Position numbers and translations under genes: made by a program. 64,000 nucleotides of DNA from contig JBIJCI010000001.1 of assembly GCA_044344715.1 (NCBI GenBank), positions 13,713-77,712 on the forward strand. The letters run 5' to 3'. Within the stretch, counting starts at the first letter, position 1, and each line of letters starts with the position of its first letter. Source of the stretch: Ilumatobacteraceae bacterium. GTDB lineage: Bacteria > Actinomycetota > Acidimicrobiia > Acidimicrobiales > Ilumatobacteraceae. Shown piece after piece: positions 1-64,000 of the stretch. A model generated the notes under the pieces. That model ran no database searches, was not told the origin of the DNA, and was given only the letters and a program-made list of their open reading frames with translations.

Positions 1-800
1 CCAGCGCACAGGGCCTCCCCCTCAACAAGGTGGGATACGACCCGTTGGTGCCGGACGTTACCCAGGTGGATCCCGACGACATCGAGGCGTTGTCGGTGGC
101 GATGAGCCGTGACGGAGCACGAATCGCGGCGGTGCTGGTGGAACCACTGCAGGGAGCCGGTGGTGTGTTCCCGCCACGCGACGGTTACCTGCAGGCCCTG
201 CGCAAGTTGTGCGACCAGCACGGCGTCTTCCTCATCTTCGACGAGGTGATCTCCGGTTTCGGACGTCTCGGCACCTGGTTCGCCGCCGACCGCTACGGCG
301 TGGTTCCCGACTTCACCTGCTTCGCCAAGGCGGTGACGTCCGGGTACGTGCCGCTCGGCGGAGTCTTCGTCGGCGCGTCGCCGTTACGGGCGCTCGAGGC
401 CGACCCGAACTTCTTCCTCCGCACCGGATACACCTACTCCGGCCATGCCACCGCGTGCGCAGCCGCGCTGAAGAACCTGGAGATCATCGAGCGCGAGGGA
501 CTCGTCGCCCGGGCGACCCACGTCGGCTCCCTGGTGTCCGACGCCCTGAACGCACTGTGCAACGACGGTCTGTTGCGGGAGGTCCGCGGGGACGGTGGCG
601 TATGGGCGGCCGGTCTCCACCAAGGTCACGACGCGATGGTGGTACGCGATCTTGCGCTCGACAAGGGCGCCATCGTCCGGGGAATCGGGGCCGACACGAA
701 CGCGTTCTGCCCACCACTGGTCACGTCGGACGACGAGATCGCACGGCTCATGGACTCGTACGCTTCGGCACTGCACGAACACGTGAGGAACGTCGGATGA
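1..800 (+). CDS. PLP-dependent class-III (omega) aminotransferase, 5' end outside the window
   Basis: The frame is open from the window edge. It carries FDEVISGFGRLG and FAKAVTSGY (Schiff-base Lys context), typical of class-III aminotransferases. The stop TGA at 798-800 overlaps the next ATG (ATGA). Confidence 0.8.
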   Translation, partial: SAQGLPLNKVGYDPLVPDVTQVDPDDIEALSVAMSRDGARIAAVLVEPLQGAGGVFPPRDGYLQALRKLCDQHGVFLIFDEVISGFGRLGTWFAADRYGVVPDFTCFAKAVTSGYVPLGGVFVGASPLRALEADPNFFLRTGYTYSGHATACAAALKNLEIIEREGLVARATHVGSLVSDALNALCNDGLLREVRGDGGVWAAGLHQGHDAMVVRDLALDKGAIVRGIGADTNAFCPPLVTSDDEIARLMDSYASALHEHVRNVG

Positions 801-1567
801 AGCTCGCCGGTCGGAATGCACTCGTCACCGGCGGCGCGAGCGGCATCGGCGCGGCGCTCGCCGAGTCGCTGGTGAAGGCCGGCGCCCGAGTCACGGTCGT
901 CGACGTCAACGAGCAGTCGCTGTCCTCGATCGGCGACCGACTCGGGGTGCGCACCGCCGTCCTCGACGTCTCCTCGAGCGAGGCGTGGACCGACTTCGTC
1001 GCATCGCACGACCACTTCGATCTCGTGCATCTCAATGCCGGCGTCACCACCAACCGCAACGTACTCGACGGCCCGGTCGAACCTGCACCACCGCCCCTGA
1101 TCGGCCTCACCGACGACGACTACCGACGGGCAATCGGAGTGAACGTGGACGGAGTCGTCTTCGGTGCGCGGGCCGTGATTCCCGGGATGTGCGAGCGTCG
1201 CAGTGGCGACATCGTGGTGACTGCTTCGATCGCCGCATTCGTTCCGATCCCGCCGGATCCCGTCTACGGACTCACCAAGTACGCGGTGTCGGGACTCGTC
1301 AAGTCACTATCGCCCCGGCTGGCCGAGTTCGGCGTGTGCATCAGCGCAATCTGCCCCGGATTCGTCGATACCCCGCTGATCAGCGAGCGGGCACGTGAAT
1401 GGATCGCCGAGTTGGGGATGCCGCTGATGGCGACCCGTCAGGTGGTCGATGCGGTCGAGGCATCCCTGACCCGCCGGGTCAACGGCGGTCACTGGATCGT
1501 CCTGCCCGACAATGACCCGATCCTCCACGATCAAGCCGCGGTACCGTTTCCGACGAATCCCCGATGA
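797..1567 (+). CDS. Short-chain dehydrogenase/reductase (SDR)
   Basis: An internal ATG at 797 in ORF 209..1567 gives MKLAGRNALVTGGASGIGAAL, with the TGxxxGxG Rossmann motif. The upstream part of the ORF is Arg/Pro-rich shadow sequence overlapping the aminotransferase. Confidence 0.85.
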   Translation: MKLAGRNALVTGGASGIGAALAESLVKAGARVTVVDVNEQSLSSIGDRLGVRTAVLDVSSSEAWTDFVASHDHFDLVHLNAGVTTNRNVLDGPVEPAPPPLIGLTDDDYRRAIGVNVDGVVFGARAVIPGMCERRSGDIVVTASIAAFVPIPPDPVYGLTKYAVSGLVKSLSPRLAEFGVCISAICPGFVDTPLISERAREWIAELGMPLMATRQVVDAVEASLTRRVNGGHWIVLPDNDPILHDQAAVPFPTNPR

Positions 1568-1588
1568 CGAATCGTCGATGACGAGACG

Positions 1589-2815
1589 ATGACGTCGCCG
1601 GTCTTCAATCCGTTCGACCCGGCCTTCCGCGCGAATCCGCACCCGTTCTACGACGCGTTGCGAGAACTCGATCCCGTGCACCGGGCGGCTGGCGGGCTCG
1701 TCGTGCTCACCCGTTACGACGACGTCGCGAACGTACTGCGATCCAACGACTTCAGTCGCGACGTCGAGAAGTCGGCCAAGCCGCTCGACAACGCCGTCTC
1801 GCAGCGCCAACGTCAACGGCGGTCCGCGGGTACGAAGTCGATCCTCAACCTCGACCCTCCGGACCACACGCGATTGCGCAGGCTCGTGTCGAAATCGTTC
1901 ACCCCGAGCGTCATCGAACGACTACGTCCGTTGGTCCAACGCTTCGTCGATGAAGCCCTCGACCTGGTCGAGCAGCGCGTCGACGATGGTGGCGCCATGG
2001 AGCTCATCGACGACCTCGCATTCCCCGTCCCCTTCCTCGTGATTTCGGCGATGCTCGGCATGCCGACCGAACGCGCCGACGAGCTGCGCGAGTGGTCGAG
2101 GGTGCTCACCCAGACGCTCGAACCGACCGTGTCGCTGGACGACCTCGATGCCGCCGACCGGGCGTTCGCCGGTCTCATCCCGTTCCTCACCGAGGTGATC
2201 GCCCGTCGCCGCACCGAGCCGGGCGACGACATGCTCTCGCAGTTGATCGCAGCAGAGGAGGCCGGCGACTCGTTGTCGACACCGGAGCTGATCACGTTCG
2301 TGGTGCTGCTCTACGTGGCCGGCCACGAGACGACGGTCAACCTGATCGGGAACTCGGTGCTCGCACTGCTGCAGTCACCCGATCAGATGGCACTCGCCCG
2401 CAACGACGGTCTCGACCCGAACGCCATCGACGAGCTGCTGCGATTCGACGGACCGGTACAGCACACGGTGCGCATCCCGCTGAAGCCCGTGAGCTTCACC
2501 GTCGACGACCGGGTCATCGAGGTGGAGGCCGGCGAACGGGTGCTCACGAGCCTGGGCGCCGCGAGCCACGACCCGCGCGTGTTCACCGATCCGCACATCC
2601 TCGACCTCCGACGGCCGAATGCGAACAAGCACCTCGGGTTCGCCGCCGGAATCCACTACTGCCTCGGATCCGCACTGGCCCGACTCGAGACGCAGGTTGC
2701 GATCGAGTCGCTGTTGCGGCGGTTCCCACGGATCGAACTGGCGAGTGCGCCACAGTGGCGCGACCGGCTGACTATCCGCGGGGTCGATCGCCTGGAGCTC
2801 GCAATCGTGCGATGA
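1589..2815 (+). CDS. Cytochrome P450 monooxygenase
   Basis: 408 aa with the heme-thiolate loop FAAGIHYCLGSALAR (FxxGxHxCxG), the ExxR region ELLRFD and the I-helix-like AGHETT. Confidence 0.9.
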   Translation: MTSPVFNPFDPAFRANPHPFYDALRELDPVHRAAGGLVVLTRYDDVANVLRSNDFSRDVEKSAKPLDNAVSQRQRQRRSAGTKSILNLDPPDHTRLRRLVSKSFTPSVIERLRPLVQRFVDEALDLVEQRVDDGGAMELIDDLAFPVPFLVISAMLGMPTERADELREWSRVLTQTLEPTVSLDDLDAADRAFAGLIPFLTEVIARRRTEPGDDMLSQLIAAEEAGDSLSTPELITFVVLLYVAGHETTVNLIGNSVLALLQSPDQMALARNDGLDPNAIDELLRFDGPVQHTVRIPLKPVSFTVDDRVIEVEAGERVLTSLGAASHDPRVFTDPHILDLRRPNANKHLGFAAGIHYCLGSALARLETQVAIESLLRRFPRIELASAPQWRDRLTIRGVDRLELAIVR

Positions 2816-3659
2816 GCGACGAGGTGTCCCATCGACGCCCGCCCATCGCCATGATCTCCCCGTAGAAGTCGTTGACGATCGACGCGACCGGCAACTCGAC
2901 GCCGAGTCGGCGAGCCTCCTCGAGGCAGATCGCAAGGTCCTTGCGCATCCACTCGACGGCGAATCCGAAGTCGAACTCGTTGCGCACCATCGTCTTCGAA
3001 CGGTTCGACATCTGCCACGAACCTGCGGCACCCTGCGAGATGACCTCCACCAACTCGTCGGGGTTGAGTCCCGCGGCGAGCGCCAACGTGAGACCCTCGC
3101 TCAAACCCTGCACCACCCCGGCGATGCAGATCTGGTTGACCATCTTCGCGAGTTGACCGGAGCCTGCATTGCCGAGTCGCCTGCAGACCTTGGCATACCC
3201 CATGAGCACCGGGTACGCGCGGTCGAACACCTCCTGATCGTCGGCGCCGCACATCACCGAGAGCTGTCCATTCTCGGCACCGGCTTGTCCGCCCGACACC
3301 GGTGCGTCAACGAACCCGACACCCCGCTTGGCACACTGACCCGCCAGCTCGCGTGCCAATGTCGCCGATGCAGTGGTGTGATCGACGAGGATGCCGCCGG
3401 TCGACAGTCCGGCGAGCACGCCGTCATCGCCGAGCACCACCGAGCGGACGTCGTCGTCGTTGCCCACGCACACCATGACCATGTCGGCGTCGGCGGCGGC
3501 TTCGCGGGGGGTTGCCGCGGCCCCACCTCCGTGTGCCTGTACCCACTCGGCGGCCCGGGCGGCGGTGCGGTTGTAGACGGTGACCTCGTGGCCCTTCGCT
3601 GCGAGATGCCGCGCCATCGGGCCACCCATCACCCCCAGACCGACGAAGCCGATCCTCAT
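2772..3659 (-). CDS. NAD(P)-dependent 3-hydroxyisobutyrate / beta-hydroxyacid dehydrogenase family oxidoreductase
   Basis: N-terminal MRIGFVGLGVMGGPMARHL dinucleotide fold; DAPVSGG and GSGQLAKMVNQ motifs of the HIBADH family. It overlaps the P450 3' end convergently by 44 nt. Confidence 0.85.
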   Translation of the reverse strand: MRIGFVGLGVMGGPMARHLAAKGHEVTVYNRTAARAAEWVQAHGGGAAATPREAAADADMVMVCVGNDDDVRSVVLGDDGVLAGLSTGGILVDHTTASATLARELAGQCAKRGVGFVDAPVSGGQAGAENGQLSVMCGADDQEVFDRAYPVLMGYAKVCRRLGNAGSGQLAKMVNQICIAGVVQGLSEGLTLALAAGLNPDELVEVISQGAAGSWQMSNRSKTMVRNEFDFGFAVEWMRKDLAICLEEARRLGVELPVASIVNDFYGEIMAMGGRRWDTSSLIARLRAPGDRPRG

Positions 3660-4456
3660 CGGAACGCCGGACCTTCTGGCGTGACGTAGGCCGAGGTGAT
3701 GCCGCCGTCGATGACGAGGCTCTGACCCGTCATCCAGCTGCTCTCGTTCGACGCAAGGAAGAGTGCACCGTTGACGATTTCGTGCGGCTCGCCGAACCGC
3801 CCCATCGGGATGTGCACCAGACGACGCTCACGCTTGGCATCGTCGCTCAGGAACTTTGCCAGCAGCGGCGTCATCACCGGGCCGGGGCACAATGCATTGG
3901 CCCGCAACCCACGCCGGGCGTAGATCGCCGCGGTTTCCCGTGTGAATGCGAGCACCGCACCCTTCGACGCCGTGTAGGCGACCTGCGGTGTCGCCGCACC
4001 GAGGTGCGCCACGAAGGATGCGACGTTGACGATCGACGACGACTCCCGGCACCGGCCCGCGGATTCGAGCAGGTGCGGAATCGCGTGCCGACAGGCGAAC
4101 ATCACGCCCTTCACGTTGATGTCGATCGTCCGGTTGATCACGTCGTCGGGCGTGTTCTCCGGGTCGTCGTCGGCTGCCAGCATCACCCCGGCGTTGTTGT
4201 ACAACACGTGCAAGTCGCCGAAGGTACCGACGGCGAAGTCGATGGCCCCGCGAACCGAGGCGTCGTCGCTCACATCGCACCGGACCGCGGCGGCGGTCCC
4301 GCCGGATCGGGCGATCGATTGCAGCGTCTCCGTGGCGTCGTCGACGTCGGCGATCACCACCCGTGCCCCTTCGGCGGCGAATCGTTCGGCCCCCACACGA
4401 CCCAGGCCGCTCGCGGCACCGGTGATGAGGGCTACTTTTCCGGCTAGGCGTGGCAT
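3656..4456 (-). CDS. SDR family oxidoreductase
   Basis: GKVALITGAASGLG, NNAG and YTASKGAV (YxxxK) motifs. The stop overlaps the start of the downstream dehydrogenase by 4 nt. Confidence 0.9.
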   Translation of the reverse strand: MPRLAGKVALITGAASGLGRVGAERFAAEGARVVIADVDDATETLQSIARSGGTAAAVRCDVSDDASVRGAIDFAVGTFGDLHVLYNNAGVMLAADDDPENTPDDVINRTIDINVKGVMFACRHAIPHLLESAGRCRESSSIVNVASFVAHLGAATPQVAYTASKGAVLAFTRETAAIYARRGLRANALCPGPVMTPLLAKFLSDDAKRERRLVHIPMGRFGEPHEIVNGALFLASNESSWMTGQSLVIDGGITSAYVTPEGPAFR

Positions 4457-4473
4457 GGTTCGGACGGCTTGGT

Positions 4474-5898
4474 TCAGGCTCGCTCAAAGTAGCGCAGGCG
4501 TTCCCAATCGGTGACCGTCTGGTTGAAGGTCGACCATTCATGCCTGGCCATGTTGAGCAGGTGGTGGTGCACGTCATCGCCGAAGCACTCGCGGGCGATG
4601 GCGCTGCGTTCCCACAGGTCGGCTGCCTCGGCCAACGATGTCGCGATACGGGGCAGGTTGCCGGCTTCGTACCCGTTGCCGGCGTACGGTTCGCCCAGTT
4701 CGAGGCCGTGGCGGATTCCGTAGAGCCCCGCGGCAATGGTTCCGGCAAAGGCGAGGTACGAGTTGGCATCCGCACCGGGGATCCGGCACTCCACCCGTGT
4801 CGAAGATCCGTGTCCCACCACGCGGTACCCGAGCGTGCGATTGTCGACTCCCCATGCCACGGCGGTCGGCGCCCACGATCCGGGTTGGAAGCGTTTGTAA
4901 CTGTTCACCGTCGGCCCCCAGAGGATGCCGAAGTCCCGCGCAGCAGCCAACTGTCCGGCGAGGTACATGCGGAAGTGCGCGGTGAGCTGCGGGTCCTCGT
5001 TGCCGTGGGAATGTCCGGCGTCGAATGCCGAGCCGCGAATCGACCCCTCGCCGAGGTGCCAGAGGCTCGAGTGCACGTGGCACGACGACCCCGTTTCCGC
5101 GAAGTCGTACTTGGCCATGAAGGTCACGCTCCGGCCGAGGGCGGCCGCGATTTCCTTGGCGGCGGTCTTGTAGACGACGTTGCAATCGGCCATGTCGACG
5201 GCGCGGGCGTACGCGAGGTTGAGTTCGTGCTGCCCACGACCGGCCTCACCCTTGGAGAACTCGACGGGAATTCCCGCAGCTTCGAGACCGCGGCGAATCT
5301 CGCCGAGGACGTACTCGTCACGGGTCGTCTGGACGATCTGGTAGTCCTCCATGAACGGCGAGTGCGGCATCGGCTCGCGGTACCCGCGGGAGTGGAGCCG
5401 CTCGTAGGAATCGCGGAACAGGTAGAACTCGATCTCGCTACCGATCATCGGCTCGAGGTTCATCCGCCGCGCCGCCGCAACCTGATCGCGCAGCACCTGC
5501 CGCGGCGCAACACCGATGGGCTCACCGGTCGACACCGAGAACACGTCGCAGAGCACGAGTGCGGTCCTCGGCACCCACGGCGTGACGAAGATCGTGCCGA
5601 AGTCGGCGCGGGCCAGCATGTCGCCGTACCCGAGGTCGTACGACGCGAACTCGTAGCCGGGTACGGCCACATCGTCGAAGTCGGTGGCGATGAGGTAGTC
5701 GCAATTCTCCGTGCCGTGCTCGGCCACGTGGTCGAGGAAGTACCGGCCGGTGGTTCGCTTACCAACGAGCCGACCCTGGAGATCGGGGAATGCCATCACT
5801 ACGGTGTCGATTGCACCACGCTCGATCAACCCGACGAGCTCGTCGAATGACGGACGCTTCGTGCCCCCAGCCGAGTAACCGGACGAGGAGGCGGCCAC
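4474..5898 (-). CDS. Glutamine synthetase family protein (GlnA-like, probable gamma-glutamyl-amine synthetase)
   Basis: 474 aa with a GS catalytic-domain signature (KGEAGRGQHELNL, VDNRT, RVECRIPGADANSYL). Its length and sequence resemble actinobacterial GlnA3/GlnA4/PuuA-like paralogues more than GSI. Confidence 0.8.
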   Translation of the reverse strand: MAASSSGYSAGGTKRPSFDELVGLIERGAIDTVVMAFPDLQGRLVGKRTTGRYFLDHVAEHGTENCDYLIATDFDDVAVPGYEFASYDLGYGDMLARADFGTIFVTPWVPRTALVLCDVFSVSTGEPIGVAPRQVLRDQVAAARRMNLEPMIGSEIEFYLFRDSYERLHSRGYREPMPHSPFMEDYQIVQTTRDEYVLGEIRRGLEAAGIPVEFSKGEAGRGQHELNLAYARAVDMADCNVVYKTAAKEIAAALGRSVTFMAKYDFAETGSSCHVHSSLWHLGEGSIRGSAFDAGHSHGNEDPQLTAHFRMYLAGQLAAARDFGILWGPTVNSYKRFQPGSWAPTAVAWGVDNRTLGYRVVGHGSSTRVECRIPGADANSYLAFAGTIAAGLYGIRHGLELGEPYAGNGYEAGNLPRIATSLAEAADLWERSAIARECFGDDVHHHLLNMARHEWSTFNQTVTDWERLRYFERA

Positions 5899-5904
5899 GG
5901 CGGC

Positions 5905-6540
5905 CTACTTCTTCTTGCTCGTCGCCTTGGGCTTGGCCGGCTTCTTCTTCGCGTCCTTCGCCGGCTCCGCCTTGCGCTTTCCGCCGGTCGAGGCTCGCCC
6001 GAGCTCCTGCAACTGCGACTTCCCGCCGGCACTCAACACGCCCTTCTCGAGTGCCTCGTCGAGGAATCGTGTCGCCTCCTCGGTGGAGCAACGCTTCGAC
6101 GGGGCGATCTCCGAGATGAGGTTCAGGCGCGCCCGCTCGTACATCGTCTTCTCGGCGGCCGAGAGTTGGTTTTCGCGGTCCCGCGCCGCCAGGTTGCGCA
6201 CGACCTCGGCGACTTGGTACACGTCGCCGCTCTTCAACTTCTCCTGGTGGTTCTTGAATCGGCGCGACCAGTTCGCGGGCACGCGGGGGTCGGGCTTGGA
6301 GAGCACGTCGACGAGGTCCTGCAGTTCGCTCTTCGATACCGGGGGTCGGATACCGAGGTCGTACACCTTCGCCACCGGGACCGACAGTGTCATGCCCTTA
6401 CCGGTGGCATCGGTCATCACCGTCTCGAGGATCAGGTAGTCCTGCACCACGTCGAAGGCACGCATCCGTTTGATGGACTTGACGGTGCACGCCCCGTGTT
6501 GCGGGTAGATGACGGTGTCGTCCTTCTTGAACTTCTTCAC
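5905..6540 (-). CDS. carD: CarD/CdnL-family RNA-polymerase-binding regulator with a C-terminal Lys/Ala/Pro-rich tail
   Basis: The N-terminus KKDDTVIYPQHGACTV...ILE... matches the CarD_CdnL_TRCF domain and the central region matches the CarD C-terminal helical domain. GGAGGA lies upstream of the start. The last 26 aa contain 11 Lys. Confidence 0.85.
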   Translation of the reverse strand: MKKFKKDDTVIYPQHGACTVKSIKRMRAFDVVQDYLILETVMTDATGKGMTLSVPVAKVYDLGIRPPVSKSELQDLVDVLSKPDPRVPANWSRRFKNHQEKLKSGDVYQVAEVVRNLAARDRENQLSAAEKTMYERARLNLISEIAPSKRCSTEEATRFLDEALEKGVLSAGGKSQLQELGRASTGGKRKAEPAKDAKKKPAKPKATSKKK

Positions 6541-6644
6541 GGGTGGCTTTCCTCCGAACGGTCGTTTCAGGCTAAGGCGCGGTTACGCACGCGTCGGGTC
6601 GAGTGGTGGCCAGGCGCGCGGTGGCCCGGGCAACGTTGCGCTCG

Positions 6645-6718
<74 letters not shown>

Positions 6719-6940
6719 TATGGGGGCAGGTCGGGAAACCCGAACGACCCCTCTTTACGGTAGGGACCCACGGGCACCCGACGGGAAAGATAACGGTTTG
6801 ATGACAGTTCCGGCCCAAAGGTCACCGACCTGTAACCGCCCTCGTGCACCTGTGCAGGGACGGTTCCCCTAGACCTATAGGGACCCCTCACAGGGCGGCC
6901 ATCGGGTCGCCCGGGATCACCAAAAAGGAAACAACTACCA

Positions 6941-7708
6941 ATGGACAAAGTGGACTGGATAGCAGCGCTATCCAACAGCCAATACGAGCTGATTTACAAC
7001 GGATTCTCCTTCGCGGTTGCCGCGATGGGCATCGGATTCGTGTACTTCCTCGTCTCACGTAACCGAGTAGCACCCCAGTACCGCAGCGCCGTCACCATGT
7101 CGGCGATGATCTGCGGTATCGCGGCCTACCACTACTGGCGCATCTTCGGTCAGTTCGCTGACGGCGGCACCTGGAACGAGGGCTACCGCTACGCGGACTG
7201 GCTCCTCACGGTGCCGTTGCTCGTCGCCGAGCTCGTCGTCGTGTCGGGCCTCTCCAAGGAGGCGGCAAAGAAGGTGACCCCGCGACTCGTCGTGGCGGCC
7301 CTCCTGATGATCGCCACCGGTTACCCCGGCGAGACCGCCGATGCCGGCAGCAGCACTCGCACGGTCTGGGGCATCATCTCGAGCATCTTCATGCTCTACG
7401 TGCTCTACGAATTGTTCGCCGGTGAGGTGGGCAAGGCCCTCAAGTCGCAGAGCGGAGAAGTGGGAAGCAAGTTGAACAACGTTCGCTACCTGCTCCTCTT
7501 CACCTGGGGCGTGTACCCGATCGCTTACATCCTCGGCGACTCGACCAGCTGGCTCTCCGAGACCCTCGGCCTGAGCGGCAGCGAGGCGTCGACCGCAATC
7601 CAGTTCGGCTACACGATCGCCGACGTGTTGGCCAAGCCTGGTTACGGCTTGATCATCCTGGGTATCGCGATCGCACGCTCGAACGCAGAGGGTTACCGGG
7701 CCGCCTAA
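6941..7708 (+). CDS. Microbial (type-1) rhodopsin, proteorhodopsin/actinorhodopsin-like light-driven proton pump
   Basis: 255 aa with 7 hydrophobic helices. RYADWLLTVPLLVAEL aligns to proteorhodopsin RYIDWLLTVPLLICEF, giving D97/T101/E108 (the DTE motif) and Leu at the 105 tuning site. YHYW supplies the His75 equivalent. IADVLAKPGYG supplies the D227 and retinal Lys231 equivalents. AAAGGAAA lies about 10 nt upstream of the ATG. Confidence 0.92.
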   Translation: MDKVDWIAALSNSQYELIYNGFSFAVAAMGIGFVYFLVSRNRVAPQYRSAVTMSAMICGIAAYHYWRIFGQFADGGTWNEGYRYADWLLTVPLLVAELVVVSGLSKEAAKKVTPRLVVAALLMIATGYPGETADAGSSTRTVWGIISSIFMLYVLYELFAGEVGKALKSQSGEVGSKLNNVRYLLLFTWGVYPIAYILGDSTSWLSETLGLSGSEASTAIQFGYTIADVLAKPGYGLIILGIAIARSNAEGYRAA

Positions 7709-7743
7709 GGCTCCCGCGCTCTCCCACCCTGCGGGGTGGAACG

Positions 7744-7773
7744 AAAGGCCCCGGTCGAAAGGCCGGGGCCTTT
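7744..7773. terminator. GC-rich hairpin between convergent genes, a candidate bidirectional intrinsic terminator
   Basis: The stem aaaGGCCCCGG (7744-7754) pairs with CCGGGGCCttt (7763-7773), and tttctc follows on the plus strand. A smaller hairpin CCCACCC/GGGGTGG sits at 7723-7739. The structure lies between the rhodopsin stop (7708) and the cinA stop (7789). Confidence 0.7.
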
Positions 7774-7788
7774 CTCATGCGTTCGAAC

Positions 7789-9033
7789 CTATGCCGGCCG
7801 TCGCAGGAGCTGCTGGCGGAGATAGTTGAGCGACGAGATCACCGAGAGTTCGCGCATCATCCGTCGCTCACCGGGCATCATGGCGGTGGTGGACACCACC
7901 TCGCCACCGGGAAGTGCAACTGCCATGCACAACGTTCCGACCTTCTGGCCGTCCTGCTCGGCGGGTCCGGCCACACCGGTGAGGGCGAGACCGACGTCGG
8001 CACCCACCACCCGACGGACCGACGCAGCCATCGTGCGGGCGGTGGTTTCGTTGACCACCGGTCCCCGTACGACATCCAGCACGTCGAACTTCACGTCGCT
8101 CGAATAGGCGACCACGCCGCCGCGCACGACGTCGCTCGAGCCGGGCGTTGCGGTGAGACGACCCGCCACGAGCCCACCCGTGACGCTCTCGGCGATGCCG
8201 ATGGTGAGCCCCCGCGCGCGCAGCAGGTCGAGTACGACGGATTCCATCGTGTCGTCGTCGACCCCGAACACCACGTCGCCGACGTGCTCGCGGACCCGAG
8301 CCTCCCACACGTCGAGCAGCGATGTCACCTCCGCCGCCGAGGCAGCCTTGGCGGTGAGTCGCACCTTGATTCCTTCCCAACCGCTGGCGAGGAAGGCGAG
8401 CGTGGGATTCCCCACCCGGTCCAGCTCGTCGATCAAGCCCTGCAGCCGCTCGTTGAGGCCGCTCTCACTGTCGCCCCAGGTGCGCAGCACGCGGGACGCG
8501 ATCGCGGTGCGTTCACCGGATCGCGCCAGGAGGTCGGGCAGGACGGCACGTTCGAACATCTCGTACAACTCCCACGGCACACCCGGAACCGCGTACATCA
8601 CCTTGTTGCCGACCGGACAGACGAGCCCCGGCGCGGTTCCGCGCGTCTGTTCAATGACCGAAGCACCCCGGGGCACCATCGCCTGTCGCAGGTTGTTGTC
8701 GCTCATCCGCCGACCACGGCTGGCGAACATTCGGGCGATGCGATCGGCAACTACGTCGTCCAACTCGAGCGTGGTCCCCATCACCTCGGCCAGTGCCTCG
8801 CGGGTGATGTCGTCGTGCGTCGGACCGAGGCCCCCGCAGACGATCACGGCATCGGCATCGTTGAGCGCGGTCCGGAAGGATTGCACGATCCGCCCGAGGT
8901 TGTCGCCGACCTTGATCTGCAGGCACGAGTCGATTCCTGCGGCAGCCAGCTGCTCGCCCAGCCAGGACGAGTTGGTATCCACGATCTGACCGAGCAGGAG
9001 TTCGGTACCGACCGCCACCACGTCACACCGCAC
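7789..9033 (-). CDS. cinA: CinA family protein (molybdopterin-binding domain plus nicotinamide-nucleotide amidohydrolase PncC domain)
   Basis: VVAVGTELLLGQIVDTNSSWL at the N-terminus and TGGLVAGRLT in the C-terminal CinA/PncC domain. The start is ambiguous (GTG at 9033 or 9021, or the ORF start at 9063). I chose 9033 for the typical N-terminal spacing. Confidence 0.85.
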   Translation of the reverse strand: MRCDVVAVGTELLLGQIVDTNSSWLGEQLAAAGIDSCLQIKVGDNLGRIVQSFRTALNDADAVIVCGGLGPTHDDITREALAEVMGTTLELDDVVADRIARMFASRGRRMSDNNLRQAMVPRGASVIEQTRGTAPGLVCPVGNKVMYAVPGVPWELYEMFERAVLPDLLARSGERTAIASRVLRTWGDSESGLNERLQGLIDELDRVGNPTLAFLASGWEGIKVRLTAKAASAAEVTSLLDVWEARVREHVGDVVFGVDDDTMESVVLDLLRARGLTIGIAESVTGGLVAGRLTATPGSSDVVRGGVVAYSSDVKFDVLDVVRGPVVNETTARTMAASVRRVVGADVGLALTGVAGPAEQDGQKVGTLCMAVALPGGEVVSTTAMMPGERRMMRELSVISSLNYLRQQLLRRPA

Positions 9034-9583
9034 CGGTCGCACCTCCCCGTGGGGCGATCGCACGCCAGGCGTACTGGGCGCCGGAGAGGAGCGTGAGCCC
9101 CACCGCCGACCAGAGCAACGTCAACCACAGCCAGCGCTCGTCGAAGGTGAGGGGCATCAGCGCACCGGCCACCGCAAGCTGCTGGCTGAGCGTCTTCACC
9201 TTGGCGGTACGACTCGCCGGCATGGACACGCCCTTGGCGCCGACGACCACCCGGTAGACGCTGACGACCACCTCGCGCACCGCGATGATGATCACCGGCA
9301 ACAGCCAGAAAACACCGCGCGACACCAGCGTGAACATCGCACCGAGGACGAGTACCTTGTCAGCGAGCGGGTCGAGGAATGCCCCGCTGCGCGTGATCCC
9401 GTGGCGACGGGCCAGGTAGCCGTCGAATCCGTCGCTCACACAGAGCAGGAACCACATCCCGAGCGCCACCCACGACCCACCGGGCTCGACCGGGATCATC
9501 GCGAAGAGCAAGGGGGACACGAGGATCCGTCCGACCGTCACGGCGTTGGCCCAGGTGATGAGGGCGTTCGGGTCAACCGGCAT
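9023..9583 (-). CDS. pgsA: CDP-diacylglycerol--glycerol-3-phosphate 3-phosphatidyltransferase
   Basis: CDP-alcohol phosphatidyltransferase motif DGFDGYLARRHG...GAFLDPLADK in a multi-TM protein. The internal ATG at 9583 avoids a long overlap with rimO. Confidence 0.85.
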   Translation of the reverse strand: MPVDPNALITWANAVTVGRILVSPLLFAMIPVEPGGSWVALGMWFLLCVSDGFDGYLARRHGITRSGAFLDPLADKVLVLGAMFTLVSRGVFWLLPVIIIAVREVVVSVYRVVVGAKGVSMPASRTAKVKTLSQQLAVAGALMPLTFDERWLWLTLLWSAVGLTLLSGAQYAWRAIAPRGGATGAV

Positions 9584-10850
9584 GTTCCGCCCCCAGCGCC
9601 ACCAGGTCCGGACCTTGCGCATCGACGATACGCACGTCAACGAAGCTCCCAACCTCGTGCGACGTCGGTATGCGGATGACGCCGTCGATCTGCGGCGCCT
9701 CGCGATGACTGCGCCCGACGCCGGGCTCGTCGACCAACACCTCGACGACGGTGTCGATCAGTTCGTCGCGCTTGGCGGCCGTGATCGCATCCTGTTCGGC
9801 GCGCAGTTCGGCGATGCGCTCGCGCATCAGTGCTGCGGGTACCTGGTCGGGGAGACCGACGGCGTACGTTCCCTCCTCCGGGCTGTACTCGAAGAAACCG
9901 CACCAGTCGAGCGACGCATCCCGCACGAACGACAACAGCCGGTCGTGATCCTCCTCGGTTTCGCCCGGGTAGCCGACGATGAAGTTGCTCCGGAAGGCCG
10001 CCCGCGGATCGAGCGCCCGGATGTCGGCGATGCGAGCCGAGAAGCGGTCTCCGTCACCCCAGCGGCGCATGCGGCGCAGGTGGGGTTTGGATACGTGCTG
10101 CAGGGAGAGGTCGAAGTACGGCACGCCGGTGGCGATCATGGCGTGGATCAATTCGTCACTGAGGTCGCTCGGATAGAGATAAAGGAGTCGCGTGCGTGGC
10201 ACCTTTTCCGCGACACGACGCACCAATTCGACGATCGAACCGGCACCGAGTTCCTCGGGGCGATCCTTGCCGTAGCTGGCGAGATCCTGTGCGACGAGCA
10301 CGATCTCCTTGGCCCGGAGTTCGTCAACCTCACGGAGGATGTCCGCGACGTCGCGGCTGCGCTGCGGTCCGCGGAACGACGGGATGGCACAGAACCCGCA
10401 GGTACGGTCGCAGCCCTCGGCGATCTTGACGTATGCCCAGGGCGTGCGGGAGGCGGGCCGGGGCAGGTTGAGGAGATCGAACGACGGCACCCGCTCGGCG
10501 GCGACCGTGAGCGACGGCTTCCTTCCGAGTTGGATCGGCACACCGAATCCGGCGATCTGGTCGGCTTCGGGGAGGTTGGCCCGCAGTTCGTCGCCGTACC
10601 GCTCGGCCATGCAACCCGTTACCACCAGGCGCGCACCGGGCTTCCGCCGTTCGCTGAGCGCGAGGATCGTGTCGACACTCTCCTTGCGCGCCTCCTCGAT
10701 GAAGGCACAGGTGTTGACGACCACCACATCGGCGAGAGATTCGTCGTCGGTGGGAGTGAGCCCCTCCGCGAGCAGCGTGCCGACGAGTTTCTCGGAGTCG
10801 ACCTCGTTCTTCGGACAGCCCAGCGTCTCGATGTAGAAGCGCGACGCCAC
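9573..10850 (-). CDS. rimO: Ribosomal protein S12 methylthiotransferase RimO (radical SAM MTTase)
   Basis: The N-terminal LGCPKNEVDSE (UPF0004 domain), the radical-SAM CDRTCGFCAIP motif and a C-terminal TRAM-like domain. Confidence 0.88.
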   Translation of the reverse strand: MASRFYIETLGCPKNEVDSEKLVGTLLAEGLTPTDDESLADVVVVNTCAFIEEARKESVDTILALSERRKPGARLVVTGCMAERYGDELRANLPEADQIAGFGVPIQLGRKPSLTVAAERVPSFDLLNLPRPASRTPWAYVKIAEGCDRTCGFCAIPSFRGPQRSRDVADILREVDELRAKEIVLVAQDLASYGKDRPEELGAGSIVELVRRVAEKVPRTRLLYLYPSDLSDELIHAMIATGVPYFDLSLQHVSKPHLRRMRRWGDGDRFSARIADIRALDPRAAFRSNFIVGYPGETEEDHDRLLSFVRDASLDWCGFFEYSPEEGTYAVGLPDQVPAALMRERIAELRAEQDAITAAKRDELIDTVVEVLVDEPGVGRSHREAPQIDGVIRIPTSHEVGSFVDVRIVDAQGPDLVALGAEHAG

Positions 10851-10871
10851 GCGTTCAGGCTACGAGAACGT

Positions 10872-11831
10872 TCAGCGGTGGAGGGCCAGACCTGCGCTTT
10901 CCCACGGAACGACCGCCACGTCCCCGAGGCCCGAGCGGGTGATGTACGCGGTATGCAGACCCGGGCCACCGAAGCACACGTTGGTGGTCATCACGTCCCC
11001 CGACTCCACGCGGCGAACGTGCCTGCCGTCGGGGCTGATCACGGTGATTCCCCCGACCGGTGCGATCGTCGCCACACAGACGTTGCCATCACCGTCGACG
11101 GCGAGGGAGTCGAGATACGCCAGGGTCGGCGACACCCAGAGCAGGTGGTGGGTATCGAACGGCGTCACCGGCTTCACCTCGCCGGGGGCAACGATCTCGC
11201 GAACCCAGACGCGCGCCGTGTGGGTCTCGGCGTAGTACAACTTCGTACCGTCCGGAGACAATCCGATTCCGTTCGGAGCCTCCGCCGGGAACACCACCTC
11301 GTTTATCGCCGAGCCGTCGAGTTTTGCGTAGTAGATCGCCGTGCGGTCGCCCTGACGTTCGTGACGGATTCCGTGGTCGGTGAAGTAGAAGCCGCCGTGG
11401 GCATCGAGGACGAGGTCGTTCGGACCGCGCAACGGGTGTCCGTCGCACGAGTCGTACAACCGGGTGACGGCTCCGGTGGTCGGATCGACGCGCTCGATGC
11501 GCCCGCCCGTATAGCGCGACGGATCGAACGGCCCCGGCAACAACAGTCCGCCGAGATCGATCGGGGTGAACGACCCTCCGTTGTTGCAGACGATCAGCGA
11601 GCCATCGGCGCACTCGGCGAGGCCGTTGGGGCCACCGGGCACCTCCGCAACCACCGAGGTCGCGCCATCCCGCGCGACGCGGGTGATCCGCTCCCCGAAC
11701 ATCTCGACGACGAGCAGCGAGCCGTCGGCACACCACACGGGACCCTCCGGAAACCTGAGACCCTTGCCGATCACGTCCACGAGCGAAGGGTAGTGCACCG
11801 GGCGGCTCAGCCGCCCTGCAGTTTCTCCCAC
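10872..11831 (-). CDS. SMP-30/gluconolactonase/LRE family beta-propeller protein
   Basis: FPEGPVW, GGPNG and repeated NGIGLSPDG-type blade motifs. The start is uncertain: ATG 11831 overlaps the ftsK stop, and GTG 11798 is an alternative. Confidence 0.75.
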   Translation of the reverse strand: MGETAGRLSRPVHYPSLVDVIGKGLRFPEGPVWCADGSLLVVEMFGERITRVARDGATSVVAEVPGGPNGLAECADGSLIVCNNGGSFTPIDLGGLLLPGPFDPSRYTGGRIERVDPTTGAVTRLYDSCDGHPLRGPNDLVLDAHGGFYFTDHGIRHERQGDRTAIYYAKLDGSAINEVVFPAEAPNGIGLSPDGTKLYYAETHTARVWVREIVAPGEVKPVTPFDTHHLLWVSPTLAYLDSLAVDGDGNVCVATIAPVGGITVISPDGRHVRRVESGDVMTTNVCFGGPGLHTAYITRSGLGDVAVVPWESAGLALHR

Positions 11832-14212
11832 TCCTCGAGCGTCATGAGCACCTCGCGGGGCTTCGAGCCTTCGCTCGGGCCGACGATGCCACGCTGTTCG
11901 AGGAGGTCCATGAGCCGTCCCGCGCGGGCGAATCCGACCTTCAACTTGCGCTGCAGCATGGACGTGGAGCCCAGTTGCGTTCGCACGATGAGGTCGATCG
12001 CGTGCTTCAACAACTCGTCGTCATCCTCGTCGCCCGTGGAACCACCCGGCAGATCGGCGGCAGCATCGCCCGTTCCCCCGCCCTCGATTCCCGACACGTA
12101 CGCAACCTCGGGGGCCTGGCGCTTCCAGTGCGACACGATGTTGCGCACCTCGTTCTCGCCGACCCAGGCTGACTGCACGCGCTGGGCGACACTGGTGTTG
12201 CCCGGGAGCATGAGCAGGTCGCCCTTGCCGACGAGCTTTTCCGCACCGGGTTGGTCGAGGATCACGCGACTATCGGTGAGGCTGGACACCGCGAAGGCCA
12301 TGCGTGCCGGAATGTTGGCCTTGATCACTCCGGTGATGACGTTGACGCTCGGTCGCTGCGTCGCCACGATCAGGTGGATACCGACGGCGCGGGCCTTCTG
12401 AGCGATTCGGGTGATGCACTCCTCCACGTCGCGCGCCGCCACCATCATCAGGTCGTTCAGCTCGTCCACCACGACCACGATGAACGGCATACGGTCGAAC
12501 TTCTTCGTCGCGGCGGCCGCGGTGTCGTCACCGGTGTTGAGCTCGCCGCGGTCGTACGCCGCGTTGTAGCCGGTGATGTCGCGGAAACCCGCCTCGACGA
12601 GCACGTCGTAGCGCCGCTCCATCTCCTTCACCGCCCACCCGAGCGCGTTGGCCGCCTTCTTGGGCACCGTGACGGGCTGGGTGAGGAGGTGCGGTAATCC
12701 GCCGTACTGCCCCATCTCGACCTGCTTGGGATCGATGAGGATGAGTCGCACCTGATCGGGCGTGGTGCGCATCAGCAACGTGGTGATGATGCAGTTGAGC
12801 ACGCTCGACTTGCCGGCACCGGTGGCACCCGCGATGAGCAGGTGCGGCGTGGTGGAGATGTTGAGGAACACCGGCCGTCCGGCGATGTCCTTGCCGACGC
12901 CCACCTCGAGCGGGTGCTGCGCCGACTTCGACTCGGGTGCAGCGAGCAGGTCGCCGAGGGACACGAGATCGCGGGCGTCGTTCGGCACCTCGATACCGAT
13001 CGCCGAGCGTCCCGGGATCGGCGCGAGGATTCGCACGTCAATCGCCGCCATCGCATACGCGATGTCCTTCGACAGCGAGGTGAGCCGGGCAACCTTCACC
13101 CCCTCCCCGAGTTCGAGCTCGTAGCGCGTGACGGTCGGCCCACGGGTGAACCCGACGAGCTTGGTGTCGACGCCGTGCGAGGCGAGTGCCGAAACGAGTG
13201 CCTCCCCGCGCTTGGCGACCGCATCCTCGTTGGCCCGCTTGTTGCTGGTGAGGGCGAGCAGATCGAGCGGAGGCAGCGACCACGAGGAGGGTTGGGCACC
13301 CGGACCCAACGGCATCTCTTGTTGTTCGCCGCGTACCGGCTTGGCACCGGGATCGGGCTTCGGCTTGACGACGCGAAGTCGTGGCTTTCGCTTGCGTGGC
13401 TGCGCCTCTGGCTCGGCGTCCCGGGCGTCGGCATCGGTATCGGCGTCGGCAAAGTCGCCGTCGACGCTGTGGTCGTAGACGTCGTCGCGCCCACGGGCCT
13501 CCTCGTGCTCGCGGCGCGCCGTGTCGAGGTCGTCGACTCCAGCCACGACACCGGTGTCGTGCTCCACGTCGTACGGCTCGGCTCCTCCCTCGCGGTAACC
13601 GCGAGCCGCATCGTCCAACCGCTTGACGAGCGCACGTGCCGATTTCGCCAGGTCGGGCAGCGACTTGCCGGTTGCCAGCATCAAGCCCAGCACGATGGTG
13701 GGGGCGAGAATCACCATGGCGCCGACCGGCGAGAGCGACGACTCGAGCGGCTCGCCCACCAGCCAGCCGAGCCAGCCGCCCGCGCTCTCGAGGGCACCGA
13801 GCGATACCTGCATGTCGTTTGCGGCAAGGAAGACGTGCAGGACGCCGAGCAATGCCACCGACACGACCAACCACCCGAAGGTGAGCCGAACGCGATGCTC
13901 GATGCTCACGCGCTTGAGCAGCGCCACCCCGAGACCGAGGCACACGACCGGCAGTGCGAACCGGCCGAGGCCCACCGTCCAGCGCAACCCGGTATCGACC
14001 CCACGCCCCACCGGACCGGCGACGCTCACGTACACCGACAACGACATGAGGACGCCGACGACGACGAAGAGCATCCCGAGCAACTCCCCCGCCCGTTCGG
14101 CGAGGATCGGTCTCAGGACCGGGTCGCCCTGCACCACCCGGAACGACACCGAGGGGTCGACCTCGTCGTGGGTACGAGGTGCAACGCTGCGTTTACGGGC
14201 CTTTTCGGGCAT
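11807..14212 (-). CDS. ftsK: DNA translocase FtsK
   Basis: 801 aa with N-terminal TM segments, an acidic/Pro-rich linker, the motor domain with Walker A GATGAGKS, and the C-terminal gamma winged-helix domain (LQRKLKVGFARAGRLMDLLE). Confidence 0.95.
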   Translation of the reverse strand: MPEKARKRSVAPRTHDEVDPSVSFRVVQGDPVLRPILAERAGELLGMLFVVVGVLMSLSVYVSVAGPVGRGVDTGLRWTVGLGRFALPVVCLGLGVALLKRVSIEHRVRLTFGWLVVSVALLGVLHVFLAANDMQVSLGALESAGGWLGWLVGEPLESSLSPVGAMVILAPTIVLGLMLATGKSLPDLAKSARALVKRLDDAARGYREGGAEPYDVEHDTGVVAGVDDLDTARREHEEARGRDDVYDHSVDGDFADADTDADARDAEPEAQPRKRKPRLRVVKPKPDPGAKPVRGEQQEMPLGPGAQPSSWSLPPLDLLALTSNKRANEDAVAKRGEALVSALASHGVDTKLVGFTRGPTVTRYELELGEGVKVARLTSLSKDIAYAMAAIDVRILAPIPGRSAIGIEVPNDARDLVSLGDLLAAPESKSAQHPLEVGVGKDIAGRPVFLNISTTPHLLIAGATGAGKSSVLNCIITTLLMRTTPDQVRLILIDPKQVEMGQYGGLPHLLTQPVTVPKKAANALGWAVKEMERRYDVLVEAGFRDITGYNAAYDRGELNTGDDTAAAATKKFDRMPFIVVVVDELNDLMMVAARDVEECITRIAQKARAVGIHLIVATQRPSVNVITGVIKANIPARMAFAVSSLTDSRVILDQPGAEKLVGKGDLLMLPGNTSVAQRVQSAWVGENEVRNIVSHWKRQAPEVAYVSGIEGGGTGDAAADLPGGSTGDEDDDELLKHAIDLIVRTQLGSTSMLQRKLKVGFARAGRLMDLLEQRGIVGPSEGSKPREVLMTLEEWEKLQGG

Positions 14213-14257
14213 GGATACACGGTAGTTATCGGGTGCGTGTCGCTGGTGGACGCTCGC

Positions 14258-14884
14258 TCAGACGTCGCGGGTGAGGCGCGGCAATCGCAGCGACCAGCGA
14301 ACTGCAACGGCACGCACCGCAACGACCGCCGTCAGCGGCACCCACAATTCGGCGATTGCTCCGGCATCACCCTCGACGAGCAACACGTGCACCAGCGCCC
14401 CGATGAGACCCGCCACTGCGTAGATCTCACCAACGAAGACGATCGGTGTGCGTCGTGCGAACACGTCGCGCAACACTCCCCCGCCCACACCGGTGATTAC
14501 ACCCATGAAGGCCGCGATGAAGTTGGAGGTACCCGACTCGAGGGCGATCGACGTTCCGACGACGACGAACGCCCCCAAACCCACCGCGTCGCTGGCGACA
14601 TACCATGCCGCGCGGCGCGGGTCGATGGTGGGTCGGGCACGCAGCACCAGGATCGCTGCGGCCGCGCTGGCCAGCGCCACCACGAGCGGCCACTCGTCGG
14701 CGATCCAGAACACCTCGTTGTCGATCAGCAGGTCGCGGATCGTGCCACCACCGATTGCCGCCACTGCGGCGAGAACGATGCCGCCCAGCCAATCCATTCG
14801 GGCCTCGGTCGCCGCCATCACGCCTGAGAGCGAAAAGGCAATGGTGCCGATGACCGACACCAGCAGGATGGCGTCGCCGGACAC
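14258..14884 (-). CDS. Trimeric intracellular cation channel family protein (UPF0126/YadS-type)
   Basis: Two repeats each carrying the GGG(T/V)(I/L)RD motif (GGGTIRDLL, GGGVLRDVF) in a 7-TM protein. GTG 14884 is preferred as the start because it follows the antiporter stop. Confidence 0.75.
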   Translation of the reverse strand: MSGDAILLVSVIGTIAFSLSGVMAATEARMDWLGGIVLAAVAAIGGGTIRDLLIDNEVFWIADEWPLVVALASAAAAILVLRARPTIDPRRAAWYVASDAVGLGAFVVVGTSIALESGTSNFIAAFMGVITGVGGGVLRDVFARRTPIVFVGEIYAVAGLIGALVHVLLVEGDAGAIAELWVPLTAVVAVRAVAVRWSLRLPRLTRDV

Positions 14885-14889
14885 CAGTG

Positions 14890-15990
14890 TTACGCGCGTT
14901 GTGCGGCGCGGTGCTTGCGCCAACCCTGGAATCCGGCGGCTCCGTACACCAGCATCACGAGCGGCACGATGATCAGCATCGCGGTTCGGAAGAGCTCGGG
15001 TGCCGTACTGTCACCTGCCTCCATGATGAGGTACGCCACGTAGGCAACGTAGAACACCACGAGCAAGGATCCTTCCCACTTCTTGATCATGAAGCCGTTC
15101 CAACAGATCGGCAACAACACGATCGTTGCGGCGAGCATGACCGGGAAGTCGAGTCGAATCACCTCACTGTTGACCGCCACCCCGTTCGACGACACCGCGG
15201 CGGACGCGCCGAGCACGGCGAGCAGGTTGAAGATGTTGGAGCCGACCACGTTGCCGACCGCGATGTCGCGCTGGCCGCGGATCGCCGCCAACACCGACGT
15301 GGCGAGTTCGGGCAACGAGGTGCCGGCGGCAACCACGGTGAGGCCGATGACGAGGTCGCTGACGCCCAGAGCCGACGCAATTTCCGTCGCGGAATTTACG
15401 AGTAGCTGCGAGCCCAGCACCAGGAGTGCGAGGCCGACGATGATTAGGCCGACTTGGAAGGTGACCGACTGCCTGAACGTGGAGCCTTCGACACGCTCGA
15501 CTGCGTCCTCGTATTCGGCCTGCACTGCGGGTGACTCGCCCTTCAGCGCACCCCGGAGCAACCAGCCGGTGTAGACGATGATTCCGACGAAGAGCGCGAC
15601 GCCCTCGCGTCGGCTGACCATGTCGTTGAGGATCAGCCCGTACGTTGCCAGCGAGACGAGGATGAGTACGGGAATGTCGAACTTGAGGAGGCGTTGCTCG
15701 ATCGACAGCCCGCTGATCGCGGCGGAGAGACCAAGGATAAACAGGATGTTGAAGGAGTTGCTTCCGACCACGTTGCCGAGCGCCACGTCGGCACTGCCGG
15801 AGAGGGCCCCACTGACCGATACCGCCATCTCCGGGGCACTCGTCCCGAACGCCACCACGGTAAGGCCGACCACGATCGGGGCCACACCCAACTTGGTTGC
15901 CACCGACGACGCGCCACGCACGAGCCATTCGGCACCGAAGACCAGGCAGATGAGACCGACGACCAGCCAGACGAACGTCAAGAAATCCAT
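14890..15990 (-). CDS. Calcium/sodium (CaCA family, YrbG-like) antiporter
   Basis: 366 aa with two alpha-repeat regions (GTSAPE..., GTSLPELATS) and GNVVGSN motifs in each half. Confidence 0.85.
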   Translation of the reverse strand: MDFLTFVWLVVGLICLVFGAEWLVRGASSVATKLGVAPIVVGLTVVAFGTSAPEMAVSVSGALSGSADVALGNVVGSNSFNILFILGLSAAISGLSIEQRLLKFDIPVLILVSLATYGLILNDMVSRREGVALFVGIIVYTGWLLRGALKGESPAVQAEYEDAVERVEGSTFRQSVTFQVGLIIVGLALLVLGSQLLVNSATEIASALGVSDLVIGLTVVAAGTSLPELATSVLAAIRGQRDIAVGNVVGSNIFNLLAVLGASAAVSSNGVAVNSEVIRLDFPVMLAATIVLLPICWNGFMIKKWEGSLLVVFYVAYVAYLIMEAGDSTAPELFRTAMLIIVPLVMLVYGAAGFQGWRKHRAAQRA

Positions 15991-15999
15991 TCAGTGATG

Positions 16000-16293
16000 C
16001 TACTTGCCGCCGACCGCGCGACCGAGCATGTGCGCGCCGATCGGAGCCGTCACGAGCTGCAGCACGATGACGACCGCTATCTTCGTCACGTCACTCGCGG
16101 ATCCGACCTGCAACGCTGCACCGACTCCGCACAACAACGCACCCAGCGTGGCGGGCTTCGTGGTGGCATGCATCCGCGCCCGCGTGGACGAGAGACGGAA
16201 GAGCCCCACCGACGCGATGAGTGCCAGCAACGAGCCCGAGATCATGAGGACACCCGACACGACGTCGCGAACGGTCCCCAACAGGCCGCTCAT
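16000..16293 (-). CDS. mrpG: Monovalent cation/H+ antiporter subunit G
   Basis: The internal ATG at 16293 gives MSGLLGTVRDVVSGVLMISGSLLALIASVGLFRL, the typical MnhG N-terminus. There is a 4-nt ATGA overlap with mrpF. Confidence 0.85.
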   Translation of the reverse strand: MSGLLGTVRDVVSGVLMISGSLLALIASVGLFRLSSTRARMHATTKPATLGALLCGVGAALQVGSASDVTKIAVVIVLQLVTAPIGAHMLGRAVGGK

Positions 16294-16559
16294 GATTCCT
16301 CCCCCGACGCTGCCTCGATGAACCGGGCGATGGTGAGTGATGCGACGAATCCGAGCAGGCCGAGCACCACCGCCACGTCGAGGTTCAACACCTCGCGCCA
16401 GACACCCGCCCCGACGAGGAGACCGCACGTCAACACCGAGGTGAGCATGTCGAAGGCGACGGCACGGTCACCGAGGTCCGACCGCCTGACGATGCTCGCC
16501 ACGCCCACGACGGCAGCGACCGCGAGGATCGAGAGCGAGACGTACGCGACGACGTTCAT
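16290..16559 (-). CDS. mrpF: Monovalent cation/H+ antiporter subunit F
   Basis: An 89-aa 3-TM protein positioned between the E and G subunits, with overlapping stop and start codons. Confidence 0.8.
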   Translation of the reverse strand: MNVVAYVSLSILAVAAVVGVASIVRRSDLGDRAVAFDMLTSVLTCGLLVGAGVWREVLNLDVAVVLGLLGFVASLTIARFIEAASGEES

Positions 16560-17068
16560 TGCGCGGCACCCCCGTCATCGAGCGAAACGAAGGCACCGTC
16601 GACCAGGCGTTCCAGCTTCAGCACGTCGGCGCGGAAGGTTCCCGGATCGACCTCGCCGAGAACGTGCACCGAGAGCGCGACGGCCGACCGGTCGATGTCG
16701 AGCGTCATGGTGCCGGGGGTCAGGGTGATCGCGTTGCCGACGATTGCCGCAACGAATGCCGAGCCGCGCTCGAGCTGCACGGAGTGCACCGAGGTGACGG
16801 TCCGCTTCGACGTCGGTGCGACCACGGCGAGGGCAACGCGGAGACTGGACGTGACCAGGCTGTAGAGCACGAACGCGAGCAGCTTCAGTGCACCCCACGG
16901 GCGTAGCGAGTACCGGGACAGGCGTTGGTGGGAGAACGACCATGAGACCAGCGGAACGACGACGGCCCCGCTCATCAGATTGGCCACCGACCATTCGCCC
17001 CACAACAGGATCCAGAATCCGAACAAGGCAATCGAGCGGGGCACCACGGCGAACGACGGAACGGTCAC
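16556..17068 (-). CDS. mrpE: Monovalent cation/H+ antiporter subunit E
   Basis: 170 aa. The N-terminal TM pair followed by a soluble domain, and the operon position, fit MnhE. Confidence 0.75.
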   Translation of the reverse strand: MTVPSFAVVPRSIALFGFWILLWGEWSVANLMSGAVVVPLVSWSFSHQRLSRYSLRPWGALKLLAFVLYSLVTSSLRVALAVVAPTSKRTVTSVHSVQLERGSAFVAAIVGNAITLTPGTMTLDIDRSAVALSVHVLGEVDPGTFRADVLKLERLVDGAFVSLDDGGAAQ

Positions 17069-18546
17069 GACGACTTCACCGCCGTGACGTACGAGGCGAC
17101 ATCAAGTACCTGTCGTGCCGCCTTCTCCGCGAACTCGTAGAACGGGCCGGCCGCAACGGCGATGGCGATCGATGCGACGACGATGAACGTGGTCCCGGCC
17201 GCCATCAACGGTTGCCGACGCAGCAGACCGGTCGTCCCGGCACGATCGACCGGCTCGACGTCCCCCCAGAACGCGCCGACCCAGATCTTCACCATCGACA
17301 CCAATGTGAGCAGACTGACCACGATCGCGACGGTCACCCCGACGTACTGCCCATCCTCGAATCCCGCACGCAGGATCGCGAACTTCGCCAGGAACCCCGA
17401 GAGGGGTGGCAAGCCGGCGAGGCTGAGGGCCGGCACGAGGAACAGCACGGCGAGCCACGGCGAACGCCTGGCGAGTCCGCTCACCGAGTCGAGCGAACTC
17501 GATCCCGAGTCGCGCTCGATGATCCCCTCGACGAGGAAGAGCGACGTCTTCACCGGGATGTGATGGATGAGGTAGAAGATCGTCGCGGCAATCGCTGCTG
17601 CTCCCCCCACCCCGAGACCGAACACCATGTACCCGATCTGGGAGATGATGTGGAACGAAAGGATCCGCTTCATGTCCTTGTGGGAAACCGCACCGATGAC
17701 GCCGATCAGCATCGTGAGTGCGCCGACGACGACGACCAGGCCGTCGAGCTCGCCGGGGAAGAGCAGCGTCTGCACCCTGATGAGGCAGTAGACACCGACC
17801 TTCGTGAGCAACCCGGCGAACACCGCGCTCACCGAACTCGGGGCAGTGGGGTACGAGTCGGGGAGCCAGAAGAACAGCGGGAAGACCGCGGCCTTGATGC
17901 CGAACGCGAGCAGCAACAGCAACTGCAATCCCGTACGAACGCCGTCGGGAAGCGCGGCAAGACGCTCGGGCAGTTCCGCCATGTTCACGGTGCCGGTCGC
18001 CGCGAAGATCAGACCGACGGTGACGACGAGCACCATCGACTCGATCACGTTGAGCACGACGTACGTGGTGCCGGAACGGATCTGGGCGTTCGTGCCTTCG
18101 AGCGTGAGGAGGACGTAGCTGGCCATCAACAGGATCTCGAACGCGACGAACAGGTTGAAGAGGTCTCCGGCGAGGAATGCCTGCGAGATCCCGGCTGCCA
18201 TCACCATGTACACGGGGTGATACACCCACGACCGTTCGTCGGCGCTGCCCTGACCCATCGCATAGACGAGGACCGCGGTGACCACGGCGAGCGCCACGAC
18301 GACCATGACCGACGACAGGCGATCGGCGACCATCGTGATGGCGAAGTCGCCCGGCCAACCACCGAGACGCACGACCCGGACCGGGCCGCCGGTCCACGAA
18401 TCCACCAGCAACGTGATCGACGTTGCAAGCGACGCCACGAGTGCCGTGGTGCTGACCACCCGCTGGGCCCGACGATTGCGGGTGATCAGCATCACGGCCG
18501 CGGCCACCAGCGGCACGAGGATCGGCAGGGAGACGAGTGTCGTCAC
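17065..18546 (-). CDS. mrpD: Monovalent cation/H+ antiporter subunit D (NuoM/N-like)
   Basis: Proton-conducting membrane-transporter fold with about 14 TM segments. GTG at 18546 forms a GTGA overlap with the mrpC stop. The upstream part of ORF 17065..18672 is Arg/Gly-rich shadow sequence. Confidence 0.88.
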   Translation of the reverse strand: MTTLVSLPILVPLVAAAVMLITRNRRAQRVVSTTALVASLATSITLLVDSWTGGPVRVVRLGGWPGDFAITMVADRLSSVMVVVALAVVTAVLVYAMGQGSADERSWVYHPVYMVMAAGISQAFLAGDLFNLFVAFEILLMASYVLLTLEGTNAQIRSGTTYVVLNVIESMVLVVTVGLIFAATGTVNMAELPERLAALPDGVRTGLQLLLLLAFGIKAAVFPLFFWLPDSYPTAPSSVSAVFAGLLTKVGVYCLIRVQTLLFPGELDGLVVVVGALTMLIGVIGAVSHKDMKRILSFHIISQIGYMVFGLGVGGAAAIAATIFYLIHHIPVKTSLFLVEGIIERDSGSSSLDSVSGLARRSPWLAVLFLVPALSLAGLPPLSGFLAKFAILRAGFEDGQYVGVTVAIVVSLLTLVSMVKIWVGAFWGDVEPVDRAGTTGLLRRQPLMAAGTTFIVVASIAIAVAAGPFYEFAEKAARQVLDVASYVTAVKSS

Positions 18547-18938
18547 GGCTTCACATCCTCGACGTGCGGTCGGTCGGTCGCCTTCGAGCCCCGTTCGGTG
18601 CGCCGTTCGATCAGGCGGTCCTCGACGTCGTCCTCCACCTCGTCGTTGCCCGTGATCGTCCAGTTTCGCCACGCAAGGGCGAGCAGGAATGCGAGCAGGG
18701 CAAAACCAATCACGATCGCGGTGAGCACGAGTGCTTGCGGCAGTGGATCGGTGAACCCGCCTTCCCCGCCGATGATCGGCGCACGGCCGGGTCTACTGCC
18801 CACCGTGACGATCAGCACGTTGACGCCGTTGCCGAGCACACCGACACCGAGTGCGATTCGCGTGAGCGAACGCTCCATGAGGAGGTAGGTACCGGCGGCG
18901 AACAGCACGCCGACGAGTACGAGCAGCGCGACACTCAC
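18543..18938 (-). CDS. mrpC: Monovalent cation/H+ antiporter subunit C (NuoK-like)
   Basis: GTG at 18938 (GTGA overlap with the mrpB stop) gives VSVALLVLVGVLFAAGTYLLMERSLTRIALG, a NuoK/MnhC signature. It has an unusually long acidic C-terminal tail. Confidence 0.82.
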   Translation of the reverse strand: MSVALLVLVGVLFAAGTYLLMERSLTRIALGVGVLGNGVNVLIVTVGSRPGRAPIIGGEGGFTDPLPQALVLTAIVIGFALLAFLLALAWRNWTITGNDEVEDDVEDRLIERRTERGSKATDRPHVEDVKP

Positions 18939-19399
18939 GTCGAGCCCTCCCGACGATCCTGCGCAACCATCGCTCCGCGGGTACCCAGCGCCTGCAGGAT
19001 CATGAGCACCACCGCGACCACCACGAGGAACACCCCGAGATCGAAGAACATCGACGACACAACCTTCACGCCGCCGATGAGCGGAACGTCGAGCGACCAG
19101 ATGTGCGACTCGAGCGGTGCCCCGCCCACCGCGAGCGGCGAAGCGGTGGTGACGAGCGCCAGCAGGAGGCCGGCCCCCAACAACGACTGTGGGTGACGAA
19201 TCGGGCGTCCGCGAAACAAGGGCTCGCGTCCGGTCAGGTACTGCAGGACGAACACCGAACCGAGGATCAGTCCACCCGCAAAGCCGCCACCCGGGGCGTT
19301 GTGCCCGCGGAACGTTACGTAGAGCGCCACGAGGGTGGCGACCTTGGCCAGCCAACGATCGACGAGCTCGTCGAGGATCACCGAGGGAACGGTCCTCAT
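18935..19399 (-). CDS. mrpB: Monovalent cation/H+ antiporter subunit B
   Basis: The MnhB domain motif RGHNAPGGGFAGGL in a 154-aa protein. Confidence 0.82.
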   Translation of the reverse strand: MRTVPSVILDELVDRWLAKVATLVALYVTFRGHNAPGGGFAGGLILGSVFVLQYLTGREPLFRGRPIRHPQSLLGAGLLLALVTTASPLAVGGAPLESHIWSLDVPLIGGVKVVSSMFFDLGVFLVVVAVVLMILQALGTRGAMVAQDRREGST

Positions 19400-21720
19400 C
19401 GACCCACCCCACCGGTGGCCTTGTTGCGGCGCTCGCGCTCCGCGACACGCACGAGGTTGGCGACACCCAACGCGGCGACCGCGAGCACCGTGATCTCCCC
19501 CATCGTGTCGAAGCCCCGGAAGTCCACCAGGATGACGTTCACCACGTTTCGTCCGCCGGCCTCGTCGACGGATCGCGCAACGTATTCCTGCGACACCGAT
19601 GGAGCGACGCGGGCACCGTTCACCGCGAGCGCGAAGAGCGGGACCGCGATCCCCACCGCCACGGCGATCGCGATGCGGAGCGAACGCGGGCTCCAGTCGG
19701 GCGACGGGGAGAACCGGCCCGGCATCACCCGTAGTGCGAGCAGGAAGATCACCACGGACAGCGTCTCCACCAACAACTGTGTGAGCGCAAGATCGATCGC
19801 GCCGCGCATCGCGAACAAGACCGCGACCGCGTATCCGACTCCGCCGAGGAACAGGGCGGCGGCGAAACGCATCTCCACCAGCACGGCACCAAGGGCGAGC
19901 ACGGCTGCCAGTGCCACGATTACCACGGTGAGCGGGGAGTCGTCGACGAGCTCGGCGGTCGGGAACTTGCCGTCGATCACCAGCGCCGCCACCGGTGCCG
20001 CAGCGATCAATGCCACCATCACACCGACGTACATCGGGAGCGAGCCGGGTTGGATGACCCGGGTGATGCGCTTGGATGCAGCAAGAACGGCGTCATACAC
20101 GGCGTCGAAGGCGCGTTCGCCGCGCGAACCTGTCGACACTCTTGCTACGAGCGGCGCACGCCAGCCGACGACGGTCCCCACGATGATGACGGCCACCGAG
20201 ATGGTGAGCGCCGTGTTGACTCCGGGCCACAACACCAATTTGCCCGCGGCCGCCGCATCGAGCGACCTCGCGGGAGCAACGAGTAACTTGCCGAACCATG
20301 AAGCGACGAAACCGAGGAGTACCGAGGTGGCCGCGGCAAGCACAACGGGTGAAGAGAGGAGCAACGTGACGATGCGCGACGAATGATGCGGTTCGGCGCG
20401 GTGAGCCACCCCGCTCGCGGGAACCCCGATGCCGAGTACGGCGCGGAGCAACCGCGCGCTGTAGGCCACCGACAACACCGAACCCGCCACCACGCCCCAC
20501 AGTGCGAACGTTCCGGCAGGACCAACCTCGGCGTCGAGCAGTGCGACGAGCGCCTTCTCCTTCGTCACGAATCCGACCAACGGAATGACACCGGCCATCG
20601 ACAGCGTGCATGCAGCGATTGCGACGACGGTTGCGGGCACCAACTTGCGTGCCGCACCGATCCTCGAGACGTCGCGGGTGCCGAGCTCGTGGTCGATCAC
20701 TCCGATGCCGAGGAACAGACCGGCCTTGAAAACCGCGTGGGCCACAAGATGAGCGACGCCCGCGTACATGGCCAACGGCGAGCCGATCCCGAACAGCACC
20801 GTGAGCAGACCGAGTTGCGACACCGTTGAGTGCGCGAGCAGCAACTTGGCGTCGACCTGACGTAGCGCCTGCCAGCCGCCGATCAGCATCGTAACGAGGC
20901 CCGCCACCACCACCCACCAGCGCCACACGCCCTCACCGGAGAACACCGGCGACGTCCGGGCGAGCAGCACGAGACCGGCTTTGACCATCGTCGCGGAGTG
21001 CAGGTACGCGCTGACCGGTGTGGGTGCGGCCATGGCACCCGGCAACCAGAAGTGGAAGGGAAACTGCGCCGACTTCGTGAATGCGCCGAGCAACAACAGC
21101 ACCGCCGCTACTTCGGCGATCGTGCCGCTCGGGGCGAGCACCGCGAGTTCCGCGAACGACGTGGTGCCGAACTCCACCTGCAGGAGACCGACGCCACCCA
21201 GCAGGCACAGCCCGCCTGCACCCGTGGTGAGCAACGCGCGCACCGCGGACTTACGCGCCGACTCGGACGTGTCGTTCAGACCGATGAGCAGGAACGAGCA
21301 GATCGACGTGAGCTCCCAGAACACGAACATCGTGAAGAGATCCGCGGCCAGCACGAGTCCGGTCATCGAACCGGCGAAGGCCATGAACAACCCGACGAAG
21401 CGGGCGAAGGTTGCATCGTGTTCGAAGTAGCCGATGGCGTACGACAGCACCGCGAATCCGAGCACGCCCACCAGCAGGGCCATGACCACCGCGAAACCGT
21501 CGAGGGCGAACGTGAGGTCGAAGCCGAGGAGCGGGATCCACTCCACCGTCGCCCGCAACGTCGACGCCGATCCGACACCCCGCCACACCACGAGCACCGA
21601 TGTGGCGGACAGCACCGACAAGCCGACCAGGGCACCGACCGCCGGACGTCGGCGAAGTCCGGCCAACAGCAGGATCCCCGCCACGAAGTGGGCAACGACC
21701 GCAACGAAGAGCACCATCAA
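19396..21720 (-). CDS. mrpA: Monovalent cation/H+ antiporter subunit A (NuoL-like, with C-terminal MrpB-like extension)
   Basis: A 774-aa polytopic protein with a NuoL-type N-terminal region and a proton antiporter core. It is the first gene of the seven-gene operon. Confidence 0.9.
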   Translation of the reverse strand: MMVLFVAVVAHFVAGILLLAGLRRRPAVGALVGLSVLSATSVLVVWRGVGSASTLRATVEWIPLLGFDLTFALDGFAVVMALLVGVLGFAVLSYAIGYFEHDATFARFVGLFMAFAGSMTGLVLAADLFTMFVFWELTSICSFLLIGLNDTSESARKSAVRALLTTGAGGLCLLGGVGLLQVEFGTTSFAELAVLAPSGTIAEVAAVLLLLGAFTKSAQFPFHFWLPGAMAAPTPVSAYLHSATMVKAGLVLLARTSPVFSGEGVWRWWVVVAGLVTMLIGGWQALRQVDAKLLLAHSTVSQLGLLTVLFGIGSPLAMYAGVAHLVAHAVFKAGLFLGIGVIDHELGTRDVSRIGAARKLVPATVVAIAACTLSMAGVIPLVGFVTKEKALVALLDAEVGPAGTFALWGVVAGSVLSVAYSARLLRAVLGIGVPASGVAHRAEPHHSSRIVTLLLSSPVVLAAATSVLLGFVASWFGKLLVAPARSLDAAAAGKLVLWPGVNTALTISVAVIIVGTVVGWRAPLVARVSTGSRGERAFDAVYDAVLAASKRITRVIQPGSLPMYVGVMVALIAAAPVAALVIDGKFPTAELVDDSPLTVVIVALAAVLALGAVLVEMRFAAALFLGGVGYAVAVLFAMRGAIDLALTQLLVETLSVVIFLLALRVMPGRFSPSPDWSPRSLRIAIAVAVGIAVPLFALAVNGARVAPSVSQEYVARSVDEAGGRNVVNVILVDFRGFDTMGEITVLAVAALGVANLVRVAERERRNKATGGVGR

Positions 21721-21805
21721 CCGCTCAAAAGTACCAGTCCGTCACCCACCGATTCGGGACGCGGTGGCGTGACGCGCGACGCAACGGTGCTGCCACACTG
21801 AAGGG

Positions 21806-22729
21806 ATGACTGCGCAGGCGGGAAACCACCCGATCTCTCCCCTGTTCGACGCCGCGGCGTGGCGCGACGTACCGAACTTCACGTTCAACGACATCACCTA
21901 CCACAGGAGCGTCGATTCGGGAACGGTTCGCATCGCATTCAACCGACCCGAGGTGCGCAATGCATTCCGGCCACGGACGGTGGATGAGTTGTTCACCGCC
22001 CTCGATCACGCCCGCCAGACGCCCGACATCGGGTGCGTGTTGCTCACCGGCAACGGTCCGTCACCGAAGGACGGCGGTTGGGCCTTCTGCAGCGGCGGTG
22101 ACCAGCGAATTCGCGGCAGGGACGGTTACAAGTACGCCGAGGGTGACGACGCGAGCTCCATCAACGCGGCCCGCACCGGCCGGCTACACATCCTCGAGGT
22201 GCAACGACTGATTCGGTTCATGCCGAAGGTAGTCATCTGCGTGGTGCCGGGTTGGGCGGTCGGCGGCGGGCACAGCCTGCACGTCGTGTGCGACCTCACC
22301 ATCGCCAGCCGCGAGCACGCCAAGTTCAAGCAAACCGACGCCGACGTTGCCAGCTTCGACGGCGGCTACGGCTCGGCGTACCTCGCCCGCCAAGTCGGGC
22401 AGAAGTTCGCCCGCGAGATCTTCTTCCTCGGGCGGGAGTACTCCGCCGAGGAAGCGCACCGCATGGGCATGGTGAACCTCGTCGTCGACCACCACGAACT
22501 CGAATCCGTCGCACTCGGATGGGCGCGGGAGATCAACGCCAAGAGCCCGACCGCGCAACGCATGCTGAAGTTCGCGTTCAACCTGATCGACGATGGCCTG
22601 GTCGGTCAGCAGTTGTTCGCCGGCGAGGCGACGCGTTTGGCGTACATGACCGACGAGGCGCAAGAGGGGCGCGACGCCTTCCTCGAGAAGCGCGACCCGG
22701 ATTGGTCGAACTTCCCCTGGCACTTCTAG
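21806..22729 (+). CDS. menB: 1,4-dihydroxy-2-naphthoyl-CoA synthase
   Basis: A crotonase fold with MenB-specific features: IAFNRPEVRNAF, LTGNGPSPKDGGWAFCSGGDQRIRG, and the C-terminal FLEKRDPDWSNFPW. Confidence 0.92.
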   Translation: MTAQAGNHPISPLFDAAAWRDVPNFTFNDITYHRSVDSGTVRIAFNRPEVRNAFRPRTVDELFTALDHARQTPDIGCVLLTGNGPSPKDGGWAFCSGGDQRIRGRDGYKYAEGDDASSINAARTGRLHILEVQRLIRFMPKVVICVVPGWAVGGGHSLHVVCDLTIASREHAKFKQTDADVASFDGGYGSAYLARQVGQKFAREIFFLGREYSAEEAHRMGMVNLVVDHHELESVALGWAREINAKSPTAQRMLKFAFNLIDDGLVGQQLFAGEATRLAYMTDEAQEGRDAFLEKRDPDWSNFPWHF

Positions 22730-23517
22730 CAATCACCGACATCGACGACCCGCGGCTCGATCCGTTCCGCTGGCGCGAACGACGGCTCACCGGCGTACTG
22801 CAGCAGCGTGCCGGTGGACCGCTCTTCATCGCGGAGGGCGACCTCGTCACCCAGCGCGCGATGGAGGCGGGTTGCGAACCGGTCGCGGTGTTGTGCAGCG
22901 AGAAGGGCGAGGCCCGTTTGGCGGCGTTCGCACCCGACTACGAGTCCTTCTCCTACCTGACGAGCGAGGATCTGCGTCGCAGGATCACCGGGCTCGGCGT
23001 GCCGCTCGACGTGATCAGCCTCTTCAAACGTCCCGCACCCACCGACCCGTCGGCGCTGGCTGCGTCGTTCACCCGCGGGGTGCTCGTCGACCACGTCGAC
23101 AATCCGGTCAACATCGGGTCGATCACCCGGAATGCCGCCGCGCTCGGTTGGGACGCGATGTTCCTCGACGAAGAGAGCGGCGACCCGCTCGCACGGCGCG
23201 CGCTGCGGGTGTCGATGGGAAACGCCTTCCACGTGCCGTACGCCCGGGTGCCGAACGTGACCGGGTTCGTCACCGAACTGAATCGGGCCGGCGTGGCCAC
23301 CATTGCACTCACACCGTCCGCCTCGGCAACACCGCTCTCCTCGGTGCAGGTCGGCGCGTCACGCCGATTGTTGCTCTTCGGCTCGGAACGCGAGGGTTTG
23401 GATGCCGAGGTCATGGATGCGTGCTCGTACCGCGTGCGTATCGAGATGGGTGACGGCGTCGACTCCCTCAACGTGGCGGCCGCAAGCGCAATCGCCTGCT
23501 ACACGTTGCGCAGGTGA
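22702..23517 (+). CDS. TrmH/SpoU-family RNA 2'-O-methyltransferase
   Basis: SpoU_methylase motifs VDNPVNIGSITRNAAALG, LLFGSEREGL and SLNVAAASAIACY. There is no ATG. TTG 22702 or CTG 22717 are possible starts, so the 5' end is uncertain. Confidence 0.75.
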   Translation: MVELPLALLAITDIDDPRLDPFRWRERRLTGVLQQRAGGPLFIAEGDLVTQRAMEAGCEPVAVLCSEKGEARLAAFAPDYESFSYLTSEDLRRRITGLGVPLDVISLFKRPAPTDPSALAASFTRGVLVDHVDNPVNIGSITRNAAALGWDAMFLDEESGDPLARRALRVSMGNAFHVPYARVPNVTGFVTELNRAGVATIALTPSASATPLSSVQVGASRRLLLFGSEREGLDAEVMDACSYRVRIEMGDGVDSLNVAAASAIACYTLRR

Positions 23518-23885
23518 TCCGCCGCGCGAACGAAGTAGTCGCGCATCTCCGCCAGGACTTCGGCATCGCTCACGCACGATTCGAGCGCGACGTCCATGTG
23601 GGACAGCCAGCGGTCGCGCATCGACTCGTCGATCGGATAGGCGGCGTGGCGCATCCGCAGTCGTGGATGACCCCGCTCGTCGGAATAGGTCGTGGGTCCG
23701 CCCCAGTACTGCGCGAGGAAGAGTGCGAGTCGCTGCTCGGCGCCGGTGAGGTCGTCGGGCTGCGGATACAGCGCCAACAACACGGGGTCCGTCCGGACAC
23801 CGGCGTAGAAGGCACGTGCCAGTCGTTCGAAGAACCCGACACCACCGACGCGTTCGTAGACGTTCGCTGGTGGGGTGTCACTCAC
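23499..23885 (-). CDS. glbO: Group II truncated haemoglobin (trHbO)
   Basis: 128 aa. VYERVGGVGFFERL...FYAGV...LFLAQYWGGP..Y...GHPRLRMRH is the trHbO signature. The GTG start overlaps the crotonase stop (GTGA). Confidence 0.88.
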   Translation of the reverse strand: MSDTPPANVYERVGGVGFFERLARAFYAGVRTDPVLLALYPQPDDLTGAEQRLALFLAQYWGGPTTYSDERGHPRLRMRHAAYPIDESMRDRWLSHMDVALESCVSDAEVLAEMRDYFVRAADHLRNV

Positions 23886-24745
23886 GAGAACCGGGGCTCC
23901 TCCCAGTCGGGGAAGATGTCGGGCAGACTGCCCGCCACCGAGTCGGTGAACTTCGCCTCACGCTTCTCGAGGAAGCTCGTGACGCCCTCGTGTGCATCGG
24001 CACTACGACCCCGTACTTGGATGCCCCGCGAATCGACGCGGTGTGCAGTCATCGGGTGCGAGGCACCGAGCATGCGCCAGAGCATCTGTCGGGAGAGTGC
24101 CACGGATACCCCGGAGGTGTTCGCGGCGATTTCCCGGGCCAGCGACCGGGCGGCGGCCAACAGATCACCCGGATCGTGCAGCGAGCGAACCAGTCCGCCG
24201 TCGAGCGCCTCCAGTGCCGACAGGACGCGCCCGGTGTAGACCCACTCGGCGGCACGCGAGATTCCGACCACGCGCGGCAGGAACCACGACGAACAGGCCT
24301 CGGGAACGATGCCGCGACGGGTGAACACGAATCCGATGCGCGCGTTGGTCGAGGCGAGACGTACGTCCATCGGCAGGGTCATGGTGGCACCGATCCCGAC
24401 GGCTGCACCGTTGATCGCCGCGATGACCGGCTTCTTGCAGTCGAAGATGCGCAAGGTCACCTGACCACCCCCGTCACGGCGCACCCGTCGGTCGTCGGGA
24501 CCCGACCAATCGCCGTCGTCGAACGTCCGCGCGCCGCCCGACAAGTCGGCACCGGCGCAGAATGCCCTGCCGTCCCCGGTCACGATGACCGCGCGCACCG
24601 CATCGTCCGCGTCGACCGCATCGAACGCCTGCAGGAGCTCGCGCATCATCACACCCGTGAACGCATTGAGCTTCTCGGGGCGCGAGAGCGTGATTGTGGC
24701 AACGGCGTCGTCCACTTCGTAGCGGATCTCGGTGAACGCAGTCAC
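23882..24745 (-). CDS. Enoyl-CoA hydratase/isomerase (crotonase) family protein
   Basis: ITLSRPEKLNAF, VIVTGDGRAFCAGADL and AAINGAAVGIG motifs. GTG at 24745 lies 4 nt after the ftsX stop and is preferred to the ORF start at 24808. Confidence 0.82.
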   Translation of the reverse strand: MTAFTEIRYEVDDAVATITLSRPEKLNAFTGVMMRELLQAFDAVDADDAVRAVIVTGDGRAFCAGADLSGGARTFDDGDWSGPDDRRVRRDGGGQVTLRIFDCKKPVIAAINGAAVGIGATMTLPMDVRLASTNARIGFVFTRRGIVPEACSSWFLPRVVGISRAAEWVYTGRVLSALEALDGGLVRSLHDPGDLLAAARSLAREIAANTSGVSVALSRQMLWRMLGASHPMTAHRVDSRGIQVRGRSADAHEGVTSFLEKREAKFTDSVAGSLPDIFPDWEEPRFS

Positions 24746-24749
24746 GACG

Positions 24750-25655
24750 TCAGACGTCCAGGAATCGCGTGGCGGCGATCGCCGACCCAATCGCGCCGAC
24801 GGCCGCACCGAGGAGCAGTAGAACGATCATCACGCCCGACAGGTAGCCCGCCGGCACCACGAGGCTCGAGATACCCGTACCCGGCTTGAACGTGGCAACA
24901 CCACCGGTCCAGGCACCATTCAGCGCCCACAGACCGAAGCACGACACCACCCCACCGATGAGACCCTGAAGCAGTCCCTCGAGCATGAAGGGGATCCTGA
25001 TGAACCAGTTGGTGGCACCGACGAGTTTCATCACCTCGATCTCCCGCCGTCTCGCGAACATCGCCGTACGGATGGTGTTCCAGATGAGGCCGATCGCCAC
25101 CGCCAGCAGCACCAACGACATGATGAGCGTCACCGTCCGGACGAACCCCGACAGCGTGGAGATCACCTCGAACTCGTCCTCTGCCAGTGCCACGGCCTCG
25201 ACCCCGGGCAGCGTTCGGTACTGTTCGGCGAGACTCCGGACCAGGTTGGTGTCCTCGGTGAGCGGCACCACCTTGAACTGGGTCGGGATCGTCTCGGGTG
25301 TGAGCAGGCTCAATGTGACCGGGTCACCGGCGAAGATCCGTTGCGCTTCGGCGTAGCTCTCCGGCTTGTCGAGGTAGCGCAGCTTCTCCACGTCGACCAC
25401 GCTCGGCGCGGCGCGCAGGGTGCCGTCGATGAGCGCGATCTGTTCGGGTGACGCGTCGCTGCGCACGAAGACGATCATCGCCACGTCACCGCGCCATTGC
25501 AGGAGCAGGTTCTCGAATGCGCGCTGGATGAGGAATGTCGCACCGACCAGCAGCAATGCGATCGCCGACGTGAGTACGGCGGCCATCGTCAGCGTGAGGT
25601 TGCGGCGGAAGCTGGCCCACGTCTCGCGTAGCGCGTACTCGATGCGGGCGAGCAT
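24750..25655 (-). CDS. ftsX: Cell-division ABC transporter permease FtsX
   Basis: 301 aa with 4 TM segments and a large first extracytoplasmic loop. REIEVMKLVGATNWFIRIPF is the typical FtsX motif. There is a TAATG overlap with ftsE. Confidence 0.9.
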   Translation of the reverse strand: MLARIEYALRETWASFRRNLTLTMAAVLTSAIALLLVGATFLIQRAFENLLLQWRGDVAMIVFVRSDASPEQIALIDGTLRAAPSVVDVEKLRYLDKPESYAEAQRIFAGDPVTLSLLTPETIPTQFKVVPLTEDTNLVRSLAEQYRTLPGVEAVALAEDEFEVISTLSGFVRTVTLIMSLVLLAVAIGLIWNTIRTAMFARRREIEVMKLVGATNWFIRIPFMLEGLLQGLIGGVVSCFGLWALNGAWTGGVATFKPGTGISSLVVPAGYLSGVMIVLLLLGAAVGAIGSAIAATRFLDV

Positions 25656-26332
25656 TACTCGTACACCCCGCGTTCTTGATCGCGCACGACGACGCCACGG
25701 TCCAACTGAATCACGCGGCGCCGCATCATGTTCACGACCCGGTGGTCGTGGGTGGCCATGACCACGGTGGTGCCCGTCTCGTTGATCTCCCGGAGCAGCC
25801 CCATGATGCCCTCACTCGTTGCCGGGTCGAGGTTCCCGGTTGGCTCATCGGCCAGCATGATGACCGGTCGGTTGACGAAGGCCCGCGCAATCGACACGCG
25901 TTGTTGTTCGCCTCCCGACAGCTGGTTGGGAAACCGCTCCTGCTTGTCGGCGAGACCGACGAGCTCGAGCACGAACGGCACCTGCTCGCGGATGACATGG
26001 CGCGGCTTGCCGATGACCTCCAACGCGAAGGCCACGTTCTCGAAGACCGTCTTGTTCATCAGGAGTTTGTAGTCCTGGAAGACGTTGCCCAGCGTCCGTC
26101 GCAGGTAGGGCACCCGCGACGGCGCCATCGTGGACACGTTGCGGCCGGCGACCCACACGTCACCCTCGGTTGCCAGTTCCTCGCGGCTCATCAGTCGCAG
26201 CAACGTGGACTTCCCCGAACCCGACGGGCCGACCAGGAAGACGAAGTCGCCCTTGGCCACGGCGAACGACACGTCGTCGACGGCCAGGGTGTCGGCTCCG
26301 TAGACCTTGGTGACGTTCTCGAGGGTGATCAT
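25655..26332 (-). CDS. ftsE: Cell-division ATP-binding protein FtsE
   Basis: Walker A GPSGSGKST, the ABC signature LSGGEQQRV and Walker B IMLADEPT. Confidence 0.93.
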   Translation of the reverse strand: MITLENVTKVYGADTLAVDDVSFAVAKGDFVFLVGPSGSGKSTLLRLMSREELATEGDVWVAGRNVSTMAPSRVPYLRRTLGNVFQDYKLLMNKTVFENVAFALEVIGKPRHVIREQVPFVLELVGLADKQERFPNQLSGGEQQRVSIARAFVNRPVIMLADEPTGNLDPATSEGIMGLLREINETGTTVVMATHDHRVVNMMRRRVIQLDRGVVVRDQERGVYE

Positions 26333-27436
26333 CTACCGTCCGGCCTCGGTTCGGCGCCAACGCAGGTAGCCCTCCATGAACTCGTCGAGGTCACCGTCGA
26401 GCACCGCCGTGACGTTACCCGACTCGACGTCGGTGCGCAGGTCCTTCACCATCTGGTAGGGCTGGAGCACGTACGAGCGGATCTGGGTTCCCCATCCGAC
26501 GGTTGCCTGCTTGCCGGCAATGCGGGCCAGCTCTGCTTCGCGCTCCTCCTCGATGCGCGTGGCGACCATCGTCTTCAGTTTCTTGTAGGCGTTCTCGCGG
26601 TTCTGCAGCTGACTGCGCTCCTGCTGCGACGCCGCAACCAATCCCGTGGGCCTGTGGATCAGCCGCACCGCCGACGATGTCTTGTTGACGTGCTGCCCGC
26701 CGGCACCCGATGCCCGGTACACCTCCATCTCGATGTCCGCGTCGTTGATCTCGACGTCGACTTCCTCGAGCACCGGCCACACCTGCACGGTGGCGAAGCT
26801 CGTCTGGCGTCGGCCCTGGTTGTCGAACGGACTGATACGTACGAGACGGTGCGTGCCGCGCTCGCTCGTGAGGAGTCCGTAGGCGAATCGACCGCGCACC
26901 GTGAAATCGGCGGAGAGGATGCCCGCCTCCGTTCCGTCGGACACGTCCCCCATCTCGACGGCGAAGTTGCGGCGCTCGGCCCAGCGGGTGAACATGCGCA
27001 GGAGCATCGCACTCCAGTCCTGCGCGTCGACACCACCGTCCTTTGCGTTGATCTGCACGATGGCGTCGGCTTCGTCGTGCTCACCGATGAAGAGACTCCG
27101 CAATTCGACCTCATCGAGGGCGGCGCGGGCACGGACGAGGCTCTGATCGATCTCCGGCTCCTGCGTGGAATCGTCGACCTCGCGGGCCATCTCGTGCAGT
27201 ACCTGTACGTCCTCCAGCGTTCGTGCGATGCGGTCGAATTCCTCGAGGTCGCCCTTCGCGCTTGCGTACTCGCTGTTCACGCGCTTGGCATGTTCCTGGT
27301 CGTTCCACAGGTCGGGCTTGGCGACCTCGATCTCGAGTTCGGCGAACCGCTTCCGCAATTCGTCAACCTTGAGGTAACCCTCCGCTTCCTTCAGCCTGCG
27401 CGCAACCTCGGCGATGTCGGTGGTGAAATCTCGCAT
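26333..27436 (-). CDS. prfB: Peptide chain release factor 2
   Basis: GGQ motif (SGAGGQHVNKTSSAVR), the SPF-containing region (ISPFD) and length. It is a single uninterrupted ORF with no +1 frameshift site. Confidence 0.93.
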   Translation of the reverse strand: MRDFTTDIAEVARRLKEAEGYLKVDELRKRFAELEIEVAKPDLWNDQEHAKRVNSEYASAKGDLEEFDRIARTLEDVQVLHEMAREVDDSTQEPEIDQSLVRARAALDEVELRSLFIGEHDEADAIVQINAKDGGVDAQDWSAMLLRMFTRWAERRNFAVEMGDVSDGTEAGILSADFTVRGRFAYGLLTSERGTHRLVRISPFDNQGRRQTSFATVQVWPVLEEVDVEINDADIEMEVYRASGAGGQHVNKTSSAVRLIHRPTGLVAASQQERSQLQNRENAYKKLKTMVATRIEEEREAELARIAGKQATVGWGTQIRSYVLQPYQMVKDLRTDVESGNVTAVLDGDLDEFMEGYLRWRRTEAGR

Positions 27437-27457
27437 CGTGCAGCGGCCGTCGCCGGC

Positions 27458-30205
<2,748 letters not shown>

Positions 30206-30213
30206 GAGCGAAT

Positions 30214-30867
30214 TCAGCCTACCCGTGGGCGGCCGGGCGCCTTGACGTGCGCCACCACCGCACACCGCACCTCGCGTGCGCCAGCCGCCCGGAGGGCATC
30301 GCACGCCTTCGTGAGTGTCGTTCCGGTCGTCATCACGTCGTCGATGAGCAGGACTCGTTTGCGGCGCACCGCTCCACCGCGCACCACGTAGCTGGGCCCC
30401 CGCTCGCGCACGATCCGTGGCGACCCGGTCTGCGTCCGGTCGTCGGTGCGCCGCAACGCACGCACGTATCGCACGCGCAACGAGCGTGCGGATGCGGCGG
30501 CGATGAGTGCCGACTGATCGTGGCCGCGTAGCCGGATTCGACGCGCGGTCGTCGGCGCCCACGTGACGATGTCGGGCGTCCACCCGACGAAATGTCGCCC
30601 GACGACCACTGCGATACGGCGTCCGAACGCCGTTGCGATCCACCGTCGATTGCGGAACTTCATCGCATGGACGACCTGCCGCAGTTCGGCGCGGTAGACA
30701 CCGAGCGACACCACGACGAACGGTGACGTCGAGACGACCGCACCCCCCGCCGTCTCCACGATCCGATCGATGTCACGACGGCTCGGGCGGGTATCGACCG
30801 GACCGCTACGTGTCGCGGAGTACGGTGGCTCGGTGGCTGGGGGTGGTTCATCGGTGTTGCCGCCCAT
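30214..30867 (-). CDS. ComF-family phosphoribosyltransferase-domain protein
   Basis: The C-terminal PRTase motif VLLIDDVMTTGTT and the ComF-like HAMKFRNRRWIA region. The start is uncertain, and no N-terminal CxxC zinc finger is visible. Confidence 0.65.
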   Translation of the reverse strand: MGGNTDEPPPATEPPYSATRSGPVDTRPSRRDIDRIVETAGGAVVSTSPFVVVSLGVYRAELRQVVHAMKFRNRRWIATAFGRRIAVVVGRHFVGWTPDIVTWAPTTARRIRLRGHDQSALIAAASARSLRVRYVRALRRTDDRTQTGSPRIVRERGPSYVVRGGAVRRKRVLLIDDVMTTGTTLTKACDALRAAGAREVRCAVVAHVKAPGRPRVG

Positions 30868-31450
30868 GTCGACCGACCGCCTCGTGCAACGCATCACCAG
30901 ATGTGTCATCGGACTTGCCCTCTTCGGCATCGGAATCTCGCTGATCATCGACGCGCGCATCGGCCTTCCACCGTGGGACGTCTTCCATCAGGGTGTCGCC
31001 GAACGTGTCGGTCGCAGCATCGGAACGGTCATCATCGCCACCGGTGCGGTGCTGATGCTGCTGTGGATCCCGTTACGTCAGAAGCCGGGAATCGGAACGG
31101 TCATGAACGCCATCGAAATCGGGTTGGTGGCGAACGTCGCGATCGCGCTGTTGCCGCAGCCGGACTCGATCTACCTCCGGGTGCCGATGATGCTGTCGGG
31201 AATCGTCGTAACGGCGATCGGTTCCGGGCTCTACATCGGGAGCGGGCTCGGCCCCGGGCCTCGCGATGGACTGATGACCGGTCTTGCGTCGCGCGGCGTA
31301 CCGCTGCGCATCGCGCGCACGGGCATCGAGGTGGTGGTCCTCGTAGTCGGCTGGCTGCTCGGCGGACAGGTGGGCATCGGCACCGTCGCCTTCGCGCTCC
31401 TCATCGGACCACTGGTCCAGATCTTCCTGCCACGATTGGCGATGCGGTAA
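30866..31450 (+). CDS. YczE/YitT-like integral membrane protein
   Basis: ATG at 30866 gives MSTDRLVQRITRCVIGLALFGIGISLII...GLPPWDVFHQG, a 5-6 TM protein resembling the YczE family. The family assignment is from memory only. Confidence 0.55.
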   Translation: MSTDRLVQRITRCVIGLALFGIGISLIIDARIGLPPWDVFHQGVAERVGRSIGTVIIATGAVLMLLWIPLRQKPGIGTVMNAIEIGLVANVAIALLPQPDSIYLRVPMMLSGIVVTAIGSGLYIGSGLGPGPRDGLMTGLASRGVPLRIARTGIEVVVLVVGWLLGGQVGIGTVAFALLIGPLVQIFLPRLAMR

Positions 31451-31492
31451 GCGCGCAACGCAACCCCCGATCGGGATCGGGTGTCGTGCGGA

Positions 31493-32947
<1,455 letters not shown>

Positions 32948-33052
32948 GGCTGACCCCGTTTCGGTGTTGCGTGACGATCATGGACGGCCCGGTGGGACCG
33001 TGTCGGACTGGGGCCTGCTGGCTCCGGTTCGGGTCAGCCGACGCGAACGACG

Positions 33053-33292
33053 CTACTCGGTGAACGTCGGTGCGATGTTGAGTGCCGAAATCTTGGCCAT
33101 GATCCGCCCGTGTTCGGCATCGTCCAGCGTGGTGGCTTCCTCGATGAGCATCACCGGGATGCCGTCACGAACGTCGTAGCGACGGCGAAGTCTCGGGTTG
33201 TAGAGAGCATCCTCGTCGGCCACGAAGTACAGGGCGCCCTTGTCCTGCGGACAGGCGAGGATGGCAAGGAGTCGGGCGTCGAGCGTGGTCAC
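33053..33292 (-). CDS. Trm112-family small protein
   Basis: 79 aa with LLAILACPQDKGAL...RRRYDVRDGIPVMLIEEA, the Trm112p/UPF0434 pattern (degenerate zinc-ribbon type). Confidence 0.8.
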   Translation of the reverse strand: MTTLDARLLAILACPQDKGALYFVADEDALYNPRLRRRYDVRDGIPVMLIEEATTLDDAEHGRIMAKISALNIAPTFTE

Positions 33293-33304
33293 TGCGTGGC
33301 CATC

Positions 33305-34648
33305 CTACGCAGTGATCAAATGCAGCAGTTCGGCGACCTGCGTGTCGCACTGTTCCCGCGTTGCCGCCTCGAGGTTCAGGCGCAGGAGCGGCTCGGTGTT
33401 CGACGCCCGAACGTTGAACCACCAGTCGCCGCAATCGACCGTCAGCCCGTCGAGGCGGTCCTGTGGGAATGCCGCGTACTTCTCGGCGACGCGCGCAATC
33501 ACCGATTCGATGTCCTTGACCTGCGTGTTGATCTCGCCACTGTTCGCATACCGCTCGACCGGCTCGCGAAGCTTCGACAGCGGCAACCCCGTGCGACCCA
33601 TCTCCTCCAACACGATGAGGGCCGCGATCAATCCGCTATCGGCACGGAAATTGTCGGCGAAGTAGTAGTGACCGCTGTGCTCCCCCGCGAAGACCGCACC
33701 GGTCTCGGCCATGATCCCCTTCATGTAGCTGTGGCCGTTCTTCGTGCGCTGACTCCGACCGCCACCCTCCTCGATGACCTCGCGTACGGCACGGGACGAG
33801 ATCAGGTTGTAGAGGATCATCGATCCGGGCTTGCGACGGAGGAAAACCTTGGCGAGGATCGCCGTCGTGGTACTGCCCGACATCGTCCGGCCGAGCTCGT
33901 CGACGAGGAACACGCGGTCGGCGTCACCATCGAAGGCGAGGCCGACATCGAACGTGCCCGCGAGTACGCGCGCCTGCAGGTCGCGCTGGTTGGCGGGTTG
34001 AATCGGATCCGCCGGGTGGTTCGGGAACGTGCCGTCGAGCTCGCCGTACATCACCTCCAGGTCGAACTGCGGAAGCCGGTCGAACACCGCGGGGACGACG
34101 AGTCCACCCATTCCGTTGGCGGTGTCGGCGACGACCTTCAACGGCCGCAGCAACGTCGGGTCGATGAAGGAGACGACGTGCGACACGAAGTCGGCGAGCA
34201 GGTTGCGCTTCGTCACCTTGCCGGCGTCCCCCTGCACGCTGCGACCGAGGAACGTCCGGGCGAGCTCGCGGATCTCGCGCAGCCCGCTGTCGATGCCGAT
34301 CGACCGTGCCCCGGCGGCACACATCTTGATGCCGTTGTACTGGGCCGGGTTGTGCGATGCGGTGAACATCGCACCGGGCACGTTCATGCTCCCGCTGGCA
34401 AAGTAGAGCAGGTCGGTGCTCGCCAGCCCGAGGTTCACCACGGACGCGCCACAGGACGTGACGCCTTCCTGGAATGCCTCGACGAGCGCCGGGCCGCTCG
34501 GTCGCATGTCGTGGGCGACCACGACCGTCGATGCCTGGTTGTACGTCGCGAACGCTGCGCCGAAGGCACGGGCCAACGACTCGTCGAGTTGATCGGGCAC
34601 CGTGCCACGGACGTCGTACGCCTTGACCACTGCATCGAGATTCGGCAT
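33305..34648 (-). CDS. manB: Phosphomannomutase/phosphoglucomutase
   Basis: Active-site TASHNP, the metal loop FDGDADR, the sugar loop GEHSGH and 447 aa in length. Confidence 0.9.
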   Translation of the reverse strand: MPNLDAVVKAYDVRGTVPDQLDESLARAFGAAFATYNQASTVVVAHDMRPSGPALVEAFQEGVTSCGASVVNLGLASTDLLYFASGSMNVPGAMFTASHNPAQYNGIKMCAAGARSIGIDSGLREIRELARTFLGRSVQGDAGKVTKRNLLADFVSHVVSFIDPTLLRPLKVVADTANGMGGLVVPAVFDRLPQFDLEVMYGELDGTFPNHPADPIQPANQRDLQARVLAGTFDVGLAFDGDADRVFLVDELGRTMSGSTTTAILAKVFLRRKPGSMILYNLISSRAVREVIEEGGGRSQRTKNGHSYMKGIMAETGAVFAGEHSGHYYFADNFRADSGLIAALIVLEEMGRTGLPLSKLREPVERYANSGEINTQVKDIESVIARVAEKYAAFPQDRLDGLTVDCGDWWFNVRASNTEPLLRLNLEAATREQCDTQVAELLHLITA

Positions 34649-34658
34649 TGCGGTCAGG

Positions 34659-37163
34659 CTAGTTGTCGGTTGCAGGGTTCCTCGCGTTTCGTCGGACCGC
34701 GAGGACCCGCAGTACCCAACGGACCATGATTGCGACGCCGATGAGCGACAGCACGTAGGCGACGACGTCGAGCGACGACCAACCGAAACTCAACTCGACG
34801 TCGTTCTTCGTCGGCACCACCACCATCATGTTCGGCGCCACGCGGAACGGCCCGAGGGCACCGTCGACCTTCCAGTTGGGGAAGTAGCTCATGCGCACGA
34901 GAATCGGCGTGCCGACGTTGTCGACGCTGAACGACAGGCTGCTTCGTTGTTGAACCACATTTGCGACACGTGCCGGCGCCGTGCGGACGATTTCGACCGG
35001 TTCGCCCGGCACGACGACATCGACGCGGCGGGACGTGTCGTCTGGTTCGCCGATACGGCGGTCGACGTCGATTCCCGCCCGTATCCGCCGCCACTCCGCG
35101 GGACCATCCGCGGCGGGCAGTGCGGGCCAGTCGACAGGACTCTGGAACCAGCTCGTTCCGAGTTCGAGCCATCGCTCCTTTGCATCGCCCGCCCGTGCCA
35201 TCTCCGACTCGTCGTCGACACGACCGGCGACGACGACCGGCTGAACGTCGAGGGGCACCACGAGGTCGCTCCCTTCAACCTGGTAGATGACCCACGGTCC
35301 GGAACGGGCGATCTCCGTCAGCTCCGGACGCTGAGACGCCTCCCCGACGGCCTCGGGCGTGAAGCCCATGAAATAGCGCACCCCCAGTTCCCGCAGGTAC
35401 CGCACCCCGATGTTCGCATCGTTGTCCGTGTACCGGAGTTCGCGGACCGGATTGCTGCTCTGCTTGGACATCGCCGCGACGGTGATGAAGTGGTACGGCG
35501 TGGTGCCGGAGGCCTCGAAGAAGAGGCCCTCCATGCTCCCGATACAGCCATCCGTCCAGTGCGGCAGCAACATCAGGGCCATCGTCGTGCCGTATTTGTT
35601 CAACTCGCCGCTGTTCTCCCACATGGCACGACCACATCCGTAGCGCGGATCCTGGCCGATTCCCTTCATCGTCTCGACGAGCGCCCGGTACTCGCCGTAC
35701 GCGTTCTTGCCCTCGTACCCGGTGAAGTTCCACCGCGCCCAGCCATCGACGAACCCGTCGTTCGAACGCGGGACGCTGAACGGGCCGATGCCGTAGCGCT
35801 CGCTCCCGTCCGCCTGCACACGAATGCCGGCGAAGGGCAGTTCCTGGAAGCGCGCAGCGATTACTCCGACACACGACAGCGTCACCACCACCGCCGTCAC
35901 GACGTTGAACGTTCCCCGCGTACGCGGCGAGGGAGGCAGCGAGACCGGCTGGCCGTCGTCTGGTGCGGCGAGTCGGGATGCCGCGAACTCCAGGCTCGCG
36001 AACCGGGCGACACGTACGGCGACCTCGTAGATGCCGACCATCATCAGCATGTAGCGCAGCAGGTAGAAGAACGGAAGGATGCGGGGGTTCCAGAGCAACC
36101 CGATGATCGGGAGGCTCTCGCGAGCCACGAAGACACCGACGGCCAACAGCACCCCGTAGATGCCCATCCATGCGCCGGCCACGTTGCGGCGCCACATTGC
36201 GGCGACGAACCCGACGAGTGCGAAGCCCGTTACGACCACGTCGAAGAACGTGTTCAGGGGGAAGAACATGCGGAGGAACGACTGCCCCGCTCCGGCCGGC
36301 TGCGGCTCGTACTTCATGTCGGTCATGAAGGCATGGTTGAGGACGAATGGCACCACCCAGAACGCCGACAACAACACCGCCGTGCCGATCACCGGCAGTC
36401 CGAACCTCCACTTCGCGGCTTCACGGTGCATCGCGAGGATGAGCAGGTACCCGGTGAACGCGAAGAGCAGCACGATGCCGTGACACAGCGCCGCGAGGGC
36501 GAGGAGCACCGACGACGCAACCCGTCCCGATGCTGTCTCCAGGCCGCGCATGAACACCCCGAAGCCGAAGATGGAGAACGCGAGCGCGATGGAGAACGAG
36601 AACTCCCCCGCCATCGTCGATGCGATATTGCCGCCGTAGATCGTGAAGCTCTCGTCGAAGAGGAATACGGTGCTCGCCACCGCGAGCAATTCAGGGATCG
36701 GGAAGGCCAGTCGGGCGAAGCGACCGAACAACCAGGAGCAGAACGGCAACGCCAGCAGCCCGAGGACCGCGACCACCTTCATCGCAATCCCGTAGGGAAG
36801 GACTACGTCGAGGGCCACGATGAACAGGGCGGGGACCACCATGTAGAAGCGGTAGATCGGGAGTCCGGCGTACCAGTCGTTGCTCCAGCCCGTGAGACGG
36901 AACGAGGTCAGCAGATGGTCGCGCAGGTAGGCGGGGCCGTACACGTGCGCGCCCATGTCGCCGCCGGTCGGCGTGTTGTTGCGGAAGATGAGGCTCGGCT
37001 GCACGGCGAGGAACACCATCAGGGTGGTAACGAACACGATGCCGACGGTGACGATGACCTGCGGGTTCCAGTTCGCAGGCAGACGATTCGGTGGGCGGGT
37101 GGTCGCGTGCTCCGGCAGACCTGCTGCGGAGTCGTCGTGGAGGACGTCGGGTGGGTTCGTCAT
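34659..37163 (-). CDS. Large polytopic membrane protein with a C-terminal soluble domain, possibly a GT-C-type glycosyltransferase (PTPS-related/YfhO-like); function unverified
   Basis: 834 aa. The N-terminal half has many TM segments and a GGDMGAHVYGPAYLRD...GWSNDWYAGLPIYRFY motif that I recall from PTPS-related membrane proteins. The C-terminal half of about 400 aa is hydrophilic. Confidence 0.55.
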   Translation of the reverse strand: MTNPPDVLHDDSAAGLPEHATTRPPNRLPANWNPQVIVTVGIVFVTTLMVFLAVQPSLIFRNNTPTGGDMGAHVYGPAYLRDHLLTSFRLTGWSNDWYAGLPIYRFYMVVPALFIVALDVVLPYGIAMKVVAVLGLLALPFCSWLFGRFARLAFPIPELLAVASTVFLFDESFTIYGGNIASTMAGEFSFSIALAFSIFGFGVFMRGLETASGRVASSVLLALAALCHGIVLLFAFTGYLLILAMHREAAKWRFGLPVIGTAVLLSAFWVVPFVLNHAFMTDMKYEPQPAGAGQSFLRMFFPLNTFFDVVVTGFALVGFVAAMWRRNVAGAWMGIYGVLLAVGVFVARESLPIIGLLWNPRILPFFYLLRYMLMMVGIYEVAVRVARFASLEFAASRLAAPDDGQPVSLPPSPRTRGTFNVVTAVVVTLSCVGVIAARFQELPFAGIRVQADGSERYGIGPFSVPRSNDGFVDGWARWNFTGYEGKNAYGEYRALVETMKGIGQDPRYGCGRAMWENSGELNKYGTTMALMLLPHWTDGCIGSMEGLFFEASGTTPYHFITVAAMSKQSSNPVRELRYTDNDANIGVRYLRELGVRYFMGFTPEAVGEASQRPELTEIARSGPWVIYQVEGSDLVVPLDVQPVVVAGRVDDESEMARAGDAKERWLELGTSWFQSPVDWPALPAADGPAEWRRIRAGIDVDRRIGEPDDTSRRVDVVVPGEPVEIVRTAPARVANVVQQRSSLSFSVDNVGTPILVRMSYFPNWKVDGALGPFRVAPNMMVVVPTKNDVELSFGWSSLDVVAYVLSLIGVAIMVRWVLRVLAVRRNARNPATDN

Positions 37164-37187
37164 GTGTCGCAGCGTCCGGGCCGGCGA

Positions 37188-37970
37188 CTAGCTCATGGCG
37201 AGGAACGCCAACCCGGTGGCATTGAACGCTAGGTGCGCCACGACCGGCATGCCAAGCCGCTTGGTCAGATGGAACGTCACGCCAAGCACCAGGGCGAAGC
37301 TCAGCAGACCGGGCAACTCCGCCAACCTCCCGTGTATGCCCGCGAACCACGTGGCGACGATCACGACGGCCACCACGTCGTTGAGTCGACTCCGCAAGCC
37401 CGACTGGAGGAACCCGCGGTACAACAGCTCCTCGACGAGGGGCGCCCCGACAACGACGACCATGCCGAGCACCACCAACCAGATGCCTCGTGCCGAATCG
37501 TAGAGCGAGCGGGCACGCTGCTCGACTTCCGCCGGGTCGAAGGTGTCGGGGAACCACTCGCGAAACGGCCAGGTGACGAGACCGACGAGCAACACCTGCG
37601 AGAGCACGCCGATCGGTACACCCCACAGGTCGACCGGCCGGAACCGAAGGCTGAGGTCGTCGCGGAAACGCCCGGTGCCTGCACGTCGGGAGAAGATGAG
37701 GAGGAGAGCGATCTGGGGCACCCACAGGCAGAGTGCCCCGACGAGGAGGAACCAACTCGGCCGTGATTCGACGTCGCCGGAGACGTCGAAGACGGCGACG
37801 AGTGCCGCCTGCAGCACCGTCGCCACCGCATAGGCCGCGATCCAGCCCCCGATCAGCCAGCCGAACGTGTAGCGCGGTCGCGACGTTGCCGCGTGCGGAA
37901 CCTCGTGGGCGAAGACGCGCTCACCGAAGGGTCGTTCGCCGAACGGTGGATCCCAACCCGGGCGCGACAC
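37188..37970 (-). CDS. CPBP-family intramembrane glutamic endopeptidase (CAAX protease-like)
   Basis: The three CPBP motifs are present: EELLYRGFL, FAGIH and HLAFN. Confidence 0.85.
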   Translation of the reverse strand: MSRPGWDPPFGERPFGERVFAHEVPHAATSRPRYTFGWLIGGWIAAYAVATVLQAALVAVFDVSGDVESRPSWFLLVGALCLWVPQIALLLIFSRRAGTGRFRDDLSLRFRPVDLWGVPIGVLSQVLLVGLVTWPFREWFPDTFDPAEVEQRARSLYDSARGIWLVVLGMVVVVGAPLVEELLYRGFLQSGLRSRLNDVVAVVIVATWFAGIHGRLAELPGLLSFALVLGVTFHLTKRLGMPVVAHLAFNATGLAFLAMS

Positions 37971-37975
37971 CGCGG

Positions 37976-38206
37976 TCAGCCAGCGAGCTGGCTCGGCAAC
38001 ACCACGCGGTAACGGTTACGACGATCCTCGAGTCGCCAACCGTTGGGTGAGACGAAACGCTGACCATGCCGCTCGCAGAGGTCGTAGGCATGCGGGTCGG
38101 CGACGTCGGAAAGATCGTCGATCCAGACCGTCGCCGTTGCGTATTGGTACGTGAGCGTCATCGTCGCGGTGTCACTGCAGCATGATCGCGAGCACCGACG
38201 ACGCAT
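37976..38206 (-). CDS. DUF3499 domain protein
   Basis: The internal ATG at 38206 gives MRRCSRSCCS...ATMTLTYQYATATVWIDDL...YDLCERH...PNGWRLEDRR. This is the pattern of the actinobacterial DUF3499 family, which lies near manB in Mycobacterium and Streptomyces. Confidence 0.75.
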   Translation of the reverse strand: MRRRCSRSCCSDTATMTLTYQYATATVWIDDLSDVADPHAYDLCERHGQRFVSPNGWRLEDRRNRYRVVLPSQLAG

Positions 38207-38277
38207 GTGACCAAGGTACCGATTCCCGCGGGAGCATCGGTGGATTCCCCAGCCGCGACCCGCCTTAGCATGACCGC

Positions 38278-40236
38278 ATGGCGAACCTCCCCCCACCTCC
38301 GCCTCCCCCGCCCTCATCCCCGTCGCGAAAGCCGAAGTTCTCGCGCGACAGGTTGCGCGGCTCCTCCGGTGACGGCGAGCGCCAGGGCATGCCGCGCTGG
38401 GTCGTGTGGGTGTTGGTCGGAGTTGCCATCGTGCTGCTGGTCGGGCCACGCCTGATTCCCGCCCCCGAACGGGCCCGCTACTCCTACACCGAGTTCCTCG
38501 ATCTCGTCGAGGGTGGCGAGGTTCGCCAGGTCACGATCAACAACCTGAACAACCAGATCACCGGAACCCTCGCCGACGGAAGCGAGTTCGTCACGACGGG
38601 TGCGATCACACTGTCGGATGCCGACGAGCAACTGCTGAAGACGAAGGGCGTCGACTACGACTACTCGACACCGCAGGGCAACTTCTTCACCAACCTCCTA
38701 CCGATCCTCCTGCCGTTCTTCCTGATCATGGGGTTCTTCATCTGGATGCAGCGCCGGGCGATGGGCCAGGCCGGCAACATCATGTCGATCGGGCGGAGTC
38801 GCGCCAAGCCGTACCAGGCCGACAAGCCGTCGACCACGTTCGCCGACATCGCCGGCTACGAGGGCGTGAAGCAGGAGATTCGCGAGGTCGTCGACTTCCT
38901 CAAGATGCCCGAGCGCTTCAAGGAAATCGGCGCACGCGTCCCCAAGGGCGTCCTGCTCGTCGGCCCCCCGGGCACCGGCAAGACGCTCTTCGCACGTGCG
39001 GTGGCCGGCGAGGCGGGCGTCGGGTTCCTCTCCGTCACCGGGTCGGACTTCATGGAGATGTTCGTCGGCGTCGGTGCCTCGCGGGTACGCGACCTCTTCC
39101 AGCAGGCCCGCAAGATGGGACGAGCGATCATCTTCGTCGACGAGATCGATTCGATCGGCCGGAAGCGAGGAGCGGGACTCGGTGGCGGGCACGATGAACG
39201 TGAGCAAACGCTCAACCAGATGCTCTCGGAAATGGACGGCTTCGAAACGTCCGAGGGAATCGTCGTCATGGCGGCCACCAACCGTCCCGACATCCTCGAT
39301 GCCGCCCTCCTGCGTCCGGGCCGATTCGACCGCCAGATCATCGTGCCGCTCCCCGAAGCCGAGGAACGTCTGGCGATCCTGAAGGTGCACTCGACAGGCA
39401 AGCGCATCGGCGCCGACGTCGATCTCGAGACGATGTCGAAGGCGACCCCCGGGATGAGCGGTGCCGATCTCGCGAACCTCGTCAACGAGGCCGCACTCAT
39501 CGCCGTCCGGCGTGGATCGACCCAGATCGAACGGATCGACTTCGAGAACGCCCGTGACCGCGTGGTGATGGGCGCCCGACGCGAGAGCCTGGCCCTGAGT
39601 GCCGAGGAGAAGCGGGCCGTCGCGTACCACGAGGGCGGTCACGCCGTGCTCTCGACCGTGCTGCCCAACAGCGACCCGCTCCACAAGGTGACGATCCTGC
39701 CCCGCGGTATGGCGCTCGGCGTCACGTGGAGCCTGCCCGAGGAGCGGCATACGTATTCACGCGAGTACTTCCTCGACATGATCTGCAAGGCGATGGGAGG
39801 GCGCGTAGCCGAGTCGATCGTGTTCGGCAGTCTCAACAGCGGCGCAGCGAACGACCTCGAACAGGCAACATCGATCGCCCGCCGGATGGTCCGCGAATGG
39901 GGCATGAGCGATCGAATCGGACCGATGGCATGGTCCGGACAACAGCAGGTCTTCCTCGGTGAGGACCTCATGACGTCGGGGCGCGAGTACAGCGACGAGA
40001 CCGCCAAACAGATCGACGAGGAGATCGCACGGATCCTCCGCGAGCAAGAAGAAAGGGCCCGCGCGACGCTGATGAAGCACCGCCGCGGTCTCGACTTGGT
40101 GGCAGATGCACTCCTCGAGCACGAGACGATCGACGGCGCCGCCGTGGCGCGGCTCATTCAGGAGGGCCTCGGCGCTCCGACGATCAAGGAACGCGCGCCG
40201 GAGAAGCCCGAGACGCCGACCGAGCAGACTCCCTAG
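38278..40236 (+). CDS. ftsH: ATP-dependent zinc metalloprotease FtsH
   Basis: Walker A GPPGTGKT, Walker [10 protein letters not shown], the SRH region and the zinc site HEGGHA. The N-terminus carries 8 consecutive Pro. Confidence 0.95.
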
Positions 40237-40703
40237 TCCCGCGGACCGCCGCAATCCGGGACCGGAAGGTTCGGTTCGCGGCACCGTGCCATCGCCGCCC
40301 AAAGATCGGTGGCGCTGACCGGCCCGAGGTGTCCGAATCGGACAACGCCCCGTGAATCGGCGATGACGAGGGTCGGCACGGCATCGATCGCGTAGCGATC
40401 GTGCAGCTTGCGATCACGACCGAACTCCACTTCCTGCACCACCACCTCCCTGCTGGCCAGGACGGATGCCTTCCGAACGACGTCGCCACACGTCGCACAC
40501 GTCGCGGAGGTGAATGCCACGACGATCCACGGCACGTCGGGTCCCTCGAAGTCACGACGATCCAACTGGGCCGGCACGACACCGCGCGGCTGTGTCGGCA
40601 CCTCGGAGGTGCGTCGTCGCCGGATCGACACCGCCGCTGCCAGTGCCACCACTGCGGCGACGACCGCCAGCCTCCAGACGAGTTCATCCATCGGCGCAAC
40701 CAC
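40233..40703 (-). CDS. Membrane-anchored thioredoxin-fold protein
   Basis: An N-terminal TM helix, then FTSATCATCGDV (CxxC) and a cis-Pro-like AVPTLV element. The start is ambiguous (40703 or 40691). Confidence 0.6.
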   Translation of the reverse strand: MVAPMDELVWRLAVVAAVVALAAAVSIRRRRTSEVPTQPRGVVPAQLDRRDFEGPDVPWIVVAFTSATCATCGDVVRKASVLASREVVVQEVEFGRDRKLHDRYAIDAVPTLVIADSRGVVRFGHLGPVSATDLWAAMARCREPNLPVPDCGGPRD

Positions 40704-42180
40704 CTACCGTGATGCAGGACCCGGCATCGGCGGTAACGAGGATCAGCGGTGCCGAACCTGGTACCGACTGCCGGGCACCGCGGGGAACGCGACGCTGAAC
40801 CACCACCGGCTCGGTCGACGAAACCGTCACGGTGGCCGAGGCGGCGGCGCCGGACAGCCCGATACTCGTCGCACGTCCCGGCGAGAGCGCGATGTCCTCG
40901 TATCCGGTGATCGGCACGTCGCCGGCCGGGCCGAGGTACGTGATGCGGATCATCGCCACGTCCGATCCGGGGTTGAAGATACGAAGTGAATCGTCGGTGT
41001 CCGCCGCGACACCCGACGGGGCGATCCACTCGCGCGCCGGCTGCGGGGTGCCGAGCAACACCGCGCTCGCGGTCGACTTGCCGACCTGACGGGTACTGAC
41101 CCGTTCCACCACCACGCCGACGGAATCGCCGGCTATCGAACCGGTTGCGGTGACGACGACGGAGTGACGCCCTTCGGTGAGCGCACCGAGCGAGGCCGGT
41201 GAGAACTTCGTGACTCGTCGGGCGGGCGCGGTGACCGTGAGCGGATCGATCGGTGTGCCGTCGTCGGTGGACACGATGAAGGTCAGGAGTTGGTCGTTGG
41301 TGCCCGGATTGAAGATGACGAATTCCTCGGTGACCCCCTCGCGCTTCTCGCCGTCCGCGAAGTACCAGCGCGAGCCCGAGCCGGCAGCGGCCAACGTCAT
41401 GGTGTACCCGAGACGCCCGCGCCCCAGGTAGTGCTGCGAGCGTCCCACCACCACCCGACCGACGGTGGCCTCGACCACCACGGCGACGGTGGGTTCATTG
41501 CGTGCGTCGAGCGAGGCCATGTCGAACACCCGCAGCGACTGTGGCGGGATCACCACGCCCTTCAATGACTGCGGCGAGCGCTCCCCCAGGGCCGTCACGA
41601 ACGAAACGTCGAGGATCGCCGAGTCGAGCGACGGATTGGTGACCACCACCTGCTCGATGCTGTCGGCGGCGGTGAATCCGTCGGCCAGGTACCAGGTGTC
41701 CGAAGGCGAAGTTGCGCACGGAACCACGGCATCACCCGCACGGTGCTCCGTTCGTTGCTCGACGGCGAGCGGCGCACCCTGGGATTCGACCAGGGCCGCC
41801 ACGAAGGACGTGGCACCGCCGGAGAGCGCGTCGATCTCGAGCGTCGATCGCGCGGGGATTGCAAACTGCTGTTGACGGGCCAGCCCGTCGGTGGCGAAGC
41901 GGGTGATCGTGCCAGCGACCGGCGTCTGACCGGGATTCGACACGACGAGGAAGCCGCGGATGGAGTCGTCGTTGGCGGGGACGCCGGGACAGAACCACGT
42001 CGATGCCTTCGCATCGGGGCGGAACTCGGGAACCAGGGAACGTACCGCGATCGGCGACCCGGGCGTTGTGGGAGCGACCCGGGCGAGCGCCACGATCCCG
42101 AGCGTGCCGGCGATGACGATGAGGGTCGGTACGACCCGGCGAGTGATGCCCCCGACGGATGCAGCAGTGATCCGAGCCAC
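40684..42180 (-). CDS. Membrane-anchored extracytoplasmic protein of unknown function (DUF5719-like, assignment from memory)
   Basis: GTG at 42180 overlaps the TAG of the upstream GT2 gene by 1 nt. It has a single N-terminal TM (VVPTLIVIAGTLGIVAL) followed by about 460 aa of beta-rich sequence with repeated ...VVVE/VVV... segments. Confidence 0.6.
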   Translation of the reverse strand: MARITAASVGGITRRVVPTLIVIAGTLGIVALARVAPTTPGSPIAVRSLVPEFRPDAKASTWFCPGVPANDDSIRGFLVVSNPGQTPVAGTITRFATDGLARQQQFAIPARSTLEIDALSGGATSFVAALVESQGAPLAVEQRTEHRAGDAVVPCATSPSDTWYLADGFTAADSIEQVVVTNPSLDSAILDVSFVTALGERSPQSLKGVVIPPQSLRVFDMASLDARNEPTVAVVVEATVGRVVVGRSQHYLGRGRLGYTMTLAAAGSGSRWYFADGEKREGVTEEFVIFNPGTNDQLLTFIVSTDDGTPIDPLTVTAPARRVTKFSPASLGALTEGRHSVVVTATGSIAGDSVGVVVERVSTRQVGKSTASAVLLGTPQPAREWIAPSGVAADTDDSLRIFNPGSDVAMIRITYLGPAGDVPITGYEDIALSPGRATSIGLSGAAASATVTVSSTEPVVVQRRVPRGARQSVPGSAPLILVTADAGSCITVGGCADG

Positions 42181-45100
42181 TAGCGCGTTCCCAATCTCTG
42201 GTCCTCGCTTCGCAGCGAGACCTCGACCACGTCGCGGGCCGCCCGCACCCGGCCACGGAAGCGGCTCGGGTTGAAGGTGATCGCGACCACCAGCAACCAC
42301 AGCGTTGCCTGCAGTGCAACCAGCAGGCGGTGACTGAGGCTGGATCGGAGTCGCACGACCGCCGCGCCATCAACCGGCGCATCGAACGCCGTCGTCGCGC
42401 CGAACGCAATGCGCGGGGCCACCGCGGCGCCGTCCACCCGCAGGGTCCATCGATCCGAGTAGGGCACGGCGAGGTGGATGGTTCCCGATTCGAGTCGGCC
42501 GGAATTCGTGCCATCGGCGGTGAACCCGCTCACGAATGCCGAATCGAAACCGAGGGGCTCGGCGAAGAGCTTGGACTCGGTCGCCTGCCGACTGACCACC
42601 GACGATTGCTCGTCGAGCACCGCCGCAACGGGCAGCGCCGACACGTTCTCGAAGATGACGAGATCGGTGGCGGTGTAGATCCGCCGGAAATCGAGTTGGT
42701 CGGAGAGCCGCGCCACGAGCGACTCGCCGACGACGCGACCCGACCCGGCCGAACCGGCGTACAGGGTTGCATCGCGGAGGGGAACCACGACGAACCGCAC
42801 CGCGAGCGGAGCGAACAAGCGCCCAGCTCGGAGGGACTCACCGTCGAGCAGAACATCAACCGCCCGCGAGAGCGCGATGGTCATCGAACTCGCATGCGGA
42901 GTCAGGGTGTCGACGCCGCTTGCACCGCCGTCATGAAGCACGCCGTAGGCCACGTCGCGCCCGGCGGAAACCGAGGCGACGGGCAAGAGTCGCGGATCAC
43001 CGATGTACAACACCGCGTAATCACCGTCCTGGTCGCCGGGAAGTTGCTCGACGAGGCGCCCGAGGGTATTCGCCGGTTGCGACCATCTGCCACTGCCGCC
43101 CGCGACGACGGTCGGCGAGCTCGCAACACAGATCGCAACCACCGATACGACTCCCGCCACACCCCGCCAGGTGAACGTGGTCCGTCGGGCCGCGAGCACT
43201 TCGACGAACGCCGACGTGGCGGCGATCGCGATTCCGAGACCAACGAGCGCGGAGAGCATCAACGACTCCGGTGTGCCGAACGTCCAGAGACCGCGCTCTT
43301 GCGCCATCCGAACGAGCACCGGCACCATGACGAAGAGCAACGCCCGGGTCGGCCAGGCCGCCCTGGCACCGCGGGTCACGATCGGCATCAGGACGACGGG
43401 TACGTACGCAGCGAGGACGAGCCACCGCCACAACGAGTTGTCGATGCCGAACGACAACACGTCGGTAACCGACGAACCCGTCACCGGTCGGGGCGGACCG
43501 ATGAGCGACCGCCACCAGTCGTCGTCCACGAAACGAACCGACCACGGCACATGGAGGATCGCCGATCCGAGCACGGACAGCAGGGGCGCACCCGCAAGCC
43601 AACCCGAGGCCCGCAACGGCGTGGCCGTGACGGCGCCCGATACCAGCAGGATGCCGCCGAGGAACGCGACCACCACCAGGGCCGCGGGAGCGAACGCCGA
43701 GGCCGACGCGACGACGAGCAGGAGCGACGCAAGAAGTTGCACCCGACGATCACCGGCAGAGCGAACGGACGCCTCGCGACCCGGATCCTGCGTGTCACGC
43801 GACAAGCCCGCGATTCGCCTCGAGAAGTCGACGATCCACGGCAGGAGTGCCCAAACGATCAGGGAATCCCGACGACCGTCACGGACCGCGAGTACACCGA
43901 CCGGCACGGCCACGTAGACGAGGGCTCCGAACATCCTCGCTGACGCGCCACCGATCGAGCCGCACAGCCGCCAGGCTCCCAGTGCGCCGACGAAGAGGGC
44001 CCCAACGACGATGGCGGTGAGCAGTCCGCCCCAATTCCCGAGGAACACCGCGCCGAGCACGGCGATCAGTCCGACGAAGGTTGGCGCGGGACCGGTCGCC
44101 CCGAACCATCCGGGCGACCACCCACTCAGGTACGCGCGCATCGCGTCGAGCGGAGAGGTGTCGCCGGGTACCAGCGGCACGAATTGACCCACGCCACTCA
44201 CACCGTTCAACACCAGACCCCGGTTCGCGATGACGAGAAACAGCGCCGCAAGCAGCCCGACCACGGCGACTCCCCTGGCGGTCGTCACGGGCGCCGACGA
44301 AACACTCGGGGACTCCGACATGGACTGCTCACGGAGGGCCCGGCGATGCCGTCGGAATCCCGCGATGCGCGCGCTCCCGCGCAGCTGCAAACTCACCACC
44401 TCGCGCCCCGGTACACGTCGCAGGGCACGAAGTTGTCGCCGCCGCCCTGCGATCAACCGGACGTCGACGAGCGCACCGGCAACGGCCCTTGCGCTGGCGA
44501 GTCCGTCCTGATACCTACCGTTTGCCGTCTCGAGGACGAGATCAAGGAGCGCACCGAGCACCAACCTCACGACGAGGAGCGGCAGCCGCCCGGCCGACAC
44601 GCAACTCAGCGCGGTTCGCACGCGGTGCCGTTGCCGAGTCGCTTCTTCGTGCACCATGTTCGCGCGGGTAGCGAACGCCCCCCGGTGTCGTGCAACCGCC
44701 GCCGGGTTCACCACCACGCGGGCACCGAGAAGGTGCACCCGCCAGCACAGGTCGAGCTCCTCACCGAGGAACGGAACGTTGGGGGCGAATCCCGCGACCT
44801 CTCGGAAGACGTCGTTGCGAACCAGCAAGCACGCCGACGGCAGGGCAAAGACGTCCCGGACCGCATCGTGTTGCTCCTGGTCACGTTCGCCCGGATCCAC
44901 CACTTCGACGAGGCGCCCTGCACGATCGGCCTCGAGCCCGACGTGCTGGAGGACGTCGGGTGACTCCCACTCGACGAGTTTCGGTCCGACGATGGCGGCA
45001 TTCGAACGGTCGGCCTCCTCGACGAGCCGCGACACGGCGTCGGGTCGCAGCAGCACGTCGTCGTGCAACACGAGGAAGAAACCCGCCGTACCCTTCACCA

Positions 45101-45365
45101 GCGAGAGCACCTGGTTGACGACCGGCCCGAAGCCCGGATTCCCCTCCACCTGGCGAATGATGGCCGTGGGGACATGCTGGCGGACGAGGTCCCCGACGGA
45201 CGCGGACGTACCGCCCGTTAGGAGTGTCACCAGACGCAGGTCGGAGTACTCCTGTGCCGCAAGTCCAGCCAGGACGTCGGGGAACCACTCACCCGGCTCG
45301 TGGACGACCATCACCGCAACGACGGGCGGAACGACGGTCGGGCGGTCCTCGGCTGGGAGCGTCAC
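42180..45365 (-). CDS. Family-2 glycosyltransferase fused to a large polytopic membrane domain and a C-terminal extracytoplasmic domain
   Basis: 1061 aa. The N-terminal ~300 aa form a GT-A fold (VVAVMVVHEPGEW..., LVLHDDVLL as the DxD-type region). More than 10 TM segments follow, and then a ~330-aa hydrophilic tail. Confidence 0.8.
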   Translation of the reverse strand: MTLPAEDRPTVVPPVVAVMVVHEPGEWFPDVLAGLAAQEYSDLRLVTLLTGGTSASVGDLVRQHVPTAIIRQVEGNPGFGPVVNQVLSLVKGTAGFFLVLHDDVLLRPDAVSRLVEEADRSNAAIVGPKLVEWESPDVLQHVGLEADRAGRLVEVVDPGERDQEQHDAVRDVFALPSACLLVRNDVFREVAGFAPNVPFLGEELDLCWRVHLLGARVVVNPAAVARHRGAFATRANMVHEEATRQRHRVRTALSCVSAGRLPLLVVRLVLGALLDLVLETANGRYQDGLASARAVAGALVDVRLIAGRRRQLRALRRVPGREVVSLQLRGSARIAGFRRHRRALREQSMSESPSVSSAPVTTARGVAVVGLLAALFLVIANRGLVLNGVSGVGQFVPLVPGDTSPLDAMRAYLSGWSPGWFGATGPAPTFVGLIAVLGAVFLGNWGGLLTAIVVGALFVGALGAWRLCGSIGGASARMFGALVYVAVPVGVLAVRDGRRDSLIVWALLPWIVDFSRRIAGLSRDTQDPGREASVRSAGDRRVQLLASLLLVVASASAFAPAALVVVAFLGGILLVSGAVTATPLRASGWLAGAPLLSVLGSAILHVPWSVRFVDDDWWRSLIGPPRPVTGSSVTDVLSFGIDNSLWRWLVLAAYVPVVLMPIVTRGARAAWPTRALLFVMVPVLVRMAQERGLWTFGTPESLMLSALVGLGIAIAATSAFVEVLAARRTTFTWRGVAGVVSVVAICVASSPTVVAGGSGRWSQPANTLGRLVEQLPGDQDGDYAVLYIGDPRLLPVASVSAGRDVAYGVLHDGGASGVDTLTPHASSMTIALSRAVDVLLDGESLRAGRLFAPLAVRFVVVPLRDATLYAGSAGSGRVVGESLVARLSDQLDFRRIYTATDLVIFENVSALPVAAVLDEQSSVVSRQATESKLFAEPLGFDSAFVSGFTADGTNSGRLESGTIHLAVPYSDRWTLRVDGAAVAPRIAFGATTAFDAPVDGAAVVRLRSSLSHRLLVALQATLWLLVVAITFNPSRFRGRVRAARDVVEVSLRSEDQRLGTR

Positions 45366-45493
45366 GACCAGGTCATCCTAATGATGACCATTGCCACATA
45401 CGATCGCACGCACCGTGCTTGCAATAGCTAGCAGTCGTACGTAGGGTCGGGAAGGCGGTCGTCCGACCGCCCTACGCCAACCAGGAGGTTGAC

Positions 45494-45832
45494 ATGCCCT
45501 CAATCACGTTCAACAACCCACTGAAGTCCCTCGACTTGACGAAGGTCGACCTTCGCAACGTCGTCACACCCGCCACGAAGATCGCCCGTGACGCCGCATA
45601 CGTCGCAGTGGGTATCGGAGTGATCGCCACCCAGCGCATCAACGCACGCCGGTACGACCTTCGTCAACGCATCGGCTCGCTGCAGGAGCGAATCAACGAG
45701 GCCGCTCCCCGCATTCGCGACGAGGCACAGACAACCGCCCAGCGTTTCATCGACGACGCGAGGAAGAACGTCCGATCTGTCGTCGAGCGTCGCAAGCACG
45801 CCGGTGCGGAGACCACCACGACGGTCGCCTGA
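45494..45832 (+). CDS. Hypothetical small protein (one central hydrophobic helix, then a charged helical tail)
   Basis: A 112-aa ORF preceded by a strong AGGAGG 8 nt upstream. I recognise no family. Confidence 0.55.
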   Translation: MPSITFNNPLKSLDLTKVDLRNVVTPATKIARDAAYVAVGIGVIATQRINARRYDLRQRIGSLQERINEAAPRIRDEAQTTAQRFIDDARKNVRSVVERRKHAGAETTTTVA

Positions 45833-45854
45833 ACCGCAACGAGTACGACGATCG

Positions 45855-45885
45855 AGCGAGCCGGGGCGGGTAGCCTCGGCTCGCT
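45855..45885 (+). terminator. Candidate hairpin (terminator or attenuator) downstream of the small ORF
   Basis: AGCGAGCCG (45855-45863) pairs with CGGCTCGCT (45877-45885), with further GG/CC pairs possible in the loop. The T-tract that follows (tgctgtatcc) is weak. Confidence 0.35.
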
Positions 45886-45926
45886 TGCTGTATCCGCCCA
45901 GATCTTCCACTGACGGCGGCAACGTC

Positions 45927-47213
45927 GTGCCGGAACCCGCGAATCGCGCAGGGTCGAAGCGCTCCCCACTCCCGTCGGGGAGCCTGACCATCGGGGCCGG
46001 GCTGCTCGTCGGCGGTATCTCGATCTACGTCTTTTTTCGACTGGGCCAGGAAGCCCTCGGACAGGACGGTTTCAAGCCGATCGTGTCCCTGTGGTTCGTC
46101 ATGTTCGCCCTGGTGCCGGGATTCTTCCTCCCGCTCGAACAGGAAGTGAGCCGGGCGGTCGCCCACCGACGGGCGCTCGGTGACGGGGTGGCACCGGTCG
46201 TACGCAAGGTGGTGCCGGTCGCGACGGGCATCACCATCGCACTCGTTGCGTTCGTCGCCCTGGCGCGGAACCGCTTCACCAACGACCTGTTCGAGCAATC
46301 CGCCGTGGTGACGCTGGCGTTGGTCATTGCGCTGGTTGGCTATGCGCCGTTCCACATTGCCCGCGGCATCTGCTCGGGGCTCGGGAACTTCCGCGTCTAC
46401 AGCACGATGATCGCCCTCGACGGGTTGCTGCGGGTCGTGGCTTGCGGCGTCTTCCTCGCCATCGGACTCGACAACGTCGGTCCGTACGCACTGATGGTTG
46501 CGCTCGTGCCGCTCACCATCGCCGTTGCCGCCCTCGGCTCGGGAAGGATTCGGGTTACGAGCGGCACACCGGCGACGTGGTCGGAACTCGCCCCGAACCT
46601 CGGATGGTTGCTGCTCGGCACCCTCTGTGCGGGTGCGCTGATCAACGCCGGACCACTCACCGTCGACCTGCTCGGCACCGACAGCGAACCGGAGTTGGTC
46701 ACCCGTTTCGGCAACGCGGTGCTGCTCGCCCGCGTACCCCTCTTCCTCTTCCAAGCCGTGCAGGCAGCGATGCTGCCCCGGCTGGCACGGCTGGCCGCCC
46801 TCCGCGACGCCGAGGAGTTCCGGGCCGTGCTGCGCCGACTGTTCCTCCTCGTCGGCGGTGTCGGGGTCGTCGGTGTCGTCGGGGCGTTCCTGGCCGGACC
46901 ATGGGTGCTCGAGCTCGTCTACGACGGCGGAATCGACCGTCGGACGATCTCCTTGCTCGCGTTTGCGAGCGCCGTCTACATGCTGGCCTCGGCGTGCGCC
47001 CAGTCGGTGCTCTCCATGTCGGGGCACGTCTTCGTGGCCGTCGGCTGGGTGACCAGCTTCGTCACGTTCATTGCGACGGCCGCCTGGTCGAGCGATGATC
47101 TCTTCCTGCGCGTGGAACTGGCGCTCATCGCCAGCGCCGTCGTGGCACTGATCGTCTTCGCGGTGGGGCTGCGCTCCTACTTCGCGCGCTTGGCTTCGAC
47201 GTCGAGGTCGTGA
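45927..47213 (+). CDS. Polysaccharide-biosynthesis/flippase-like polytopic membrane protein (MOP/Wzx-like)
   Basis: GTG at 45927. About 428 aa with roughly 12-14 TM segments and a conserved Arg/Pro pattern resembling Wzx-type transporters. It sits in a glycan cluster. Confidence 0.6.
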
Positions 47214-48160
47214 CGCACCATCATCTCGACGAGCGACGGGAAGTCGACCTCCCTCTTCCATCCGAGTCGCTTCTCGGCCTTCGACGAGTCACCGACGAGA
47301 AGGTCGACCTCGGCCGGACGGAAATACTGCGGATCCTGACCGACGTACTTTCGCCAGTCGCCGAGTCCGGCACACTCGAACGCAATCTGCAGGAACTCGG
47401 TGATCTCGTGCGTCTCGCCGGTGGCAATGACGTAGTCGTCCGGCACGTCCTGCTGCAGCATCAACCACATCGCCTTCACGTAGTCGCCGGCGAATCCCCA
47501 GTCGCGCTTGGCGGCGATGTTGCCGAGTAGCAGCCGGTCCTGCAGGCCCAGCTTGATGCGGGCGACGGAACTGCTGATCTTGCGGGTGACGAACTCGTAA
47601 CCGCGGCGCGGACCCTCGTGGTTGAAGAGGATCCCGGAGGAGGCGTGGAGTCCGTACGACTCGCGGTAGTTGACCGTCATGTGGTGTCCGAACACCTTCG
47701 CCACGCCGTACGGCGACCGGGGATGGAAAGCGGTCATCTCGGTCTGCGGAATCTCGCGGACCTTGCCGTACATCTCGGATGATGACGCCTGGTAGAAGCG
47801 GATCGGATTGTCCTTCGCACCGCCGACGAGTCGGATGGCCTCGAGCATGCGCAACACGCCGAGTCCGGTGACGTTGGACGTGAGCTCGGCCTGTGTGAAG
47901 GAGATGGCGACGAACGAGATGGCCCCGAGGTTGTAGACCTCGTTCGGCTCGACGTCACGCAGCGCCGCAACGAGGCTGGAGAAGTCGGTGAGGTCGCCGT
48001 TGACGACGCGGACGTAGGGGAACTCCGCGAGCAGCCACTCGGTCTTCGGATTGTTCTGTCCCTTGATGAGTCCGTACACCTCGTAGCCCTTGCCGTGAAG
48101 GAACTCCGCGAGGTGCTGACCGTCCTGTCCGGTGATTCCGGTGATCAGCGCGCGTGGCAC
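47177..48160 (-). CDS. gmd: GDP-mannose 4,6-dehydratase
   Basis: GTG at 48160 gives [30 protein letters not shown]. It has SSSEMYG and YGVAKV catalytic motifs and 327 aa. The upstream 305 codons of ORF 47177..49075 are shadow sequence antisense to cofD. Confidence 0.92.
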
Positions 48161-48190
48161 TCGTACGAGGCTACTCGTACGCTCAATCAC

Positions 48191-49192
48191 GTGGAGCGCG
48201 GCGGCGAAGTGGCGGTGATTGCCGGCGGCGTCGGTGCGGCGAGACTGCTGCGGGCGATGCGCCTCCACGACCCGGATGCGCGGATCACCGCGCTCGTCAA
48301 CACCGCCGACGACACCGTGGTCAACGGCCTCCACGTCTCCCCCGACCTCGACACCGTGGTCTACACGCTGGCCGACGCCATCGACCCCGACCGGGGTTGG
48401 GGCCTGCGCGACGAATCCTGGATTGCCATGCAGCAGCTGTCCCGCTACGCAGCCGTGAGACCACCGGACTCCACCTCGCCGAACGACTGGTTCAACATCG
48501 GCGATCGCGACGTGGCAACGCACCTCTACCGAACCGCACGACTCGCCGAGGGGGCACGACTCAGTCAGGTGACGGAGGAGATCGCGCGCGCCTGGGGTGT
48601 GAGATTCGGGATCGTGCCGATGACCGACGACCGCGTCTCCACGTTGGTGACGCTCGCACAGGACGCGGCCGGACCCGACGACCACCGGTACTCGAAGGGT
48701 GAGACGATCTCGTTCCAGGAGTACTTCGTGCGGCTCCGCCATGCGGTTGCAATCGCCGGTATCCGGTTCGCCGGTGCCGATGACGCGACGGCGAACGGTC
48801 TCGATCTCCTGTGCTCGGCGCGGTCGGTGGTGATCGCGCCTTCGAACCCGGTCGTCTCGATCGGACCGGTGCGCGCATTGCGGGGCATCGACGACACGCT
48901 CACCGCGCGCCGCAGCTCGGTGATCGCGGTGTCGCCGATCATCGGAGGTGCCGCACTGAAGGGACCGGCCGACCGGATGCTTCGCGAGCTCGGCATGGAG
49001 CCCTCCGCCCTGGGTGTCGCCCGCCTGTACGCCCCGATCTGCGGCACGTTCGTCATCGACGTCGTGGACGCCCACCTCGCCCGGCAGGTCGAGGACCTCG
49101 GGATGCGATGTATCGTCACCGAGACGATCATGAAGTCGGACCTCACCGCCGCGGCCCTCGCCGCAACCGTCCTGCAGGCCGGTGTCGGATGA
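48191..49192 (+). CDS. cofD: 2-phospho-L-lactate (LPPG:FO) transferase, F420 biosynthesis
   Basis: [14 protein letters not shown]...NTADD...[16 protein letters not shown]...DRGWG is the CofD/FbiA signature. The start is GTG 48191, or possibly 48209. Confidence 0.88.
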
Positions 49193-49902
49193 TGCGTCTC
49201 ACCGCATGGGGTGTGACCGGCATCCCCGAGATTTCCCCCGGCGACCAGCTCGGCGAGATCATCGTCGACGCATGCCGGGCCGAACCGAACGGACCGCTGC
49301 TCGACGAGGACGTCCTCGTCGTCACCCAGAAAGTGGTGAGCAAGGCCGAGGGCAGGCTCGTCGAGGTCGATCCGGATGATCCGCTCAGCCACAAACGGCT
49401 CGTCGAAGAGGAGGCCGTGCGCATCGTGCGTCGACGCGGGGACCTCATCATCACCGAGACGACGCACGGCTTCGTGTGCGCCAACAGCGGCGTCGACTTG
49501 TCGAACGTGGAGCACGGGCGGGCAGCCTTGCTGCCGAAGGACTCCGACCGTTCGGCCCGACGGATCAGGGACATCGTTCGGGCGCGACTCGGCGTCGACG
49601 TTGGTGTCATCGTCAGCGATACCTTCGGCCGCGCATGGCGCAAGGGGCTGACAGATGTGGCGATCGGCGTTGCCGGCATTGCCGCCGTCGTCGATCTCCG
49701 CGGTACGCCCGACGCACTGGGTCGCACGATGCAGGTCACCGAGGTGGCAGTAGCCGACGAACTGGCGAGTGCGGCGGAGCTGGTGATGGGCAAGGCGTCG
49801 GGAATCCCCGTCGCCGTCGTGCGCGGGGCGGACACCGCATGGTTCCGCGAGTCGAGCGTGCGCGAACTGATTCGTCCGCCGCAGGAGGATTTGTTCCGCT
49901 AG
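49189..49902 (+). CDS. cofE: Coenzyme F420-0:L-glutamate ligase (stand-alone CofE domain)
   Basis: There is an ATGA overlap with cof[14 protein letters not shown]...[15 protein letters not shown]...DTFGRAWR are CofE motifs. At 237 aa it has no C-terminal nitroreductase-like domain. Confidence 0.88.
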
Positions 49903-50858
49903 TCGCGACCCACGAGCGCGTCGGCGACGGTGGAACCCGACGACACGTCGCCCATCACGGATGACCCCGATACGACGGCATCGTCCCCGACGTTCGCCCC
50001 CGGGAAGATCACCGAGTCGACGATCCGTGCCCCGTTGCCGATGGTGGCCCCGGCGCCCACGACGCTGTGCCGGATGGTCGCCGACGCCGCGATACGTGCG
50101 GCGGGATGGAAGGGTTCGTCGCGATCGCGACGAACACCGCTCACCAGGTCGAGATTCGCACGTCGGTAGGTGTCCGGACGTCCGGCGTCGAGCCAGTAGT
50201 CGTCGGTTGGATGGGCGAAGAGCAACCCGTCGCGTGACAAGTCGGGGAACGTGACGCGCTCGATGGACAACGGCACGTTGCCCGGCAACCGATCGAGCAC
50301 GCTCGCTTCGAACACGTAGGTGCCGGCGTTGATGTGCCGGCTCGAGGTCGTACCCGGCGCCGGTTTCTCCACGAATCCGCTCACCCTCCCGTTCGGATCG
50401 TGCTCGACGACGCCGTACTGCGACGGGTCGTCGACACCGACGAGGTGGATGGTGGCCGCCGCACCGCTCGCGACGTTGGCGCGATGACGCTGGACGAACC
50501 GACCGATGTCGAGGTCGGTGACGATGTCGCCGTTCGCAACGACGAACGGCTCACCGCGCGTATGCAAGCCGGCGCTGCGTGCCGCGAATCCGATCGCCCC
50601 ACCGGTATCGAGGGGTGAGTCCTCGATCGCGTACGTGAGCCGAACGCCCGCGCAACGCGCATCCGGAAACGCGCGGAGGAACGGTTCTGGTTTGAACCCG
50701 AGTGCGAGGACTGCATCGGTGACGCCTCCGCGGGCGAGGTGCACCATCAGCCATTCGAGGATCGTCCGTTGACCGAGCGGCAGCAAGGGCTTCGGAACGG
50801 AGTTCGTGAGCGGACGCAGCCTCGTGCCGAATCCACCGACGAGGACGACGGCGAACAT
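49899..50858 (-). CDS. manC: Mannose-1-phosphate guanylyltransferase-type NDP-sugar pyrophosphorylase with a C-terminal left-handed beta-helix
   Basis: The N-terminal VLVGGFGTRLRPLT...PKPLLP nucleotidyltransferase motif and C-terminal hexapeptide repeats. It is syntenic with cofD-cofE as in Mycobacterium. Confidence 0.82.
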   Translation of the reverse strand: MFAVVLVGGFGTRLRPLTNSVPKPLLPLGQRTILEWLMVHLARGGVTDAVLALGFKPEPFLRAFPDARCAGVRLTYAIEDSPLDTGGAIGFAARSAGLHTRGEPFVVANGDIVTDLDIGRFVQRHRANVASGAAATIHLVGVDDPSQYGVVEHDPNGRVSGFVEKPAPGTTSSRHINAGTYVFEASVLDRLPGNVPLSIERVTFPDLSRDGLLFAHPTDDYWLDAGRPDTYRRANLDLVSGVRRDRDEPFHPAARIAASATIRHSVVGAGATIGNGARIVDSVIFPGANVGDDAVVSGSSVMGDVSSGSTVADALVGRD

Positions 50859-50870
50859 GCCGCGCGGAAC

Positions 50871-51548
50871 CTACTCGTCCGAGTTGAGGAGGACTTCGAC
50901 CTGGCTCGCCGCCGGCGGGAGATCAACCTCGGTGCCGTCTGGTGCGAAGACGAGTGCGACGGCCTGACCATCGTTGGTCAGGCGAACCGACCCGAGGTCG
51001 GCGATCGAAGTCTTCCTCGAACGATCGGCGCCCTGGACGTCCCACGTATCGACGAACACCGTGCCGCCCTTGCCGTCGCAGGCGGTCTCACCCTCGTCGA
51101 GCTTCACGCCGTCGTTGATGGACTCCGGGAACGTGATTCCGTCGTTGGACACCTCGATCGAGTACAGATCGAGCACGGCCGACAGGCGCGCCCGTCGCTG
51201 ACCGCTCAGCACCTGCGGCTGCCACTCGACGACACCCTCGCTGCCGGCGACGAGTGCGGCTCCCTCGCGTACCTCGGCGGGGTCGGAGATCACGGCGGTA
51301 TCGGGGAGTGCGATCCACGAATCACAGACGTAGACACCGAACGAGAGGTAGTACGTCGCGTTGGTGATGTCGGCGGCAGTCCGGTCCTCGGTGGTCTGCC
51401 GTGCATACGCAATGAGGGCGGCGCCGAGCGCCAGAACGACGATGATCACGGAAGGAAACACCGAACCACCGCGCAGACGGATGCCGCGCGGACCTCGGGT
51501 CTTGCTCTTCTCGGCGAGCTTGGCGATTTTCTTGGCGGACGACGTCAC
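50871..51548 (-). CDS. Hypothetical N-terminally anchored extracytoplasmic protein
   Basis: There is a GTGA overlap with the upstream GT4 stop. A Lys-rich cytoplasmic head (KKIAKLAEKSKTRG) and one TM are followed by a ~170-aa acidic domain. I recognise no family. Confidence 0.6.
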   Translation of the reverse strand: MTSSAKKIAKLAEKSKTRGPRGIRLRGGSVFPSVIIVVLALGAALIAYARQTTEDRTAADITNATYYLSFGVYVCDSWIALPDTAVISDPAEVREGAALVAGSEGVVEWQPQVLSGQRRARLSAVLDLYSIEVSNDGITFPESINDGVKLDEGETACDGKGGTVFVDTWDVQGADRSRKTSIADLGSVRLTNDGQAVALVFAPDGTEVDLPPAASQVEVLLNSDE

Positions 51549-52804
51549 GAGTCAGTCAGGCTATCGGACACCAGGCGGTCGTATGACTCGGCAACGTCCC
51601 GTGCGGTCGCCAGACGCTCCACGAAGGCACGACCCTGCCGGCCGCACCGTTCACGCCGTTCCGCATCAGCGGTGAGGCTCGAGATGGCCCGGACCATGGC
51701 CCCCGCATCGTCGGGTGGGATGCAGATGCCCGCACCCGCCCCGGTGACGAGGCGCTCGATCTCCGTGCCGGGATCTACGGCGGCAACGATGCACCGCCCC
51801 GACGCGAGGATCGAATAGGTCTTCGAGGGCACGCTCGCCGACGACAGCCCCGTACGCAGCGGCACGACGTGAACGTCGCCGGTGGCGAGAACCTCCGGCA
51901 GTCGGGCCTCCGGCTGGTAGTCACCGAATCGAACGTTGGGAACGTCACCGGCGAGCTCCTTCAATCGTCCGAGTGCCACCCCCGATCCGTTGATGACGAA
52001 GACGACGTCCGGAAGGCGTCGCGCTGCTTCGATCACGATCTCGAGCGACTGGGAGAAACCGACGTTGCCCGCGTACATCACCACGAGTTCGTCGCCGATG
52101 CCGAGCTCGCTCCGGTACGGCGTCATCCGATTCAGCGGCGTGATGCCCTGCACGTCGACGAAGTTCTCGATGACGTGCACCCGAGCGGCGAGGCGTGCCG
52201 GCAACTTGTCGCGGACGTTGCCTTGCAGGTCGCCCGAGAGAACCACGACCGCCGCCGACCGACGGTACGTGAAGCGCTCGAGCCACGACGCCACGGCGAT
52301 GACCACCGGGTTGCGTACCGCCCCGGTCTTTATCGCGGCGTCCGGGAACACGTCCTGCACGTTGAACACGAGCCTGCTCCGCCTGACGACGGCGACGAGC
52401 CAACCGACGATGCCCAACGTGAGCGGCGGGGACATCGCGATGACCGCATCGACGCGGCTCCGACGTCCGACGGATCGACCCGCGACGGCCGCACACACAC
52501 CGGCGATGGCGCTGAATGCAACGAAGCCGACGGCGCGTGCCACGAGATTCACCTTCGACTTGGCGGGAAACGGGTGCACGCGGGTGATCGATCCCCAGGC
52601 GGTCCGTTCACGCCGTACGAGTTGACCCCGCCACGCGGACTCCACCCGATGTTCGCGGTACCACGGCAACGAGGTCACGACGTGCACCTCGTGCCCGAGC
52701 GCGATCCAACCCTCGACGATTTGCGTCATCACCCTTCCGGTTGGTGCGATGTCCGGCGCGAAGTGCGGACACAGTACGACGAACGTTCTGCGCTTCGGAC
52801 TCAT
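51545..52804 (-). CDS. Family-4 (GT-B) glycosyltransferase, WcaI-like
   Basis: ATG at 52804 gives MSPKRRTFVVLCPHFAPDIAPTGRV, a WcaI-type N-terminus. The C-terminal half has a Glycos_transf_1-like pattern. Confidence 0.8.
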   Translation of the reverse strand: MSPKRRTFVVLCPHFAPDIAPTGRVMTQIVEGWIALGHEVHVVTSLPWYREHRVESAWRGQLVRRERTAWGSITRVHPFPAKSKVNLVARAVGFVAFSAIAGVCAAVAGRSVGRRSRVDAVIAMSPPLTLGIVGWLVAVVRRSRLVFNVQDVFPDAAIKTGAVRNPVVIAVASWLERFTYRRSAAVVVLSGDLQGNVRDKLPARLAARVHVIENFVDVQGITPLNRMTPYRSELGIGDELVVMYAGNVGFSQSLEIVIEAARRLPDVVFVINGSGVALGRLKELAGDVPNVRFGDYQPEARLPEVLATGDVHVVPLRTGLSSASVPSKTYSILASGRCIVAAVDPGTEIERLVTGAGAGICIPPDDAGAMVRAISSLTADAERRERCGRQGRAFVERLATARDVAESYDRLVSDSLTDS

Positions 52805-53925
52805 CGGCTCCCCGGTGCCAGCGTGCGACGGTAGGCGCCCGCAAGGTCGCGACCCGAGTCGACGGCGCGGAACGTGGCCGCCCGTGCGAGTCCGCGTGCC
52901 CTCCACAGGTCACGATCTTCGATCGCCGCATCGACGGCCGCCGACCAGGCCTCCGCGTCGAGGGGCAGCACCTGTCCCGCGCTTCCCACGACCTCGGGCA
53001 GGGCGGTCGCATCGGCGGCGATGACCGGTGTGCCGAGCGCCATCGCCTCGATGACGGGTGCACCGAAACCCTCGTACGAACTCGGAAAGACGAGTGCAGA
53101 GGACATCGCGAGGAGTCCGTCGCGATCCGCGTCATCGAGACGTCCGACGAGAACGACACGATGACCGAGGTTCAGTTCCTCGATACGTCGAACGAGGGCA
53201 TCGTGCGCCCGTCCCACTCCCCCGGCGAAGACGACCTGCACGTCGTCGCGCTTCAGCGGTCCGGCGAGCAGTTCGCAGAGGAAGCGATGGTTCTTGTGCG
53301 GATGGGTGATCGCGGGGTACGCCAGCACGTGCGGCGCCACCAACCCGAAACGCGACCGCAGCTCCGACTCGCCGGTGCGTTCCGCACCGATCGCAGCCTC
53401 GACGCCGTGGCGCACCACACTCACCTTCTCGGACGGCACACCGAGCCGCGCGATGACGGTCTGCCGCACGTATTCGCTCGGAACCGCGATGTGCGTGGCA
53501 CGACCTGCCGAAACCGGCATCCGGGCCGACAGGTAGGACAATCGTGCGCGCGAGAAGTACTGCGGATAGACGAGGTACTGCAGGTCGTGGATCGTGAGCA
53601 AGGTCGGCCGCGGACTGCGCGGTGGGAGCGTGCCTCCGCCGTGGTGAACGAGTCCGGCACCTGCGGCCCGGGCGGCGAACCACGTCGCCTCGCGAAGGAT
53701 GCGCAGTGGACGCCCACGTTCGCGCGACCGTGACTCGTGGAAGCGCACCGCCGTTGCGAGTTCGGGATGTGCGCCCGGAAATCCCCGCGGCACGTACGCA
53801 TCGACGTCGAAGGTTTCTCGATCCGCCTCGCGCAAGCCTGCGAGTTGCCTGACCAAGTACTGCTCCGATCCACCCACCTTGCCCGGCACGCACCACAACA
53901 GGTTCACCGCCACACGAATCGTCAT
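52801..53925 (-). CDS. Family-4/1 (GT-B) glycosyltransferase
   Basis: ATG at 53925 gives MTIRVAVNLLWCVPGKVGGSEQY. The FPSSYEGFGAPVIEAMALGTPVI E-x7-E region is typical of GT4. Confidence 0.82.
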   Translation of the reverse strand: MTIRVAVNLLWCVPGKVGGSEQYLVRQLAGLREADRETFDVDAYVPRGFPGAHPELATAVRFHESRSRERGRPLRILREATWFAARAAGAGLVHHGGGTLPPRSPRPTLLTIHDLQYLVYPQYFSRARLSYLSARMPVSAGRATHIAVPSEYVRQTVIARLGVPSEKVSVVRHGVEAAIGAERTGESELRSRFGLVAPHVLAYPAITHPHKNHRFLCELLAGPLKRDDVQVVFAGGVGRAHDALVRRIEELNLGHRVVLVGRLDDADRDGLLAMSSALVFPSSYEGFGAPVIEAMALGTPVIAADATALPEVVGSAGQVLPLDAEAWSAAVDAAIEDRDLWRARGLARAATFRAVDSGRDLAGAYRRTLAPGSR

Positions 53926-55031
53926 CGCGCACCCATCCGAACGGCGTCGCGGTACGCGCGCACCACGAGATCCGCCGTCCCCTCCCACGAGGCACCCTTG
54001 GCCCGCTCGACCCCGAGCTGCGACAACTCGCCGCGTCGTGACAGCGCATCCCGGATCCCGTCGGCGATCGACGACACCGAGTGCGGATCGACGAGCACCG
54101 CGGCGCCACCCGCGACCTCCTCGGTCGACGTCCCGACGCTGGTGACGACCGGCGTGCCCTGTGACATCGCCTCCAGGATCGGGAGTCCGAAACCCTCCAT
54201 CAACGACGGGTAGCAGAGCACCGAGGCTCCCGAGTACACGGCGGGCAGGTCGGCATCCGCCACGTGTCCGACGAAGGTCACGCGATCGTTCGCCGACGGA
54301 CGGGCTCGCACGTCGTCCCGACCCCAGCCAACGGAACCGGCAACCACGAGGGGCGGCACGTCCGCACCGAGGTTTCGGTGCGCCTCGATCAACCGGGGAA
54401 GGTTCTTGCGCGGCTCCAGGGTGCCGACGGAGAGCAGGTATTCAGCGGGCAGGCCGAGGCGACCGCGCACCTGCGCGGCCTCGGCGGCGCCGACCGTGCG
54501 CAGCCGAACGCCGAGTGGCACCAAGCGGAGGCGTTCCTCGTCGAATCCGTGTGCTGCGCAGTCCGCGAGCGTTGCACGCGACGAGCACATCACGATCACC
54601 GCCCGTCGCCGCAATTCCTCGAGCGAGCGCACGAACACCTGCGTGCCCCGCCGAGTGAAGAACTCGGGGTGCCGCAGGAACGCGAGGTCGTGGATGGTCG
54701 CCACCAGCGGCACGTCCGGGCCGGCCGGGAACGGAATGATCGACGTTGCGTGCAGCACGTCGATGCGACCCGTCGCGCGCTCCACGCGCGGCCGTCCGAA
54801 TCGCAGCATCGACTCGACCAGGAGCGCGCCACCGACCGGTAGGTGCGTCATCGGCACGTTGGGCACGTAGCCGGCCGTCGCAGGGCGGGCATGCCGACCC
54901 GCGACGCCGACGACCTCGACGTCATCCCGCTCCGACAGGGCTCGCCCCAGCTCGACCGCGGCGATTCCCGTACCACCCGGAACGTCACGCCAGCAGTGCT
55001 CGAAGGTGAGCGCAACGCGCACACGACTCAT
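53922..55031 (-). CDS. Family-4/1 (GT-B) glycosyltransferase
   Basis: GGTGIAAVELGRAL at the N-terminus and YPSLMEGFGLPILEAMSQGTPVV (the EX7E motif). Confidence 0.82.
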   Translation of the reverse strand: MSRVRVALTFEHCWRDVPGGTGIAAVELGRALSERDDVEVVGVAGRHARPATAGYVPNVPMTHLPVGGALLVESMLRFGRPRVERATGRIDVLHATSIIPFPAGPDVPLVATIHDLAFLRHPEFFTRRGTQVFVRSLEELRRRAVIVMCSSRATLADCAAHGFDEERLRLVPLGVRLRTVGAAEAAQVRGRLGLPAEYLLSVGTLEPRKNLPRLIEAHRNLGADVPPLVVAGSVGWGRDDVRARPSANDRVTFVGHVADADLPAVYSGASVLCYPSLMEGFGLPILEAMSQGTPVVTSVGTSTEEVAGGAAVLVDPHSVSSIADGIRDALSRRGELSQLGVERAKGASWEGTADLVVRAYRDAVRMGAR

Positions 55032-55074
55032 TGCCTACATTCTGGCGGTAGGTGCCCGCATACGCTGGAACATC

Positions 55075-56052
55075 ATGACGGTGCCGCGACGTGATCCCGG
55101 GTTCTGGCGCGGACGGGTCGTCGTCGTTACCGGCGGTGCGGGTTTCCTCGGCTCGCACGTCGTTCGCCTGTTGAGCGACGCCGGGGCCCACGTCCACGTG
55201 CCGCGTAGCGCCACCGTGGACCTGACGAAGCACGGCATCGCGCAGCAGTACCTGGCGGCGTTGCGCCCGAGCCACGTCATCCATCTCGCGGCGCGGGTGG
55301 GTGGCATCGGGTACAACCAAGCCGAGCCGGCGCCGTTGTTCCTCGACAACCTGCTGATGGGCACCAACGTGATCGAGGCGGCACGGGTCGTGGGCGTCGA
55401 GAAGACGACGATCCTCGGCACGGTGTGCAGTTACCCGAAGTACACCCCCGTTCCGTTCCGTGAGGAGTCGATCTGGGACGGATACCCGGAAGAAACGAAC
55501 GCGCCGTACGGGATCGCCAAGAAGGCACTGCTCGTGCACGCCCAGGTGAACCGGCAACAATACGGCCAGCGTTTCGCGTTCGTGATCCCGACCAACCTGT
55601 ACGGTCCCGGCGACAAGTTCCACGAGTCGGTCTCCCACGTGATTCCCGCACTGATCAAGAAGTGCGTCGATGCCAAGGAGCAGGGCCGGGGCAAGGTCTC
55701 GGTGTGGGGAACCGGCGCCGCCAGTCGTGACTATCTCTACGTCGGCGATGCAGCGGCAGCGATCATCCTGGCTACCGAGTTGTACGACGGCACGGAACCG
55801 CTGAACCTCGGCAACAACCGGGAGATCACCATCCGCGAGACCGCCGAGACGATCGCGCGAGTCGTCGGATTCGACGGCGAGCTCGCCTGGGATGCCACCA
55901 AACCCGACGGTCAACCCCGCCGACGCGTCGACGCGTCGCGCGCCGAAGCCGCGCTCGGGTGGCACGCACACACCGAGTTCGAGGCCGGGTTGCGCGCCAC
56001 CGTGGAGTGGTACCTCGCCAACCGCGCTGCCGCCGAGGCACCACAGCGGTGA
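55075..56052 (+). CDS. fcl: GDP-L-fucose synthase (GDP-4-keto-6-deoxymannose 3,5-epimerase/4-reductase)
   Basis: ATG at 55075. VVTGGAGFLGSH, the S..YP...P and YGIAKKAL (YxxxK) motifs, PTNLYGPGD, and length match Fcl/WcaG. Confidence 0.85.
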   Translation: MTVPRRDPGFWRGRVVVVTGGAGFLGSHVVRLLSDAGAHVHVPRSATVDLTKHGIAQQYLAALRPSHVIHLAARVGGIGYNQAEPAPLFLDNLLMGTNVIEAARVVGVEKTTILGTVCSYPKYTPVPFREESIWDGYPEETNAPYGIAKKALLVHAQVNRQQYGQRFAFVIPTNLYGPGDKFHESVSHVIPALIKKCVDAKEQGRGKVSVWGTGAASRDYLYVGDAAAAIILATELYDGTEPLNLGNNREITIRETAETIARVVGFDGELAWDATKPDGQPRRRVDASRAEAALGWHAHTEFEAGLRATVEWYLANRAAAEAPQR

Positions 56053-56840
56053 GCATTCCCCCGTCGCAGTTCCCGCCACCCGATCCGTGGCGGGACCTTC
56101 CCGACACCGACACCCCTCCCCACCGGCGGAGCGCCGATGAGCGCGTGCCGTTCGAATTCCGTCGCCCGTCACGGCGGCTCCAGGGCGTTCCACCGTTCGT
56201 CGTCAGCAACGCGTTGATCGCGATCAACGTCGGGATCTTCCTGTGGGTCACGCTCGGCGAGGTCGGCTCGGTGATGTTCGGCAGCACCGGGAGCGACCGC
56301 ACGATGAGCTTCGTCATCGCCCGCGAGTTCCTTGCACGCGGCGAGTGGTACCGCCTGGTGTCCTGCGGGTTCGTACATTTCGGCCTGATCCACGTCGGCT
56401 TCAACATGCTCCTGCTGTACCAACTGAGCCGGCTGATCGAACCCGTCATCGGCTCGCTCCGTTTCTCCCTCCTGTATTTCGCGTCGCTGCTCGGTGGTTC
56501 GCTCGGTGCGCTGTTGCTCTCCCCCGATGCGCTGACGGGCGGGGCGTCCGGCGCGGTGTTCGGCCTCATGGCCGCGAGCGTCGTGGGCGTCGGCCAGCGC
56601 GGCATCAATCCCCTGCGCACCGGTCTCGGACTCACGTTCGCAATCAACGTCCTGTTCACGCTCGCCGTGCCAGGGGTGTCGGTGGGTGGGCATTTCGGCG
56701 GCGCGGCGGTCGGCGCCATCGTCGGTGCGTTGACACTGGCGCCGCGGTCGTGGCACGTACCGTCGTGGGCGAGCGTCGCGGTTCCGATCGTCTCGAGCGG
56801 CGCGTGCGTGGCGGTTGCCGTCGCGTTCGTGCACGGATGA
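56049..56840 (+). CDS. Rhomboid-family intramembrane serine protease
   Basis: GTG at 56049 overlaps the fcl stop (GTGA). It has HFGLIHVGFNM, the catalytic GASGAVFG and the downstream GGHFGG (catalytic His). Confidence 0.85.
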   Translation: MSIPPSQFPPPDPWRDLPDTDTPPHRRSADERVPFEFRRPSRRLQGVPPFVVSNALIAINVGIFLWVTLGEVGSVMFGSTGSDRTMSFVIAREFLARGEWYRLVSCGFVHFGLIHVGFNMLLLYQLSRLIEPVIGSLRFSLLYFASLLGGSLGALLLSPDALTGGASGAVFGLMAASVVGVGQRGINPLRTGLGLTFAINVLFTLAVPGVSVGGHFGGAAVGAIVGALTLAPRSWHVPSWASVAVPIVSSGACVAVAVAFVHG

Positions 56841-56856
56841 GGCGGTCGCAACCACG

Positions 56857-57138
56857 ATGAGCACGCAGACCACGGAGTCGACCGACACTCGACGCGAACA
56901 CGAGCTGCAAACCGGCGAGCCGGAGTGCGCGCACATCGTGAAGACGGACGGCGACGAGTCCGCCGCCGCGAAGGTGCTGCAGGCACGCATCGAGGGAACG
57001 CCGATCGAGGCATTGTGCGGTCACCGATGGGTGCCCTCGCGTGATCCCAAGCAGCTACCGCTCTGCGGGAAGTGCAAGGACATCTACGACACGTACCGGG
57101 CGTTCAACGACGGGCTCCACGAATCACCGGGTGAGTGA
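56857..57138 (+). CDS. DUF3039 domain protein
   Basis: AHIVK...IEGTPIEALCGHRWVPSRDPKQLPLCGKCKDIY matches the conserved actinobacterial DUF3039 pattern. Confidence 0.75.
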   Translation: MSTQTTESTDTRREHELQTGEPECAHIVKTDGDESAAAKVLQARIEGTPIEALCGHRWVPSRDPKQLPLCGKCKDIYDTYRAFNDGLHESPGE

Positions 57139-57155
57139 GCCGTCGCACGGCGGTG

Positions 57156-60100
57156 TCAACGGAAGTCGCGCGAGGCCATGCGGATCGGCACCCGCAATTC
57201 GGTGAAACGCTCCCCGATCACGTTCACCACGCCCTCGGCATACTGCACGCGGCCGTGAACGAGCAATGCGCTCGCCCGACGCAACACCTCTGCGTGGCGC
57301 ACCCAGCAGCCGCGGGAGCAGAGCACGTTCATCAGGCCGGTCTCATCCTCGAGGCTGAAGAATGTGGTGCCCTTGGCCGTCATCGGTCGCTGGCGGTGCG
57401 TCACCACACCGGCGATGAGCACCCGTGACTCGGGTTCGCGTCCGGCGAGTTCGGTCAGTTCGTGCGCGGTGATCACCCCGAGTTCGCGCAACGACCGGCG
57501 CAGGAAGGTGGTGGGGTGACCCTCGGGTGACACACCCGTTGCCCAGAGATCGGCGACCGCCTCCTCCACCGGCTGCATGCCGGGTAGGTGCGGCGTCGAC
57601 ATGGTGGTAATGCCCTGCAGCCGATCGGGCGACGATTCGACCATGGCCCCCGCGTTCCACAGCGCGGTACGTCGCGACATATCGAACGACTCGCCGAATA
57701 CACCGGCAGTGGCGAGCGCCTCGAGTTGCTTCACCGAGATACCCGGCACACGACGCACGAGATCCTCGACGTCGTTGAACGGTCGCGCCGCTTCGATACG
57801 GGCCGCGAGTTCGGCGCCGATACCCCGTACCGAACCGATGCCGAGCCGCACGGCAAGACCACCGGTCGACTGCGCGTCGGGCTCCAGCCAGGCACCCGCG
57901 CGCGAGGCGTTGATGTCGGGCGTTCGGACCACCACCCCGTGACGTCGAGCGTCCTGCACGAGCGTATGCGGGGACCAGAACCCCATCGGCTGCGAGTTGA
58001 TGAGCGAGGCACAAAAGATCGCCGGCTCGTGCAGTTTGATCCACGCCGACGAGTACACGAGGTAGGCGAAACTCACGGAGTGGCTCTCGGGAAACCCGTA
58101 GTTGGCGAACGCTGCCATCTTGTCGTAGATCTCGTCGGCAACACCGCCGACGATGCCGCGCTGCGCCATGCCCTCGTACAACCGGTCGCGCAAGCGGATC
58201 ATGCGCGTCCTCGAGCGCTTCGATCCCATCGCCTGACGTAGTTCGTCGGCCTGTGACGGCGTGAAACCGGCGACGTCGATTGCCATCTGCATGAGCTGTT
58301 CCTGGAAGAGCGGCACGCCGAGCGTCTTGCCGAGGCTGTTCTCGAGCAACGGATGCAGGTAGGTGACGGGCTCCTGGCCGTTGCGGCGGCGGATGTACGG
58401 GTGCACCGAACCACCCTGGATCGGACCGGGACGGATGAGCGCCACCTCGACGACGAGGTCGTAGAAACGTCGGGGCTTCAAGCGCGGCAGTGTCGACATC
58501 TGCGCGCGGGACTCCACCTGGAACACTCCGACGCTGTCGGCTCGGCACAGCATGGCGTACACCTCGTCCTCCTGCGGAATCTCCGCCAGGTCGATACGCC
58601 GACCACGGAACTCGGCGACGTAGTCGATCGCCCGGTGCAGCGCCGAGAGCATGCCGAGCCCGAGCAGGTCGAACTTGACGAGGTTCACCGCCGCACAGTC
58701 GTCCTTGTCCCACTGCAGCACACTGCGGCCCGGCATCGTCGCCCACTCCACCGGACACACCTCGCTGACCGGACGATCACAGATCACCATGCCACCGGAG
58801 TGAATACCTAGGTGGCGCGGTGCATCCTGCACGCGCTGCGCCAACTGCACCACCAGGTCGGGCACGGTTACCTCGCACTGCTCCCTGACCGGGCTCCACG
58901 AGTCGAAACGGCGGCTGAAGGCGTCCTGCTCCGCGGCCGAGTACCCGAGTGCGCGCGCCATATCGCGCACCGCCGACCGGGCGCGGTAGGTGATCACGTT
59001 GGCAACCTGGGCGGCCCGCAGGCGTCCGTAGCGCCCGTACACGTACTGGATGACCTCCTCGCGACGGTCGCTCTCGATGTCGAGGTCGATATCGGGCGGT
59101 CCGTCGCGCTCGGCGGACAGGAAACGCTCGAACAACAATCCGAGCGAGACGGCGTCGGCCTTGGTGATGCCGAGCGAGAAGCACACCGCACTATTGGCCG
59201 CGCTTCCGCGACCTTGACAGAGGATGTCGTTGCGCTCGCAGAACTGCACGATGTCCCACACGACGAGGAAGTAACCGGGAAACCCGAGCCGCTCGATCAC
59301 GCCGAGTTCGTGGTCGATGGTGCGCCAGGCGCGCGAGCGCAGCGACAAGTCCTCGTGCGCGCCGAGCGGACGCTCGCCGTAGCGACGACGCCCGCCGACT
59401 TCGACGAGTTGCCGCAGGTACTGAATCTCGCTCGAACCATCGGGGCACGGAAACGGCGGCAGGTTGGGGGCGATGAGCGACAGGTCGAATGCGGCCGAAC
59501 GGGCGATGTCGACGGCGCGATCGACCACGCCGGGATACCGGGCGAAACGGTGGTGTTGCTCCGCCGCACTACGCAGGCACGCACCCGCCGCGGGTGGAAG
59601 ACGTGCGTCGAGGTCGTCGAGACTGCACCGGTTGCGCACCGCGGCAAGTGCGCACGCCAGCACGTGGTCACCCGGTGCCGCATACGACACGTCGTTGGTG
59701 GCCACCACGCCGACCTCGCACCGCGCGGCGAGCGCAGCGAGTGCATCGTTGCGCCATACGTCGAGCGGATCACCGTGGTTCCACACCTCGACGAGCACCC
59801 GATCACGACCGAATGCGTCGATCATCAGCCGGAGCGACTCCTGAGCCGACGACGGATCGACGCGCAGGCGGCGGGTGAGTGGTCCGTCGTGCGTGCCGGT
59901 GAGCACGAAACACTCCCCCTTCACGTGCCGCCCCAACGACTCGAGGTCGAACACCGGACGCGACTTCGACCCGCGCATCTGCCCCTCGGTGAGCGCACGC
60001 GACAGTGCGCCGTATCCCGCGGGTCCGTCGGCGATGATCACGATGTCCCCGAACGCGTCGGTACCACCGCACGACACCTCGGCGCCGAACACGGTGCGAA

Positions 60101-60284
60101 CCCCGGTTCCACGAGCCGCCTGGGCGAAACGAACCACCCCGTAGAAACCGTGTCGATCGGTGAGTGCGAGCGCACTCAGCCCGAGGTCGTCGGCAACCTC
60201 GATCAGGTGTTCGGGGGACGATGCGCCGTGCAGGAACGAGAACTGCGACCGGCAATGCAATTCGGCGTAGTTACGCGACGACAC
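57156..60284 (-). CDS. dnaE2: Error-prone DNA polymerase DnaE2 (ImuC)
   Basis: 1042 aa. The PHP-domain start YAELHCRSQFSFLHGAS, the Pol III alpha core and an OB-fold C-terminus. It has a GTG start, lies downstream of imuA'-imuB and is preceded by a LexA box. Confidence 0.93.
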   Translation of the reverse strand: MSSRNYAELHCRSQFSFLHGASSPEHLIEVADDLGLSALALTDRHGFYGVVRFAQAARGTGVRTVFGAEVSCGGTDAFGDIVIIADGPAGYGALSRALTEGQMRGSKSRPVFDLESLGRHVKGECFVLTGTHDGPLTRRLRVDPSSAQESLRLMIDAFGRDRVLVEVWNHGDPLDVWRNDALAALAARCEVGVVATNDVSYAAPGDHVLACALAAVRNRCSLDDLDARLPPAAGACLRSAAEQHHRFARYPGVVDRAVDIARSAAFDLSLIAPNLPPFPCPDGSSEIQYLRQLVEVGGRRRYGERPLGAHEDLSLRSRAWRTIDHELGVIERLGFPGYFLVVWDIVQFCERNDILCQGRGSAANSAVCFSLGITKADAVSLGLLFERFLSAERDGPPDIDLDIESDRREEVIQYVYGRYGRLRAAQVANVITYRARSAVRDMARALGYSAAEQDAFSRRFDSWSPVREQCEVTVPDLVVQLAQRVQDAPRHLGIHSGGMVICDRPVSEVCPVEWATMPGRSVLQWDKDDCAAVNLVKFDLLGLGMLSALHRAIDYVAEFRGRRIDLAEIPQEDEVYAMLCRADSVGVFQVESRAQMSTLPRLKPRRFYDLVVEVALIRPGPIQGGSVHPYIRRRNGQEPVTYLHPLLENSLGKTLGVPLFQEQLMQMAIDVAGFTPSQADELRQAMGSKRSRTRMIRLRDRLYEGMAQRGIVGGVADEIYDKMAAFANYGFPESHSVSFAYLVYSSAWIKLHEPAIFCASLINSQPMGFWSPHTLVQDARRHGVVVRTPDINASRAGAWLEPDAQSTGGLAVRLGIGSVRGIGAELAARIEAARPFNDVEDLVRRVPGISVKQLEALATAGVFGESFDMSRRTALWNAGAMVESSPDRLQGITTMSTPHLPGMQPVEEAVADLWATGVSPEGHPTTFLRRSLRELGVITAHELTELAGREPESRVLIAGVVTHRQRPMTAKGTTFFSLEDETGLMNVLCSRGCWVRHAEVLRRASALLVHGRVQYAEGVVNVIGERFTELRVPIRMASRDFR

Positions 60285-60848
60285 TCACTCACGATAGCGA
60301 ACATACGTTCGTAGGGCGGCCGTAAGCCCGCCCCGCAAGCCGGGATCGGCAACGGCGAACGCCTCGTCGGGCGCGAACCACCGGGCGTCGGGACTCTCCC
60401 CCTCTCCCGGACGCGGATCATCGTCACCGGCCAGCAACACGTACCGCACGTCGAAGTGCCGGTGCCCGCGGGGACCGGGATGCACGTCGAGGTGGATGAG
60501 TTGCGGACCGTCGTGCGGATGCGCCACGTGGAGGCCGAGCTCCTCCTGCGACTCGCGCACCGCCGCGGCGGCCGGATCCTCGTCGTGCTCGATATGACCG
60601 CCGGGCTGCAACCACAGACCAAGCCGCTTGTGCACGTGCAGGGCGACACCCCGACGACCGACGACTATCGCCGAGGCCGTGACGTGACGTACGTCGGCAT
60701 GTTCGCTGAGTGGAGCCGTCAGTTGCGGCACCACGTCGAGGAACTCGGCGATGGAGTCGCGTTCCCGGTCGTCGACCGGTGTCGCTGCACGGAAATGCGC
60801 GCACAACGATTCGACGAGTCGGACATCGTGCGGCGAGACGGCGGACAT
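60285..60848 (-). CDS. NUDIX hydrolase
   Basis: The NUDIX box GHIEHDEDPAAAAVRESQEELGL fits GX5EX7REUXEEXGU. ATG at 60848 is the likely start. The TGA stop abuts the dnaE2 GTG. Confidence 0.8.
   Translation of the reverse strand: MSAVSPHDVRLVESLCAHFRAATPVDDRERDSIAEFLDVVPQLTAPLSEHADVRHVTASAIVVGRRGVALHVHKRLGLWLQPGGHIEHDEDPAAAAVRESQEELGLHVAHPHDGPQLIHLDVHPGPRGHRHFDVRYVLLAGDDDPRPGEGESPDARWFAPDEAFAVADPGLRGGLTAALRTYVRYRE
60298..60311 (-). promoter_or_regulatory. LexA (SOS/Cheo-type) box upstream of dnaE2, followed by a TAnnnT -10-like hexamer
   Basis: The coding-strand sequence is CGAACGTATGTTCG (GAAC-N4-GTTC palindrome), then C, TATCGT (60296-60291), 6 nt and the GTG start at 60284. It lies inside the last 9 codons of the NUDIX ORF. 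Confidence 0.7.
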
Positions 60849-60876
60849 CGCAGACACGGTAGTGCTCGCTCGCGCA

Positions 60877-62456
60877 TCAGGCGTACAGCGCGGCGAGGCG
60901 CCAGACGCCACGCTCGAGCACGGCAATCGCGGCAACGACCGGACCACCCCGGCTCGTGCAGCGCATCAGCACCTGCAACCGCACCATACGGCGTGCACGA
61001 CGCGGATCCCACCACCGTTCCTCCACCGGCCACGGCCCCGCCCATGCCACAACGTCGTAGCGACGCGCACCAATGCACACCACCGAGGGACCACCGCTCA
61101 TCGCATGCCGTGCGTCGACCGCGATGCAACGCCCGCCTGCATCGAGCACCCCGATTTCGGGGGCATCGGACGACGAATCGAACACCAACGTCGGTGCGGG
61201 TGACGGCAACGCACCGCTCCATTCGCCCGCTGCAGCATCGAACACGGCGCCCCTCGTGCGCCGCTCCACATCGACCGCGTCGCTGCGCACGAACTCGAAC
61301 GATCGTGCCGGGTCGCGGTCGCCGCGCCACGCCGGCACGGTGACCGACCCTGCTCCGATCATGTCGGCGATCCGACGCATGGCGCGCTGGGCGTGCCGAT
61401 CGCCGTCACGCTCGCCACCCCACAGTGCCGCCTGGCGTCCCGCATCGACGACGACCTGCTCGGGCGACAACCGAACCGAAACGACACCGCTGGTCGGCGC
61501 AGCATGGGCGATCCATGCGTCGAGTTGCCAACGCAGGCTCTCGACGATTGCACGATCGGTGAAACCATCGGATCGGTACCACATCCGTTCGGTGCGCTCA
61601 CCGTGGTCGGACTCGACGAGGATGTGCAGGCGGACCACCGCCAACCCGAGTGCGCGCAGATGATCCACCAATCCAGCGGAGAGTCCGGTGGCCGCCGACA
61701 CCACCGCATCGCGCGATTCGACCGGTTCGTCGAACTGCAGGAGTCGTACCCGTTCGGGGGTTGGTGCCACGACGAGCGGCGGGTGGCGGTCGAGCCCACG
61801 CGACAAACGCGAGAGATCACGACCGAAGGCACCGAACCGTGCGATCACATCCGCTTCCGACAACGCGGCGACGTCACCGAAGCGGTAGAGACCGAGTCGC
61901 TCCAAGAGCGACACGATGTCGCGGTACGACGCAACGTTTCCGACACCGGGAACTCCCGCCCCCACCGTGCCGATCACCCCGACGCAGTCGACCAGAGCGC
62001 GCACCGACGAGGTGGCGAGCCAGTGTGCCGATGCCGCAACGGGCACGACGAGGGGCTCACCCGACCGGATGGCATGGTGCGACGCAATGCCCGCGGCGAG
62101 GCGACCATCGGCGATACCGACACCGAATACTGCCAGTGACTCGTCGACCACCAATCCCCGCGCGGCGGCAATCATCGTGCGCACGGCATCGTGCACCGCC
62201 GTATGCATGATGCCGGCGAGCCGGTCGTCGCCACCGACATAACGCGACGGGCCGCGCGTGGCAACGATGATGACCCCCGGTGAGGCAACCTCGACGAGTG
62301 GCGCATATGCGACGACCGCCTGCACGATCGTCTCGAAGGCACTGCGTGCACTGCAACCGAGCGCTGCCGAATACTCCGACCAGCGGGGAAAGTGGACGAC
62401 TACGACGCGGGTAGGGGAAAGTGGACGACTACGACGCGGGTTGGGGCATCGGGCAT
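60877..62456 (-). CDS. imuB: ImuB (Y-family polymerase-like mutasome subunit); reading frame interrupted near its 5' end by a 29-bp tandem duplication
   Basis: The body (…VVVVHFPRWSEY…GVIIVATRG…) is ImuB-like. ATG 62456 reads MPDAPTRVVVVHFP and then terminates at TAG 62402-62400. Removing one 29-nt repeat copy restores a 516-codon ORF running to stop 60877. As sequenced, the only long in-frame option is GTG 62508, which adds an Arg/Cys/Pro-rich extension. Confidence 0.75.
62385..62442. repeat. 29-bp tandem direct duplication (2 copies)
   Basis: 62385-62412 is identical to 62414-62441 (ggggaaagtggacgactacgacgcgggt). The 29th base differs (a62413, t62442). gggg follows both copies, giving microhomology at the junction. 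Confidence 0.95.
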
Positions 62457-63070
62457 GGCAGCGTGACCGTCCCTTCGCGCGGCGACGGACAACGTCGACC
62501 GTCGACACGCATCCGCACCGTGCGCTGCGTGATGTGCGACCCGCCGTGTTCGATGCCCGACCACGACACCGTGTCGGCATGCACGTCGAGATCGGATGCG
62601 AACACGCTCGCCGAACCGAGCGCCGGCAACGCAGGAAGATCGACCGCGATGAGCACCGACTGTCGGGCGAGGATGCGCGACTGCAAACGCCGTGCATCGT
62701 GCGCACTCAACGTGGGGGGTGCGGCAACGATGAGCACGTCGAACCCCTCGACCAGTGCGGCGGCCGTCGTGACCCATTCGCGGCTGGCGCGGGGAGGTTG
62801 CACGAGCACGATGCGCTCGATGGCGACACCCGCCTCGATCGCCGCGGTGACACCGAGGTTGGGCACACCCACGACCGCCAACCACGAGCCGGAACGGGTG
62901 GCGGCGGCGGAGAGGGCGAGCGCCGTGGTCAATGCGGCATCACCCGTGCAGCCGACGGTGCGGCCACGGACGAGACCGCCGTCGACGAAGAGCGAGGCCA
63001 ATGGTGCCGTAACGGGTAAGGGGGCACGCACGATCGGGGTGCCGAGGCGGGTGCGGAGTTCGGTAGTCAC
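62429..63070 (-). CDS. imuA': ImuA' (RecA/SulA-like mutasome accessory protein)
   Basis: 213 aa. GCTGDAALTTALALSAAATRSGSWLAVVGVPNLG is typical of ImuA'. It is the first gene of the cassette, has a GTG start and has a LexA box 14 nt upstream. Confidence 0.8.
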   Translation of the reverse strand: MTTELRTRLGTPIVRAPLPVTAPLASLFVDGGLVRGRTVGCTGDAALTTALALSAAATRSGSWLAVVGVPNLGVTAAIEAGVAIERIVLVQPPRASREWVTTAAALVEGFDVLIVAAPPTLSAHDARRLQSRILARQSVLIAVDLPALPALGSASVFASDLDVHADTVSWSGIEHGGSHITQRTVRMRVDGRRCPSPREGTVTLPCPMPQPAS

Positions 63071-63083
63071 CCCCTCACCATAG

Positions 63084-63097
63084 CGAACAGGTGTTCG
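63084..63097 (-). promoter_or_regulatory. LexA (SOS/Cheo-type) box upstream of imuA', followed by a TAnnnT -10-like hexamer
   Basis: The coding-strand sequence is CGAACACCTGTTCG, then C, TATGGT (63082-63077), 6 nt and GTG at 63070. A CATAAT element also lies just upstream at 63108-63103. Confidence 0.7.
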
Positions 63098-63116
63098 CCC
63101 CCATTATGGGAAGGGA

Positions 63117-64000
63117 TTACTCCAGGTGGAGCAGGCCGTAAACGATCGACTCCTCGAGCGCACGCCAGGAGGCCTCGATGATGTTCGGCGAGACGCCGAT
63201 CGTGGTCCAGGTGCGGTCCCCGTCGGTGGCGTCGATGAGTACGCGCGTCACGGCCCCCGTTGCCGACGACGAGTCGAGGATGCGCACCTTGTAGTCGGTG
63301 AGGTGCACGCGCGAGAGCTGCGGATATTGCTTCAGGAGGCAGGCGCGCAACGCCGTGTCGATCGCATTGACCGGGCCGTTGCCCTCGGAGGTGTACACCT
63401 CGCGCTTCTCCCCGATCCACACCTTCACGGTGGCCTCGGTGGTGAATGCGCCGTTGGTCGACTCGTCGGTGATGACGCGCATCGACTCGACGCCGAAGAA
63501 CTCCTGCTGCCAGCCGGTGGCGCGGCGCATCAACAACTCGAGCGATGCATCGGCCGCCTCGAAGTGGTAGCCCTCGAACTCGAGGCGCTTCAGTTCGTCG
63601 AGGATCGAGCTCAACACGGCACCGTCGACCTTCAACTTCAGGTCCTCGGCCTTCATCGCGATGGTGGCGCGACCAGCCATCTCCGACACGAGGAAGCGGG
63701 TGCCGTTGCCGACCAGGTCGGGCGAGACGTGCTCGTATGCATCCTTGGCACGGGCGATGGCCGACACGTGCAGGCCGGCCTTGTGCGCGAAGGCGGATGC
63801 GCCGACGTACGGCGCCTGCGGGTTGAGCGGACGATTGAGCACCTCTGCCACGTGGTTGCTGACCGCGGTCAAGCGCTCGAGGCGGCCCTCGGGCAGGCAC
63901 TCGAAGCCCATCTTCAGCTGCAGGTTGGGAATGATCGTGGTGAGGTTGGTGTTGCCCGTGCGCTCACCGAGACCGTTCAACGTGCCCTGCACGTGGCGCA
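63117..64000 (-). CDS. Citramalate synthase / 2-isopropylmalate synthase family protein, C-terminal part (5' end outside the window)
   Basis: GERTGNTNL, YVGASAFAHKAGLHV and the C-terminal LeuA-type regulatory/dimerisation domain. The frame stays open to the window edge. The CimA-versus-LeuA assignment is not resolved. Confidence 0.8.
   Translation of the reverse strand, partial: RHVQGTLNGLGERTGNTNLTTIIPNLQLKMGFECLPEGRLERLTAVSNHVAEVLNRPLNPQAPYVGASAFAHKAGLHVSAIARAKDAYEHVSPDLVGNGTRFLVSEMAGRATIAMKAEDLKLKVDGAVLSSILDELKRLEFEGYHFEAADASLELLMRRATGWQQEFFGVESMRVITDESTNGAFTTEATVKVWIGEKREVYTSEGNGPVNAIDTALRACLLKQYPQLSRVHLTDYKVRILDSSSATGAVTRVLIDATDGDRTWTTIGVSPNIIEASWRALEESIVYGLLHLE

What the first reader, a model, noticed from the sequence alone, without database searches (positions are those of the whole stretch)
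57156..63108. SOS mutasome cassette with an embedded NUDIX gene and two copies of a LexA-box/-10/GTG module that predicts leaderless transcripts
The gene order on the minus strand is imuA', imuB, NUDIX hydrolase, dnaE2. The GTG starts of both imuA' (63070) and dnaE2 (60284) are preceded by the same architecture on the coding strand. It consists of CGAAC-N4-GTTCG (CGAACACCTGTTCG and CGAACGTATGTTCG), one C, a TAnnnT hexamer (TATGGT and TATCGT), exactly 6 nt, then GTG. A -10 element 6-7 nt from the start codon is the geometry of leaderless actinobacterial mRNAs. Both units therefore look like LexA-repressed leaderless transcripts, and the promoter module appears to have been duplicated. The dnaE2 copy lies inside the last 9 codons of the NUDIX ORF, so NUDIX would be co-transcribed with imuA'-imuB. 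The NUDIX ORF has a near-canonical NUDIX box (GHIEHDEDPAAAAVRESQEELGL). If it is a nucleotide-pool sanitiser, placing it inside an error-prone polymerase operon would shape the mutational spectrum during SOS. I do not recall this pairing being described for canonical imuA'BC cassettes.
Basis: partly seen in the sequence, partly recalled or inferred. Interest (0 to 1): 0.6.

Follow-up and report, generated by a model that had tools for sequence, protein, structure and literature searches.

The report
SOS mutasome locus with resident NUDIX gene
A freshwater actinobacterium (Ilumatobacteraceae) carries the usual DNA-damage-inducible error-prone polymerase genes behind two LexA-controlled promoters that sit directly on the start codons, and the NUDIX gene wedged between them has its own LexA-free promoter, so it is probably a long-resident neighbour and not a new part of the mutagenesis machine.

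Summary
Both imuA' (GTG 63070) and dnaE2 (GTG 60284) are preceded by CGAAC-N4-GTTCG, one C, TAnnnT, 6 nt, then GTG. This layout is more than chance. In 219 box occurrences from 142 related Acidimicrobiia loci, 196 show box, TAnnnT and a start codon; 191 of those have a 1-nt gap and 166 a 6-nt spacer. In this genome TAnnnT peaks sharply 6-8 nt before start codons. LexA-repressed leaderless transcripts are therefore well supported, though no start site could be mapped. The architecture is class-wide and old, so a recent duplication is not supported.

The NUDIX reading changes. NUDIX starts at ATG 60848 and has its own conserved box-less module (CAC-TACCGT-N7-ATG), present in all 23 genomes of the genus. 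Related modules precede many orthologues across Ilumatobacteraceae. In larger genomes an opposite-strand response-regulator gene separates NUDIX from imuB. The NUDIX position between imuB and dnaE2 is family-wide (about 70 of 80 species loci). It is absent from 40 other Acidimicrobiia genomes. The protein resembles Ap(n)A hydrolases more than MutT.

Verdict: a gene-order variant of a known system, with modest interest.

The parts
63084..63097 (-). LexA (SOS) box CGAACACCTGTTCG of the imuA' promoter
   Evidence: Conserved in all genus genomes. The same motif stands at lexA and recA of this genome.
63077..63082 (-). -10 hexamer TATGGT of imuA'. It lies 1 nt after the box and 6 nt before GTG 63070.
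   Evidence: Genome-wide leaderless spacing peak.
62429..63070 (-). imuA' (213 aa), predicted to be leaderless
   Evidence: NF058630 at 105 bits, cut-off 65. The start codon switches GTG/ATG at the same position in relatives.
62385..62446 (.). 29-bp tandem duplication (2.1 copies) at the imuA'/imuB overlap. It puts the native imuB ATG (62456) out of frame.
   Evidence: Absent from the 16 same-genus genomes aligned.
60877..62508 (-). imuB. The native start is ATG 62456, now frameshifted. The nearest in-frame start is GTG 62508. The longest ORF runs to 62706.
   Evidence: Weak DinB-like hits. 60-70% identity to the imuB of genus relatives. Junction analysis.
60856..60864 (-). Box-less promoter-like element CAC-TACCGT, 7 nt before the NUDIX ATG
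   Evidence: Conserved as CAC-TAC[CG][GT]T-N6-8-ATG/GTG in all 23 genus genomes, although the spacer has many indels. Related TAnnnT-N6-9-start elements precede family orthologues.
60285..60848 (-). NUDIX hydrolase (187 aa): two N-terminal helices, a Nudix fold and a C-terminal helix
   Evidence: PF00293 at 8.7e-16. Alignment with an invariant Nudix box and a His-rich motif. AF2 model with pLDDT 95.5. Foldseek top hit Ndx1 Ap6A hydrolase.
60298..60311 (-). LexA (SOS) box CGAACGTATGTTCG of the dnaE2 promoter, inside the last codons of NUDIX
60291..60296 (-). -10 hexamer TATCGT of dnaE2. It lies 1 nt after the box and 6 nt before GTG 60284.
57156..60284 (-). dnaE2 (1042 aa), predicted to be leaderless. 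It lacks the ~65-aa N-terminal extension (MGFNNP...) seen in most relatives.
   Evidence: NF004225 at 1382 bits. N-terminal comparison.

Best explanation
The locus is an ordinary actinobacterial SOS mutasome (imuA'-imuB plus dnaE2) in a small-genome freshwater member of the Ilumatobacteraceae (Acidimicrobiia). It consists of three adjacent transcription units, each with leaderless geometry.

1. P(imuA'). A LexA operator fills the spacer just upstream of the -10 (box, 1 nt, TATGGT). Transcription would start at or next to the GTG 6 nt further on, giving a leaderless imuA'-imuB mRNA. LexA bound there occludes RNA polymerase until RecA-stimulated self-cleavage of LexA.
2. P(nudix). CAC-TACCGT-N7-ATG, with no LexA operator, would give a constitutive leaderless NUDIX mRNA.
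3. P(dnaE2). The same operator/-10/N6/GTG design lies inside the last 8 codons of NUDIX and would give a leaderless dnaE2 mRNA.

The operator/-10/start design is an old architecture found across the class at both genes. It is not a recent duplication.

NUDIX is an Ap(n)A-hydrolase-like Nudix enzyme of unknown substrate. It has sat between imuB and dnaE2 throughout the Ilumatobacteraceae. In small genomes it is packed against both neighbours. After DNA damage it may get extra transcription by read-through from P(imuA'), because the 20-nt gap holds no terminator, but it does not depend on that.

Shown: the sequence elements, their conservation, the gene identities, the synteny and the genome-wide leaderless signal. 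Inferred: LexA binding, the transcription start sites, constitutive NUDIX expression and the substrate class.
For: - Elements at exact coordinates.
- Both modules and the synteny cimA-imuA'-imuB-NUDIX-dnaE2 occur in all 22 genus genomes fetched. In a divergent subclade the imuA' start becomes ATG at the same 6-nt distance, and the dnaE2 module is intergenic.
- Of 219 box occurrences in 142 loci, 196 have box-(0-2 nt)-[T/G]AnnnT-N5-10-start opening a long ORF. Of these, 191 have a 1-nt gap and 166 a 6-nt spacer.
- The same design is seen in other families and orders of the class.
- TAnnnT frequency before candidate starts of 1217 long ORFs is 80, 63 and 34 at spacings 6, 7 and 8, against about 5-10 elsewhere.
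- The same box stands at lexA (two boxes, divergent from a LysM gene as in the Mycobacterium tuberculosis Rv2719c-lexA pair, by my recollection) and at recA.
- A leaderless, LexA-regulated lexA mRNA was shown experimentally in M. tuberculosis (PMC2897130).
- NUDIX's own module is conserved in 23 of 23 genus genomes amid variable spacers. In 59 of 78 species loci a TAnnnT lies 5-9 nt before an in-frame NUDIX start, against 12 of 78 at control spacings.
- In large Ilumatobacteraceae genomes an opposite-strand OmpR-type regulator gene separates imuB from NUDIX, and no box precedes NUDIX.
- The downstream neighbour DUF3039 is just as conserved (54 of 80), so conserved synteny here is not specific to NUDIX.
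- Nudix classification.
Against: - No transcription start site, LexA binding or expression data could be obtained.
- A conserved TAnnnT near a start codon is strong but indirect evidence for a promoter.
- NUDIX stays between imuB and dnaE2 in about 70 of 80 species loci, down to 49% protein identity and across genome sizes from 1.2 to 5.5 Mb. No Nudix gene lies there in 40 other Acidimicrobiia genomes. Selection for a functional link could also explain this.
- The gap between imuB and NUDIX holds no terminator, so SOS-induced co-transcription is likely to occur as well.
- The NUDIX tree does not show whether the compact or the regulator-containing arrangement is ancestral.
Confidence: 0.6

Rival explanations
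1. First reader's model. NUDIX is a working part of the SOS mutasome operon. It is co-transcribed with imuA'-imuB from the LexA-controlled promoter. It cleans the nucleotide pool (for example 8-oxo-dGTP) and so shapes what ImuB/DnaE2 incorporate.
For: - Tight packing: a 20-29-nt gap after imuB with no terminator.
- The imuB-NUDIX-dnaE2 order is kept in about 70 of 80 species loci. It is confined to one family and absent from 40 other Acidimicrobiia genomes.
- Mycobacterial MutT1 appears among the structural neighbours, at rank 14 with 22% identity.
Against: - NUDIX has its own conserved box-less -10/start module.
- In large family members an opposite-strand gene separates it from imuB, and no LexA box precedes it.
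- MutT models score 24-27 bits against cut-offs of 98-148.
- The best sequence and fold matches are Ap6A/Ap4A hydrolases and uncharacterised Nudix proteins.
- The flanking DUF3039 gene is equally syntenic.
Confidence: 0.2
2. LexA controls NUDIX and dnaE2 through the operator inside the NUDIX 3' end. Transcripts from the constitutive NUDIX promoter are blocked by LexA 8 codons before the stop. Full-length NUDIX mRNA, and TGA|GTG-coupled translation of dnaE2 from that mRNA, would then appear only after LexA cleavage.
For: - The operator lies within the last 8 codons of NUDIX, and the stop TGA abuts the dnaE2 GTG in the main clade of the genus.
- There is no terminator between the genes.
Against: - In the divergent subclade and in many other genera NUDIX ends 30-300 nt before the box, so the overlap is not a conserved requirement.
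- Repressor roadblocks are usually leaky (general knowledge).
- No expression data exist.
Confidence: 0.07
3. The two operator/-10/GTG modules of this genus arose by a recent duplication of one module, for example when dnaE2 lost its N-terminal extension and acquired a copy of the imuA' promoter.
For: - After the box, 13 of 16 positions agree between the two modules (CTATGGTGAGGGGGTG against CTATCGTGAGTGAGTG).
- dnaE2 of this genus lacks the ~65-aa N-terminal extension of most relatives, so its 5' end was remodelled.
Against: - Both genes carry the module across the whole class.
- The box spacers differ (ACCT against GTAT), and the flanks share nothing.
- A simple in-frame loss of the extension would keep the old promoter.
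- In other genera the two modules are no more alike than function requires.
Confidence: 0.08

Closest known systems
Mycobacterial split mutasome: imuA'-imuB (Rv3395c-Rv3394c) and dnaE2 (Rv3370c), both LexA-regulated
   Same: The same three proteins are present (ImuA' model NF058630, a Y-family-like ImuB, DnaE2 model NF004225). They form two separately LexA-boxed units. The operator is of the actinobacterial CGAAC-N4-GTTCG type.
   Different: Here the two units are only 0.6 kb apart with a NUDIX gene between them. By my recollection, the mycobacterial units are about 25 genes apart and have no Nudix gene. This DnaE2 lacks the N-terminal extension.
Contiguous imuA-imuB-dnaE2 (imuABC) SOS cassette with one LexA box (Caulobacter type; also seen here in one Acidimicrobiales family)
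   Same: Same gene order and the same SOS control logic. Family f19 of the same order has contiguous imuA'-imuB-dnaE2 with a single box (L081-83 and L086).
   Different: The window has a second operator/promoter for dnaE2 and an intervening gene with its own promoter.
Leaderless, LexA-regulated lexA mRNA of M. tuberculosis (PMC2897130)
   Same: A LexA-controlled promoter whose transcript starts at the start codon.
   Different: That case was mapped experimentally. Here the start sites are inferred from geometry and conservation only.
Thermus thermophilus Ndx1 (Ap6A hydrolase, PDB 1vc8) and uncharacterised Nudix proteins 3f6a, 3fcm and 1jrk
   Same: These are the best fold and sequence matches. 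Foldseek gives 1.9e-10, target TM 0.87, rmsd 1.6 A and 31% identity. phmmer gives 4e-10 to 3f6a. The motif H-x-HK-x-LG-x-WL-x-PGGH-[IV]-E is shared.
   Different: The window protein has two extra N-terminal helices and an invariant His-rich HLDVHPGPRGHxHxD segment. Its substrate is unknown.
MutT / MutT1 8-oxo-(d)GTP diphosphatases
   Same: Nudix fold and Nudix box. M. smegmatis MutT1 is a lower-ranked structural neighbour.
   Different: It scores far below the MutT equivalog cut-offs, and only the Nudix box aligns.

Membership tests
Actinobacterial imuA'-imuB / dnaE2 SOS mutasome | ImuA' (Rv3395c-type) protein | tested here: met
   NF058630 at 105 bits, cut-off 65. Pfam MT3502_N is recorded on a close relative's product.
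Actinobacterial imuA'-imuB / dnaE2 SOS mutasome | ImuB: a Y-family-like protein encoded directly after imuA' | tested here: inconclusive
   Only weak DinB-like hits (32 bits). The position and 60-70% identity to the imuB of genus relatives fit. The catalytic-residue status was not examined. The N-terminus is frameshifted by a 29-bp duplication in this assembly.
Actinobacterial imuA'-imuB / dnaE2 SOS mutasome | DnaE2 error-prone C-family polymerase | tested here: met
   NF004225 at 1382.6 bits, cut-off 939, over the full length.
Actinobacterial imuA'-imuB / dnaE2 SOS mutasome | LexA operator in the promoter of each unit | tested here: met
   A perfect CGAAC-N4-GTTCG stands at both units. The same motif stands at lexA and recA of this genome. 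It is conserved in relatives.
Actinobacterial imuA'-imuB / dnaE2 SOS mutasome | Induction by DNA damage; LexA binding | not testable with these tools
Leaderless actinobacterial mRNA | -10 hexamer TAnnnT ending about 6-8 nt before the start codon, with no room for a Shine-Dalgarno site | tested here: met
   N6 at imuA' and dnaE2, N7 at NUDIX. Genome-wide peak at spacings 6-8.
Leaderless actinobacterial mRNA | Mapped transcription start at the first base of the start codon | not testable with these tools
   No RNA data could be reached.
MutT-type 8-oxo-dGTP diphosphatase | Full-length match to MutT equivalog models above the cut-off | tested here: not met
   TIGR00586 scores 23.8 bits against 97.9, and NF008044 scores 27.1 against 148. 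Only the Nudix box aligns. PDB 1mut matches at E 0.0096.
MutT-type 8-oxo-dGTP diphosphatase | Nudix box GX5EX7REUXEEXGU | tested here: met
   GHIEHDEDPAAAAVRESQEELGL; the catalytic E, RE and EE residues are invariant in 29 homologues. This feature is shared by all Nudix enzymes.
LexA regulon (for the NUDIX gene itself) | LexA box in the gene's own promoter region | tested here: not met
   No box lies between imuB and NUDIX in the window, nor upstream of the NUDIX orthologues of large genomes.
Ap(n)A-hydrolase-like Nudix (Ndx1 group) | Closest fold and sequence similarity | tested here: met
   Foldseek rank 1-2 is 1vc8/1vc9 (target TM 0.87, rmsd 1.5-1.6 A, 30-31% identity). Ap4A hydrolases take ranks 7-8 and 13.
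Ap(n)A-hydrolase-like Nudix (Ndx1 group) | Hydrolysis of diadenosine polyphosphates | not testable with these tools
   Needs an enzyme assay.

The most novel reading that the evidence does not exclude
NUDIX is functionally wired into the Ilumatobacteraceae mutasome. It would be made constitutively from its own leaderless promoter and boosted, or completed, only when LexA leaves the operator that sits in its own last codons. It would hydrolyse a stress nucleotide (Ap(n)A-type alarmone, Np4A RNA cap or damaged dNTP) and so tune ImuB/DnaE2 activity or expression. The TGA|GTG abutment would let dnaE2 also be translated by coupling from NUDIX transcripts. That would make it a family-specific fourth component of the imuA'-imuB-dnaE2 system.
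Probability: 0.13. Interest if true: 0.6.

Novelty: new variant of a known kind. Interest (0 to 1): 0.33.

Why it matters
The locus gives a clean comparative picture of how SOS mutagenesis genes are wired in Acidimicrobiia, an abundant and rarely cultured freshwater group. A roughly 30-nt integrated unit combines LexA operator, -10 element and start codon. It is kept almost base-for-base in its spacing across a whole class. This unit is useful for annotating start codons and predicting SOS regulons in these genomes.

The NUDIX gene is a caution. A gene embedded in a stress operon for a whole family can still carry its own promoter, so it need not share the operon's regulation or function. If the minority reading is right, Ilumatobacteraceae would have a lineage-specific Nudix partner of the DnaE2 mutasome. 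That would bear on how damage-induced mutagenesis is restrained.

Tried and rejected
Neither the start sites nor the 29-bp duplication could be checked against reads.
- An E. coli-type promoter and terminator scan gave 0 promoters and 3 terminator-like sites, none between the genes and at chance level. This is uninformative for -35-less actinobacterial promoters.
- I tried to name the NUDIX function by NCBIfam. All hits fell below their cut-offs. The six other NUDIX paralogues of the genome gave no clear MutT equivalog either, so the question of which Nudix is the MutT stays open.
- A NUDIX protein tree was built to decide whether the compact or the regulator-containing arrangement is ancestral. 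The deep nodes are unresolved.
- I considered the RecA-independent (PafBC) promoter motif as an alternative regulator of NUDIX. By eye, nothing upstream of NUDIX resembles the motif as I remember it (general knowledge). This was not tested formally.
- Literature searches for imuB, dnaE2 and Nudix together found no description of this arrangement.

Full report
**Observation**

On the minus strand the window carries the 3' end of cimA, then imuA' (62429-63070), imuB (stop at 60877), a NUDIX gene (stop at 60285) and dnaE2 (57156-60284). Profile searches confirm the identities:
- ImuA' matches NF058630 at 105 bits (cut-off 65).
- DnaE2 matches NF004225 at 1382.6 bits (cut-off 939).
- NUDIX matches PF00293 at 8.7e-16.
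- ImuB gives only weak DinB-like hits, as is usual for this fast-evolving protein.

- imuA': CGAACACCTGTTCG (63097-63084), C, TATGGT, GAGGGG, GTG (63070).
- dnaE2: CGAACGTATGTTCG (60311-60298), C, TATCGT, GAGTGA, GTG (60284).

The NUDIX stop TGA (60287-60285) abuts the dnaE2 GTG. The window holds only these two CGAAC-N4-GTTCG sites, against 0.3 expected.

**Organism and regulon**

The window is part of a 1.75-Mb assembly of 88 contigs with 65.6% G+C. Record titles of related loci place it in freshwater Ilumatobacteraceae, class Acidimicrobiia.

The genome has nine perfect boxes. Besides the two here, they include:
- a pair of boxes (one perfect, one imperfect) between lexA and a divergent LysM gene; I recall the same arrangement in the mycobacterial Rv2719c-lexA pair;
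- one box upstream of recA.

This supports the motif as the LexA operator of this organism. Only the imuA' and dnaE2 sites combine box, 1 nt, TAnnnT, 6 nt and GTG.

**Is the geometry meaningful?**

Two independent lines say yes.

1. *Genome-wide signal.* I took candidate starts of 1217 long ORFs and counted TAnnnT at each spacing upstream. The counts are 80, 63, 34 and 26 at spacings 6, 7, 8 and 9, against roughly 5-10 at other spacings. Leaderless promoters are therefore a real and frequent feature here.

2. *Comparative evidence.*
   - All 22 same-genus genomes that I fetched keep cimA-imuA'-imuB-NUDIX-dnaE2 and both modules.
   - In a divergent subclade (NUDIX 66% identical) the imuA' start is ATG instead of GTG, at the same 6-nt distance. 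There the dnaE2 module lies in an intergenic spacer, so the NUDIX reading frame is not what holds it in place.
   - I fetched 5 kb upstream of dnaE2 in 20 other Ilumatobacteraceae, 20 genomes of other families of the order and 20 of other orders of the class. I added 80 species loci found with the NUDIX alignment. The same design recurs at both genes.
   - Of 219 box occurrences in 142 loci (some genomes appear twice), 196 have box-(0-2 nt)-[T/G]AnnnT-N5-10-ATG/GTG opening a long ORF. The gap is exactly 1 nt in 191 and the spacer exactly 6 nt in 166.
   - In many genomes outside this genus a TTGnnn lies 3-4 nt before the box. The operator would then fill the spacer between -35 and -10.

A LexA-regulated leaderless mRNA (lexA) has been shown experimentally in M. 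tuberculosis (PMC2897130). The mechanism is therefore of a known kind.

**Duplication?**

The module is class-wide at both genes. The two copies in the window differ in the box spacer (ACCT against GTAT) and share nothing in their flanks. What they do share (C, TAT-GT, GAG-G-) lies in the -10 and discriminator positions.

Family f19 of the same order has contiguous imuA'-imuB-dnaE2 with a single box. Wherever other DNA separates imuB from dnaE2, dnaE2 usually has its own module. I therefore see no support for a recent duplication.

One remodelling event is real. Most relatives' DnaE2 begins MGFNNP... about 65 residues before the PHP domain. In this genus and one other (g18) the protein starts immediately before the PHP domain, with the module moved up against it.

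**The NUDIX gene**

*Start and own promoter*
- Its start is ATG 60848, giving 187 aa like most homologues.
- The imuB-NUDIX spacer varies in length and sequence among the 23 genus genomes. One block is conserved in all of them: CAC-TAC[CG][GT]T, then 6-8 nt, then ATG or GTG. In the window this is TACCGT 60861-60856, N7, ATG 60848. It is a third leaderless-type module and it has no LexA box.
- TACGGT or TACCGT with N6 before ATG/GTG also precedes NUDIX orthologues in large Ilumatobacteraceae genomes.
- In 59 of 78 species loci a TAnnnT lies 5-9 nt before an in-frame NUDIX start, against 12 of 78 at control spacings.

*Context in larger genomes*
- In the large genomes an OmpR-type response-regulator gene on the opposite strand lies between imuB and NUDIX (Pfam).
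- Other genes can lie between NUDIX and dnaE2, for example an EamA transporter.
- No box precedes NUDIX in those genomes. There, NUDIX cannot be part of the imuA'-imuB transcript.

*Distribution*
- A Nudix gene lies within 5 kb upstream of dnaE2 in 14-15 of 20 Ilumatobacteraceae genomes. It does so in 0 of 20 genomes of other families of the order and 0 of 20 of other orders of the class.
- About 70 of 80 species loci show the imuB-NUDIX-dnaE2 order.
- Orthologues at 48-63% identity outside the family sit in unrelated contexts, next to RNase II, TyrRS and others.
- The DUF3039 gene downstream of dnaE2 is just as syntenic (54 of 80). cimA is a neighbour only within the genus. Conserved order in this clade is thus not specific to NUDIX.

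*What the enzyme is*
- NCBIfam hits are all far below their cut-offs. MutT models score 24-27 bits against 98-148.
- The best PDB sequence matches are uncharacterised Nudix proteins (3f6a, 1jrk) and T. thermophilus Ndx1, an Ap6A hydrolase.
- A confident AlphaFold model (pLDDT 95.5) has two N-terminal helices, a Nudix fold and a C-terminal helix.
- Foldseek ranks Ndx1 first (target TM 0.87, rmsd 1.6 A, 31% identity). Next come 3fcm, 1k2e/1jrk, 3f6a and Ap4A hydrolases. Mycobacterial MutT1 appears from rank 14.
- The alignment shows an invariant Nudix box and a His-rich HLDVHPGPRGHxHxD segment.
- The genome has seven Nudix genes, and none is a clear MutT equivalog.
- A role as an 8-oxo-dGTP sanitiser is therefore unsupported, though not excluded.

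*The C-terminal tail*

In the main clade the C-terminal RTYVRYRE is simply the translation of the LexA box plus the -10. Orthologues outside the clade end earlier. The DNA element, not the protein, is the constraint.

**Most likely mechanism**

There are three adjacent leaderless units:
- imuA'-imuB, under LexA;
- NUDIX, from its own LexA-free promoter;
- dnaE2, under LexA.

No terminator-like site lies between the genes. Read-through from the imuA' promoter after damage probably adds NUDIX RNA and perhaps dnaE2 RNA. On such read-through RNA the TGA|GTG abutment would permit coupled translation of dnaE2. These last points are inference.

**Not resolved**
- The NUDIX tree does not show whether the compact or the regulator-containing arrangement is ancestral.
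- Literature searches found no description of a Nudix gene in this cassette.
- Notes by other first-stage readers of this scan report the same compact and regulator-containing arrangements in four other genomes. This agrees with my survey but is not independent proof.

**Verdict**

The LexA/leaderless reading is well supported by comparison. The duplication and pool-sanitiser operon readings are not. The locus is a family-wide gene-order variant of the known split imuA'-imuB/dnaE2 mutasome, with a resident and probably independently expressed Nudix gene.

Noticed in passing
window 62385-62446 (imuA'/imuB junction): A 29-bp tandem duplication (2.1 copies, 96% match) follows the native imuB start ATG 62456. 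Translation from that ATG now stops after 18 codons. The long imuB frame can only be entered from an upstream in-frame GTG (62508 or further), which overlaps imuA'. The 16 same-genus genomes aligned lack the duplication. It may be a real frameshift or variant, or an assembly artefact.
   Followed up: partly
window 60200-60284, compared with L047-L086: DnaE2 of this genus and of genus g18 (L061, L063) lacks the ~65-residue N-terminal extension (MGFNNP...) that most Acidimicrobiia DnaE2 proteins carry before the PHP domain. The LexA/-10 module sits directly before the truncated start.
   Followed up: partly
window 60285-60311: The last eight residues of NUDIX (RTYVRYRE) are the translation of the dnaE2 LexA box plus the -10 element. 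They are conserved only in the clade where the ORF runs through the operator. Elsewhere NUDIX ends 30-300 nt earlier.
   Followed up: yes
G000 contig C35, about 13490-13550 (outside the window): lexA and a divergent LysM-domain gene share a region with two LexA boxes. The LysM side has box-G-TATGGT but no start codon at 6-8 nt, so it has a leader. This resembles my recollection of the M. tuberculosis Rv2719c-lexA pair. recA (contig C57, about 16103) has one box and a leader of roughly 130 nt.
   Followed up: partly
L167-L186 and L067-L086 (other Acidimicrobiia): A -35-like TTGnnn lies 3-4 nt upstream of the LexA box in many genomes (for example cttgcggggtCGAAC). The operator would then fill the -35/-10 spacer exactly. 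The window's genus has lost this TTG at both promoters.
   Followed up: no
L180 (G119) 3508-3722 and 4913-5204: This genome carries two copies of the dnaE2 operator/promoter with near-identical flanks. The first is followed by only a short DnaE2 N-terminal fragment (residues 2-44). This is a genuine local duplication of the module in another lineage.
   Followed up: no
window 63071-63116: The whole imuA' promoter and operator are squeezed into a 46-nt gap after the cimA stop (63117). No terminator-like site separates cimA from the box. LexA would also stand in the way of read-through from cimA.
   Followed up: no

Follow-up and report, generated by a model that had tools for sequence, protein, structure and literature searches.

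A 29-nt tandem duplication in the imuA'/imuB overlap of a freshwater Ilumatobacteraceae contig, probably a recent and lineage-private loss of ImuB

The damage-induced mutagenesis cassette of a freshwater member of the Ilumatobacteraceae (Acidimicrobiia) contains two near-identical copies of a 29-nt unit where imuA' overlaps imuB, and the second copy sets the native imuB start codon out of frame with the gene body. This raises the question of whether the carrier has lost ImuB, still makes it from another start, switches it on and off, or has a single-copy gene that was wrongly assembled. A first-pass annotation of the window (the whole 64,000-nt stretch of DNA analysed here) had proposed three explanations: a slippage mutation, an assembly or sequencing artefact, and a reversible copy-number switch. 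With a single copy in all 16 same-species contigs and the nine closest species representatives, and the one mismatch at the junction beside a CCCC tetranucleotide, the slippage mutation is favoured, the artefact is its main rival and the switch gains no support.

The cassette genes were found in the order imuA'-imuB-nudix-dnaE2, all on the minus strand, together with LexA-type boxes (Table 1). The ImuA' protein matched the NCBIfam family NF058630 with 105 bits (cutoff 65; E = 3e-30). The DnaE2 protein matched NF004225 'error-prone DNA polymerase' over its full length with 1382.6 bits (cutoff 939) and contained the Pfam domains PHP, DNA_pol3_alpha, finger, HHH_6 and OB. These two matches and the Y-family fold of the ImuB model (see below) bear out the names imuA' and imuB that had been given to the genes, and the cassette belongs to the ImuA'-ImuB-DnaE2 family. 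Both LexA-type boxes are GAAC-N4-GTTC palindromes. A LexA-type box was present upstream of imuA' in 16 of the 17 loci checked and additionally before dnaE2 in 14 of them, and a box stood at an approximately constant distance from the imuB start in all of the closer relatives checked and in relatives down to approximately 37% ImuB identity. As these putative operators are kept across relatives, the cassette is plausibly LexA-controlled.

Table 1. Positions of the features of the cassette and of the duplication in the window, listed from the upstream to the downstream end of the coding direction.
Feature	Position	Strand	Remarks
LexA-type palindrome GAACAGGTGTTC	63085..63096	.	last base 15 bases before the GTG start codon of imuA' (14 bases between)
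imuA'	62429..63070	-	213 aa from GTG 63070; unaffected by the duplication
Shine-Dalgarno-like CGAAGGGACGG	62467..62477	-	ends 10 nt upstream of ATG 62456; -12.9 kcal/mol with the 16S tail
18-codon ORF left at the native imuB start (ATG 62456)	62400..62456	-	MPDAPTRVVVVHFPLPAS; stop TAG 62402-62400
Upstream CCCC microhomology	62443..62446	-	same tetranucleotide closes each copy, 62414-62417 and 62385-62388
Copy 1 (first in coding direction)	62414..62442	-	AACCCGCGTCGTAGTCGTCCACTTTCCCC; Pro5(CCA)-TRVVVVHFP in the ATG 62456 frame; holds the imuA' stop codon
Copy 2	62385..62413	-	TACCCGCGTCGTAGTCGTCCACTTTCCCC; first base T (62413) is the only mismatch, at the duplication junction
ImuB body frame	60877..62415	-	residues 5-516 of the intact protein (512 codons), cut off from its start codon
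QAALWG, beta-clamp-binding-type motif of ImuB	61417..61434	-	residues 332-337
NUDIX hydrolase gene	60285..60848	-	187 aa, between imuB and dnaE2
LexA-type palindrome GAACATACGTTC	60299..60310	.	last base 15 bases before the GTG start codon of dnaE2 (14 bases between)
dnaE2 (error-prone DNA polymerase)	57156..60284	-	1042 aa, intact

Tandem Repeats Finder detected an array of period 29 at 62385-62446 (2.1 copies, 96% matches, score 117), and it was the sole array of that rank, the next-best in the 64-kb window scoring at most 59. It consists of a head-to-tail pair of copies within the imuA'/imuB overlap that are identical at 28 of 29 bases. The minus-strand 28-mer ACCCGCGTCGTAGTCGTCCACTTTCCCC occurred exactly twice in the window (62385-62412 and 62414-62441) and had no match across 100 shuffles of the window; the repeat at 62385-62442 is real and far above chance. 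The sole mismatch is the 29th base, with A at 62413 and T at 62442 on the plus strand (T and A, respectively, on the minus strand). It adjoins the duplication junction and is synonymous in the ImuB frame, falling in the third position of Pro5 (CCA compared to CCT). Each copy is directly followed by GGGG on the plus strand. The exact 28-nt repeat of period 29, its one mismatch and the flanking gggg had all been described from the letters alone and are confirmed by the repeat search and the 28-mer count. The two-copy allele carries the junction-specific k-mer CCACTTTCCCCTACCCGCGTCG.

The imuB ATG is overlapped by 28 nt of the end of imuA', and imuA' is unaffected by the duplication because its own stop codon (TAG 62431-62429) lies in copy 1. 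As 29 is 2 mod 3, the native imuB start is out of frame beyond codon 14. The imuA' TAG, which in copy 1 is one frame off imuB, is copied again 29 nt downstream and there falls in frame with ATG 62456, which ends that frame after 18 codons. The ImuB body frame continues from copy 2 (CCT ACC CGC, encoding PTR...), and no intact imuB reading frame was present in the window. Deletion of either copy gave a 1551-nt ORF (516 aa plus stop) from ATG 62456 to 60877. Both the early stop and the restored ORF had been claimed in the first-pass annotation, and translation upheld the frame arithmetic in each case.

The repaired 516-aa ImuB was modelled with AlphaFold from a 39-sequence alignment, giving a mean pLDDT of 74.8 and a structure in which strand beta1 (residues 7-12) precedes two helices (16-22 and 27-39) and the C-terminal region is rich in beta structure. 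A Foldseek search of the PDB with this model returned DinB, Dpo4, Pol iota and Pol kappa (E = 1e-12 to 1e-9; probability 1.0), and by the model ImuB is assigned a Y-family polymerase fold. At the sequence level, the matches to NCBIfam Pol IV were weak and below cutoff, and the Pfam search returned no match of ImuB to IMS (PF00817). ImuB may lack the conserved catalytic acidic residues: by inspection, guided by the motif position in DinB and Dpo4, strand beta1 reads RVVVVHFP and contains no Asp or Glu. Within the beta-clamp-binding-type motif QAALWG, Q332 and W336 were invariant among the 39 homologues and L335 and G337 nearly invariant. The C-terminal 100 residues were predicted to be all beta and include an invariant block (W462/G464/P465/W466/P467/E470/W472/W473). 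ImuB has been described as an adaptor of the Y family that is catalytically dead and has a clamp motif as well as an ImuB-C region (PMC6511836; PMC10421592), and QAALWG, the Y-family fold and the beta-rich C-terminus agree with this description.

The body frame is open upstream to 62706 and contains seven candidate starts from 62706 down to 62196, with GTG 62508 and GTG 62325 nearest to the native imuB start. The product from GTG 62508 would be 543 aa long, with 31 foreign residues ahead of PTRVVVV in place of the native MPDA, a net gain of 27 over the 516 aa; the first-pass annotation had the start and the frame of this extension right, whereas its figure of about 34 added residues does not hold. 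The product from GTG 62325 would be 482 aa long and would lack residues 1-34, which in the AlphaFold model comprise strand beta1 (7-12), helix 16-22 and most of helix 27-39, and the expected loss of the first beta-strand from this start is thus borne out by the model. Public annotation of the source contig (NCBI and JGI) includes only this shorter ORF (60877-62325, 482 aa from GTG 62325). Pairing with the anti-Shine-Dalgarno sequence was -12.9 kcal/mol for ATG 62456 compared to -5.3 kcal/mol for GTG 62508 and -3.1 kcal/mol for GTG 62325; the background, drawn from random upstream 22-mers of the window, had a mean of -4.6 kcal/mol and a 5th percentile of -9.6 kcal/mol. ATG 62456 is the only one of the three starts with a convincing predicted ribosome-binding site. 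The pairing at the two GTGs is at background level, which suggests that intact ImuB is probably not made, and ribosomes on the two-copy allele should yield an 18-aa peptide and little or no ImuB.

A functional ImuB might nevertheless arise through initiation at GTG 62508 (543 aa) or GTG 62325 (482 aa), or through ribosomes that shift frame after starting at the ATG, although we consider this very improbable. The body frame is open far enough upstream and the 482-aa ORF is the one called by public annotation. In addition, N-terminal EGFP-ImuB fusions were functional in M. smegmatis, where the tagged protein retained induced mutagenesis (PMC10421592), so the extended protein might work if GTG 62508 were used, and the allele would then not be a strict null. 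However, in addition to the background-level Shine-Dalgarno pairing at both GTGs, GTG 62508 sits out of frame inside imuA', the 482-aa product would, according to the model, miss the start of the Y-family palm-type fold (beta1 and two helices), and the arrangement was found in no relative. For frameshifting to rescue ImuB, ribosomes would have to move by -1 between 62456 and 62402, and no slippery heptamer of the form X XXY YYZ was seen on inspection of CAC TTT CCC CTA CCC GCG TCG TAG. Programmed -1 frameshifting was rejected on this basis and because the arrangement is missing from relatives, and transcriptional (polymerase) slippage was rejected as there is no long homopolymer.

All 16 same-species contigs, which come from independent samples in JGI, ENA and Logan and read ...GCCCCAACCCGCGTCGTAGTCGTC[C/T]ACTTTCCCCGCTGG..., contain one copy of the unit, as do 9 of 9 of the closest species representatives (ImuB identity 64-73%), all nine of which keep the ImuB N-terminus M-x-D-x-PTRVVVV-x-FP-HWS. 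Samples in which the species occurs include JGI 3300036398, 3300059473 and 3300044611, ENA ERZ28593582, and the SRA runs SRR27421868 and SRR11637992. In the 90% protein cluster all ImuB members are 516 aa except the window's own product (482 aa as annotated), and the repaired ImuB is identical to a database protein (P0123). The two-copy allele was detected in one assembly only, the 130,225-bp source contig present in NCBI and JGI. Two exact-pattern scans of a collection of metagenome contigs, one for the 28-mer and one with a gap of 0-30 nt permitted to cover both alleles, gave no match; they missed the JGI contig as well, and the collection evidently does not contain this species. The single copy in all same-species contigs and in the nearest species indicates that this state is ancestral, as the first-pass annotation had supposed. 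The same junction comparison, together with the identity to P0123, rules out the alternative it had allowed for, a fixed and functional two-copy variant shared by relatives.

The source contig also has very close single-copy relatives. The nearest is JGI 3300036398 Ga0334988_0000045, whose alignment to the window spans 20,079 columns and contains 9 substitutions and one gap; this gap, the only indel over approximately 20 kb, is the 29-nt duplication. ImuA' and DnaE2 of the window match exactly those on a contig of GCA_041443025.1, which has a 516-aa imuB, and this assembly is one of three near-identical ones that are single-copy (L081, L082/L102 and GCA_041443025.1). These sequence comparisons indicate an event that is extremely recent or artificial, with no later decay.

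We assign a probability of approximately 60% to a very recent, lineage-private loss-of-function duplication in the imuA'/imuB overlap. The added copy would comprise 28 duplicated nt and one mis-inserted base at the junction, 29 nt altogether. The single-copy allele has one CCCC immediately ahead of the unit and another at its end, 29 nt apart, and this tetranucleotide is the likely slippage anchor; a nascent 3' end that slipped from the downstream CCCC back to the upstream CCCC would give exactly this duplication. The mismatch would then be the first base synthesised after realignment, a junctional misincorporation. The position of the mismatch at the junction, and the occurrence of the T in no relative, argue for one event with misincorporation and against a separate substitution after the duplication, and a single slippage event with a junctional error is the likely origin. 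A co-occurring allele as the source of the junction T was considered and rejected, the T being absent from all 16 same-species contigs.

In the sequence, the consequence of the duplication is restricted to ImuB. ATG 62456 has a strong Shine-Dalgarno site and is placed such that ribosomes finishing imuA' could reinitiate at it. The 512-codon ImuB body no longer has a credible start; ImuA', the NUDIX protein and DnaE2 are unaffected. Mutasome activity in mycobacteria depends on each of ImuA', ImuB and DnaE2 (PMC10421592), and by this analogy the two-copy allele should abolish or strongly reduce SOS-induced mutagenesis in its carriers. We regard the allele as an ordinary null, from which reversion would be possible by precise loss of one copy, and not as a selected switch.

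The main rival to a recent duplication is that the organism is single-copy and that the second copy arose from a mis-join, a local misassembly of metagenomic reads or a chimeric molecule. We consider this possible and by no means negligible, but doubtful. The two copies are confined to one assembly, the near-identical assemblies named above are all single-copy, the junction T matches no known allele and the A to T junction error could also be the signature of a chimeric join, and the source contig comes from a metagenome, with strain variants present. However, the duplication is the only indel in 20 kb compared to the nearest relative, which argues that the assembly is not generally indel-prone, and the CCCC microhomology offers a natural biological mechanism. 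De Bruijn-graph assemblers output only k-mers present in reads. With final k values typically above 58, the assembly would have required reads that span both copies and outweigh the one-copy path. A Logan contig (L085) that starts 8 nt downstream of the repeat was considered as a possible branch of the assembly graph caused by copy number and was rejected, as such a branch would be expected right after the A/T difference and not at 62377. Overall, the indirect evidence leans towards a real mutation over an artefact.

Slippage products of other kinds were found at this locus elsewhere in the family. Four loci (L002-L005) have a common in-frame insertion of 30/31 nt at the imuA'/imuB junction, which we read as an old duplication. 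Between the first unit of this insertion and the next, 20 of 30 positions are identical in L002 and 18 of 30 in L003 (background 8.9 +/- 2.6); among adjacent 30-mer pairs of the respective locus, a fraction of 0.0007 (L002) and 0.0012 (L003) reached at least that level. In a more distant clade, imuB contains 2 to 6 copies of an in-frame 15-nt unit that encodes a variable ENHAL-like pentapeptide repeat. The junction region and imuB tolerate in-frame slippage products elsewhere in the family.

In the window the unit of 29 is not a multiple of 3 and shifts the frame, and a tandem duplication of this kind can be lost precisely, so that reversion is mechanistically possible. These features, the intact state of the remaining cassette and the precedent of repeat-mediated on/off conversion of mutL in Salmonella (PMC2955026) would fit phase variation, in which a selected switch of copy number turns ImuB on (one copy) or off (two copies) and thereby tunes damage-induced mutagenesis. 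In that case DNA damage would raise the mutation rate in some subpopulations and not in others. However, the basal state is single-copy in the same-species contigs and related species alike, with no standing repeat tract, the two-copy state was seen once, and the CCCC/CCCC microhomology is just 4 nt long. For the fetched loci (L001-L101), Tandem Repeats Finder also reported no high-scoring tandem array at the start of imuB. With two copies in one assembly only and no ancestral repeat tract, the reversible switch of induced mutagenesis offered by the first-pass annotation is left without support, and we judge such phase variation highly unlikely. There is likewise very little chance that the two-copy allele is one state of an ImuB switch cycling naturally in freshwater Ilumatobacteraceae through slippage at the CCCC-bounded 29-nt unit.

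Should the duplication be real, a population or strain of an abundant freshwater actinobacterium would just have lost damage-induced mutagenesis with the rest of the cassette kept, a small data point on the dispensability of ImuA'-ImuB-DnaE2 in the wild. The comparison also flags a mis-annotated gene, the public 482-aa 'ImuB' without its N-terminal strand.

The cassette resembles the mycobacterial ImuA'-ImuB-DnaE2 mutasome (PMC10421592, PMC6511836) in having an ImuA' homologue (NF058630) immediately upstream of, and overlapping, a putatively dead Y-family homologue that has the clamp motif QxxLWG and a C-terminal region rich in beta structure, and in its error-prone DnaE2 and LexA-type operators. 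The mycobacterial cassette is split (imuA'-imuB / dnaE2), whereas here dnaE2 is linked, with the NUDIX gene inserted between imuB and dnaE2. Unlike in the mycobacterial system, dnaE2 here has a second LexA-type box and imuB is frameshifted by the duplication.

The nearest counterpart to a change of copy number in a mutability gene is mutL of Salmonella, whose 6-bp tandem repeats convert between functional and defective alleles, as detected experimentally (PMC2955026). Both cases involve a change of repeat copies by slipped-strand mispairing that separates functional from defective alleles. However, the functional mutL allele has a pre-existing repeat tract while the native imuB allele is without a repeat, and the experimentally detected mutL conversion is set against a frameshift in imuB with one known instance. 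An ordinary microhomology-mediated tandem duplication is the closer match, with the same CCCC-bounded unit, head-to-tail copies, restriction to one lineage and an otherwise undecayed gene. The imuB duplication reveals no new mechanism and shows no essential difference from such duplications, its one mis-inserted junction base being the feature peculiar to this locus.

The NCBI and JGI/IMG records for the imuB gene of the window (60877-62325, minus strand) both place the start codon at GTG 62325 and so list a 'protein ImuB' of 482 aa, a product without the conserved N-terminal 34 residues of ImuB, and this public annotation conceals the frameshift. At the same imuA'/imuB junction as the 29-nt duplication of the window, four species representatives among the relative loci (L002-L005) had in common an in-frame 30/31-nt tandem duplication, which is old. 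It began at CCATG, ended with the TAG that terminates imuA', and lengthened the ImuA' C-terminus by ~10 residues, and in L002-L004 it also produced a second, upstream in-frame imuB start (ATG or GTG).

The sequences preceding imuA' and dnaE2 nearly duplicated one another (GAAC-N4-GTTC GCTAT(G/C)GTGAG.G.GTG). In both, a LexA-type box came first and then a TAnnnT-like hexamer, which ended 6 nt before the GTG start. These near-copies suggest two promoters under separate SOS control, whose transcripts are possibly leaderless. A LexA-type box was found upstream of imuA' in 16 of the 17 loci checked and before dnaE2 as well in 14, and among the closer relatives that were checked, all had it at about the same spacing from the start of imuB.

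A more distantly related clade, with ImuB identities of 36-38%, had within imuB itself an in-frame 15-nt tandem repeat encoding (E-N/S-H/R/Y-A/S-L/P)n, with a copy number that varied by genome from 2 to 6. The repeat was positioned in a loop, and the QLRLWG clamp motif followed about 20-25 residues further downstream.

Two types of near-perfect tandem array were also observed upstream of the cassette in the distant clade. The first had a 29-41-nt period (AGCCGCACG.AGTAAGGC...) and was located about 2 kb upstream; the second comprised 3 to 5 copies with a 14-nt period (CGTGCTGATTAGAC) and lay some 250-300 nt ahead of the imuB match.

Coordinates of cassette features in the window and in loci of relatives (L numbers)
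Feature	Location	Strand	Remarks
imuA' upstream region	window 63071-63100	minus	LexA-type box, TAnnnT-like hexamer
dnaE2 upstream region	window 60285-60312	minus	LexA-type box, TAnnnT-like hexamer
NUDIX hydrolase gene	window 60285-60848	minus	187 aa
30/31-nt tandem duplication	L002-L005, about 3969-4000		about 30 nt upstream of imuB ATG
15-nt imuB repeat	L029 4817-4850; L030 4816-4854; L035 4731-4814; L037 2839-2907; L049 4816-4867		
29-41-nt-period arrays	L023 2044-2119; L028 1931-2006; L049 1924-1983; L024 1-57; L029 1936-2036		
14-nt-period arrays	L028 3699-3759; L029 3702-3769; L035 3639-3686		

The gene order imuB-NUDIX-dnaE2 was a feature of the clade of the window and was also present in the relative loci L081-L101, with dnaE2 starting directly after the stop codon of the NUDIX gene. 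The only matches of the NUDIX product were generic NUDIX or MutT-like, all below cutoff. A nucleotide-pool sanitiser encoded next to an error-prone polymerase is a combination that may be worth attention.
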